Of a DNA stretch of 64,000 nucleotides, positions 1 through 64,000 are shown in pieces. The position numbers and the translations under genes are program-made. The notes beneath the pieces are model-generated. The model was given only the letters and a program-made list of their open reading frames with translations, did not search any database and was not told the DNA's origin. The stretch is from Hypanus sabinus (Eukaryota). Where the stretch lies: the NCBI RefSeq assembly GCF_030144855.1, contig NC_082715.1, positions 62,806,001 to 62,870,000 on the forward strand, given 5' to 3'. Each line of letters begins with the position of its first letter. Within the stretch, counting starts at the first letter, position 1.

Positions 1-1365
1 GGCTGGCTGCATGGACAACAGCTTACTCTCCATATTGTACTGCCCTGCCTTGTATACTGGCTTGCATATCACATAGCCAGCTAGAAGACAATATTCATGG
101 TCAACCCCAAAAATGGAGGACCTCAAACTTTTTATAAAAGGTCTTTGAGCCTTCAGTATCAGTACAAAATGTTTCTTCTATGAGTAAACAGAAATCATCA
201 CTTTTCAGACTAATGTTAATGAAAACGTCACTGATGATGAGTTCTCTAAGTTCTGTTGTTTTTGATGTTGCTTGGACAATTTGATGCTGAAATAACATAT
301 TAGGGAAATCCTTAATTCTTGCCCTAACATGAGCATATGACACCTAAAATATACATAAAAATTATTTCACTCCATATTAACATGGTTTTCAACTTTGTGA
401 CATCATTCTTTTTGGCATTGTCCAAGCAGATGCCTCAGCCAATGTTTTCTCATCTCTCCCTGGGTTTTTCAACTGATTATCTGAAATCATATGTTCTTGT
501 TCTGGTTGAAACTGTAAAATATCAAGAATATAATCAAAAACAAACATGCACTACACTCTTCAATATTGCTCCATAAATTCAACATTCAAAAGGCTCATCG
601 TCTAACATTTCTGTTACTTGAAATCAAACTTTAAGTTGATGAATTTAAAATCCTGTGTCCCTGTCACCAAATGCTGATGCCAAGCTTTGGCAACAATCTT
701 CAGAATATACCGTGTTTCATGCCAGCAGTCTCAACTAATTGCCAAGAGGAGAGCTCTTATTAAAATCAACATGAGTTGGTTTTTTGAAAACTTTAAATTT
801 CAGCTAATTCATTATGCTTAAACTGACTGAACCAAGCTTAATATCGTCTCTGTACATAACAAGCAGTAAAATATTTTTCTAACACTCCAACTTATGAAAG
901 CAGCAGGAAACAGGGAATAAAAATAACTCTGGATAAAATGGGGCAATATAGCCTTGAATGGTAAATTATTGACATTCTTTCAGTTGCATGAGAGCATGTA
1001 ATAACTCAATTTTATCTATGGCTGTCATGTTAGGATCCATTTACAATACATCAACACTGATACAATGTCCTACATTTGTGAAATGGGGACAGGACTTTAG
1101 CAATAATTCACAGACCTAGAAAAATGATAATTAACTATCATATTACCATAAAGACATGAAGTAACTGCATTTAATTCTTATCCATCTGCACTGTAATACA
1201 AGACCATAAAAATGAAGTTGCACATTTGACCCTCATGTCTTTGCTGTTCGTTTTAACTCCAGTTCCCTTTGGAAACATTATAATTTTCTCAGATAGTTCA
1301 ATCCGGATCAGAACAATCTGCCGCATGGAACAGTTTCCAACCTCACCTCTAGTATTGTAACTAAT

Positions 1366-1572
1366 ACACACAAAATGCTGGAGGAACTCGTCAGTCAGGC
1401 ATCACCTATGGAAAACAGTAAACAGTCAACATTTCGGGCTGTGACCTATCTTCAGGACTGTACTCTTTTGACTGGGCTCCTATGTAGATGCTGCCTGACC
1501 TGTTGAGATCCCCCAGCATTTTGAGGGTGTTGCTTTGGGTTTCCAGCCTCTGCAGATTTTCTTGAGTTTGTG
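1366..1572. mobile_element. Penelope-like pseudo-LTR fold-back mini-element
   Basis: Head cacacaaaatgctggaggaactc...caggcatcaccta (about 1368-1410) is the inverted complement of tagatgctgcctgacctgttgag...cagcattttg (about 1485-1525). The same motif terminates the GIY-YIG-bearing elements at 10662 and 62400. Confidence 0.7.
1423..1460 (-). ncRNA. Minimal type-I hammerhead ribozyme motif (partly decayed)
   Basis: Minus strand reads cagtc-CTGAAGA-taggtcacagccc-GAAA-TG-TT-gactg. Perfect 5-bp stem I (cagtc/gactg) and CUGANGA and GAAA cores. Confidence 0.65.
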
Positions 1573-1829
1573 TTATAATTAATTACCCTCATTCTGTATG
1601 GAAGCAGTTTCTCATTATTTAGTGAGTGACTTTGAAAAGAACTTTTAAATCTTCCTGTATTCTTGATAAAGAAAAAAAATACTCGGTGTCCCTAGGCTCT
1701 TCTGATTAAAGGGACATATTATGGGTAATATTCTGTTAGATCTCTTCCATGCTTCTACCAAAGCTTTGACATAGTGTACCTCTGGGCTTTTTTCAGGATG
1801 CAAGTGGCAGCAGAAATAGAAGAGTACCA

Positions 1830-2452
1830 GAAGTTAGAATTATGACATGGTAGCCATTAGTAAAGTTTGGTTGCAGGAGGGGCAGCACTGGCAGCTCGAT
1901 GATCTGGGGTTTCATTGTTTCAGACGAGATACAGAGTGGAGGGGATTAAAGGGGCAGATTTGTCATTACAAGTCAAGGAAAATGTAATGTCAGTGCTCAA
2001 AAAGGACAGACTAGTGAGCTCATTGATTGGGGCTATATGAATGGAACTGAGGAATAAGAAAAGGATAACCACATTAACAGGATTATTTAATATACCACCA
2101 AATAGTAAATGGGATATAGAGGAGCAAATTTGTAGAGAGGTTGCAGTCAGTTGAAAGAAAAATAAATTTGTGATAGCCGGTGATTTTAACTTTCCACATA
2201 CTGTATTGACTGGGGCTCCAATGTAAAAGTGCTGGATAAGTTAGAGTTTGTCAAATGTGTTCACAAAAAAAATCCTTAATCAATATAGAGGTCTCAACTA
2301 TGGATAGAGTGATACTCGATCTCCTATTAGGGAACAAGATAGGGCAGGTGACAGAACTGTGTGTGGGGGGACACTGTAGGGTATTTTGCATCCAGTGATC
2401 ATAATTCCATTAGTTTCAAAATAATTATGGAGAAGGATAGGACTGGTCCTCT
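1830..2452 (+). mobile_element. CR1 LINE, endonuclease-region fragment (decayed)
   Basis: Broken-frame motifs YDMVAIS..WL, ELRNKK, GDFNFP, SDHNSISF..IMEKDRTG. Homologous to the CR1 EN at 57200-58300 and 60576-62054. Confidence 0.85.
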
Positions 2453-3084
2453 GGTCTGGAACCTTTTACATCCAATTCACTGCACTCACTGAGTAAATTT
2501 AATTCAAAACAATAAATGCAATACTAGATCACTCTGCCTAAAACACTGTGTCCCAGATAATTTGCTCAGTGACCATTGGGTTAAATCCAAGAATGCCTGA
2601 TTTGAGTGGAATTGATAGCTATAAACAAAAACAAAGTCTATCATTGGCATACCTATACACTTATTTTATAACTTTCTGTTTAAGTTGAATAATGATATTA
2701 CCATTATCTTAGAGTTAAATAAAATGGAAGTTCTCTCTGGAATCCTTTCTTATATTTAAAATAACTTTCAGATTTTACTTTCCAAACAGTAAAGTAGTAC
2801 TTACTTCTGAATATCTGAATTTTTAATTTTAATAATGATGCATTAGTAAGTCCAGACATTCTAGGCCCCACCAAGTGCATGAAAATAATGGTAGCTACAT
2901 TCTCTGCTTTTTATATAAGAGACCCAATAGTTTTTTTCAAAAAACTTAAGCATCTGTGGAGGTGCAAGCTATCTCTCACCTTACAGAGATTTCTACTTAT
3001 GTCCTTCTCATTGGTGGTACACATTTCACCAGTATCACTAATTACCAGAGTGACACAGGATCTCTCATAATTTTATAAACCTCC

Positions 3085-3410
3085 ATGTAAAATGCAGGGA
3101 CCTTAGAAACATGCAGAATGACCTTGGCATAGTTCTCTGGAAACAACTACACAGATGGATAAGGTAATGAAGAAGGCATTTAGATTTCTTACTTTCATAA
3201 GCAAGGATACTGAATATAAGTGTTGGGACAACAGGTTGCAATTGTCCAAGGCTTTGATCATGCCATACTTCAAAAATATTATATGCAATGCTGGCCACTA
3301 CAATATAGATTGGATGTGGTAGCACAGAATGCAGAAAAGATTTTCCACGATGTTCTTACAAGGTTTTAATTAGAAGAATAATTTGGATAGGCTGCGAATA
3401 TTCTCACAAC
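3085..3410 (+). mobile_element. CR1 LINE, RT C-terminal fragment (very decayed)
   Basis: gaccttggc...gataaggtaatgaagaaggca...aaggctttgatcatgcc resembles the CR1 DLGV...DRVVKKA...LYKALVRP region. Confidence 0.6.
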
Positions 3411-3554
3411 ACATCTGGATGAACATTCACCCTCTGAGAACAATCCCAGCTTCTCAAATCTCTTCTCAAAATGAATTCCATCTGCCACGGCCCTGCCTAA
3501 TTTTCCAGTTAATCTATGTCCTTTCATATCCTTAGACAATTATCCTTGATGTCT

Positions 3555-3742
3555 TCAACACTAAAGGTCCACCACATCATCAGCAAACTTACTAATCAGA
3601 TGACTGACATTGTCAGTCAAGTCACTTATGTAATTGATAAATAACAAAGGTCTCAGTACTGATCCCTGTGGGACACCACTGGTTACAGACTTCCAGTCAG
3701 AGAAACAGCCTGCCAGCACTACCTAACGTCTCCTCTCACCAA
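3555..3742 (-). mobile_element. CR1 LINE, RT core fragment
   Basis: Minus strand encodes SGVPQGSVL..L..I and ISKFADD. Confidence 0.75.
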
Positions 3743-5031
3743 TAAAAAAATGCCGCTTTCGTCAATTCAAAGTGGATTGTTTACTCATTTCAGTGCAGAA
3801 TTATGTTTGCTGGTGGGGATGAGGGGAATTATTTCACCACTATTATAACCAAGCCTGCCAGAAACTCTAATGAAATAATTTATTCATTATTTTGGAAGCA
3901 TTATGTTCTTTACATAATTTTAAATTGTATTTCTGTTCTGGTTGTTATTTAAATTGATTTTAATTTCAACCAAATGCTGTTCCAAATTTAATTACAATAT
4001 TCTGTATACAAAATGACCCATTTTAAAAACCATCTTCTTCCTGTATTTTACTGGCCTTTATTATTAAAGCAAGATGCAGCGTTTCAGAGCCTTAAATTCA
4101 CATTCTACAATTCTTGTATCTCTGCCAAACCCCTTAATTCCTTTAAATTCCAATTCTGAATTGGATCCTTAAACAGTCAAGCAGAAATTGCCCTCATACA
4201 AATTGTAACATAATCCAGAAAGAGAAAAATTGCTCCAAATCCATACTGCAACTGTACATTTGAATGTTCAAATCTTCTGCTGGATTTTGCAACTAAAATT
4301 GCCACTATGACCCCCACCATATCACTAGCCCATCTATAACGCCAGGGCCCTAAGTATTACTTAACCACTGTAGTCTGATGTGCATTAGGGACCTACATTT
4401 TGAATCTGTGAAGGACAAAGTTCTGGCAATTTATTTTGAAGAAGCACACAATGCAGTCAAAAGTTCAAGATCATCATATTTACGTTCATTCATGGCCAGC
4501 ATTCCCTACTTAAGGTCCTTCTATTACTCCCCACTCCTCCTCCCATTTCTAGGATTTTGCATCAGACTCAGCTGACTCAGCTGACGGTCGAGCCATAACA
4601 AGCAGTAGTAGCAAACACATGAAGTGCTAACTGAGGATTTCTGAGCAGAAAGGAGAGGTGTAAATTAGACATGGTAGACCAGCTTCCTTCCCGACATACA
4701 TATAATGAGGTTGATCTCTGGCCTTGATGATCAGAATTATTCCTGTATTCAAATCTTGCTCCAAATGGAAACCTACAACGACTCACCACCACCATCCCCT
4801 TCCCCTACTGCCTGTTATGTGAAGTTATGGCAGTTTGCCTTAGCTAAATTGGAAGAGTTTATACATACTGTCAGTCTTGCTCAGCAACTTGTCAATTGTA
4901 TGAGCGCAACACAGAATTGATAAGAATGAGCTTTAATTCAACGACAATTAATACACATTGCAACCTACACTATGTCCAATTTAATACAGAATTGTTTAAT
5001 TGCTAATAGGTGCTTAGATAGGATTATGGAT

Positions 5032-5112
5032 ACATAGGAAGCCTACAGCACAATACAGGCCCTTCAGCCCACAAAGCTGTGCCGAACATGTCCTTACCTT
5101 AGAAATTACCAA
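5032..5112 (-). repeat. CR1 3' tail fragment
   Basis: acagcacaatacaggcccttcagcccacaaagctgtgccgaacatgtccttacc is nearly identical to the CR1 tail at 44064-44120. Confidence 0.8.
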
Positions 5113-6257
5113 GGGAATTTTCATACTGGTGACCAATCAAATTGAATGAAGAATGAAGATTTCTGAGTGATGTAAAACACCCTTTGTGCTATTAAAACAT
5201 TTTGTTTTAAATAAAAAGTTGTTCTTGATGTTTTCAGTTCCATTCCAGTGTAATAATTAGATCAACCTTTAAGTGTTTTTGCTGTATGGATTATCGATCT
5301 ATTTCTGAATTGACCATAAATCATTCATTCCTGAGGTGAATATGTGAATTAAGTTTAAGTCCCATCTGTAGCAATGCATGAATTATGTAGTCATTTTATG
5401 CATCAGAAGAAAAATATATTAGTCCCCATAGATTATCTCCAATTTAAAAAAAAAGTTTAGAAGGCAAGAGACAGCTTTGGCAAGGTGCTGACCTTTAGAT
5501 GTATTAAGAACATATGGATCTAAGGGTTTGAGCCAAGCAGCCACTTTCCAAAATGTCATGATACAGCACTTCCAATTTATATTTGTCTACAAGCAATCTG
5601 TAGTTCTGGAAAAACTCAGCTGTAGATACACTGAAACTCACAGACAGGGCATTTTGAATAATTTTAATGAACTGTCTCAATTCCCATACTGAAAATGTAG
5701 CACATAGTTTGGCTGAGTCAGGTTTTTATATCGAAGGAGGTCAATAGGAATCAAATAATAACAGATTTCTAGTAATGCAGAGGATTACACTAGGGGCTAA
5801 ATTCATTAGCTTCTGAAAATATGAGCAAGGATAATGATGCATGATTAGTCCCTGCTGACTAGGAAACAGGCAGTGCACCAACAATCCTGCCTGCTAACTT
5901 CAACAAGCTCCCCATTCTAACTTCACCTTCTACTAACCTATGGAATGGAGATGGCCTGGCAACAGCACTGTGAGTACCTAACTCCATTTAAGATTATCTT
6001 GCACTGTTTAAAAGCTTGAAACTTGAAAAAAAAGATGCATTGTGAATTTATCAGATGCTGGCAGGTTTGTTACAAGTAATCCTGGCAAGAGAATGTCATA
6101 ATATGGGATATGGCAGGCTGCAAGGGTTCAAATGTTGGACTGGAGATCTTGGTGGAGCTTTGGAAAAGTTAGAAAGATGTCCTGTGTTCACAGGGAGTCA
6201 AGGAGCTTCCCCAACACATGCTTAGAGTCAATGTGAGGGAACAAAAACATATTGCTT

Positions 6258-6560
6258 GTGATTTGGCCATTGCTGACCAGATCTTCATTTATTACCCATG
6301 CCTTATTTTCCTTGAAAAGGTGGCAGTGAAGCAAATTTTTGAACTGCTACAGTCCTCCTGATGAAGGTATGCCCACAGCTCTGCTGGGAGGGAGTTCCAG
6401 ATTTTTGACCCAGCAGTGATGAAGGACCAGTAATATATTTCCAACTAAGGACGGTGCATGGTATGGAGAGAAACCCACAGGCAGTAATGGTCTCATACAT
6501 ATGCTACCTTCATCCTTCTTGTTAATAGAGTCTGTGGCTTAGTCTGGGAAAGTAACTATT
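6258..6560 (-). repeat. Decayed LINE (CR1/L2 superfamily) 3' end
   Basis: ccttgaaaaggtggcagtg...gggagttccagatttttgacccagcagtgatgaagg...tatttcc recurs in decayed form near 18870, 28050, 29800, 33200 and 50550. Confidence 0.55.
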
Positions 6561-7099
6561 CCTTATTTTGTAGATGATGCATTTTGCATTCAACTCACCT
6601 CTTCTCTGGAACTCAGCTTGTCAGTCCAAGTTTGGAATTGCAACATAAAGGTCTTGAGTCTGCTTCACCTAGCAAAAGAAAAACATTTAACAGCTCTTCC
6701 ATCTGGGAGGAGACTGGCTGGGCAATAATCGGGAAGACTGGATTTGTACTGTGTGCATTTTATAACAGGACATAGCTGAAAACTTTCTGTTCTGTCTGAT
6801 GGATGCCAAGGTCATTGTTTGGCGAGGGGTTCACCTAATTCCATAGCTCAGATCTTCAGTACTACAGCTGGTATGTTGTCACCTACCGTAGCCTTCACCG
6901 TATACAAAGTTTCAGCTGTTTCTGGACATCACAACATGTAAATTGAATTGCTGCATACTGGCTTCTGGGTTGAGAATCACAGGGTTGTGAGTGGCTGCAA
7001 ATGCTTTAGCCATTGCCAATAAAAATGGCTAAAACATTCACAACCACATTTAACCTGTTGAATGTCACTTACCTGTGTAATCCTGAGGGTGGACCAATT

Positions 7100-7990
7100 G
7101 TAAGACCATAACATATCGGAGCAGAATTCAGCCATTTGGTTCATCAAGTCTGTTCCACCATTTCAACATGGCTGATCCATTTCTCTCTCAGCCCCAGTCT
7201 CCTGCCTTCTCCCCGTATCCCTTCATCCCTTAAATAATTAAGAATCTATCAACCTCTGCCTTAAATATATCCAATAACTTGGCCCCTATGGATGCCTGTA
7301 GCAATGATTTCCACAGACTCAAGACTCTCTGCATAAAGGAATTCCTCCTTATCTCTGTTCTAAATGTACATTTAGAATCAGAATCAGAATCAGGTTTATT
7401 ATCATTGGCATGTGTCATGAAATTTGTTAACATAGCAGCAGCCGTTCAATTCAATACATAATATAGGAGAAGAAAAAAAATCAATCAATTACAGTGCACG
7501 TACATTGAATAGATTAAAAATCATGTAAAAATAGAAATAATATATATTAAAAAGTGAGATAGTGTTCACATGCCTTTATCCTGAGGATGCGTCCTCTGGT
7601 TTTAGACCCCACCCCCCACCATATGAAGTGTCCCCTCTGCTTCCACTCTACTGAGGCCTTTTAACATTCAATAGGTTTCTATGAGATCCATCCTCATTCT
7701 TCTGAATAACAGTGACTACAGGCTCAGAAACATCAAATACTCTTCATATGATAAGCTTTTCAATCCTGGAATCATTTTTGTGAACCTCCTTTGAATTTTT
7801 TCCAATATCTGCACATCCTTTTTAAATAAAGGACCCAAAACTGCTCACAATACTTCAAAGGAGGCCTCACCCGTGCTTTATAAAGCCTCAACATTACATA
7901 CTTGCTTTTATATTCTACTCCCCTCAAAATGAATACTAGTATACATTTACCTTCCTGACCACTGACTCAACCTGCAAATTAGCCTTTAGG
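7100..7990 (-). mobile_element. CR1 LINE 3' end (RT C-terminus and tail), interrupted at 7373-7568
   Basis: ORF 7230-7433 encodes FRTEIRRNSFMQRVLSLWKSL...DIFKAEVDRFL. Tail taagaccataac at about 7100. Confidence 0.85.
7373..7568 (-). mobile_element. Rex1/Babar-like LINE 3' tail nested in CR1
   Basis: (agaatc)3 aggtttattatca...gaaatttgttaac...gcagcagc is the reverse complement of the tail at 18550-18627. Confidence 0.85.
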
Positions 7991-8335
7991 TTATGCAACT
8001 GGTAGAGCTGCTGCTTCACTGTGGCATGACCTTGTGTTCAGTCCTGACCTCAGGTGCTGTCTGTGTGGAGTTTGTACTTTCGTCCTGTGTCACAGGGGTT
8101 ATTTTCTGGTGCTTCAGTGTCCTCCAACCAACCAATGGCATGCAGCATGGTAGGTTGTCCCTGGAATTTAGGTGAGTGATACAATCCAAAAAGTTTACGG
8201 GTTGCTTATGAGAATGTGTGGAGAGTTTTTAAAAAGGAATTCATGGAAATGGATGGCTGATGGTCGTCACTGATATGGGGGGGGGGGGGGGCGCCCATAG
8301 GACCTGTTAATATTTTGCATCTCTCGATGGCTCTG
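7991..8335 (+). mobile_element. V-SINE (HE1-like)
   Basis: tRNA-like head (ggtagagctgctgc...gttcagtcctgacc), V-domain gctgtctgtgtggagtttgtactt...ggtgcttcagtgtcctcca, and a CR1-like tail. Confidence 0.7.
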
Positions 8336-9544
8336 TAAATATTCAATAGATGACATGTTCCCAGAGAGGACTTCTGAACACATTGTTGAACCAGCGTCGA
8401 TCCTCTGACTTGAGCAACAGTTGTTCGAGATGACAGATGACCTGTCCTTAAGGACAATGTATATCAGCAATAAATCCTATCTTTACCAGCAGCACCCACA
8501 TCTCCAGAATTAATACAAATTGGTCACCTGCTTCTCTCTTGCTATACAATCTCTGAAGCTTTCTGCTACTGTGTCTAAAATGGGCAGGCTACAGACAGGG
8601 CATTTCAATAGCTCTCACTCTTTCTGATTCAGTCAATGTACCACTTCACAGCACTATCAACAACAGCTTCTGTCACTTACTGGTGATTGAGAGGTGTCTG
8701 ATTGGATGATAATTAGCCAAAGTGTAGCAGTACAGAAACAGCTTGTATGTCGCTGAACTCCTGGATACAATGCTGTCAGAATGATCACTATCATAATGCT
8801 GCAAGGATTTACAGCTTCCTGCAAGTGGCTAATGTCAGTAAATGCATCATTAAATTCCATAACCTGCTAATCTCACCAGGGGACTCAGTGATTACCCAAT
8901 CCATCACAGCCCCACCACTCACCTACCAACGATCTGTATCAATCAGGATCCCTATACAGTACAACAGATACATGCTTCCCCACTCCTTTAACACTTAGCA
9001 TGGATGCAAGCAATATCGACAATTTACGCTCATGTCAGCTATTTAACCAATGCAAGCACACCATTCAAAACACATTGCTCAACACTTATTCATTCTCTAA
9101 CGGTAGAAAGTGGCACACAACCGGAGACAGGAAATACATAGATGGGGATGTACGCCTTCTTCATCTGCTCCTATCGAGGAGATAGAGCCAGTCATTCTTA
9201 GCTAAATCATGGCCAGGAATGGAGTAGAAGCCATTACAGATGGGAGACTCATCGTATTAATCCTCCTCTTTACACAGCACCATCCCATTCAGTCCTTTGT
9301 CATGAATTAAATAATTTGGTTTATGTACATCTGTATCTAAGTCAGATGTATGATCACGTTGACAAGTAGCAGCAGTATTTTAATATGTCTCGCTCTACTT
9401 CTTGTGGTGTATGTATAAGTGTAAAACGTAATATTCCAAGAATGGCAAATTATCTTGCAAAATGTAGTGAATCTCTGAAGTGTATCAGCAGTGTTGAAGC
9501 ATATCAGCTCCTGTCTGAATGGTGACTCAGTGATCTTCTCCACA

Positions 9545-10482
9545 GTCTCCATCAGCACTGGAGCGCCGTAGGGATGTATACTTAGTACCCAGCTCTACTC
9601 ACTTTTCACCTTTGACTGTGTGGCTAAGTATAGCTCCAACACCTTAAACAAGTTTTCTGAAGCCACCATTATTGCAGCTTTATCAAAGATGGCGATGAAT
9701 CAGCATACAGGAGAGAGATTGAAAATTTGGCTGAGTGGTGTAATAACAACAACCTCTCACTCAATGTCAGTATGACCAAGGAACTGATAGTAGACTTCAG
9801 GAGCGCCAGTAATAATCTGGGGATCAGAGATGGAGAGGGCCAGTAATTTTAAATTCCTGGGTGTCACCATCTCAGAGGACCTGTCCTGGACCCATCATAT
9901 AAATATTATTGCAAAGAAAGCATGACAATGCTTCTACTTCCTCAGGAGTCTGTGGAGGGTTGGCTCGTCATTGAAAACCTTGGCAAACTTCTATCCATGT
10001 GTGCTGACTGGCTGCATTACAGCCTAGTATGGGAACATCAACGCTTTAGAGTGGACAGCCCAGTACATCATGGGTAAAACAGTCCCAACCAGTGAGCACA
10101 TCTACGTGAAACATCGCCTTAGAAAAGCAGCATCCATCATCAAAGATCCTCACCACCCAGGCTCTTTTCTTTCACTGCTGCCACCAGGTAAAAGGTACAA
10201 GTGCCTCAGGACTTGTACCACCAGGTTCAAGAACAGTTACCACCCTTCAACCATCAGGATCTTGAACGAAAGAGGATAGCTACACTCTTTGAAGGACTCT
10301 TTATCTTGTTATTTCATGCTCTTAATTATTGCTATTTATTATATCTACATTTGCACAGTTTCTTTACAGTTTAAGTTTCCAGATGTTTCCAATTTACAAC
10401 TACTGTCCTATAGATTTGCCAAAGGAAAAGAATCTCAGGATTGTATGTGTGACATGTATATACATTTTACTTTGAACTTTGA
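9545..10482 (+). mobile_element. Rex1/Babar-like LINE, 5'-truncated (RT C-half and 3' UTR)
   Basis: Motifs TGAP*GCILS.QLYSLFTFDCVAK, NNLSLNVSMTKELIVDFR, KAASIIKDPHHPG, TTRFKNSY; tail actttgaactttga. Confidence 0.9.
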
Positions 10483-10661
10483 GTCAGATTCATGGCCTGA
10501 TTGAGGATGACAGTACATCGCTATAGAAAACATTAACAACTAACTCATCCAAGGCTGTACTAGGGGCAACCCACAAATGTTGCTATGCATTCTGGCACCA
10601 ACATAGTATGCCCACAGTGTTCAACAGAACACAAGCAGCAACAACAACAAAACAATGCAAT

Positions 10662-11530
10662 TCACACAAAATGCTGGAGAAACTCAGCAGGCCAGTCAGC
10701 ATCTATGGAAAAGAGTAAGCTGTCAACGTTTCGGCCTGAAACCCTTCATCAGGACTGGAAAAAAGAGATGAGAAGTAAGAGTAAGAAGCCTGGGGGAGGG
10801 GAGGAAGAAGTACAAGAAAGTCGGTGATAGGTGAAACCAGGAAAGGGGAGGGGTGAAATAAAGAGCCTGAAAGTCCGTTGGTGAAAGAGATAAAGGGCTC
10901 GAGAAGGGAGAATCTGATAGGAGATGACAGAAGGCCATGGAAGAAAGGAAAGGGGGAGGAGCACCAAAGCGAGGTGATGGACAGGTAAACAGATAAGCTG
11001 AGAGGGTGAAATGGGAATGGGGAATGGTGAAGTTGGGGGAGGGGGTGGACAATTACCAGAGGTTTGAAGAATTAATGTTCATGCCATCAGGTTGGAGGCT
11101 ACCCAGACAGAAAACAAGGTGTTGCTCCTCCAGCCTGAGTGTGGCCTCATTGTGGCAGCAGAGGAGACCCTGGACTGATATGTCTGAAGGGAAATGGGAA
11201 GTAGAACTAAAAAGGGTGGCTACTGGAAGAAGTTGCTTTTTTCTGGCAGACGGAGTGCAAGTACTCGGTAAAGAGGTCTCCCATATCTGAGTCGTGTCTC
11301 ACCGATGTACTGGAAGCCACGCCAGGAGAACTAGGTATAGTAGATGACCCTAACAGGCTCACAGGTGAAGTGTTGCCTCTCCTGGAAGGACTGCTTGGGG
11401 TCCTGTGAGGTAATGAGGGAGGAGGTGTAGGGGCAAGGATAAGTGCCAGAAGGGAGATCAGTGGGGAGGGATGAATGGACAAGGGAGTCATGCATGGAGT
11501 GTCACTGTGGAAGGCAGGAAGTGGGGGTGG
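10662..11530 (-). mobile_element. Penelope-like element: GIY-YIG endonuclease remnant and 3' pseudo-LTR
   Basis: Minus strand, frameshifted: FQ.RQHFTCE.V.VIY.....GFQYIGETRLR.GD.F.E.L.SV and EEQHLVFCLGSLQPDGMN. Followed by a pyrimidine-rich tract and the hammerhead-bearing pLTR. Confidence 0.85.
10720..10757 (-). ncRNA. Minimal type-I hammerhead ribozyme motif (best preserved copy)
   Basis: cagtc-CTGATGA-agggtttcaggcc-GAAA-CG-TT-gacag. Intact cores and palindromic AACGTT stem III; one stem-I mismatch. Confidence 0.75.
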
Positions 11531-13585
11531 GGAGGGAAAACAACAACAAATCATGCCCCCTTTCACATCTTTTCGCCCACCCACTCACGTATAGACATGC
11601 CTCCAACCCAATCAGCTTTTGCTCCAATTTTCCAACAATTCCATCCAATCTTTGATCCATCCTGCTGTAACCTTGGAAAATGTTCCTCAGTATCAACAAC
11701 ATCACCGACTCTTATGTCATCTACAGACTTACTGTCACACCTCCTACACTCACATCCAAGTTGTCAACGTATTCTACATCACAAACAAAAGATGCTAACA
11801 ACAATCTCTGCAATACACCACTGATCACTTTTTCGGAGAGGCATCCAGCACCCTCTGCCTCTTACCACCGAGCTTGACCCATCCAAGAATGAACAATGAG
11901 GGCCCTTTCCTGCCATTGAATGAAACCTAAAATCTCTTCAGGTTTCTCCTGTGACTTGCCTTGGCTCAATGCAAATGTTGAGTCAATCCGCAGGCCTGCT
12001 CCCAGCCCTCTATCGGGCTGCACTGGCTCCTCTCCTGGGGCAGAGAGAAGGGAGAATCTGGCCATTGATCAAGAGGCTCCTCAGACAGGATTTCATCTTA
12101 TTCAAAACCAATCAAAAATGCAGTTCTGGATGCATGAGGGCATTCTATTTTCCCTGTTAATCTAATGTGAACTATCACTGTTTTCAAGAAAACGTAAAAA
12201 TTACAGTAATAATTGTCAAATACAAGCTTTAATTATTGTATATAAATTAGAAAAGATGTGAAACAGTGCAAACTTGGTTCTTTGCATTCCACGTGGAGAA
12301 GCAAATTAAATTGAGGTTTATTTGAGAGATTTTTATCATTAGAATGATGGAGGATTTCCTAAATCAATTTGTAGTTAAAAATTGAAATTTATAATAACAT
12401 TTCACCACATAATGTAAAAAGTATCTAAGTCATATTTCTTCATTTTCAAGAGCATGCAACTTCAGTGATCTTCTGAACCAGAAGCTCACAATTTCCTTAG
12501 GAAACAAAGATACAAAACTTAACATGGACTGTTATGACTGGAAAATCCTATAGACAATATGTTCAGAATAGTCAGATTCCCAGTTTGGTATTAAGCAGCA
12601 CAGAAAGCTGTTTTTATCCAGACTTGGTATCAAAGCTATCATGAAAACGATGAAACACAAATCGGCTTCCATAGTTTCTGATCACTCATCTCCAGATATA
12701 ATTGGGTTCAATGCCCCCTGTAATGGGTAATTACAAAAATCAAACACAGCAGTACAAAGCAAAACTAAACTGTGAAGACCTTTCTGTTCTTGCAGAAATA
12801 GGTTATGTTGAGGTTCATCCCATAACATAAGCAAGGCACCCTCATGGGCACACACTGCAAAAAATCAAATGTACTAAATTATGAATTCCACCAATAACTC
12901 AAAGCGGCTTCTATTGAAATAAGGAAGATGTCCTGAATGGGACAATATGTAAGGAGAGGACATACAGGTGTATGAATAACAGAGTTTTAATAGGAGATGA
13001 GACTAACTTCCTTAATATTGAAAGCAACTGACAGGAATTAGACAGGGCAGTGTGTACAGAAAGGTTTATCAAGCAATAGAGAAATGTCCCTAACAGTGAT
13101 TTAAATTCCATTTGAGAAATGAGGCAGGTTAGTGGCTGATGTGTCACTCTCTCTTCATTGACTGTTCATGGAATGTCAGGGGTTCTAGTAGGGATCACAC
13201 AGGTAGATACGAGTGCCTTTAGTTGAAATAATAAAAGTTACTTATCGGTAAATACAGATTCTCTGTGCCTCACTGATCATTATTATAAGGGGTGATTCTT
13301 GGAACAAAGCTCACCTATTTAAATTGGTGGGGAATTAAGCAAATTCTTTTCTAACTGCTACCCACTTCACTACTTTAGTGGTATTCAGGCAAATCTCTGC
13401 ATCTGGTTACAAGATTCTGTGTATTCTTTCTTCTTAGCTGCCAATTTATGTGCTCCTTTCCACTCAGATCAGACAGACATTAACCAGGAGAGGCAATGTT
13501 GGTGCATTAAGGTGAATAACTCCCCAGTACCTCACCAAGTGTACCATGTAACCTTTGGGAAGCAAGTTCTAGTTCAATTTCATTA

Positions 13586-13873
13586 GAGTCCAAGAACACT
13601 ACAGCAAAGGAAGAGGCTTTTTGGCCCATCTAGTCTGTGCCAAACCATTAGTTTGCATAGTCTCATTGATCTGCATCCATACCCCTCTCATCCATGTACC
13701 TATCCAAATTTTTCTTAAATGTTGAAATCAACCCTGCATCCAGCACTTGAGCTGGCGGATCATTCCACACCCAATAAACTCTGAGTGAATAAATTCACCC
13801 TCATCTTCCCCTTAAACAGTTCACCTTTCATCCATAACCCACAACCTCTAGTTGTACTCTCACCCAACATCAG
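13586..13873 (-). repeat. CR1 3' tail fragment
   Basis: acactacagcaaagg...ggcccatctagtc...catgtacctatccaaa...cattccacac...taaccc matches CR1 tail architecture. Confidence 0.75.
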
Positions 13874-14108
13874 TGCAGAAAGCTTGAAGTTAATAATTCA
13901 TCTTGACAATCAACTTGACTTGACTTGATCTCCTTCTACCTTAGGACACAAACTTATCAACTTTCTAGAGGTCCAGGATCCATATGCTCCACGACCACTG
14001 GACTAAGTGTGTAAATGTAGGAGAGGACTATGTTGAAAAATAAATGTGCTAGGTTTTCTAAAATTGACTCCTTCTACCTTGGGCCACGAACTTATAAATC
14101 AGCCCTCG
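13874..14108 (-). mobile_element. Half copy of the mariner MITE at 16099-16576
   Basis: Matches one arm of the MITE and ends ...cagccctcg followed by TA. Encodes the transposase end WTKCVNVGEDYVEK* on the plus strand. Confidence 0.85.
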
Positions 14109-14725
14109 TATAATCCCATAAGCATGGTCATATCTTTTTTATTCCTCAATTCTATCCATAAAGCCTCACTAGATGAGCTCTCCATGCAGTCATGACTGAG
14201 AATTGACGTGACATTTTTCCTGATTAGTATTGCCACCCCAACCCTTAATATATCCTGCTCTATCATGTTTAAAACAATGGAACCCTGGAACATTGAGCTG
14301 TCAGTCTTATCCCTCTTCAGCCAAATCTCATAAATGGCTACAATGTCATAAGTTGATATGTGATCCATGCACTAAGCTATGTCTTTACTACAACACTCCT
14401 TGAATTGATATATACGCAGCTCAGAACATTAGACTCACCATGCTAAATATTTAGATCCCTGACCTTAACAACATCTTTTAACACAAGAACGCTATTATCT
14501 GTTCTGGCGTTCTGGTTCCCATCTCCATGCAACTATAGTTTAAACCCCCTCCCCCATGCAGTAGTAGCAAACCTTACCACTAGGATATTAGACCTCCTCC
14601 AGTTCAGATGCAAACCATCCCTTCTGTACAGTTCTTACCTTCCCTGGAGAAGAGCCCAATGGTCCAAAAATCTGAAGTCCACCCTCCAATACCAACTCAG
14701 CCATCTGTTGAACTGCATGATCTGG
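14109..14725 (-). mobile_element. CR1 LINE fragment: ORF1 (SGNH esterase) end, ORF1/ORF2 junction and EN start
   Basis: Minus strand motifs FRFLDHW...RDGLHLN, then GGTTTAAAC, then YDIVAI.E.WL and WIELRNKK (ORF 14099-14368). Confidence 0.85.
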
Positions 14726-16098
14726 GACTTCAGTTAAACAAGGACATGCGTGAGATTTGAGATTGAAGGAAAAGCACACAGATAGGAAGCTAATAAAGAA
14801 GAATTCACTTAGGTCTGGATCTAGACAAGCAGAATGATCTGAACACAGTTAATACTGGTAAAATGGATAGCTGGTCCCTGTAAAAGAACATGCTGTTTTT
14901 CCTATTAATAGATATCACATATATGCACACCCACAAAAACACCCCTAGAAGCATTCCTTACCCACAGAGCAATGAATATGCACAAAGGTTTTCATTTTCA
15001 AACCAAAATTGTTAGCTAATATATAGGATTTAATCCTCAAAACAAAGTAATTATTTAGAGCTAACAATCAGAAGAGCAAGTATAGACTGGGGTGACAATA
15101 TGTTGCATGAAATATGGTGCCCTAGTTGTGGAACCGCATCTGTTATTGGCAAGATTTATATTCAGGAGATGCAGATGCTGAATGATGTGAAGTCTTGGGG
15201 GGTGGGTGAAGACATCTGTTGTCAGTGAATGTAATGAGGTTATTTTCTGCTCTACCATTATGGAATTAATGAATGTATGCAATTGGAAAAATTTGGCTAA
15301 GATCTAGTGAGATGGATTTATCAACCAGATGAAGGGATGTTTTGGCCTTCATTCCTGAACATCTGTATGCACGGCATATCAGAGGCAATTTTGAATTTGA
15401 ACAGCAATGAAAATGGGCAATGTCAGGTCAGTCATGCTTAATATCACTCAAGTTTTTGCTTCCATTGAAGTGAAAAGAAATTAAAATGAAGAGAAATGAA
15501 ATACTGGCTATCATGTTGTGCATTTTGCATTATCACAAAATCAAAATTAGCTCCACCTGCTATAATTCATGACAGTTTATCAAAACCAACTGCTCACAAT
15601 TACTAAAAAGATTTGGAGATTTTTAAAAATTCATTCCTGCATTATTTTCCACTTTCTGCTCAATTTCATTTCTGTTGCCAATAAAGTTTTGACTGGCCTT
15701 CTTGTCAACAGGTCTGATTCTTTTTTAGTTCAGTTCCACTTCTGGCACCAATATATTTCCAGGTGACAATGCACATATAATCTTATTGGAAGAAGTAGAT
15801 AACCATTAGAGGAAATTAGATAGCTCAGACTGATCATGATACACTTTGTGACTAGCAGAACATTCACAGATAGAGAAATACATACCTACTTTATTCTACA
15901 GAGGGTTTCTACTTTATTCTACTGGGTTTCTCCAAAGAAAATTATATCAAATCAAATATTCCTCTAGCATTGAGATAAATACAGTCAAAGCTGCAGTCCC
16001 TGTCAACTGCATTACTCCTGTTTATCCTAGACAATTGTCACTGTGAAGGAAAAACATTTACTATATATTTGCAAAGGAATCGGAAACAAAGCATAATA

Positions 16099-16576
16099 CA
16101 AGGGTTGATTGATAAGTCTGTGGCCTAAGGTAGAAAGAATCAGTTTTAGAAAACCTAGCACATTTATTTTTCAACATAGTCCCCTCCTACATTTACACAC
16201 TTAGTCCAGCGTTCAGGAAGCATACAGATCTTGGACCTCCAGAAAGTGTCCACAGCAGGGGTGATTGATAAGTTTGTGGCCTAAGGTAGAAGGAGATGAG
16301 TTATTAACTTCAAACTTCCTGCATTATCACTCAAACAGTTGAACTGCATGTGAATGTAACAAGAGTTGTATAACTCATCAGCTTCTACATCAAGCCACGA
16401 ACTTATCAATCACCCCTGTTGTGGACACTTTCTGGAGGTCCAAAATCCGTATGCTCCACAACTGCTGGACTAACCGTGTAAATGTAGGAGGGGATAACGT
16501 TGAAAAAATAAATGTGCTAGGTTTTCTAAAATTGACTCCTTCTACCTTAGGCCACGAACTTTTCAATCACCCTTCG
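16099..16576. mobile_element. Tc1/mariner non-autonomous MITE with long inverted arms
   Basis: TA at 16097-98 and 16577-78. TIR c(a/g)aggg(g/t)tgattgataagt..gtggcctaaggtagaa. Arms of about 200 bp are inverted repeats, each with the mariner transposase C-terminus (W.KCVNVGGDYVEK*). Confidence 0.9.
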
Positions 16577-16589
16577 TATAGTATGGAGG

Positions 16590-17370
16590 AAAAGCAAGGA
16601 TCTATAAGAGGTAGTGAGCATGGCTTTGTTCGTGGGAGGTTATCATTTACAAGCTTGATGGAGTCTTTTGAGGAGGGGACAAAGACGTTGATGAAATCAG
16701 GGCAATAAATGTGGTATACATGGATTTCAATAAAGCTTTTTACAAAGTCTTTTGTGCCAGGCTGATCCAGAGGATCAAGCCAAATAGGATCATGATGACT
16801 TGTTAGATTAAATTCAAAATTAATCTTGCCATAGAATACAGAGAATAGTGGTGGAGAGGTATTATTCTGACTGGATGTCTGTGACCAGTGCTGTTCCACA
16901 AGGATCAGTGTTGTGACATCTGTTGTTCAAAATTCATATAAATAATGGGGACAAAAATGTAACTGGGCTGATTAGTAACTTTGCAGGTGACTCAAAAACT
17001 GGCAGACTTGTAAATAGTTTGTCAAAAGATTCAGCCAAATCTAGACTGGTTGGAAATGTGGGCAGAGAAGTGGCATGTGGGGTTTAATCTAGGTTTTGTA
17101 CTTTGGGAGGTCAAATTTGAGATGAAAGAATACAGCTAATGGTGGGACTCTCAACAGCATTGATGTACTAAGAGATCTTGAAGTGCAAGTCCATAGCTCC
17201 CTGATAGTGGCAACAAGTAGACAAGATGATAAGGGCGGTATATGGTATACTTGCCTTCATTGGATGGGTTGCTGAGTATAAAAATTAGGAAGTCATATTG
17301 CAACTGTATCAAACTTTGATTAGGGCACATTGGGTCACATTTGGAGGATTGTTTGCAGTTCTGTTTGCTG
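16590..17370 (+). mobile_element. CR1 LINE RT fragment (decayed)
   Basis: Motifs HGFVRGRLSFTSLMESFEE, YMDFNKAF.KV, VPQGSVL, FAGD. Confidence 0.85.
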
Positions 17371-17593
17371 CAATTGGGGATGGATATGGAGGATGATAAT
17401 TCTGGATGCAGCCCATACCACACCTTTGACCCCACCACCCTACTCTTATTATCAAAGAGGCTCAGGCATAGAGGACAAGAAAGAGTGGAACAAGAACATT
17501 TGGGAACGCTATCTATCAATTACCTCTCCTTCAACTCCACTGATGCACTAACTTTTTGCTGATCTACAAGACCTGTAAAGTAAAGCAGAGTAG

Positions 17594-18627
17594 TTGCTAA
17601 TGATCAACACTGGCGCCCCTCAGGGGTGTGTGCTTAGTCCACTACTCTACTCTCTATATACACATGGCTGCGTGGCTAGGCATAGTTCAAATATCATCTA
17701 TAAATTTGCAGATGATACAACCATTGTTGGTGGAATCTCAGGTGGTGACAAGAGGATGGACAAGAAGAGTGAGATATGCCAACTAGTGGAGTGGTGCCAC
17801 TGCAACAACCTGGCACTCAACGTCTCTAAGATGAAGAAGCTGATTGTGGATTTGAGGAAGGATAAGATGAAGGAACACATACCAATCCTCAGAGAGGGAT
17901 CAGTTTAGAGAGAGTGAGCAGTTTCAAGTTCCTGGGTGTCAAGATCTCTGAGGATCTAACCTGGTCCCAACATATTGATATAAGTCATAAAGAAGGCAAG
18001 ACAGCAGCTATACTTCATTAGGAGTTTCAAGAGATTCGGCATGTCAAAAAATACACTCAAAAACTTCTGTAGTTGTACCATGGAGAGCATTCTGAGAGGC
18101 TGCATCACTGTCTGGTATGGAGGGGCTACTGCACAGGACCAAAAGAAGTTGCAGAAGGTTGTAAATCTAGTCAGCCCCATCTTGGGCACTAGCCAACTAA
18201 GTATCCAGGACATCTTTAGGGAGCAGTGTCTCAGAAAGGTAGCGTCCATTATTAAGGACCTCCAACACCCAGAGCATGCCCTTTTCTCACTGTTATCATC
18301 AGGTAGGAGGTACAGAAGCCTGAAGGCATACACTCACTGATTCAGGAACAGCTCCTTCCCCTCTGCCATCCAATTCCTGAATGGACATTAAAGCTTTGGA
18401 CATTACCTTACTTTTTTTTAATATACAGTATTTCTGTTTTTGCACTTTTAAAATCTATTCAATATACATAATTGATTTACTTGCTTATTTATTATTTTTT
18501 TACTTTATTTATTATTAATATGTTTCCCTCTCTGCTAGATTATGTATTGCATTGAACTACTGCTGCTAAGTTAACAAATTTCACATCACATGCCGGTGAT
18601 AATAAACCTGATTCTGATTCTGATTCA
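17594..18627 (+). mobile_element. Rex1/Babar-like LINE, 5'-truncated
   Basis: ORFs 17594-17908 ([19 protein letters not shown]...YKFADDTTIVG) and 18041-18340; tail aataaacc(tgattc)3. Confidence 0.92.
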
Positions 18628-18648
18628 ATGGTAGAGAAGTCAATAATC

Positions 18649-18835
18649 AAACACAGGAAATTCACAAATGCTGAAAATTCAGAGCAACCCACACAAAATG
18701 CTGAAGAAGTCAGGCAGCATCTATGGGGAAGAATAATCCTGATGCAAAGCCCTGACCTGAAATGCTAATGATTTCTTTCCTCTCACAATGAGTTCCTATG
18801 CGATGCCCCAGCATCTGCAATCTCCTCTGTTTTCA
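18649..18835. mobile_element. Penelope pLTR fold-back mini-element (decayed hammerhead)
   Basis: Head acacagga...cacacaaaatgctgaag...caggcagcatcta, decayed plus-strand core cctgatgc...cctgaaatg, and opposite-strand terminus ccagcatctgcaatctc. Confidence 0.6.
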
Positions 18836-18924
18836 ATATTGGTGTATCTACACCAGAAAGCCTGTACCTGTTAAGAAGATAGCTCATCACCACCTTCTCA
18901 AGGACTTTACAGTCAGTTAATAGA

Positions 18925-19256
18925 ATTCTTAAAAAATCTGCATCTATCATTAAGGACCCCTATCACTCAGGACATGCCCTGTTCTTGTTACTACCATCAG
19001 AAAGAAGGTACTGGAGCATAAAAGCACACATTCAATGATTCAGGAGCAACTTCTCCCTCTCTACCATCTGATTTCTGAATGGACATTGAACCCATGAACA
19101 CCACTTCACTACTATTCTTATTGTTTTTATTTTTGCACTATTTACTTAATTAAACTATTTAATGTATATATTGGTACTTACTGTAATTCAGTTTTTTTTC
19201 TCTCTGTTATTATGCATTACATTGTGCTGCTGCCAGAAAGTAAACAAATTTAATGA
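18925..19256 (+). mobile_element. Rex1/Babar-like 3' fragment
   Basis: ASIIKDPYHSGHALFLLLPSERRY followed by the 3' UTR. Confidence 0.8.
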
Positions 19257-19267
19257 CAGAGCACATT

Positions 19268-19402
19268 CCAAGCAACACACACAAAATGCTAGAGGAATTC
19301 AGTGGGCCAGGCAGCATCCAGGAAAAAGAGTACAGTCGATGTTTCGGACCAAAATCCTTCAGCATGGAATTCCAACATCTGCAGATTTTCTCTTGTTTGT
19401 GA
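19268..19402. mobile_element. Penelope pLTR fold-back mini-element
   Basis: pLTR head with decayed minus-strand hammerhead (tgctgaaggattttggtccGAAACATCgactg), then the inverted pLTR terminus catctgcagattttctcttgtttgtga. Confidence 0.7.
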
Positions 19403-19886
19403 GAGCACAATCCTTCCTGGTAACCATAACAACATGGAAAATGAAATTTTAAATGAAACTTAAAAAACTACAGCTGATAGAAATCTAAAAGAAAAAACAG
19501 AAAATCCTGGAACTGTAGCGGTGTGCTACACGCAGCGCTAAAATTACGACACGGAGTCGGTAACTGCAGTCGAAGGAAAACTTTATTTGAAATACCCAGC
19601 CTTGCTTTTAAGCCTCCCTCAACCTGCCCCCTGTGGCGCAGAGGCTCCAAAGCTCTGTGCTCGCAAACCCCCCGTAGGCTATCTCCCTTAGCCGGAACGC
19701 TGGCTAATTGTGAGCCGGTTCAGATGTGCCAGGAAATGGGTCGCCACATAACCCCCCCACCCCAGAACCGGCGATACACCCCCCAATGTCCACAGTCTGA
19801 GCCGGAACCTGTTTGGGAGGTTGGCCTCTGCGCCGCGGTGCCGGAAACTCGACCGGTTGCGCCAGGTCTACATGGGCCAGTTTGAG

Positions 19887-20600
19887 TCAGTCCACCATGA
19901 AAACCTCCTCTCTCCCCCCAACGTCCAGCATGAATGTGGACCCATTGTTCCGGAGCACTGTAAATGGCCCCTCGTAGGGCCGTTGCAGCGGTGGCCGATG
20001 CCCGCCCCTTCGTACAAACACAAACTTACAGTCCTGCAGTTCTTTGGGTACGCAGGTCGGGTTCTGCCCATGCTGCGAAGTGGGTATGGGGGCCAGGTTA
20101 CTGAGCTTCTCGCATAGTCTGCCCAGGACTGCTGCGGGTTCTTCCTCTTGCCCCCTTGGGGCTGGTATGAACTCCCCGGGGACGACCAGGGGCGCGCTGT
20201 ACACCAACTCGGCCGACGAGGCGTGCAGATCATCTTTGGGCGCCGTGCGGATGCCGAGTAGGACCCAGGGAAGCTCGTCCGCCCAGTTAGCTCCTCGCAG
20301 GCGGGCCATGAGGGCCGACTTCAGGTGACGGTGGAAACTCTCCACTAGCCCGTTCGACTGTGGGTGGTAGGCAGTGGTGTGGTGCAGCTGAGTCCCCAAA
20401 AGCTTGGCCATAGCTGACCACAGGCTGGAGGTGAACTGGGCGCCTCTGTCGGAGGTAATGTGGGCCGGTACACCAAAGCGAGATATCCAGGTGGTGATCA
20501 GTGCCTGGGCGCAAGATTCGGAGGTGGTGTCGGTGAGCGGGATCGCCTCTGGCCATCTTGTGAACCGGTCCATGATAGTCAGGAGGTGCTGCGCTCCTCG
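19887..20600 (-). pseudogene. Integrase C-terminal half of the Gypsy element
   Basis: DRFTRWPEAIP, ITSDRGAQF, TTAYHPQSNGLVESFHR, LPWVLLGIRT, LQRPYEGPF. The first catalytic D region is deleted. Confidence 0.92.
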
Positions 20601-20900
20601 CCATCCAGGTGCAGTAAACGGGCAGCCCGCTCGTGCTGTGAGAGTCCGAAAGTCCTGAGGAGCAGGGCTTTGAATTCCGTGTACTTGCCGTCTGCCGGGG
20701 GCGACTATACGAACTCCGCGACCTGGGCCGCTGTGTCCTGGTCGAGGGAGCTCACCACGTAGAAGTAGCGGGTGTCCTCTGAGGTGACCTGCCGAACATG
20801 GAATTGGGGTTCAGCTTGCTGAAACCATAGATGAGGTCGCTGTGTCCAAAAACCCGGCAGTTTCAACGAAACCGCATGAACAAAGGCGGCGTCGGTCACT
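20601..20900 (-). pseudogene. Gag N-terminal remnant of the Gypsy element
   Basis: AVSLKLPGFWTQRPHLWFQQAE.QF...SEDTRYFYVVSSL...FKALLLRTFGLS..ERAARLL, with an internal stop at 20705. Confidence 0.85.
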
Positions 20901-20923
20901 TCTGGTCCAAAATTCGTTTGGAC

Positions 20924-20937
20924 CATCAGGGTCACCA
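20924..20937 (-). promoter_or_regulatory. Primer-binding site complementary to the tRNA-Trp 3' end
   Basis: TGGTGACCCTGATG lies 2 nt inside the 5' LTR. It differs from the canonical Trp PBS TGGTGACCCCGACG only by two CpG>TpG changes. Confidence 0.85.
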
Positions 20938-21177
20938 ATTGTAGCGGTGTGCTACACGCAGCGCTAAAATTAGGACACAGAGTCGGTAACTGCAGTCAAA
21001 GAAAAACTTTATTCGAAATACCCAGCCTTGCTTTTAAGCCTCCCTCAACCTGCCCCCCGTGGCGCAGAGGCTCCAAAGCTCTGTGCTCGCAAACCCCCTT
21101 AGGCTATCTCCCTTAGCCGGAACGCTGACTAATTGTGAGCTGGTTCGGATGTGCCAGGAAATGGGTCGCCACAGAAC

Positions 21178-21540
21178 TACCCATCTACTCCTGTAGGAAG
21201 AGAAACAGAGTCCACATTTCAAGTCGGAGACACTTCGTCAGAACTGAAAGAGAGACAAGCAAAGCTAATTAAACTGCAGGGAGGGTGGGGGAGGGAGGAT
21301 GTCTCTAATAGAGTGAAACCAGGACGCCCATGGGGAAAAACTGTAAATAAGATTATCTGGTAATGAGTCAGTGGGAGCATTTAGTGAGTGTGAAATGGAC
21401 AAAAGTACCTAGACAAAAGAATGTGGAACACTGATTAAGTGTTTAAGCCTAACATATCAAGTATTTGTTTCCCTCCATAGATGCTGTCTGTCCTGCTAAG
21501 ATCTCTTAACATTTTGTGTATAATCTTCCAGATCTCCAAA
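21178..21540. mobile_element. Decayed Penelope pLTR element hosting the Gypsy insertion (left part about 19465-19513)
   Basis: Minus-strand hammerhead remnant at 21208-21246 (cagtt-CTGACGA-agtgtctccgactt-GAAA-TGTG-gactc) and inverted terminus tagatgctgtctgtcctgctaag...cattttgtgt. Confidence 0.6.
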
Positions 21541-21620
21541 GTTTATCACGTCTCCAAAAGAAAGTGAATGTTGTAAAATGCATCAGAGAGGGCAAGGTGA
21601 CCAACCCAGCAGTCAAGTCA

Positions 21621-22509
21621 GGCTGCATCCACACTACGCCAGATAAATCCGTAACAGAAGCTTTTTCTCTTCGTTTTTATCCTCTGTCCACACTAAATCG
21701 ATGTTTTCGTCCCCCAAAACCGGAGCTTTTCAGAAACGCTTTCCAGGGTGGGTATTTTTGAAAACGCTGCTCAGGCAGATCAATGTGGATGGAGTAACCG
21801 GAGACTTCTGAAAACGCTGTCAGATGGCAGCACGCTATTTCATTATTTTCTTGAACGCAACCTAACAATTTCAGAACAGACAGTAACGAGACTGAAGCCA
21901 GAAGAGTTAGAAATGTATTCACCAAATACTTTGACCCATAACTTACTGAATAAATAAATATACTGTACTCACTTTGCTGTTTTCTGTCCTTGCTCGTATG
22001 AAGGTGGTTTACCTATTTATTCAAGTACTTCTCTGACAATAGATGTGTAACAGCCTAAGGTAACGTTGTATGGAAATATAAGATAACACTGATGCAGACA
22101 TGTTTTATACATTTAACAAGGTGCTTTATTAATGCAACAGAGTTAGTCAGTTTTTCAATGTTCGTCATCAGCCGGGTCGATCTGTCCGTGAACTCCCTGT
22201 TGGTTGCCGCCGTACGCTCCAGTATTTGTTTTTTTTAGTTTTAAGTTCTCCTGCGCAAGAGCCAACAGCTGTCCATCATTTTTTTTAGTTTTTCTAGTCT
22301 GTAACTACACAAACGCACACTTTTATGGCGAGATTCGAAACAAACATGTCGCTTGTTTTCGATAGATGTGTCCTGCGCATGCACAGCAGGAGATTCGCAG
22401 AAATATCCGTTTCATTGTGGATAGAGATATTTTCAAAAACACGTAGTGAGGACGCCTATCATTTTTACGCGGTGTTTTCAAAATTATCCGGTCCAGTGTG
22501 GATGTAGCC
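21621..22509. mobile_element. PIF/Harbinger-like non-autonomous DNA transposon (889 bp), copy 1
   Basis: TIR GGCTGCATCCACACT...AGTGTGGATGTAGCC, 3-bp flanks TCA/TTA, no coding capacity. A second copy lies at 44190. Confidence 0.85.
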
Positions 22510-23199
22510 TTAGATAGGCCCTCCGCATGACAATATTGTAGGTGGATAACCATTTTAGATAGAGAAATCAAGATTACCTGAAGTTGCAGAATTTAATATT
22601 AATTCCAGAGATAATCATTCATTTCTATGCAGACTGTAGAGCACCACCATCAGCATCGCCTTCCACCCAGCTCCCAGAATTGGATCTCATGAGCACTTCT
22701 GGCTTCTAAGAACATTGCATTTATATTCTTAGAAAGATTACATTTGTCAATTTATTTTTTCAATGGAAATAACCAGGGTTAAATATGGACTTGCACTAAA
22801 ATAATAAGGAAATGTGGTGTCACAATCCAGCTCTCCATCAAGGTGAGAATGTATATGTAGTCAACTTAAGTGACTAACTCCCATCACCCATCCACCAACT
22901 GATGACTTCTAGGACTTCAGTCTCAGTAAGACTCATCTGTTATCAGTGATATTACCCATTGTGTGTACTGAACTTGATTAGCTAAAGTCCTTTTCTACCT
23001 CCATCATTTCACACATTTTTTTATATATTGTGAACTACTTACTTACAGGGAACCAGTCGTGCTGTTGTTGTTGTTCAGAGTATTGCTGTCAAGGACATTT
23101 TTTAATCAGTTAACACTTTTAGCATTTCAGTTTCACAGAAACATTACCAAACAAAAAAATAACTGGCAAAATGGGAGAAATTAGAGCAGGAGACCAAAA

Positions 23200-23490
23200 A
23201 AAAAATGCCCAAAATGGTAGCTTTCAAAGTTTTTTTCTAATTGGAAAGTCAGAGTATGTGAAATAAGGATTAGGGAATTTACATTCTGAGCAACAGAAGG
23301 CAGGGACTGGCAAAGAGAATACTTTGGGGAAAGAGTAAAATGGAGAAATGAAAGGAGCACGGAGAATTTATAGATTTTCTCATAGTAGTGAGAAGGACTC
23401 TAGTGGGATTTGAGATAAGGGTGAAGAACTTAAAAATTGAAATGTTGCTTAACTAGCACCCGATGTAGGTTAATGTGCCGATGGGGACAT
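23200..23490 (-). repeat. Probable L2-type LINE 3' fragment (very decayed)
   Basis: gggaatttacattctg...gggatttgagataagggtgaagaacttaaaaattgaaatgttgcttaac...atgtaggt resembles L2 3' regions. Recognised by eye only. Confidence 0.4.
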
Positions 23491-23659
23491 ATCACAGGAA
23501 TATGAAAAATGTGATTTTTAAAGGTAGTCCAGTCATAGAATTTAATGTAATAGATGTTACTGACCAGTTAGAAACATAACCAAAGAGCTATCAAGATTAT
23601 ATTTGAAAACTCGACCATATCTACCTGGCAACTGGCTAGTGGCCAGAAACAAACCAGAT

Positions 23660-24012
23660 ATTGAATTGAATTAAATTTATTTCTTACATCCTTCACGTAC
23701 ATGAGGAGTAAAAATCTTTACGTTATGTCTCTGTCTAAATGTGCAATGTGCAATCATAGTAATTTATAATAAATAGAACAGTCAATGTAACATAGAAATA
23801 CACTCAAATCAGCATGAGCTTATCAGTCCCTTGACCTGGTGGAAGAAACTGTCCCAGAGTCTGTTGGTCCTGGTTTTTAAGCTGCAGTACCATTTCCTGG
23901 ATGGTAGCAGCTGGAATAGATTGTGGTTGGAGTGACTCCAGTACCCATAGATCCTTTGGGCCATTTTTTCACACCTGTCTTTGTAAATGTCCTGAATCAT
24001 ATAAAACTGCAC
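23660..24012 (-). mobile_element. Rex1/Babar-like 3' end
   Basis: ORF 23809-24012 encodes IQDIYKDRC...HNLFQLLPS....SLKTRTNRLWDSFF; (ttgaa)n tail. Confidence 0.85.
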
Positions 24013-25854
24013 CTAGCAGCTGATGTGAAACTGAGAGCTGACAACATCAGAGACTTTAACAATCAGATCTGCAATCTGTGATACTGGTAAGTATGAATGG
24101 CGATATATCTACCTTCCTCATATTCATCCAACTTCATTCAGACAACAGACCAAGGATAAGTCAGATGGTGCACTGAATCCATTGTCTCGCAGACTTACAC
24201 CCCATTGACTGCAGACACAAACTTTTACCCTGGGATTTGACCTTTGGACTTCCATTGATTAGGTTTCTTGCTTTCAGTCTTGACTTTGAATATAAAAGAC
24301 TGGAACAGTTCAGATATTCCAAAGCTACAAGGACACAGAAAAATATAAGTATTAATTTACAATCTTATCTTCTGTTTTTTTGACCCAATCCTTGGCCCAT
24401 TTGCTGCCCTGGGAACTCAACTGTTTACTTAAAGAAAAGTAATGCTGTTCTTCACCAGATATTCTACCCATCTGCACAAAACACTTGATTTAAATTAGAT
24501 TTGTAAGTAATTTGTTGACTTGATTTTAATTTCCTGCCCATCAAGTTTCTACCAGGTTTGCAAGATGAAATATCATTTCTTAAGTGTTTTGAGTAAAATT
24601 GAGCACATTTATTATTTATAAATGGTATGATTTAGTTAACGATAATGAATGGATTCCCTCTCAATCATACAACACACATTGATTTTCAAAGCATTTTATG
24701 TCACATTCGGAGGCCTTGACTTACAGGCCAGAAAAAAATGTCACTATGTCTCATTGACCTCCGAAGATAAATGCAAAGGTTGTACATTTTCTATGTTTTG
24801 TACTGTATGTTGTGACATATGAGTTGCCATATTTAGAAATATTAAAGGAGCCAAGGGTTTGTCCATTAACCTCGAAGCAGAAAAGTCACGTCTGATGTAT
24901 TCCGCATTACAGGAAATTATATTTCACCATGACAACCTCTAGTGATGAATAATTAAGTATTTAATATGACATTCCAGTCATGAAAAATTATAATTTCACA
25001 ATTGATAATCCATTAAATCCATTCAATTTAATTTTCTACCGTAAAGAGAAAGATAGTTTTGTGAAATAAATGTTTTTTTAATGGTAAGAATGGGGTAGTT
25101 ATGGTTATTACCTCTGACTTTTTCTAAAGACAAGTCATATATCCCACCGGGAGAATTTTATGAAAAATTTAGGAGGAAAATTCAGACATAAATGCATTTT
25201 TTCAGTTTGTAGATTGCCTCCTGTCACGCTGTCTGCTACACATAATATTCAGTAGTAAAGCCAATATAAATCACTTGGCAGATTGTACTACAGGAGAGTC
25301 CAGTTCCAATCTGGATAATTGATTGGAGGACAAGTATATGCTACTGAACAAGTATGCAGAAAATATTGGTGGAAGAACCTTATTGCATTAAGAGGTTGGA
25401 GAAAGAGCCAGCTAGAGAACCATATTCAGCACGGTGAATTTATTGAAACAACAATAGATTGAAATATAAACAGAAAAAGAACATTGGGCTTAAATAAAGG
25501 ATCTAGTGTTTTTGGGCAGTTACATCAGTACCACATGAAGACACACTATCTGCAGAAGACACTTATTCAATTCATTTCCAACCAGTTACTATACAAGTCC
25601 TGTACAACATTGATCACTTGAGACCTAAAGCATACAAAAGATACTGATGCATTCATTTCACAAGAGAAATGCTTCTGTATGACCCTGTATCTATCATAAT
25701 GTTGTGTGCAAACAGCCATTATGGTCGAATACCAAGTTGTGCTTCCCAGAAAATACAGAATTCTGTATCTTTAAAAATTATAGTTCAGAGCACCACCGGG
25801 TTTACTGTCTCCTGTCACTCTCTGCTTCCATTTCACTCAGTCGGGGAGGGCCAA

Positions 25855-26610
25855 CCAGGGTAGATCTTACACAGTGAGCAGTAGGGCGTTGAGGAGTGTG
25901 GTAGAACAAAGGGATTTGGGAATGCAGGACCATAATTCATTGAAAGTGGCATCACAAGGACATAGGGTCATAAAGAAATGATTTTGACACATTGACTTTC
26001 ATTGGTCAAGGTACTGAGTACAGGAACTGGAATGTTATGTTGAAGTTGAATAAGATGTTGGTCAGGCTTAATTTGGAATACTGAGTGCAGTTTTGGCTAC
26101 CGACCAACAAGAAAGGTGGAAATAAGATTGTGAGAGTACAGAGAAAATTTACAAGGATGCTGCTGGGACTGGAGGACCTGAATTATAAGGAAAGATTGAA
26201 TAGGTTAGAACGTTATTATCTAAAACATAGGAGAATGAGGGAAGATTTGATAGAGATATACAAAATTATAGATAGGGTAAATACTAACTGGCTTTTTCCA
26301 CTGAGGTTGGGTAAAACTACAACTAGAGGTCATGGGTTAAGGGTGAAAGGTAAAATGTTTAAAGGGGACATGAGGAAAAACTCCTTCACTCAGATGATCA
26401 TGAGAATGTGGAACAAGCTGCCAGTGCAAGTGGAGCACGCAAATTAGATTTTGATTTTTAGGAGAAGTTTGGATAGGTACATGAATGGGAGGGGTACGGA
26501 GGGCTATGTTACAGATGCCTGTCAATGGGACTAGGCAGTTTAAATGGTTCGGCATGGACTAGATGGGCCAAAGTGCCTGTTTCTGTGTTGTAGTTTTCCA
26601 TGACTCTATG
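25855..26610 (+). mobile_element. CR1 LINE 3' portion
   Basis: ORF 26085-26447 encodes QFW...RVQRKFTRML...REDLIEIYKI...TRGHGLRV; tail ends ccatgactctatg. Confidence 0.9.
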
Positions 26611-26679
26611 CCTCAATCCACAGACAGCACAGCCCTGGCGGATCCATTGCTTCTACATGCTCTTGGCCAACTGTACTCA

Positions 26680-27700
26680 TCTCTGCCTTTGCTGTTTTCC
26701 ACAAGGACCACTGTGATACTTTTTGTGGGTCTCTAATCTCTTATCTCCATGGCACTTTCTGTATGAGCTGCAACTCCTTTCCACACCCCTCCACTTCACC
26801 AGCATCAAGCAATCTAAATAGCCTATCCAAGTGAGACAGAGGTATATATGCACCTTCTCGGACCATGTTTATTGAAATTGGCATGCTCGATGTAACTTCC
26901 TATAGTTCAGCAAAGCCATCAGTAGGTTAGGTCACCAGCATGCAGAACACTGGAACTCTGCCAGTGTTGACCATTTTGAGCTTCCAGTCTCTTCAGCTTC
27001 CCTTCCCATCCCCATATCATCTTGTTTGTCTTCAGATTTCACTACCACAGTGGGGTCAAATCCAAATTAGAAGAACAACACATCATATTCCACTTGGGTA
27101 GCAAACAACCCAATTATATGTTTTATGTTTTTTTACTCCAAAACATAAAACTAATCAAAATAAAAACAGGGGAGTCTGGAATACTTGTCTAACTTCGTTT
27201 TAACTTTAAGCAAGGCACGTACGTATGATGTGGTCGGGTCACAATGTATGTAATCCACCTATTTTTTACATATAACCCATAATGAATTATTTAAATAAAT
27301 AAATAATGCTTAATCAAAATATATTTACAATATTACTCAAATATAACTGAAATATTAAACACATTACAGTATCAACATGAAATAATCCTCTTTCAGGAAT
27401 GCTTCCCCTGCTGTTGTCCTTTCTCACGTCTACCAGCCCACCCAAGGACTCACTTCCTTTGTTCTCATTTCTAATTCCTTTGTGTCCCCTTACCTAGACA
27501 TTTTAACCCCCACCCTCAGCTGGTTCTATCTATCAATATCCACATACCTATCCACCTGTTTCTTCTCTCTTGGCCTCCCTTCCTTTCACTACCCCATATC
27601 TGATTCCATCATTGTCCTTCATCTAGTTCCACTTAACACCCACCAGCCTCTGGCTCTAAGCTATGAACCAATCCCTCCTTCTCACTCATTTCAGCTCACC
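26680..27700 (+). mobile_element. Decayed Penelope-like GIY-YIG remnant, split by the insert at 27119-27368
   Basis: QVRQRY.CT.S..VY, RLG...AEH, KLEEQHIIFHLGSKQP, followed by a pyrimidine-rich tract. Confidence 0.65.
27119..27368. mobile_element. Probable solo LTR (250 bp)
   Basis: Begins TGT and ends ACA with an imperfect 12-nt terminal inverted repeat (tgttttatgttt / aaacacattaca). Interrupts the PLE frame. TSD only partial (ttata/gtatc). Confidence 0.5.
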
Positions 27701-28699
27701 AACAATGATTTCAACAATGCAATGTTCCACATCCAATTTTGAGTGTTCGCCTGAACTTGGTGCATTAGAATCCATTCATCAGCTAACATAGAGCCGAGAG
27801 CTCCACCACAGTATTAAAGTTGTCACCACTATATATCCAATTGAAAAGGTTTACTTGTATAAATGTTGAAATACAAATGTTTGTATTTGGAGACTTCCCA
27901 AGGTGCAATAAACATGGTCTGAAAGATCAGAAATAGTGAAAGGTGTTGGATTGCTCTTTCAAAAGGAACTTCCTGATAATAAAAGGAATAATGTTTCAAA
28001 AAAGAAGCAAGTGACAAGTGTGGTTTCATTATTCACAGGACATGTGTGTTGCTGGTAAGATCAACATTTATTATTGATACCTAATTGTCTATGAGAAAGC
28101 TTGCCTTCCTGAACTATATTGTACCATGTCAAAAAAGTACTTCCATATCAGTAGATCCAATAGTAGAAATCCGAATCTGTGATTATGGTAAATCTATCGT
28201 TGTGATAACCACCAGATATATTTGCCATAGTGGTGTGTCATTTCATTTTTCAATTTAATTAATCAGCATCAATATTTTCAAAATATGTTCATTTATTTCA
28301 GACTTCCTCTGTCAAGCTCATCTGCACTCGTTGACCAGCCCAGGAGCCCAATAAGTCACTCACCTATCATATAATTCAGACCTTAATATTGTTTTGGTAA
28401 TTATTAAAATGGTGTCCACCCATAGGAAACAGCACACTGTTCTAGTAAGACAGAAGATCCCAGTTGCTTCTACACCCAATTTGCACAGGTGAATGAAATG
28501 TAGCACAACTCATTTGGTGGTGTTTCATGTTCAAACCAACACACAAGGTTCACTCAAAAGTCCAAAAGTTAGGGACACAGAAATGGATGGTGAAGATGAG
28601 GAACACATCTTCCCACTTCCAGTACAAGTTAACAAAAAACACCCACCCTTCAAAGAAATCTCACTGCTGTATAAAGGAAAAGAGTCTTGGTAAATGAAT

Positions 28700-29330
28700 C
28701 TGTGGTCCTTTTTCCTGGTCATGCAGCTTGGCGCTTTGATATCTCCAGATCTGGCCTGGAAGGTGTGTGCCTTCGGGGTGCAGCTCTGTGGACAACATGG
28801 TTCCTTACCAATGTCACTGATGGAAGCATCGCAGGAGATTGAACCATATAGACAGCAGGTAGCGTGCGCTGCTTTTGGAAGGCCCCTGCACTCAAGCAAT
28901 CTCTCTCTCTCTCGATGGTGAGTGAGAGTCTGTCAGCCCTCAAGTCAGGGGACTTGGACACGCAACAAAGCAGATTGTAACATCGAATCCGTGAGCTGCT
29001 GATCTCCCACTCTCGTTTGCTGCAGGAGTGTTATCTCTCTCTCTATTGCTTGTCTGAGGTGTCAAAGTGTTGGGATGGACAGTACTTTTTTTGATAGTCT
29101 CTTTGAGGGCTTTGCAATTGCTTGCATGGTTGGGGGGGAAGGGTTGATGCTATTACTGCTGCTCGTGAGTGGGAGGGGAGGCTTTGGGATTCTGATGTTT
29201 CTGTCATTCATTCTTTGGGGTCTTTTCTGTTTCACAAACATCTGCAAAGACTAAGAATTTCTGGTTGTATACTGTATATTTTCTCTGATATTAAATTGAA
29301 GCATTGAATCATTAAATTGTACCATTGAAA
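28700..29330 (+). repeat. Unclassified non-coding retroposon with LINE-like 3' tail, copy 1
   Basis: Shares ctgtcattcattctttggg and the aag(a/c)atttc(t/a)gg.tgtata...ctga..ttaaa tail with 36739-37408 (minus). Short tandem tail. Confidence 0.6.
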
Positions 29331-30099
29331 ATTAGTCATTTGGGCAGAGGGGAAAAGCTAGGTAAAATTTTTACATAAACTGTGTATGTAACTTATCAGA
29401 GTGCATTGCAGAAAAGCAACAATACAACTGAGACAAGAACATCAGTGTGCATGACAGGATGCTGACAACTGTCATAGTCAGAGAGCAGAAATAATAAGTA
29501 GAATAAGAAAATTAAAGAACATTGGTAACTATTAAATGTTGTGATCCATGAGAAAGATTTACACCAGTGAACCAGAAACGAATGTGACACCGGAATTTGT
29601 ATTGAAAATATCTGACCTGTTGAATGTCTGGTGTGTAGTATGCCAGGGAAATGTTGTCATCACCTGCATTCTCATGCCGCAGTTGACAGGAATCTCCTGC
29701 TCTCTGGGATGAACCGGGAACCAGCTACATTATCAACTGAAAATGTTTTAATATTTATTCATTTTTGGGACATGGAGCAAAATTTATTCCCCCCCCCCCT
29801 CTAAATGTCCTTCAGAAAACAGTGAGCATTCTCCTAGAATACTGCGGACCTCCTGGTGAAAGTACCTCCACAAAGTTGTTGGGTGGGGACATCCAGGATT
29901 TAGATGCAGCAACATATTTCCAACTCAGACTGGTATGCATATTGAAGAAGAATCTGCAGTTGCTGGTGTATATCCACCCAAGTCAACAGCAGGGCCTGAT
30001 TTGAGCTCTTCAGCATTACACCGAAGCACCTGATCCAATCTAATTTTTGAGCAAATTCTAATGCAGACAGAATGACTGCATTGCTAGGTCCAGCTCAAA

Positions 30100-31495
30100 C
30101 TGAATCATCAAGTTGGCTGATGACACTACAGTGATTAGCCTCATCAACAATGATGAGGAGATGGTACACAGAGAGGAGGTAAAGCAGCTTGTAGAAAGCC
30201 ATGAACACAACAATTTGCGTCTCAATGTGGATAAGACTAAAAAGATGATTGTGGACTTTAGAAAGGTGCAAGCTAACCACTCCTCACTTCACATAAAAGG
30301 CTCCTCCGTGAATAGAGTTAGGAGAACCAGGTTTCTGGGATTGCACGTAACCAATAATCCAACATGGTCTTGCAGCAGTGTCTCCAGTTCCTGAGGAGAT
30401 TGAGGTGAGGGAGGCTGTCCTCCACCCCCATTTCAACCAATTTTTACAGGATCAACATTGAGATTGTCCTGACCAGCTGCATCACTGTCTCATACAGGAA
30501 TTCAGAATCAGGATCAGGTTTAACATCACCAGCATATGTCATGAAATTTGTTGTCTTTGCAGCAGTAGTACAATGCAATACATTATAATAGAAAAAATGT
30601 ATGAATTACAGTCAATATATAATAGTTAAATTAAATAAGTAGTGTAAAAGTGGAAAGAAAAGAGTAGTGAAGCAGTGTTCATTGGTTCAGTATCCATTCA
30701 ACAATCAGATGACAGAGGGGAAAGAGCTGCTCCTGAATCATTGAGTGTGTGTCTTCAGGCTTCTGTCCCTCCCTCCTGAAGGCTGCAATTAGAAGAGGGC
30801 ATGTCCTCGGTGTTGGGGGTCCTTAATGATGGACGCTGCCTTTTTGTGATCACTCCTTGAAAAACGCTAGTCCCCATGACGGCACTGACTAAGGATACAT
30901 CTCTCTTCAGCTTATTTTGATCCTCTGCACTACCCTCCCCTCCATACCAAAAGAGTAGTCAGAATGCTCTCCACGGTACAACTGTAGAAACTTAGGAGTG
31001 TTTTTTAGGTGACAAACCAAATCCCCTCAATCTTCCAATGAAATACAGCCGCTGTTGTGCCTTCTTTGTAGCTGTATCGACCGCAAGACCATAAAATTGA
31101 TTGTGAGGACTGCTGAAAGGATCATTAGTCTCTCTTCCACCCATCCAAGATATTTATCAGGAACACTGAGTGCACAGGGCCATTAGATCCTTCCCATGGA
31201 CAACAGCTTCTTCCCCCGGGCCATCAGACTACTTAGCTCCCTGCCACTACCCAAGTCTCATTGCGTATGAAGCACTGGCAGTTTTATACTGTTTACTTTG
31301 TGACTTGTGTCATAAATGCACCTTATGCTAAAAGTCAATATTCTGGAATATACTTTATTATTTGTAGTAATATTACTTTATGTGCTATGCATATGTTGCA
31401 TGTACTATGTTCAGCAACTTGGTCTGGAGAAACATTGTTTCATTTGGTAGTATACGGTACATGTATATGGTTGAACGATAATAAACTTGAACTTG
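30100..31495 (+). mobile_element. Rex1/Babar-like LINE, split by an opposite-strand Rex copy
   Basis: ORF 30113-30394 encodes ADDTTVISLI...NLRLNVDKTKKMIVDFRK. Resumes at about 31079 (DRKT...VRTAERII). Tail aataaacttgaacttg. Confidence 0.8.
30503..31078 (-). mobile_element. Rex1/Babar-like 3' end nested in another Rex copy
   Basis: Tail cagaatcaggatcaggttt at 30503. Minus strand encodes KAASIIKDPQH.GHALF. Confidence 0.85.
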
Positions 31496-32514
31496 CTCCT
31501 CCACTGCATGTTTTCTCAATGTACTTAAACGCTAGTCACTATCTAAGATCATTCCATCTTCTCTAGGCAAAGAGGAGAGCAATTATGTGGAAGAACACTC
31601 ACCAGCAGATCACTGATTTTTTTTTTTGCAATAAATTCTCAGCTACCTATCCATGGAGCTGAGCAGGCAAAGTAACATACAGGTAGAGAGGGAGAGCACA
31701 GGGAGATCAGTGACAGGCAATGATATTATTGAAGAGAAGTGAACTGCCAGTATACCTCTATCTACCTACAGCATCCAGATTGGTTCCTCAAAAGATCCAT
31801 CAAATACACCCTCCTCCAACCATCCCAGCCAAGAGACACCTACCCCTCCCACCTCCACTTCTCACACCCTCCGCCTCAGTCTCCACTTTTAACAGGAAGT
31901 CATTGCTTGCGAGAGTTTTTACTCCTCTGCAAAGTTAATTAAGATTTCTGACTGAACCAATATCATTAGTTGGAGCAGACTGGCCTTCAGCACAAGCAGA
32001 AGAGTAATGCCCAAATTTGCTCACGGTCAAATATTCAATGATCTGTTAGACATGACAACATCAGCAAATTACAAGACAGGGTAATTTATAATTCCAGCAT
32101 TAATCAGCCCCATTTGTTTGAACAGTCCAAATAACTAAAGAATATTAATTGAAAAAATATTAATAACAACAGAGGAAAGATATATCCTGCAACCTGAACA
32201 ATGTATATGCAAAGTAGTGAGACTCAACAGGCCTGCCAGGGCACAACATGCTAAAAGAGATAGATGGCAATTATTTCATCAAGAAGCTAGTGAGCAATCA
32301 AGTGAAATTTCAGACTGAGTGATCAATGTTACTCCATGAATTCAACAGCTCTTTGATATAATCTAGTTGATTGTTGCTCCCCATGTATAAACAGCAAAGG
32401 TGACCTTGGAGCTGGGCCTTGGGGAGAAATTGCAATTAATTGCAATTAAAGTTCCCTCCATTTGGATTAGATAAGGTTATTAACCGAAAACTGGACTTAC
32501 TGTGCTAACATCAA

Positions 32515-33050
32515 TAAGCCCCAAGACCTTGGCCTCAATACCTCCTTGTGCATTTGGATCCTCAATTTCCTTACCTGCAGAACCCAGTCAGTTCGCATTG
32601 GTAACAACATCCCCTCCATGTTCTCCATCAGTGCAGGTTCACCACAAGGCTACATTCTTGGCTCCCTGCTCTACTCACCTTATACTTATGACTGTGTGGC
32701 TAAGCACAGCTCCAAAGTCATATTCAAGTTTACTAACGACACAACTGTGGTAGGCTGAATCAATGGAAGTGATCAATCAATATATAGGAGTGAGATTGAA
32801 AGTCTGATTGAGTGGTGCCATGACAACAAACTCTCACTCAATGTCAGCAAGACCACGGAGCTTATTACTGACTTCAGGAGGAGAAAACTGGAGGTCCACG
32901 AGCCAGTCCTCATCAGAGGGTCAGAGGTGGAGAGAGTCAGCACCTTGAAGTTCCTCGTTATTAATATTTCGGAGGGCCTGTGCTGGAACCAGCACATAAA
33001 TGTACTTACAAATAAGCATGGCAGCACCTCTACTTCCTTAGGGGTTTGTA
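32515..33050 (+). mobile_element. Rex1/Babar-like RT fragment
   Basis: ORF 32546-32758 encodes WILNFLT.R.QSVRIG...[19 protein letters not shown]...FKF..DTTVVG. Confidence 0.88.
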
Positions 33051-33609
33051 GTAATCTAATGCTTCGAAGGCAACTATGAAAAGCATATGGGGGCACCACA
33101 ACTCTAAGATCATTTAAGGTCACACATTGCCCCGATTTGGATTGTTGCTCATTTATCCTCTTATTTACAAAACCATGAATCACTCTCCTGAAAGTACTGC
33201 AGAAACGTCTTCACCACAGTGACTACAACAAGTTAGAATGGACTTATGGAATGCCAGCTGTACGTGTTCACAATGATAGAAGAACACGACTCAGCACCAG
33301 CTTCCCAAGGGAAATTAACAATGGGAAGTAAGTGTAGGCCTTACCTGTGATGCCACATGTCATATATGATTAAATCGATTAGCTGATTGTCTCTGACTTT
33401 ACCTTATCACCCAATGTCAATATTATCCTAATTTCTTGAAATCAAATGCAGGTCCTAGTAAATTAAAATTAAAACTGTTGAGCAGCCCAAGTACAGTATG
33501 ATGTTGATGGGAGGGAAGACTGTGGGGGATCCTGGTAAAACTGTACAAAGCAACTTGTAGAATTAGAATTGCTTTATTATTGTCATATGTACCAAGATAC
33601 AGTGAAAAC

Positions 33610-34115
33610 ATAAGATCATATGACACAGGAGCAGAGATCAGATATTCAGACCTTGAAGGCTGCTCCGCTATTCGTGGCTGATTTAATATCTCTCTCAATC
33701 CCATTCTCTGGCCATCTCCCCATGACTTTTGACTCCCTGACAAATCGAGAACCTATCAACCTTTGTTTTAACTATATCCAATGACTTGGCCTCCACAGCC
33801 ATTTCTGGCAATGAATTCCACAGATTCACCACCCTCTGGCTAAAGAAATCTCTCCTCAGGCTGTGCCCTTTGGTCCTAGACTCCCCCACTATAAGAAATG
33901 TCCTTTCTCACATCAATTCTGTCTTGGCCTTTTAATATTCAATAGGTTTCAATGATCCCCCCTCATGCTTCAAAATCCCAGTGATTACAGGCCCAGAAAC
34001 ATCAAATGCTCTTGTGCATTAACTATTTCATTCCCAGAATCATTATCGTGAGCCTCCTCTGGACTCTCTCCAATGCCACCACATCTTAGGATTGCTCACA
34101 ATACTCCAAGTGGAA
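33610..34115 (-). mobile_element. CR1 LINE 3' end
   Basis: ORF 33695-33889 encodes SRTKGHSLRRDFFSQRVVNLWNSLP; tail cataagatcata. Confidence 0.85.
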
Positions 34116-34139
34116 CATTAACTTAACATGTCTTTTTCC

Positions 34140-36138
34140 TGGAACTGACTGATGCATTACTGCAATCTTCTACCTGGTAATAGTAATCCTATAGTTGGTA
34201 CACGCATCAGAAAACTTGTCGACACAGCGCTGAATATTGTCTTTTGAATCAGCATTGGAGGCACAATCACAAGCAAAAAAAAAGTCTCTGATGATGTTTG
34301 TCATAACTTTAGATTTTGGTTGGAGCCTTCTGAGGTTGAAGAGTTTCCCATCAATGTGGAACCTGAAATCTTTGTCTATGTCACCATTTCTGAAGGCATC
34401 AGTCAACATGGTGGAAAACGCCAGACTGAATAGCATTGGCACCAACAGGCAATGACAACACCTGGATCAGATGCAATACCAACTGAGGCTTACAAGGGAG
34501 CTGGTGCAATGCTAACAAAAAAGCTCTGTCAGAACTTCCAACTCTTGTGGCAGAAAGAGACAATTCCATAGGAAGCTATAGATGCAGTCATCATCCACCT
34601 GTATAAGTGAAAGGGAAGCCAACAGTACTGAGACGACTACTTGGGAACATTCTTGCTGTCTATTGCAGGCAAGTTCTTGGTCTGTCTTTTGCTCAACCAT
34701 CACATATCATGTCTTGACCGGGGTCTCCTACCAGAGAACCAGTATGGATTCCAGAAAGAATGTATGACCATTGACATAGTGTTTTTTTGCAAGTGAAATG
34801 TCAAGAGCAAAACTCTGACCTGTTCTCCTGTTATATCTATCTGTTAGCAGAAAGGGTTTGTAGAAGAACATGTCAAGGTACAGATGCCCAAAGAAATTCA
34901 TCATTATGTTGCAGCATTAGAGCTCATTTTCAATGTTTAAGAGAAGTTTGAACAAGTATGGATGGCAGGTGTATGGACGGCTATGGTCCAGGTGCACGTT
35001 GATGGAAGTAGGCACTTTAAATGATTCAGCATAGACTAGATGGGCCAAAGGGCTTGTTTCTGTGCTGTACTTTTCTACAGCTCTATGACTTTATTCCAGG
35101 ATGACTTGCAAGCTAAAGTTCAGGACAATGGTGTGACATCCAAGCCCTTCCCTATTGACTTTTTATGGACCCCTCTTGGGCTGGATATGAATGTTTCGAT
35201 TAGAAATGACAAGACAGTGGTCTGCCCAGCATTCAGCACTACATATAGATTTTGTCACCCTAATATCCTGCCGGTCTCTGTTCCTGATAATGACATAGTC
35301 AATTAGATGCCAGTGCTTAAAAAGGGGATGCATTCAAGAGTTTTATTGTGGGTGGGAAGGTGGAAGATGGTGATGATCAACAGTTCGTGTTCGGCACTTG
35401 TTTGGGGTAGTAGGAGACTGCTGACCAATGCCGTATTTCCCAATGACCCAATCCCAGGAGGTGTTGTCAGAGACAGTTCTTGCATTGAAGTCAGCTTGTC
35501 TGCTTTGGGAACAGTGGCAATAACTGATTGCAGTTCTTCATAGAATTTGTCCTTGGCGCCACCTGGCTTGGTCATGATTGGTGAAGTGCTTATGATGGCA
35601 GATGCTTCCCATGTGACAGTATGAGTTTCATAGTCATGAAATGGTCATTCAAACTCTTTGATGGTCCAGCAAGTGTGCCAGTGATCTGCCTACACTGTAA
35701 ATCCAATCCCAGCCTCAAGTCAGTCTTGATTTCCTCTTCCACTCAAAAAGAATGTGTATCCTGCACCCCTTTCACAAAGTTTGCCATCATCTGCAAGCTG
35801 GGTCTCACTCGGGGCTGCAATATCGATAAAATACCAGGCTGATTCTCTCCCTATTAGAGCAATTCCCCTCTTTAATTTTCCTTTCAGTGTATTTCGGTCA
35901 TTGTGATACAGACCCTGCCACTGCTGTGAACTGTCCAGGGAAAGACGGGAGCAGGTAAAGTTGAGGACAATTTTCTAGCTCCTTCCTTAAATCATGGAGA
36001 TGAGCAGTGCATTCCTGAAAGGGCTGCTCAGTCATTCAGGTGGTTGCCAAAAGCCACTGCTGCTCCTTGTCAGGAGATAACGACCCTATGGTCTGAACCA
36101 CCAGTGTGCAGGTTTGTAGCTGGGGTTGTCGGTGTACC
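34140..36138 (-). mobile_element. RTE-clade LINE (EN and RT remnants) with internal inversion; 5' UTR continues at 39143-39685
   Basis: EN KDKFYEELQSVIATVPKADKL (minus, 35303-35575). RT N-half on plus (34455-35155: PGSDAIPTEAYK, IIHLYK, LSIAGK, LPENQYGF, KCQEQN). RT C-half on minus (34170-34452: DGKLFNLRRL, FFFACDCA). Confidence 0.85.
34920..35090 (+). repeat. CR1 3' tail inserted in the RTE RT
   Basis: tttaagagaagtttg...gactagatgggccaaagggcttgtttctgtgctgta...ctctatgact matches the tail at 26455-26610. The RTE frame resumes after it (FQDDLQAKVQ). Confidence 0.85.
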
Positions 36139-36738
36139 AGTAGGTTACCGCAAATAAAGAGGCAGAGGTGCTTTGTTTCAGAAAAGCCGAAGCAACTCAG
36201 TTATTGAACACTAAAACTCAACACAAAGCACTGTTACGTAATTACCTCATCATGTCTGACCTGCCTCTTACAGTGAACCCCAACCCAATATTGGAACGTG
36301 TGAACCCCCCTGCCCTGAGTTCACTAAAACTAGCATTGAGCATGGACAAGCAGCACAGCTCGGGTCCTATGTTCCAAGGGTGGAAGACACACTCATGGTC
36401 ATGTCGTGACAGCAGAATCCTCAAAATCTTGGTGGGCCAGTTCCAGGCTTACCTCTCTTATCTATGGGAAAAATCTTTTCTCTCCTTTCCAAAATGCAGA
36501 AAGGGCTATTGTAAAGAGGCCTAAGGGGATGGTGGTGTGCATTATGGGGGACAAAAACAAATATGGTGGAATCTAAGTAACAGGAATCCAAGAGAATGCC
36601 AGGAGAAAGAAATAGCTGCAAAAGAATTAGATTTACTGAGGAGGGTGGAACTCTGTTGAGAAGCTAACCAGGTGGATGTGGTGTCAGGAATAAAATCACC
36701 TGGCACTGGTAATGGCTGCCCCTATGTCAATTCAGGGT

Positions 36739-37408
36739 TTCAAGGTTTCAAAGGTTTCAAAGGGTTATTTAACGTCAGACAAACGTAGACACTATACATC
36801 CTGAAATGCTTTTTCTTCACAACCATCCACGAACACAGAGGAGTGCCCAAAGAATGAATGACAGTTAAATGTTAAAACCCCAAATTCCCCCCCCCCCACC
36901 AGCTTACCTCCCTCTCACACATAAGTAGCAACAAACAACGATCCACCCTCCCCCCATCAGCAAAAGAAAGCATTGGCATCTGCCACCAAGCACTCAAGCG
37001 TCAGCAAAGACACAGACTTGCAGTACCCCAAAGACTACTTATTCACCTGGTACTCAACATACCACAGGCCCGCTCTCTCCCTAATAAGGGAGAAAGAGGT
37101 GTCTCCGTTTCACAGCGACAGAGGAGACAGAGGAGACATAACAAACAACTCGCTGGTTTATGATGTTAAAAGTCCATTGTGTCGCTTTTCCTGAGCTCTG
37201 TGCCCAAAGACCTTGGGTCTCTGGGCACAGAGCCTTAGATGTTCCAACTCCCACGACACACCGATCTCCAGTCTGGATACCAACCTCCGACCACTCCGCC
37301 TTCAGAGCCACGAAATTTCATACCTCTGGAGGCGAGTGAAGCTCTTAGGCCATGCCCTTGGTGTGCTGAGAAACCCCGAGAGCGGGTCCAATTCCCACAA
37401 AGAACCGT
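36739..37408 (-). repeat. Unclassified non-coding retroposon, copy 2, inserted in the integrase
   Basis: Splits the integrase between ...EDLQSSVA and EL..GQPL. (ttcaaaggt)n tail. Related to 28700-29330. Confidence 0.65.
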
Positions 37409-38461
37409 AGCGACGGACGACTGCAGGTCCTCCTTTGGAGTTGTTCTGAGCCCCAGCAGGACCCGTGGGAGACGATCATGCCAACATCCATCCAACAAGG
37501 AAGCCCTCAGAGCAGTCTTTAAGGAGCAGTGGAACTGTTTGCATAGGCCATTAAACTGCAGGTGATATGCCGTGGTGTGATGTATCCAAACACTGAGGCT
37601 ATCACAGCCCGAGGTCTGATATGCATTGCGGACCACAGTCAGAGGAAATAAGAGATGGGATGTCAGACTGAGCAACTCAGGTGCTGATGTACTCCCAGGC
37701 CAGGTCTGCAGCCATCGTCGATGCTAGAGGGACGACCTCTGGCCAACTGGTGGTACAGTTCACCATGGTATGAAGGTGTGTGAAACCACAGGAATGGGGA
37801 AGAGGATCAACAAAGTCCACATTGACATGATCTCTCTGTTGCTCAGGAACCTCAAAGATGCCAATGCACATCACCCGTCGCGTTCCATAAGTCTGGATCC
37901 TGCCACCATTGGTGTCCAGCCGCAAGATTTTGTTGTTCCTTGCCTTTTCATCAAGAGGCAATGCGGGCAGCACACTCACTTGAGCACTTGTGTCACACAG
38001 GAAGTGTTGACCTTGAAGAGTGTCCTTAATGAATAGTAGACATCTGGAACCTACAGTGTTCACAGACCTCTGATATCCCAGTGTGCTGGCACTGTCGAAG
38101 CTGCAAGGCAGTCGGCACTTCCTGCGTTCATACCAAAGCGAGTGTGGTAAAAGCACAAACCTGGCATCATCTGGGTTGCAGTCACTGGCATCCTTATGGT
38201 GGAGGCCTTGCTAACCAGGCTTATTGAGGTAGGGAAGGGCAAAGGAATGATGCACCACTGCCCCGCTGAGTGTAGACTATAGCCATTTTAGCAAGCTCCC
38301 TATAGCCATCCACGGGTGCACTAGCAAGAGATATGTGAACTAGATCAGGCATTTGCTGCATGAAATGAAACAAGGATGGTGATTTCCCAGGAGAGATAGC
38401 ATGTGGTCCACTAGCTCTGATGGCTTAGCATTGCTGAGACTGGGCAAGGAGAGCAACTGTT

Positions 38462-38640
38462 TTTTTTTTATTACAAAATCCTTTATTACAAATATCGGTG
38501 CTATACAATATATACAAAACAGTGGCAAACACAATTACTGCACTACAAATAGACAATAGACATTACACCAGAATGTTGCCATCCCTATCCACGATGGCAT
38601 TTACACCCCGCGGAGCCCAACGGTCTCGAAACTCCTCCAG
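38462..38640 (-). mobile_element. Tx1/L1-clade LINE 3' stub with poly(A)
   Basis: Minus strand encodes LEEFRDRWAPRGVNAIVDRDGNILV*. AATAAA at 38482-87, poly(A), and TSD ACTGTT (38456-61, 38641-46). Confidence 0.8.
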
Positions 38641-39142
38641 ACTGTTGGGTGTGCTCAGATTCCTATAGTCCAAAAGCCTATAAAAGGTGTTCAGCTGAGT
38701 GTTCTAGTAGACTCACCACTCTCTCAGCCGTGGATTGTCTGGGTGATGCTACCACACAGTAAAACTTAGTGTCACCAGCAGAGATTTCTCACCATGCGAA
38801 CTGGGCCTTGGCTTGTACAAACCAAGCAAAGACATATTGTTCCCAAAACTCCGACAGTTTCAAAGAGACTACGTTGGCCAACGTGTTCAGTAAGTCTGGA
38901 ATAGTCTTAGAGTATCATGGTCACCAGCATAGGTTTTCACAAATAAATTTTGGCAGAGGCATTTTAAGTTTCATGAAAGCCGTAGCAACTCATTTATTGA
39001 ACACGAAATACTAAACACAAAGCATGCTAACAGTCCTTTACATAATTACCTCATCATGTCATACCCACCTCTTGAAGTGAAATGCAACCCAAGGTCGGTG
39101 GTTGTGAGTTCTGTACATTGCCACCAATTACATTACCCTACA

Positions 39143-39685
39143 TGCCCACACATGCCACTTCATTGCTAGCCTGTCACTACAAGACTTAGGTTAGCTTGGG
39201 ATGGGAAGGGTGGATGACGACAGTGACTTGTGCAAGTTTAAAGTGAGAAAGAGTTGTGCAGCATCAAACTCAGTCACATGTCTGAGACCGTCAGTATCCG
39301 GTGGCAAGGTGGAGTCAAGATGGCTGGAGATGGAGTCAGCCGCAGTGGATGACTCTTAGTTCCGTTTCATGCTCTTAGCACCCCACAGCGCCTTTCTGGG
39401 TCTGCCTTCCTGCATGTTGATCCAGACTAGTGGTTACCTCCATGCAGTCTTTGCTAGCTTGGGTAGGCAAGCCCAAACTCACCAAGGGCTGAAGACCCAA
39501 CAGTTACTCTTGCCTGGTTTAGCCTGCTTGTCGAAGCAGTTTACGAAGGTGTGGCCGCTGTCACTAGCAAATGGCTGTTTAGAGCCACAGGTCAGAGCTG
39601 AGTGGGGTTCAATAGTGGACAAACTACTCCCAAGGGAGTATGAATTGCCAGCTCCATCAGAGCTGCTACCCCTCCCTGACACCCC
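39143..39685 (-). mobile_element. 5' UTR of the RTE LINE
   Basis: Contiguous with 36138 once the Gypsy insert and its TSD are removed. GC-richer and structured, and begins with an HDV-like fold. Confidence 0.6.
39508..39685 (-). ncRNA. HDV-like (double-pseudoknot) ribozyme fossil
   Basis: P1 GGGGUGU/ACACCUU, P2 ..CCUGU/AC(C)AGG.., P3 GGC/GCC, P4 CUGCUU-cgac-AAGCAG and J4/2 GCUAA occur in the correct order. P1.1 and L3 are decayed or extended. Confidence 0.65.
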
Positions 39686-40376
39686 ATTCACCAAGGCGGA
39701 CATCTCACGGCATCTTCCCCCTTTTCTCTGGTTTCTTTAAAAAAAAAGTTGCTGATTTGACAATGTTATGCTTTTCTTCAACAATATGAGACTGAAAATT
39801 GATTTATTCTTAAGACTAATAGATAACCACTACGTCTAGGTTTGCTTTAATCATAATTCCGACCATCTATTTCCTGGTGTGAGTCATCCTTAATCCTGAG
39901 GTGAACTCCACATTAGCAGGCACGGGATTACATCACTCTGAATGGAAAGCTCCATTTGGAGTACAATAGGAGTTCATCGATCATGTAGTCCATTCTTGAT
40001 CTCTCCTGAGACTTGTACTGCGCTGGACAGAATTACTCACCTTCATCCTTGGCACCTATCACCTTTGCACAACATCATCTCTGATCTCCAGACCCTGACT
40101 CTGACCCTATGATCTCACCCCCACCAAGCAAAAATTACAATTCTTGATAACCCCTCTGTAACAACAGTCTCCATTCCCTCCAACTGCTCAACCCCTGTTT
40201 ACAACACCACCTCTGCTCCATCAGGCCACTAATTGCTCAGTTGCCAGATCCTCAAACTCCCCAACTCCGGCACAAATGAAGTACTGCGTAGTGGATCTAC
40301 AACTGAACCATTGGTTACCCTGTCCCCTGCTTGATGCATTAGAATTTTCAAGATCTGAATCTTCACAATTTGCTTA

Positions 40377-40406
40377 TGCTGCCATCTAGTGTTTTTAACA
40401 TTGGAG
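40377..40406 (-). promoter_or_regulatory. Candidate CTCF binding site
   Basis: Minus strand ACACTAGATGGCAGCA (one change from the CCACTAGATGGCAGCA-type core), preceded by the upstream-motif-like CTCCAATGTT. Confidence 0.4.
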
Positions 40407-41868
40407 CACAGATTGCCTAGACACTAATGGCATGGAATCCCATTGAATATTGTAAACCTTATTTTTAAAGTACAGTCAAATCCAGTTAATGTAGCCAGAC
40501 TTACATTAAGGATTTTAACTATAGGCACAAGAAGGACATCGGAGAGTAAACTCAGGAACATTTCGAATCAAGTATTCTGGATCATGTCATCTAACAAGCC
40601 CAATTTACATGGATGGTTTGCCTTAACCATGTATGACTATCAGGCAGGTTCTTTCTTATCTGTCTCACACAACTGAAACCTCAACACTTCACAATTAAGT
40701 TTCATCCAATTCATGGATTCCAGCAACTCCCTGAATTTGGTAATATCTGTAAACAGTTAGAATCCCCTCCCCTTAACTTCCATACTAATCACCAGATCTA
40801 AAGATCCTATGGCTTTCTCCCCCAATAAGTTCAGGACAATCCATTCAAATGTCTGTTTCATTTTTCCTGCTCATTTAGCACTACCAAAAGTCTTACTCAA
40901 TATTCCCCATGCATAAACCCAAAACTAATTCTACTATCATGAACTGGTTTTGACCATGAGATACACATGGCCTGTTGTACCTAATTTCACATATCTCTAA
41001 AAATACATCATTCCTCCCAACTCCCATTGTAGCTGATAGATTGCAGCTCTCCAGCATCAAGTATTCTCCTTCCCAGTAAACTTGGCATCTGTTTCTCTTC
41101 AAATCCAAAATCTTTAGCTCTTTAATTTATGAACTATTATTCTCAAATATTATTCTAAACGATTGGCATGATCAAGGTCAGAAATTCTCTGCCAGATCAC
41201 TAAAACATCCTTAGTCAAAACCCAGGAATTTAGGGCATGTGCCTCTTACAACAAAAAAGAAGTAGGGTTGAAAGAAGGATAGACTTAATGAATGTAAAAC
41301 AAAATGATCAGTTTTCTGTGATTGTTGTGATGGCAGTAAGTTAAGTGTGTTGACAGGATTAAGGCTGCAAATATGAAAAGCACTTGAAGAGCTTAACTGG
41401 AGAAAGAATCTTAATGGGGGCCTGCCGGTACAGAACTTAAATTAGAGAGGAGATGGTGAAGTTAGCTAATGTATAATTACCAAAGATAAAAGCATTCAGG
41501 TTAAACTTAAGAAAAAGAAAATGGAAAATAACTAATTATGAACTCATGAAGTTAGGTGAGCAATTGAGAACACAAAAACATAATGGGTTAAAACTTCGGT
41601 GTGAAATAGGTGGAAAGCAATTATCATGCTTGATGGGAGTTTAAGTAACACTTTGAAATTCTAGTCTGAATTTTGGTTTAATGGATGCTTTAGAGCCTCT
41701 AATGTCAGCAATTGATTATTTCAATATTATCTGAATATTTGCTGGTACAGGATGTGAGAAAGCAAACAAGGTAAGATGGCAGCTAATCCAAATGAAATGG
41801 GCGTCATTTCTGAGGGAAGAAATTTTTTTTGTTGAAAGGCATGAAGCTGGCCTCTTATAGCATCATAG

Positions 41869-42088
41869 TCAGGTTTCCTCCCTTATCCTAACAGTGTGTG
41901 TAGTTTGGTAGGTTAATTGGGCACTGAAAGTCACCCCAAGTTTGTAAGTGAATGGTGGGAGGCGGTGGAAGTTGAGAAATGTGGGGAAAATTAAAGATGA
42001 GTTTAATGTGGGACTAACGTAAATGGGCGGTTGATGGTTGGTGTAGATTGAGTAACCCAGAGAGCCAGTTTTCATGCTGCATCTCTCA
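41869..42088 (+). mobile_element. V-SINE 3' fragment
   Basis: ggtttcctcc...ggtaggttaattgg...gaaatgtgggga...aaatgggcggttgatggttgg...tgctgcatctctc parallels the 3' half of 7991-8335. Confidence 0.6.
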
Positions 42089-42594
42089 TCGCTAAATTCC
42101 CTTTTGAAAGATCTGAATGCAGAGCGTGTAGTTAGTTCACAAAACAGATTTTTCTCTTCCTCTGAAAGAGTAATGTGTTCTTAAACAAAAGGATAATTTC
42201 TTTCATTGTTGAAGCAAATCCAGCAAGCATTTGTCTCCAGTTTTACCTACTTAAGTAAATTCCATATCCATGAATTCCTGATCTATTTTGCTAGAAGTGA
42301 CTTTCTGAAAGGGGCACTGCTTGTTCAGGATTTGAAGTATGACACCGTGCTAAGTTAAGTGGTTCCAGGAATGTGGAAATGTAGAACAGCAAAAAAAACA
42401 GTACTCTTACAACAGCTGTTTCTGCCCAAAATTTGATTTGATCAGGTCATTTTGCATTAGGAAATAGCACAACTGAATCTCAAAGTCTGAAACAATTGTG
42501 CATGTATTATTATCTCTTTAGCTCAATAATATGTACACATAAAATACCTTGCGTATGGAAAGTGTCCAAAATAGGGCAATAGATTAGAAAAATG

Positions 42595-42990
42595 GTGGGG
42601 GGGAATCTCATTAAAACCTATCAAATATTGAAAGGCTTAGATAGAGTGGACAGGGACTAGATGTTTCCTACAGTGGGGAGTCTAGGACCAGAGGGCACAG
42701 CCTTAGAATAGAGGGACGTCCATTTAGAACAAAGGTGAGAAAGAATTTCTTTAGCCAGGGGTTGGTGAATCTGTGGAATTCATTTCCACAGATGGCTGTG
42801 GAGATCAAGTCATTTGCTATATCTAAAGCTGAGATTGATAGGTTCTTGATTAGTAGGGACATCAAAGGTTCTGGAGAGAAGGTAAGAAAATGGGATTCAG
42901 AGGAATAATAAATCATCCATAATGGAATGGCAGAGCTGACGTGATGGGGCCTAATGGCCTAATTCTGCTCCTTTGTCTTAAAGTCTATGT
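42595..42990 (+). mobile_element. CR1 LINE 3' end
   Basis: LIKTYQILKGLDRVD...SRTRGHSLRI...NFFSQGLVNLWNS; tail cctaattctgctcct. Confidence 0.88.
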
Positions 42991-43559
42991 ACTGGCAGTT
43001 CCTATATCCGCTTCTCCTATGCCTATCCCTTCCCATTTTGGAAGTATTGGAGAACATACCACTCAGAGATCAAGGTCTCAAATGTAGAAGTCAGCTGCCC
43101 ATGGGATAAGCAGGCTTTTGATGGAATTTTCATAATGGAGCATGCAATTGACACTGAATATTGGAGCCAATAATAAACAAGTGTGTATATTTTGCAAGAA
43201 CTATTAATGTATATCACATTGTATATACATGCTTCTTTTCAAGAAAAGCCATCCATCTGTTTCTACTGCTGCTCTTCTGTTGTGGTTAAGTGATTTCATG
43301 GCTGACATTTTTTTTGAATAAAGCACCATCTGGAGAAAGTGCTGAGAAAAAAAGACTAAATATAGGCTAGGTCAGAAATCTGATCCGATAATAGAATCAT
43401 GATGCAAATGGAGGTGGTGGAGTGAGTGGGTGGTGGGAGATATTCTGTTGCCAGATACTTGTAAGTTTCCCACAGATCCTGCCAACTTTAACACTGACAG
43501 AATTTTATATTTTTTAAATAAATTTCCATCACAACCAGTCAGCATGGCAGTCAGATGGA

Positions 43560-43890
43560 GAAGGCACAAGAGACTGCAGATGCTGGAAGCTGGAGTAACA
43601 AACAAGGTGCTGGAGGAACTCAGCAGGTCAATCAGTGAATGGAAATGGACAGTCAGTAGTTTCTGTTGAAACTTTTCATCGGGAATGAAAGTCAGAGGGG
43701 AGATTGCCAGTTTAAAGATATGAGGCAAAAGGAATAGGCCAAGAATTAGCCAGCAGTAGGTGGATCTAAGCAAAGAAGGCAGGTGGCGAAGTGGAGAGTG
43801 GGAATAGCAACAGAGTCTGGGCTGAGGTAACAAAACCTTCAGTTGACAGAATCTGATAGGAAAGGATGATGGAGTATGGAAGGTAGAAGC
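43560..43890 (-). mobile_element. Decayed Penelope pLTR / 3' region
   Basis: cacaagagactgcagatgctgg...gctggaggaactcagcaggtca...ggacagtc...ttcatcggg, then a purine-rich tract. Confidence 0.65.
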
Positions 43891-44043
43891 TCAGACAGAA
43901 CATAGTACCTTCACAAACTCCCATGCCCCCCCAATGATCTGTGATTTCAGTCTCTGAGGATGACCCACAGCACCCTTCGTGAGAGCGGACCCACAGAAAG
44001 CACCTGGCCCAAAAGGTGTACCTGCCTGAGTATTGATAACTTA

Positions 44044-46115
44044 CATAGAAACATAGAGAACCAACAGCACAATACAGGCCCTTCGGCCCACAAAGCTGTG
44101 CCGAACATGTCCTTACCTGAGAAATTACCTAGGGTTACTTATAGCCCTCTATTTTTCTGAGCTCCATATACCTGTCCAGGAGTCTCTTAGGTTACGTCCA
44201 CACTACACTGGATAAATCCGTAACCGAAGCTTTTTCTGTTCGTTTTTACCCTCCGTCCACACTAAAATGGCATTTTCATCCCCAGAAACCGGAGCTTTTC
44301 AGAAACGCTTTCCAGGGTGGGTATTTTTGAAAACGCTGCTCAGGCAGATCAGTGTGGACGGAGTAACCGGAGACTTCTGAAAACGCTGTCAGACGGCAGC
44401 GCGCTATTTCATTGTTTTCTTGAACGCAACCTGACAATTTCAGAACAGACAGCAATGAGACTGAAGCCAAAAGAATTAGAAATGTACTCACCAAATACTT
44501 TGACCCATAACTTACTGAAGAAATATACTCAATTTGCCCTGTTTTCTGTCCTTGCTTGTATGAAGGCAGTTTACCTATTTATGCAAGTACTTCTCTGACA
44601 ATAGATGTGTAACAGCGTAATGTAACATTGTATGGAAATACAAGATAACACTGATACAGACATGTTTAACACATTTAACAAGGGGCTTTATTAATACAAC
44701 AGAGTTAGTCAGTTTTTCAATGTTCATCATCAGCCGGGTCATACTGTCGTGAACTCCCTGTCGGTTGCTTCCGTACACTCCAGTATTTGTTTTTTTTTAC
44801 TTTTAAGTTCTCCTGAGCGAAAGCCAAGAGCCGTCCATCGTTTTAAGTTTTTCTAGTCTGTAACTACACAAATGTGCACTTTTATGGCGAGATTCGACAC
44901 CAAACATGTCGCTTGTTTTTGGTAGATGTGTCCTGCACGTGCGCAGTAGGAGGAGATTGGCCGAAATCTCCGTTTCAATGTGGATAGAGATATTTTCAAA
45001 AATGAATAGTGTGGACGCCTATCATTTTTACGTGAAACCGGCGTTTTCAAAATTACCCAGTCTAGTGTGGATGTAGCCCTAGAAGACCTATCGTATCCGC
45101 CTTCACCACGTCACCAGCAGCCCATTCCGTGCATTCACCACTCTCTGCATAAAAAACTTACCCCTGATATCTCCTCTGTACTTACTTCTAAGCACCTTAA
45201 AATTGTGCCCTCTCATGATAGCCATTTCAGCCCTGTGAAAAAAAGCCACAGTCAATACCTCCCATCATCTTAAAAACCTCTATCAGGTCACCTGTCATCC
45301 TCTGTCGCTCCAAGAAGAAAAGGCCGAGTTCAGTCAATCTATTCTCATAAGGCATGCTCCTCAATCCAGGCAACATTCTTGTAAGTCTCCTCTGCACTCT
45401 TTCTATGGTTTCCACATCCTTCCTATAATGCGGTGACGAGAGCTGAGCTCAGTACCCCAAGCGGGGTCTGACCAGGGTCCCATATAGCTGCAACATTACT
45501 CAGCTCTTAAACTAATTGATGAAGGCCAATGCACCATATTGTTTCTTAACCACAGAGTCAACTTGCACAGCAGCTTCGAGTATCCTATGGGCTCGGACCC
45601 CAAGATCCCTCTGATCCTCAACACTACCAAGAGTCTTGCCATTAATGCTATATTCTGTCATCATATTTGACCTACCAAAATGAACCACCTCACACTTATC
45701 TGGGTTGAACTCCATCTGCCACTGCTCCCCATTTTGCATCCTACCAATTTCCTTCTGTAACCTTTGATAGCCCTCCACACTATCCACAACACCTCCAACC
45801 TTTGTGTCATCAGCAAATTTACTAATCCATCCCTCCACATCTTCATCCAGGTCATTTATAAAAATCACGAAGAGTAGAGGTCCCAGAACAGATCCCTGAA
45901 TCACACCACCAGTGACCGACCTCCATGCAGAACATGACCTATCTACAACCACTCTTTGCATCCTGTGGACAAGCCAGTTCTAGATCCACAAAGCAATGTC
46001 CCTTTGGATCCCATGCCTCCTTGCTTTCTCAATAAGCCTTGCATGAGGTACTTTGTCAAATGCCTTTCACAAAGCCATGCTGACTATTCCTAAACATATT
46101 ATGCCTCTCCAATGT
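44044..46115 (-). mobile_element. CR1 LINE (RT and tail), split by the Harbinger MITE
   Basis: ORF 45512-45961 encodes QGSVLGPLLFVIFINDLD...ISKFADDTK; tail catagaaacatag. Sequence is continuous across 44190-45078. Confidence 0.92.
44190..45078. mobile_element. PIF/Harbinger-like non-autonomous DNA transposon, copy 2
   Basis: TIR GGTTACGTCCACACT...AGTGTGGATGTAGCC, flanks TTA/CTA. Colinear with 21621-22509. Confidence 0.88.
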
Positions 46116-46117
46116 TC

Positions 46118-47415
46118 CCTCTGGGCTTGATTGAGAATTACGGGATCTATTATCAGTTGTTCTTTACATCTTTTCATACCTTTTCTTCTCTTCTGTAAAT
46201 ATGTTGTGGTTATCGAAGTGTGTGGTGATTAGTTGCGAGACACATGAATTACAATTTTATATATAGTTTGTAAACGTAAAAGGATGATATTTTGATGGGT
46301 CTTTTGTGATTTCCCCTTTAGGTAAAAGGTAGGTTTTACCTTCTGTCAAAAATTCAGCCACTTTTTTCAGGATTTAAAAAAAAATTGTGATATGCATTAA
46401 TAGTTATGGATGAAGACAAGTAAGTTTTTTATATCAATAATTATGAATATTATCACTCCCAGTACTTTTCCAATTGTGGGTATTTTCATAACCTCTTTCA
46501 GCATATCCATTGTAACTTCAGGTAATTGCATTTCTTCAGTCGTGTGTGTGCTTTTTCCTCCCTAATTCAGCTTGCTTTTTGATTGTGCATCACCTTGTTT
46601 GACTAGACGTTAGACCAAAACTAAATTATGTCTTTTTTGTTGGTAATTCTGTGCTGGGGTTGGCGACATTTTCCTGTGTCAAATTTAGTTTCAAAATCCT
46701 GTATAAATCTTTTTCATTGTTTCTGAACTGATGATTCTGTTTTCTTCATCTGGTGCATTTCAAGTATCTATTTAGACTGATTTTGTATGCACCAAGATTT
46801 TGTTTCAGTGCATCTATAAATTTGACAGTGCTTTCATCAGGTTGGTCATATCTTATATGGGCCTTATTTTTCCTTAACTATTCACTTAAGTTTCTTGCTC
46901 ATGATATCCATTTTATACTCCATTTAGCAAGCTATTTCTGCTTTCAATTTTTCAAAGTTTTCAATTTTGTTTTTTTAACTTCTTCTGATATTTCAGGGTT
47001 CTCATTTCATTACTCAGTTTTGAGTTTCTATTAATGAATGTCTCTGTTTTGGAGCCATTGCATTGCACTGCACTGCTGTTAATGCTGCACAGTAGGTTAT
47101 TGTGTGTAGTTCTTCAATCGTTTCAAGCTTTCCTAAATTTTGTGGTAATATAATATTGTTGAGAGTATTAACAACTTTTGCAAATTTTGATGATGTATTT
47201 TGTTTTGGTATGTAGGGTCAGTGTTGGGTCAATGCTCATATATTTTGTTAGCGTGGTGTTAAATATTAGGATAATTTTGTCTGCAAGCTCAACTTCATCA
47301 TTGGCATTCTGCAGAGGCTCAAAATCTGTGTTGCTGCTATTAATGTCTGATTGTGAAGCTGTTAAAATAATTGTATTTTCATCAGTGCTTCAGTGATTGG
47401 CATCTTCATTATTTT
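46118..47415 (-). mobile_element. R4/Dong-clade non-LTR retrotransposon fragment (N-terminal region and RT start; pseudogenised)
   Basis: Manual minus-strand translation across frameshifts gives PYIPKQNTSSKFAKVV..EELHTITYCAALTAVQCN, IDALKQNLGAYKIRLNRY, FRNNEKDLYR, HNWKSTGSDNIHNY, FLTEGKTYLLPKG..KDPSKY, CKEQLIID. Confidence 0.8.
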
Positions 47416-47419
47416 GTAG

Positions 47420-59000: not shown

Positions 59001-62000
59001 GGACTGAAGGCTAATAAATCCCCGGGTCCAGAAGGTCTGCATCCGAAGGTTCTAAAAGAGGTGGCTCAGGAAATTGCGGATGCATTGGTAATCATTTTCC
59101 AATGTTCCTTAGATTCAGGATCAGTTCCTGAAGATTGGAGAGTGACTAATGTTGTCCCACTTTTCAAGAAGGGAGGGAAGGAGAAAACGGAGAACTATCG
59201 CCCTGTTAGCCTAAAGTCAGTCGTGGGGAAGATGCTTGAGTCCATTATTAAGGACGAAAGGTGGCACATCTAGATGGCAGAAATAGGATTAGGCCAAGCC
59301 AGCATGGATTTACCAAGGGCAAATCATGCTTGACTAATCTGTTGGAGTTTTTTGAGGGTGTAACAAGGATTTTAGACGAGGGTAAGCCAGTAGATGTTGT
59401 GTACCTAGATTTTCAGAAGGCATTCGATAAAGTGCCACATAGGAGATTGGTGAGTAAAATCAGAGCTCATGGCATTGGGGGCAGGGTTTCAACATGGATA
59501 GAAAACTGGTTGGCAGATAGAAAGCAAAGGGTAGCAGTGAATGGGTGTTTCTCAGACTAGCTGGAGGTGACTAGTGGGGTACCACAGGGCTCTGTATTGG
59601 GACCACAGCTCTTTACGATTTATGTCAATGATTTAGATGAGGGCATTGAAAACTATATCAGCAAGTTTGCTGATGATACTAAACTGGGTGGCAGTGTGAC
59701 ATGCGAAGAGGACGTTAGGAGAATACAGGGAGACTTGGATAGGCTGAGTGAGTGGGCAGATACTTGGCAGATGTCATTCAATGTGAATAAATGTGAAGTT
59801 ATCCACTTTGGAAGCTGGAACAAGAGGGCAGAGTATTGTCTGAACAGTGTCGAATTAGGTAAGGGAGAAATGCAAAGAGACCTAGGAGTCCTAGTTCACC
59901 AGTCAATGAAGGTGAATGAGCAAGTGCAACAGGCAGTGAAGAGGGCAAATGGAATGTTGGCCTTTGTTACAAGGGGAATTGAATAAAAGAGCAAGGATGT
60001 TCTTTTGCATTTGTACAGGGCCCTGGTGATACCACACCTGGAATATTGTGTACAGTTTTGGTCTCCAGGTTTAAGGAAGGACATTCTGGCAATTGAGGAA
60101 GTGCAGCGTAGATTCACTAGGTTGATTCCTGGGATGGCAGGGCTGTCTTACGCAGAGAGATTGGAGAGATTGGGCTTGTACACGCTGGAATTGAGGAGAT
60201 TGAGAGGGGATCTGATTGAAACGTTTAAGATAATTAAAGGATTTGATAGGATTGAGGCAGGAAATATGTTCCAGATGTTGGGAGAGTCCAGTACCAGAGG
60301 GCATGGATTGAGAATAAGAGGTCAGTTATTTAAAACAGAGTTGAGGAAGAGCTTCTTCTCCCAGAGAGTTGTGGAGGTGTGGAATGCACTGCCTCGGAAG
60401 ACGGTGGAGGCCAATTCTCTGGATGCTTTCAAGAAGGAGCTGGATAGATATCTGATGGATAGGGGAATCAAGGGATATGGGGACAAGGCAGGGAGTGGGT
60501 ATTGATGGTGAATGATCAGCCATGATCTCAGAATGGCGGTGCAGACTCGAGGGGCCAAATGGTCTACTTCTGCACCTATTGTCTATTGTCTATTGACTGA
60601 ACCTTCTTAACTAACCTTCCATGTGGAACTTTGTCAAAGGCTTTGCTGAAGTCCATATAGACTACATCCACTGCCTTACCTTTGTCAACATTCCTCGTAA
60701 CTTCTTCAAAAAATTCAATAAGGTTTGTCAAACATGACCTTCCACGCACAAATCCATGCTGGCTACTCCTAATCAGATCCTGTCTATCCAGATAATTATT
60801 AATACTATCTCTAAGAATACTTTCCATTAATTTACCCACCACTGATGTCAAACTGACAGGTCTATAATTGCTAGGCTTACTTCTAGAACCCTTTTTAAAC
60901 AATGGAACCACATGAGCAATACGCCAATCCTCCGGCACAATCCCCGTTTCTAATGACATCTTAAAGATCTCCGTCAGAGCTCCTGCTATCTCTACACAAA
61001 CTTCCCTCAAGGTCCTGGGGAATATCCTGTCAGGACCTGGAGATTTATCCACTTTTAAATTTCTTAAAAGCGCAAGTACTTCCACCTCTTTAATTGTCAT
61101 AGGTTCCATAACTTCCTTATTTGTTTCCCACACCTTACACAATTCAATATCCTTCTCCTTAGTGAATACCGAAGAGAAGAAATTGTTCAAAATCTCTCCC
61201 ATCTCCCTCGGCTCCACACATAGCTGACCACTCTGATTCTCTAAGGGGCCAATTTTATTCCTCACTATCCTCTTGCTTTTAATATAACTGTAGAAACCTT
61301 TCGGATTTACTTTCACCTTATTTGCCAAACCAACCTCATATCTTCTTTTAGCTTTTCTAATCTCTTTCTTAAGATTCCTTTTACATTCTTTATATTCCTT
61401 GAGCAATTCCTTTACTCCATGCTGCCTATATCTATTGTAGACATCCCTCTTTTTCCGAACAAAATTTCTAATATCCCTTGAAAACCATGGTGCTTTCAAA
61501 CCTTTAACCTTTCCTTTCAACCTAACAGGAACAAAAAGATTCTGTACCCTCATAATTTCACCCTTAAATGACCTCCATTTTTCTATTACATCCTTCCCAT
61601 AAAACAACTTGACCCAATCCACTCTCTCTAAATCCCTTCGCATCTCCTCAAAGTTAGCCTTTCTCCAATCAAAAATCCCAACTCTAGGTCCTGTCCTGTC
61701 CTTCTCCATAATTATATTGAAGCTAATGCTATTGTGATCACTGGACCCGAAGTGCTCCCCAACACATACATCTGTCAGCTGACCTATCACATTCCCTAAC
61801 AGGAGATCCAACACTGCCCCATCTCTAGTCGGTACTTCTATGTATTGTTGCAAAAAACTATCCTGCACACATTTCACAAACTCTAAGCCATCCAGCCCTT
61901 TTACAGAATGAGCTTCCCAGTCTACATGTGGAAAATTAAAATCTCCCACAATCACCACATTGTGTTTACTACAAATATCTGCTATCTCCTTACACATTTG

Positions 62001-62018
62001 CTCTTCCAACTCTCCTAG
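56053..62018 (-). mobile_element. Young 5'-truncated CR1 LINE split by a nested CR1 (segments 56053-57179 and 60595-62018)
   Basis: ORF 60576-62054 (EN end and RT N-half, ending KVPHGRLVKKVQS) continues as LGINAGVIKWIQQWL into ORF 56318-57106. Tail (ataaccat)n. Confidence 0.95.
57180..60594 (+). mobile_element. Near-complete CR1 LINE (ORF1 SGNH C-terminus, EN, RT, tail), nested
   Basis: TSD GACTGA (57174-79, 60595-600). ORF1 motif DGLHLN; EN YDIVGITETWL and GDFN; RT QHGF, GVPQGSVLGP, KFADDTK; tail (ctattgt)n. Contains several stops and frameshifts. Confidence 0.96.
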
Positions 62019-62024
62019 AACAGC

Positions 62025-62410
62025 AACAAATTCCACTTCACATTCCCACACCAACGTGTCTGTCCAAGGCCTCCTTCACTGCCAAATTGAGGCTAGTCTC
62101 AGATTAGAGGAATATCGCCTTGCTAGTCTCCAACCTGATGACATGAACATCCATTTCTCCAACTTCCGGTAAACACTCCCCCTCTCCCACTTACCTCACC
62201 TGCCTATCATGCCCTTTACCTGGGTTCACCTATCACCCACAAGATCTGGTTTCACCCCTTCCTTCCACCTTTCTACACTGGGCCATCTCTCTCATTCTTT
62301 CTCGTCCTGATGAAGGGTCTCAACCTAAAACGTTGACTGTGCATTTCCCTTCGTAAATGCTGCTTGATCCACTGAGTTCCTGCAGCTCCTTTGTGTGTTG
62401 CTGGACTTTA
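62025..62410 (+). mobile_element. Penelope-like GIY-YIG end and pLTR with hammerhead remnant
   Basis: SHSHTNVSVQGLLHCQ.EA..RLEE..LASLQPDDMNI.FSNF. Hammerhead at 62302-62339 is gtc-CTGATGA-agggtctcaacct-AAAA-CGTT-gac, with G12 lost. Confidence 0.85.
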
Positions 62411-62559
62411 AGAACAGTCTTTTAATGTGCCAAATGTTTGGTTGGCAGTAAATATAATAATATTCTTCTATACCTTGGCTTATTAAATGACTCATTGTGT
62501 CTGCCACAGCAACACTGGTGCATGATATGACATCATATTGTGAACTCATATGGGCAGTA

Positions 62560-63385
62560 GAAAAGCTGGCCCCACAGCACAACTCATCCAATCTGAACAC
62601 AGTGCCTTCTTGAGCAATTCCCATTTGCCTGCACTTGGCCCATCTCCTACTCCTACTCCATGTCTTTAAATGTTGTGATTGTACTGCCCTTCTGCCACTT
62701 CCTCTGGCAGTTCTTTTTATATACTTCCTGTGGAAAAGCTTCCCCTTAATTGCCCTTAAACCTTTCACCTTAAACCTATGCAATCTAGTTTTGACATAAC
62801 TACCCTGGGAAAAACTTTGTGACTATTTATCTTAACTATACCCTCACAAAACTTTACCATGAATTTGTGGAATTTATTACCACAGGCAGCTGTGGAAGCC
62901 AGTTCGTTGGGTGTATTTAAGGCAGAGACTGATAGGTTCTTGATTGGACATGGCATCAGTTATTGAGGATATGGCACCAGGGATTGAGGCTGAGGAAGGA
63001 AGAAAAGAATTTGCCATGATTGAATGGTTTTGCAGACCTAATTCTGCTCCTATATCTCACCGTCTTATGGTCCTAAATTCAATCTGCGATTCCTGTGCCC
63101 ATTTCTTCAGCTGATCTACATTCTGCTGCAGCTTCAGAAAACCTTTCTCACGATTCACCACACCACCGATTTTAATGTCATCAGCAAACTTATTTATCAT
63201 TCTCATGTAAAACATTGATGCGTATGACAAACAGGAGACATACCATCATTCGCTGTGAGACACCACTGATCACAGTCTACCAGTTTGAAAAACAACCCTC
63301 TGATGCCTACCCCCAAGCTAATCTTGTATCCAACTGGCTAGCTCACTTTGGATCCAATCTGATCTCACAATTCAGACCAGTTTGA
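62560..63385. repeat. Cluster of CR1 fragments (minus tail 62560-62850, plus tail 62857-63075, minus RT 63075-63385)
   Basis: NLWNLLPQAAVEASSLGVFKAETDRFL on plus; KFADDIKIGG on minus. Confidence 0.75.
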
Positions 63386-64000
63386 GGGAAATGTGATTTA
63401 AAAGTCACTGATCTTGCCAATTTCTGTGAATTCACTAATCTATTGGATGCATTTCATCAGTTCTCAATGTGTATATATTTTTTTAAACAGCAATGATTCT
63501 AGGGACAATGCAAAGCAATTCACCAGTGGAAAGGGTATAAATTGTGCATTCAGGGGGTTTGGGGTAATGTTTTGGGGCCTCACCAATATGCTAGCCATGA
63601 ACAGTTCTAATGATCAACTGGAAAGTGAGCTGTGGTGAGAGGGCTTGCATATGCCTAGGTAAGTGTTTTAATGCTTGTTATTTTGTCCTAATAAACATTG
63701 TTTTGCAGTTCTAAGTAGATCATTAGAATTTGTACCTTTATAGCCTATCCATGTCAGATCTGAGAACCTAATTGGTGTAACAAAACACATACACTCCAAA
63801 CATCAGGGCCCCTGCTTCCTGCAGCCAATCAAGAGTGGGGTCACATGGGTTGCATACAGCAATATCTTAAATGAACAAACCACACAAACTTAACCTTTCA
63901 TTTGCCAATACAGAAAAGTAGTATTGCTACACACAAGAACAGCACTCACATTTGGAATTGATCATATTCTCCCCATTGCTGTCTAGTTGCACACAAGGAA

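What the first reader, a model, noticed from the sequence alone, without database searches (positions are those of the whole stretch)
39508..39685. HDV-like self-cleaving ribozyme fossil at the RTE 5' end, with expanded J1/2 and L3
Seen on the minus strand, in canonical HDV order: P1-5' GGGGUGU (39685-79). Then an ~85-nt J1/2 holding two perfect hairpins (CAGCUC-ugaug-GAGCUG and UACUCCC-uu-GGGAGUA), apparently closed by GGGGU/ACCCC. Then P2-5' ..CCUGU (39596-87), P3 GGC (39586-84), a 28-nt L3 starting UC, P3' GCC, and P1-3' ACACCUU, which gives a G1-U wobble. Then P4 CUGCUU-CGAC-AAGCAG, J4/2 GCUAA (candidate catalytic C at 39522) and P2-3' ACCAGG. Established: HDV-like ribozymes process the 5' ends of R2, RTE and other non-LTR elements, and large J1/2 inserts are tolerated. 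Inference: this is the family's 5'-processing ribozyme. An L3 of 28 nt, against the usual 7-8, would be an unusual variant. P1.1 looks decayed here, so this copy may be inactive.
Basis: partly seen in the sequence, partly recalled or inferred. Interest (0 to 1): 0.85.

Follow-up and report, generated by a model that had tools for sequence, protein, structure and literature searches.

The report
Decayed HDV-like ribozyme at LINE head
This stretch is a worn-out copy of a self-cleaving-ribozyme-like RNA fold (hepatitis-delta type, with an unusual extra hairpin in its catalytic loop) at the very start of a jumping-gene family; the family consensus and a copy from another genome keep all the fold's core signature features, but cutting has not been tested.

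Summary
On this single copy they mean little, because an equally loose descriptor finds about 227 such sites per 64-kb strand of random sequence. The family evidence is what supports the idea.

- **Location:** the stretch is the 5' end of an EN+RT LINE copy, broken by a 3-kb nested insertion.
- **Consensus:** Logan contigs of four related organisms give a family consensus that repairs what is broken here. P1 gains a G2-C pair, J1/4 becomes GG, L3 starts UCC in the main subfamily, and P2 grows to 10 bp.
- **Independent copy:** L005, from another assembly, passes a strict HDV descriptor. That descriptor hits about 2 sites per Mb by chance.
- **Covariation:** P4 and a hairpin inside L3 covary. 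P1, P2 and P3 are invariant.
- **Conservation:** the 5' block is 94% and the core 88% identical between families, against 60-75% for neighbouring sequence.

Against the idea: Rfam finds nothing. L3 is 26-28 nt, not 7-8. Copies begin 2-3 nt (sister family) or 9-10 nt (this family, which has a 9-nt terminal duplication) upstream of the proposed G1. Cleavage is untested.

Verdict: a decayed member of an HDV-like family with an L3 hairpin, a new variant of a known kind. The scan's first readers noted seven similar cases elsewhere in this genome.

The parts
39142..39692 (-). 5' segment (5' UTR) of a LINE copy. The family-wide repeat boundary is at 39691/39692.
   Evidence: Summed contig depth falls from thousands to single copy just past 39692. 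The segment is colinear with L001 and L003 LINE copies.
39686..39692 (-). Leader GGTGAAT. It is the remnant of a 9-nt terminal duplication: the family reads (A)TGGGGTGA-ATGGGGTGT. This copy lacks the first 4 nt.
   Evidence: Loose ends at 39692 in X1, X2 and X6 continue with CCA(T/A) on the + strand and then random flank.
39679..39685 (-).
   Evidence: RNAalifold predicts this long-range helix unaided.
39598..39678 (-). J1/2 (81 nt). Positions 39678-39654 are family-conserved.
   Evidence: Depth is about 9000 at 39660-89 and about 120 at 39610-49. Other copies carry other fillings there. J1/2 helices are predicted by RNAalifold.
39588..39597 (-). P2 5' strand. The consensus is CUCUCACCUG; this copy has G at 39593.
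39584..39586 (-). P3 5' strand GGC.
39556..39583 (-). L3, 28 nt. It starts UCU here (UCC in the main family and in L003/4/5) and ends in G. It holds the remnant of a 5-6 bp hairpin (39575-39557) that is broken here at 39573 and 39572.
   Evidence: Consensus changes at 39572, 39573, 39565, 39566 and 39578, plus loose-end consensus at 39561-64. The hairpin is predicted by RNAalifold and shows a C-G to U-A exchange.
39553..39555 (-). P3 3' strand GCC.
39546..39552 (-). P1 3' strand ACACCUU. The consensus is ACACCCU, or ACACCCC in about 40% of depth and in L003/4/5.
39544..39545 (-). J1/4 dinucleotide, the 3' half of P1.1. It is CG here and GG in the consensus.
   Evidence: 39545 G>C on the + strand in 74% of depth. 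L005 has GG.
39524..39539 (-). P4 hairpin CUGCUU-CGAC-AAGCAG.
   Evidence: Compensatory variants are CCGCUU/AAGCGG (L005) and CCACUU/AGGUGG (a further subfamily).
39517..39523 (-). J4/2 GCUAAAC, with the candidate catalytic C at 39522 (C-U-A-A).
   Evidence: Invariant apart from U/C at the position after the C, in the window, the consensus and L003/4/5.
39507..39516 (-). P2 3' strand. The consensus is CAGGUGAGGG. This copy is mutated at 39512, 39511 and 39508.
   Evidence: Many copies stop matching this copy at 39513 because of these mutations.
36139..39141 (-). Nested 3-kb insertion that splits the LINE copy. It holds decayed LTR-retroelement protease and integrase reading frames. It is not part of the ribozyme.
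   Evidence: L001 colinearity jumps from 39142 to 36138. ORFs with DTSA and HHTTAYH..NGL motifs.
35173..36138 (-). Continuation of the LINE, including endonuclease-domain remnants.
34134..34820 (.). Reverse-transcriptase remnants of the same LINE. 34439-34134 lies on the minus strand. 34461-34820 is inverted onto the plus strand.

Best explanation
Window 39692-39507 (minus strand) is a mutated copy of the 5'-terminal RNA module of an EN+RT LINE family.

The family's ancestral sequence folds as an HDV-like nested double pseudoknot:
- P1 is GGGGUGU/ACACCC(U/C), 7 bp, with G1 paired to U or C.
- J1/2 is structured and about 80-90 nt long.
- P2 is 10 bp.
- P3 is GGC/GCC.
- L3 begins UCC, ends in G, and carries an inserted 5-6 bp hairpin.
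- A GG directly after P1-3' pairs with the L3 CC to form P1.1.
- P4 is a 6-bp hairpin.
- J4/2 reads G-C-(U/C)-A-A-A-C, with the C in the catalytic position.

Inferred mechanism: the element lacks its own precise start. It is transcribed as part of longer RNAs, and the ribozyme cuts 5' of a terminal GGGGUG to release the element RNA, as shown for RTE, R2, R4 and L1Tc elements.

This particular copy is a fossil. P1.1 is broken (U-C), P2 has two mismatches, the L3 hairpin has two mismatches, and the LINE body is split by a 3-kb insertion and an inversion.

Shown: location, fold compatibility, consensus repair, conservation, and limited covariation.
Inferred: catalysis, and which of the two tandem GGGGUG motifs serves as P1.
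For: 1. **LINE 5' end.** Depth drops from thousands to single copy at 39692. The copy is colinear with L001/L003 LINE copies: 39692->39142, then 36138->35173 (EN), then RT.
2. **The consensus repairs the fold.** On the minus strand, 39547 U>C (80-91% of depth), 39545 C>G (74%), and 39593 G>C with 39511 A>G and 39512 C>U extend P2 to 10 bp. No majority change breaks a pair.
3. **L3 start.** The main-subfamily loose-end consensus reads CCTGTGGCTCCAAG..., so L3 starts UCC.
4. **Independent natural copy.** L005 comes from ENA assembly ERZ21939214 and is 71% identical overall. It has P1 7/7, P1.1 2/2, P3 3/3, P4 6/6 and P2 9/10, and it passes a strict descriptor.
5. **Chance rate.** That descriptor hits 77 sites in 38.4 Mb of random sequence, and 4 with P2 of 8 or more. 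It has no other hit in the window or in the 11 loci held at that scan (L001-L011).
6. **Covariation.** P4 pair 2 is U-A or C-G. P4 pair 3 is G-C or A-U. L3-hairpin pair 2 is C-G or U-A.
7. **Conservation.** Between families the 5' block is 94% and the core 88% identical, against 62% for the J1/2 middle and 60-75% downstream.
8. **Unaided prediction.** RNAalifold, given no HDV assumption, predicts P1, the J1/2 helices, the L3 hairpin and P4.
9. **Precedent.** HDV-like ribozymes at RTE, R2, R4 and L1 5' ends (PMC3774820, PMC6765202). Structured J1/2 (P1.2) activates the large Agam-2 ribozymes (PMC4908430). The conserved L3 U...G pair (PMC3774820) is kept here.
Against: - No Rfam HDV-family hit even at E<=10 on the window or E<=5 on L004/L005.
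- L3 is 26-28 nt with a hairpin, against the usual 7-8. No active natural example of this is known to me.
- J4/2 is 7 nt, unless U39587-A39518 pairs with C39517 bulged. That pairing is inference.
- P1, P2 and P3 are invariant across the few lineages available, so they carry no covariation support.
- Only three independent lineages could be read as sequences. The family consensus comes from depth-weighted contig tables, not from aligned copies.
- Copies start 2-3 nt (L003, L005) or 9-10 nt (this family) upstream of the proposed G1. A ribozyme cutting at 39685 should have removed that leader each generation.
- My strict descriptor was written after I had seen the structure.
- No RNA or cleavage data exist.
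Confidence: 0.65

Rival explanations
1. The module is a conserved structured 5'-UTR element of the LINE that does not self-cleave. It could be a binding site for the element's own protein or a translation-initiation structure. Its likeness to the HDV fold would then be partial or ancestral only, and the element RNA 5' end would be set by transcription initiation at the conserved (A/T)AT upstream of GGGGUG.
For: - Independent copies keep 2-3 nt, or a 9-nt duplicated leader, upstream of G1, as if the template RNA were not cut there.
- The L3 hairpin and the long J4/2 depart from every characterised HDV-like ribozyme.
- Rfam is silent.
- Conservation and covariation in P4 and the L3 hairpin show a structured RNA, not catalysis.
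Against: - The catalytic signature is complete in the consensus and in L005: G1 with U or C, UCC...G in L3, GG right after P1-3', and C-N-A-A in J4/2.
- A merely structural element would not need that signature.
- The strict descriptor hits only about 2 sites per Mb by chance.
Confidence: 0.22
2. The HDV-like reading is a chance pairing pattern in a G-rich repeat 5' end and has no biological meaning.
For:
- This 220-nt stretch alone gives 20 alternative solutions.
Against: - The consensus changes repair exactly the positions the HDV model requires.
- An independent copy from another genome passes the strict descriptor at the homologous site.
- The core is more conserved than its surroundings.
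- Two stems covary.
Confidence: 0.08
3. The family ribozyme is real, but it cleaves at the terminal GGGGUGA of the duplicated leader (6-bp P1 with an A-A mismatch) and not at the reader's G1 at 39685. The internal GGGGUGU would then be a competing alternative P1 strand.
For: - Thousands of depth-weighted copies keep the leader up to 39691/92 plus TGG.
- The terminal motif (A)TGGGGTGA mirrors the ATGGGGTG that starts L003 and L005.
- Both motifs can pair with the same ACACCCU strand. This follows from the sequence.
Against: - The internal motif makes the better 7-bp P1.
- In this window copy the terminal GG is missing, so only the internal motif is available here.
- There are no cleavage data.
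Confidence: 0.3

Closest known systems
HDV-like ribozymes at the 5' ends of RTE elements of Anopheles gambiae (drz-Agam-2 family; Ruminski et al. 2011, as cited in PMC3774820, PMC6765202 and PMC4908430)
   Same: - It sits at the 5' terminus of an EN+RT non-LTR element that has no evident promoter of its own.
- It has the double-pseudoknot strand order.
- It has a large structured J1/2 (P1.2-like) between P1 and P2.
- The presumed role is release of the element RNA from a co-transcript.
   Different: - L3 is 26-28 nt with an internal hairpin instead of 7-8 nt.
- There is no Rfam match.
- The host is a different animal lineage, rich in CR1, Penelope and LTR elements.
- Copies retain 2-10 nt upstream of the predicted G1.
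- Activity is untested.
R2 element HDV-like ribozymes (Eickbush and Eickbush 2010; PMC3774820)
   Same: - It is a 5'-terminal HDV-like fold of a non-LTR element.
- The core is conserved, with an L3 U...G pair and a J4/2 C.
- P4 and J1/2 are variable.
- The position of cleavage relative to the element's first base can vary, and this shapes the 5' junctions.
   Different: R2 is site-specific in 28S rDNA, and its upstream cleavage uses rRNA sequence as the P1 strand. Here the element is dispersed, and the upstream sequence is a duplicated piece of the element itself.
Genomic and antigenomic HDV ribozymes and the CPEB3 ribozyme (structures reviewed in PMC13635239)
   Same: - P1, P1.1 and P4, and P2 and P3, can form in the canonical order.
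- P1.1 is 2 bp.
- The first pair is G1-U.
- A C sits in J4/2 four positions before P2, if U39587-A39518 pairs.
   Different: These are compact (about 68-85 nt) with a 7-8 nt L3 and a short J1/2. The present fold spans about 180-200 nt.
Truncated twister ribozymes at RTE 5' ends (Schistosoma; PMC8501958, PMC7761336)
   Same: The genomic niche is the same, the 5' end of RTE-type LINEs, and so is the presumed processing role.
   Different: It is a different ribozyme class. No twister-like features were seen here and there is no Rfam hit.

Membership tests
HDV-like self-cleaving ribozyme | Nested double pseudoknot in the order P1-5', J1/2, P2-5', P3-5', L3, P3-3', P1-3', P4, J4/2, P2-3'. | tested here: met
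   All strands are found in this order in the window copy, the family consensus and L005.
HDV-like self-cleaving ribozyme | A G at the first P1 position, closing with U (wobble) or C. | tested here: met
   G39685 pairs with U39546. About 40% of family depth, and L003/4/5, have C there.
HDV-like self-cleaving ribozyme | Two-base-pair P1.1 between L3 positions 2-3 and the two nucleotides after P1-3'. | tested here: met
   Met in the family consensus (UC(C/U) with GG) and in L005 (CC/GG). Not met in the window copy itself, which has a U39581-C39545 mismatch.
HDV-like self-cleaving ribozyme | Catalytic cytosine in J4/2, in a C-N-R-A context before P2-3'. | tested here: met
   C39522 is followed by UAA (CAA in L003/4/5) and is conserved in all sequences read. 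The spacing to P2 is canonical only if U39587-A39518 pairs with C39517 bulged, which is inference.
HDV-like self-cleaving ribozyme | Conserved U...G (reverse wobble) at the two ends of L3. | tested here: inconclusive
   L3 begins with U39583 and ends with G39556 in all copies. The geometry cannot be tested by sequence.
HDV-like self-cleaving ribozyme | Short L3 of about 7-8 nt closed by a 3-bp P3. | tested here: not met
   P3 is 3 bp (GGC/GCC), but L3 is 28 nt here and 26 nt in L005. It contains a conserved, covarying hairpin.
HDV-like self-cleaving ribozyme | A match to curated covariance models (Rfam HDV-like families). | tested here: not met
   No hit at E<=10 on window 36000-43000, nor at E<=5 on L004-L007. 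This is expected if the long J1/2 and L3 defeat the models.
HDV-like self-cleaving ribozyme | Covariation supporting the helices. | tested here: inconclusive
   P4 (two pairs) and the L3 hairpin (one pair) show compensatory exchanges. P1, P2 and P3 are invariant among the three lineages read.
HDV-like self-cleaving ribozyme | Mg2+-dependent site-specific self-scission giving a 5'-OH product that starts at G1. | not testable with these tools
   No biochemical or RNA-end data were available.
5'-processing ribozyme of a non-LTR retrotransposon | Located at the 5' terminus of the element. | tested here: met
   The repeat boundary is at 39691/92. The copy is colinear with LINE copies that carry EN and RT downstream.
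5'-processing ribozyme of a non-LTR retrotransposon | The predicted cleavage site coincides with the first nucleotide of full-length copies. | tested here: not met
L003 and L005 share TAT upstream of G1. A GGGGUG motif does lie 2-3 nt from every family 5' end.
RTE clade of LINEs | A single long EN+RT ORF2 with a very short ORF1, and no other domains. | tested here: met
   Full-length relatives L006 and L007 have a 68-aa ORF1 plus a 1050-aa ORF2 with Exo_endo_phos and RVT_1 only. The window's EN and RT remnants are 43-50% identical to it.
RTE clade of LINEs | Phylogenetic placement of the RT within the RTE clade. | not tested
   No reference LINE RT set was available. Hits carry only generic names.

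The most novel reading that the evidence does not exclude
This LINE family and its non-autonomous derivatives, with thousands of copies across several related animal genomes, may carry a catalytically active HDV-like ribozyme subclass. In it, a stable hairpin is inserted into the catalytic loop L3 between the P1.1-forming UCC and the conserved L3 G. Tandem duplication of the P1 5' strand offers two alternative cleavage registers. If so, L3 tolerates a helical insertion, and the descriptor and covariance-model searches built so far would miss this class.
Probability: 0.4. Interest if true: 0.65.

Novelty: new variant of a known kind. Interest (0 to 1): 0.55.

Why it matters
HDV-like ribozymes are known to process the 5' ends of RTE, R2, R4 and L1Tc elements. 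All characterised members have a short L3 that forms the active site.

A family in which L3 carries a conserved, covarying hairpin while every other catalytic signature is kept would have three consequences if it is active:
- It would widen the structural definition of the class.
- It would explain why motif and covariance searches miss it. Rfam is silent here.
- It would add a large, multi-species set of copies for studying how LINE 5' ends are defined.

The mismatch between copy 5' ends and the predicted G1, together with the duplicated P1 strand, also gives a concrete test of how ribozyme cleavage and 5'-junction formation interact in a dispersed LINE.

For this particular locus the result is ordinary. 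It is an inactive fossil inside a broken LINE copy.

Tried and rejected
- **Rfam.** cmscan at E<=10 on window 36000-43000, and at E<=5 on L004-L007, gave no ribozyme family, only chance miRNA and lncRNA rows.
- **Other copies in the window.** blastn and nhmmer found none.
- **Protein-word search.** The 74-aa ORF overlying the candidate found nothing.
- **Metagenome pattern scans.** The 5'-block 21-mer gave nothing. The core 22-mer gave one unrelated contig, L002, which is a chance match.
- **Loci fetched through RT relatives.**
  - L001, L009, L010 and L011 lack the ribozyme head (5'-truncated or of other families).
  - L012 and L013 share only the downstream 5' UTR and have other sequence in place of the head.
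  - Two look-ups returned no DNA.
- **Marine full-length relatives.** L006 and L007 start GTCAGGTTAGG... and do not pass the descriptor.
- **Alternative fold.** I considered taking the L3 hairpin itself as P3, with a 7-9 nt loop. I rejected it because that loop has no CC to pair with the conserved GG, and P3-3' would not abut P1-3'.
- **tRNA-derived SINE head.** The family sequence just downstream of the P2 3' strand (from 39512 on) contains GGGCTTCAAACCC, which looks B-box-like. I rejected this reading because it lies about 190 nt from the 5' end and no A box was seen.
- **Papers not held.** Ruminski et al. 2011 and Webb and Luptak 2011 could not be read. Their content is cited only through papers that quote them.
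- **Protein atlas.** The search gave only generic EN+RT clusters.
- **Pair counting.** I did not use the count of structure pairs, to avoid sending a long dot-bracket string. Pairs were counted in a script instead.

Full report
**1. The observation**

- GGGGTGT at 39685-79.
- The two perfect hairpins, at 39665-49 and about 39640-25.
- GGGGT (39672-68) facing ACCCC (39608-04).
- GGC (39586-84) with GCC (39555-53), enclosing a 28-nt loop.
- ACACCTT at 39552-46.
- CTGCTT-CGAC-AAGCAG at 39539-24.
- GCTAA with C39522.
- ACCAGG at 39518-13.

There are two small corrections.

On its own this pattern is not above chance. It finds 212 and 262 on the real strands, and 20 alternative solutions within this 220-nt stretch. 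Rfam gives no ribozyme hit at E<=10.

**2. What the stretch belongs to**

I laid Logan contigs of four related organisms on the region at 80% likeness.
- 38700-39692 is multi-copy, and everything beyond 39692 is single copy. A repeat therefore ends at 39691/92.
- The window holds no second copy.
- ORF remnants further down the minus strand are an endonuclease (35575-35163) and a reverse transcriptase (34445-34170). An HMMER search with the RT piece found 1477 relatives.
- Through those relatives I fetched eukaryotic contigs from ENA assemblies. In L001 and L003 the same 5' UTR, EN and RT lie in one line.
- Aligning them to the window gives this layout: 39692->39142, a jump over 39141-36139, then 36138->35173 (EN), an inverted piece at 34461-34820, and 34439->34134 (RT).

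The candidate is therefore the true 5' end of a LINE copy. The copy was later split by a 3-kb nested insertion (a decayed LTR-element fragment) and rearranged.

Full-length relatives in marine contigs (L006, L007) have a 68-aa ORF1 and a 1050-aa EN+RT ORF2. That fits RTE architecture, but I could not test clade membership.

**3. Family consensus**

The second read-laying run used 10-nt bins. It shows three zones:
- A 5' block, 39691-39654, with summed depth of about 9000.
- A low-copy zone, 39653-39605, with depth of about 120. Other copies carry other fillings there.
- A second abundant block, 39604-39513, with depth of about 2400.

Positions where most of the depth differs from this copy (minus strand), and their effects:

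| Change | Effect |
|---|---|
| 39547 U>C | P1 G2-U becomes G2-C |
| 39545 C>G | The two bases after P1-3' become GG |
| 39593 G>C, 39511 A>G, 39512 C>U, 39508 A>G | P2 becomes CUCUCACCUG/CAGGUGAGGG, 10 bp |
| 39528 A>G | A P4 pair changes from U-A to U-G |
| 39573 C>U, 39572 A>G | Rebuild a 5-bp hairpin inside L3 |

No majority change breaks a proposed pair.

Most copies are clipped at 39561-64 because they differ more in L3. Their shared sequence reads CCTGTGGCTCCAAGTAGCTGTTTGCATGCA, so L3 starts UCC and holds GCUGUU-UGCAUGC-AACAGC.

It is restored on both strands.

**4. Independent natural copies**

- L003 and its near-duplicate L004 carry the homologous head in decayed form.
- L005 is an independent copy, 87% identical to L003 and 71% to this family. 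It is almost intact: P1 7/7 (G1-C), P1.1 CC/GG, P3 3/3, P4 6/6, P2 9/10, and a 26-nt L3 with the hairpin.
- L005 is the only hit of a strict descriptor in the window and in the 11 loci held at that scan (L001-L011). The descriptor requires a 7-bp P1 starting with G, GG after P1-3', a 3-bp Watson-Crick P3, L3 starting UC(C/U), C-N-R-A before P2-3', P2 of 5 or more, and P4 of 4 or more.
- In 38.4 Mb of random sequence the descriptor hits 77 sites, and 4 with P2 of 8 or more. A hit in a named 200-nt stretch is therefore expected about 4 times in 10,000.
- The descriptor was written after I had seen the fold, but its core requirements are the canonical ones (PMC13635239, PMC3774820).

**5. Covariation and conservation**

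| Position | Variants seen |
|---|---|
| P4 pair 2 | U-A (window and its family) or C-G (L003/4/5) |
| P4 pair 3 | G-C, or A-U in a further subfamily whose loose-end consensus reads CCACUU-CGAC-AGGUGG |
| L3-hairpin pair 2 | C-G (L005 and this family) or U-A (L003/4) |

P1, P2, P3 and P1.1 do not vary among the three lineages, which says nothing for or against them.

Identity between the family consensus and L005:

| Region | Identity |
|---|---|
| 5' block | 94% |
| Core | 88% |
| J1/2 middle | 62% |
| Downstream 5' UTR | 60-75% |

RNAalifold, which knows nothing of HDV, predicts P1 as the long-range closing helix. It also predicts two J1/2 helices, the L3 hairpin and P4.

**6. The 5'-end problem**

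- L003, L005 and the window share sequence from (T/A)AT-GGGGTG onward. Upstream they are unrelated.
- In this family, contigs reaching 39692 continue with CCA(T/A) on the plus strand and then random flank. The family therefore begins (A)TGGGGTGA-ATGGGGTGT, a 9-nt tandem duplication of the terminal motif.
- The window copy lacks the first four bases.
- So a GGGGUG lies 2-3 nt from every family 5' end.
- A ribozyme cutting at 39685 would strip the leader each cycle, yet the leader is inherited. Three explanations remain: the terminal GGGGUGA is the working P1 strand (6 bp plus an A-A mismatch); uncut RNA is the usual template; or the head is not catalytic.
- The conserved AT is also unexplained.

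**7. Comparison with what is known**

- HDV-like ribozymes at the 5' ends of RTE, R2, R4 and L1 elements are established (PMC3774820, PMC6765202).
- Large structured J1/2 domains activate the Anopheles RTE ribozymes (PMC4908430).
- Non-Watson-Crick P1.1 pairs are tolerated (PMC13635239).
- What differs here is L3. A conserved hairpin sits between the UCC and the terminal G, the two ends that normally form the active-site loop.
- J4/2 is also 7 nt, unless U39587-A39518 pairs.
- I found no paper describing such an L3, but the two key papers could not be read.

**8. Verdict**

This copy is an inactive fossil. The family it comes from very probably has an HDV-like double pseudoknot at its 5' end. 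Self-cleavage is likely but unproven (about 0.65).

This is a new variant of a known kind. The scan's first readers flagged seven similar cases elsewhere in this genome. I could not read those loci, so they are not independent support.

Noticed in passing
window 36139-39141: A 3-kb nested insertion sits inside the LINE copy. It holds decayed retroviral-type protease (..FLCDTSAQVSVLP..) and integrase (..HHTTAYH.QFNGL..) reading frames on the minus strand. Two roughly 170-nt direct repeats (36136-36303 and 38923-39107, about 75% identical) lie just inside its ends. They could be LTR remnants or two copies of another short repeat.
   Followed up: partly
window 34461-34820 versus 34134-34439: The RT region of the LINE copy is internally inverted. 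One RT segment reads on the plus strand and the adjoining one on the minus strand. A 25-nt inverted repeat lies at 34439-63 and 35459-83.
   Followed up: partly
window 39692: Single-copy orthologous contigs of organisms A and B carry 30 extra bases (plus strand TCATTAAGGACATGTACAGATACTGTATAA) exactly at the junction between the flank and the LINE 5' end. This is either a deletion in the window's genome or an insertion in theirs.
   Followed up: no
L012 1700-2000 and L013 1900-2290: Related LINE copies from two other assemblies share the downstream 5' UTR (from ..GGTGAG.T.GGGCTTGTC.. on). In place of the ribozyme head they have unrelated sequence. Either the 5' heads are exchangeable modules, or these copies are 5'-truncated.
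   Followed up: partly
L006 1-30 and 110-140; L007 about 70-100: Full-length related LINEs in marine metagenome contigs begin GTCAGGTTAGGTATTCC.., which only faintly resembles GTCAGGGAGGGGTAGC here, and they lack the GGGGUGU. L006 starts with an inverted copy of its own 5' end.
   Followed up: no
window 37192-37236: A near-perfect 20-bp hairpin (GAGCTCTGTGCCCAAAGACC / GGTCTCTGGGCACAGAGCC) lies inside the nested LTR-element fragment. Rfam scores it weakly against miRNA precursor models (E about 1-2), which is probably chance.
   Followed up: no
window 33675-33886 and 42675-42919: A pair of inverted repeats (184 nt at 79% and 38 nt at 89% complementary) lies about 8.8 kb apart and brackets the whole region. 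They are probably two oppositely oriented copies of a CR1-type 3' end (ORF ..FFSQRVVNLWNSLP..).
   Followed up: no
window 38700-39141: A very abundant repeat, with summed depth up to about 11000 in X1, ends sharply at 39142 on the plus strand, where 96-131 contigs per run in X1, X2 and X6 end (9 in the small run X5). That is the edge of the nested insertion, so the inserted element belongs to a high-copy family.
   Followed up: no
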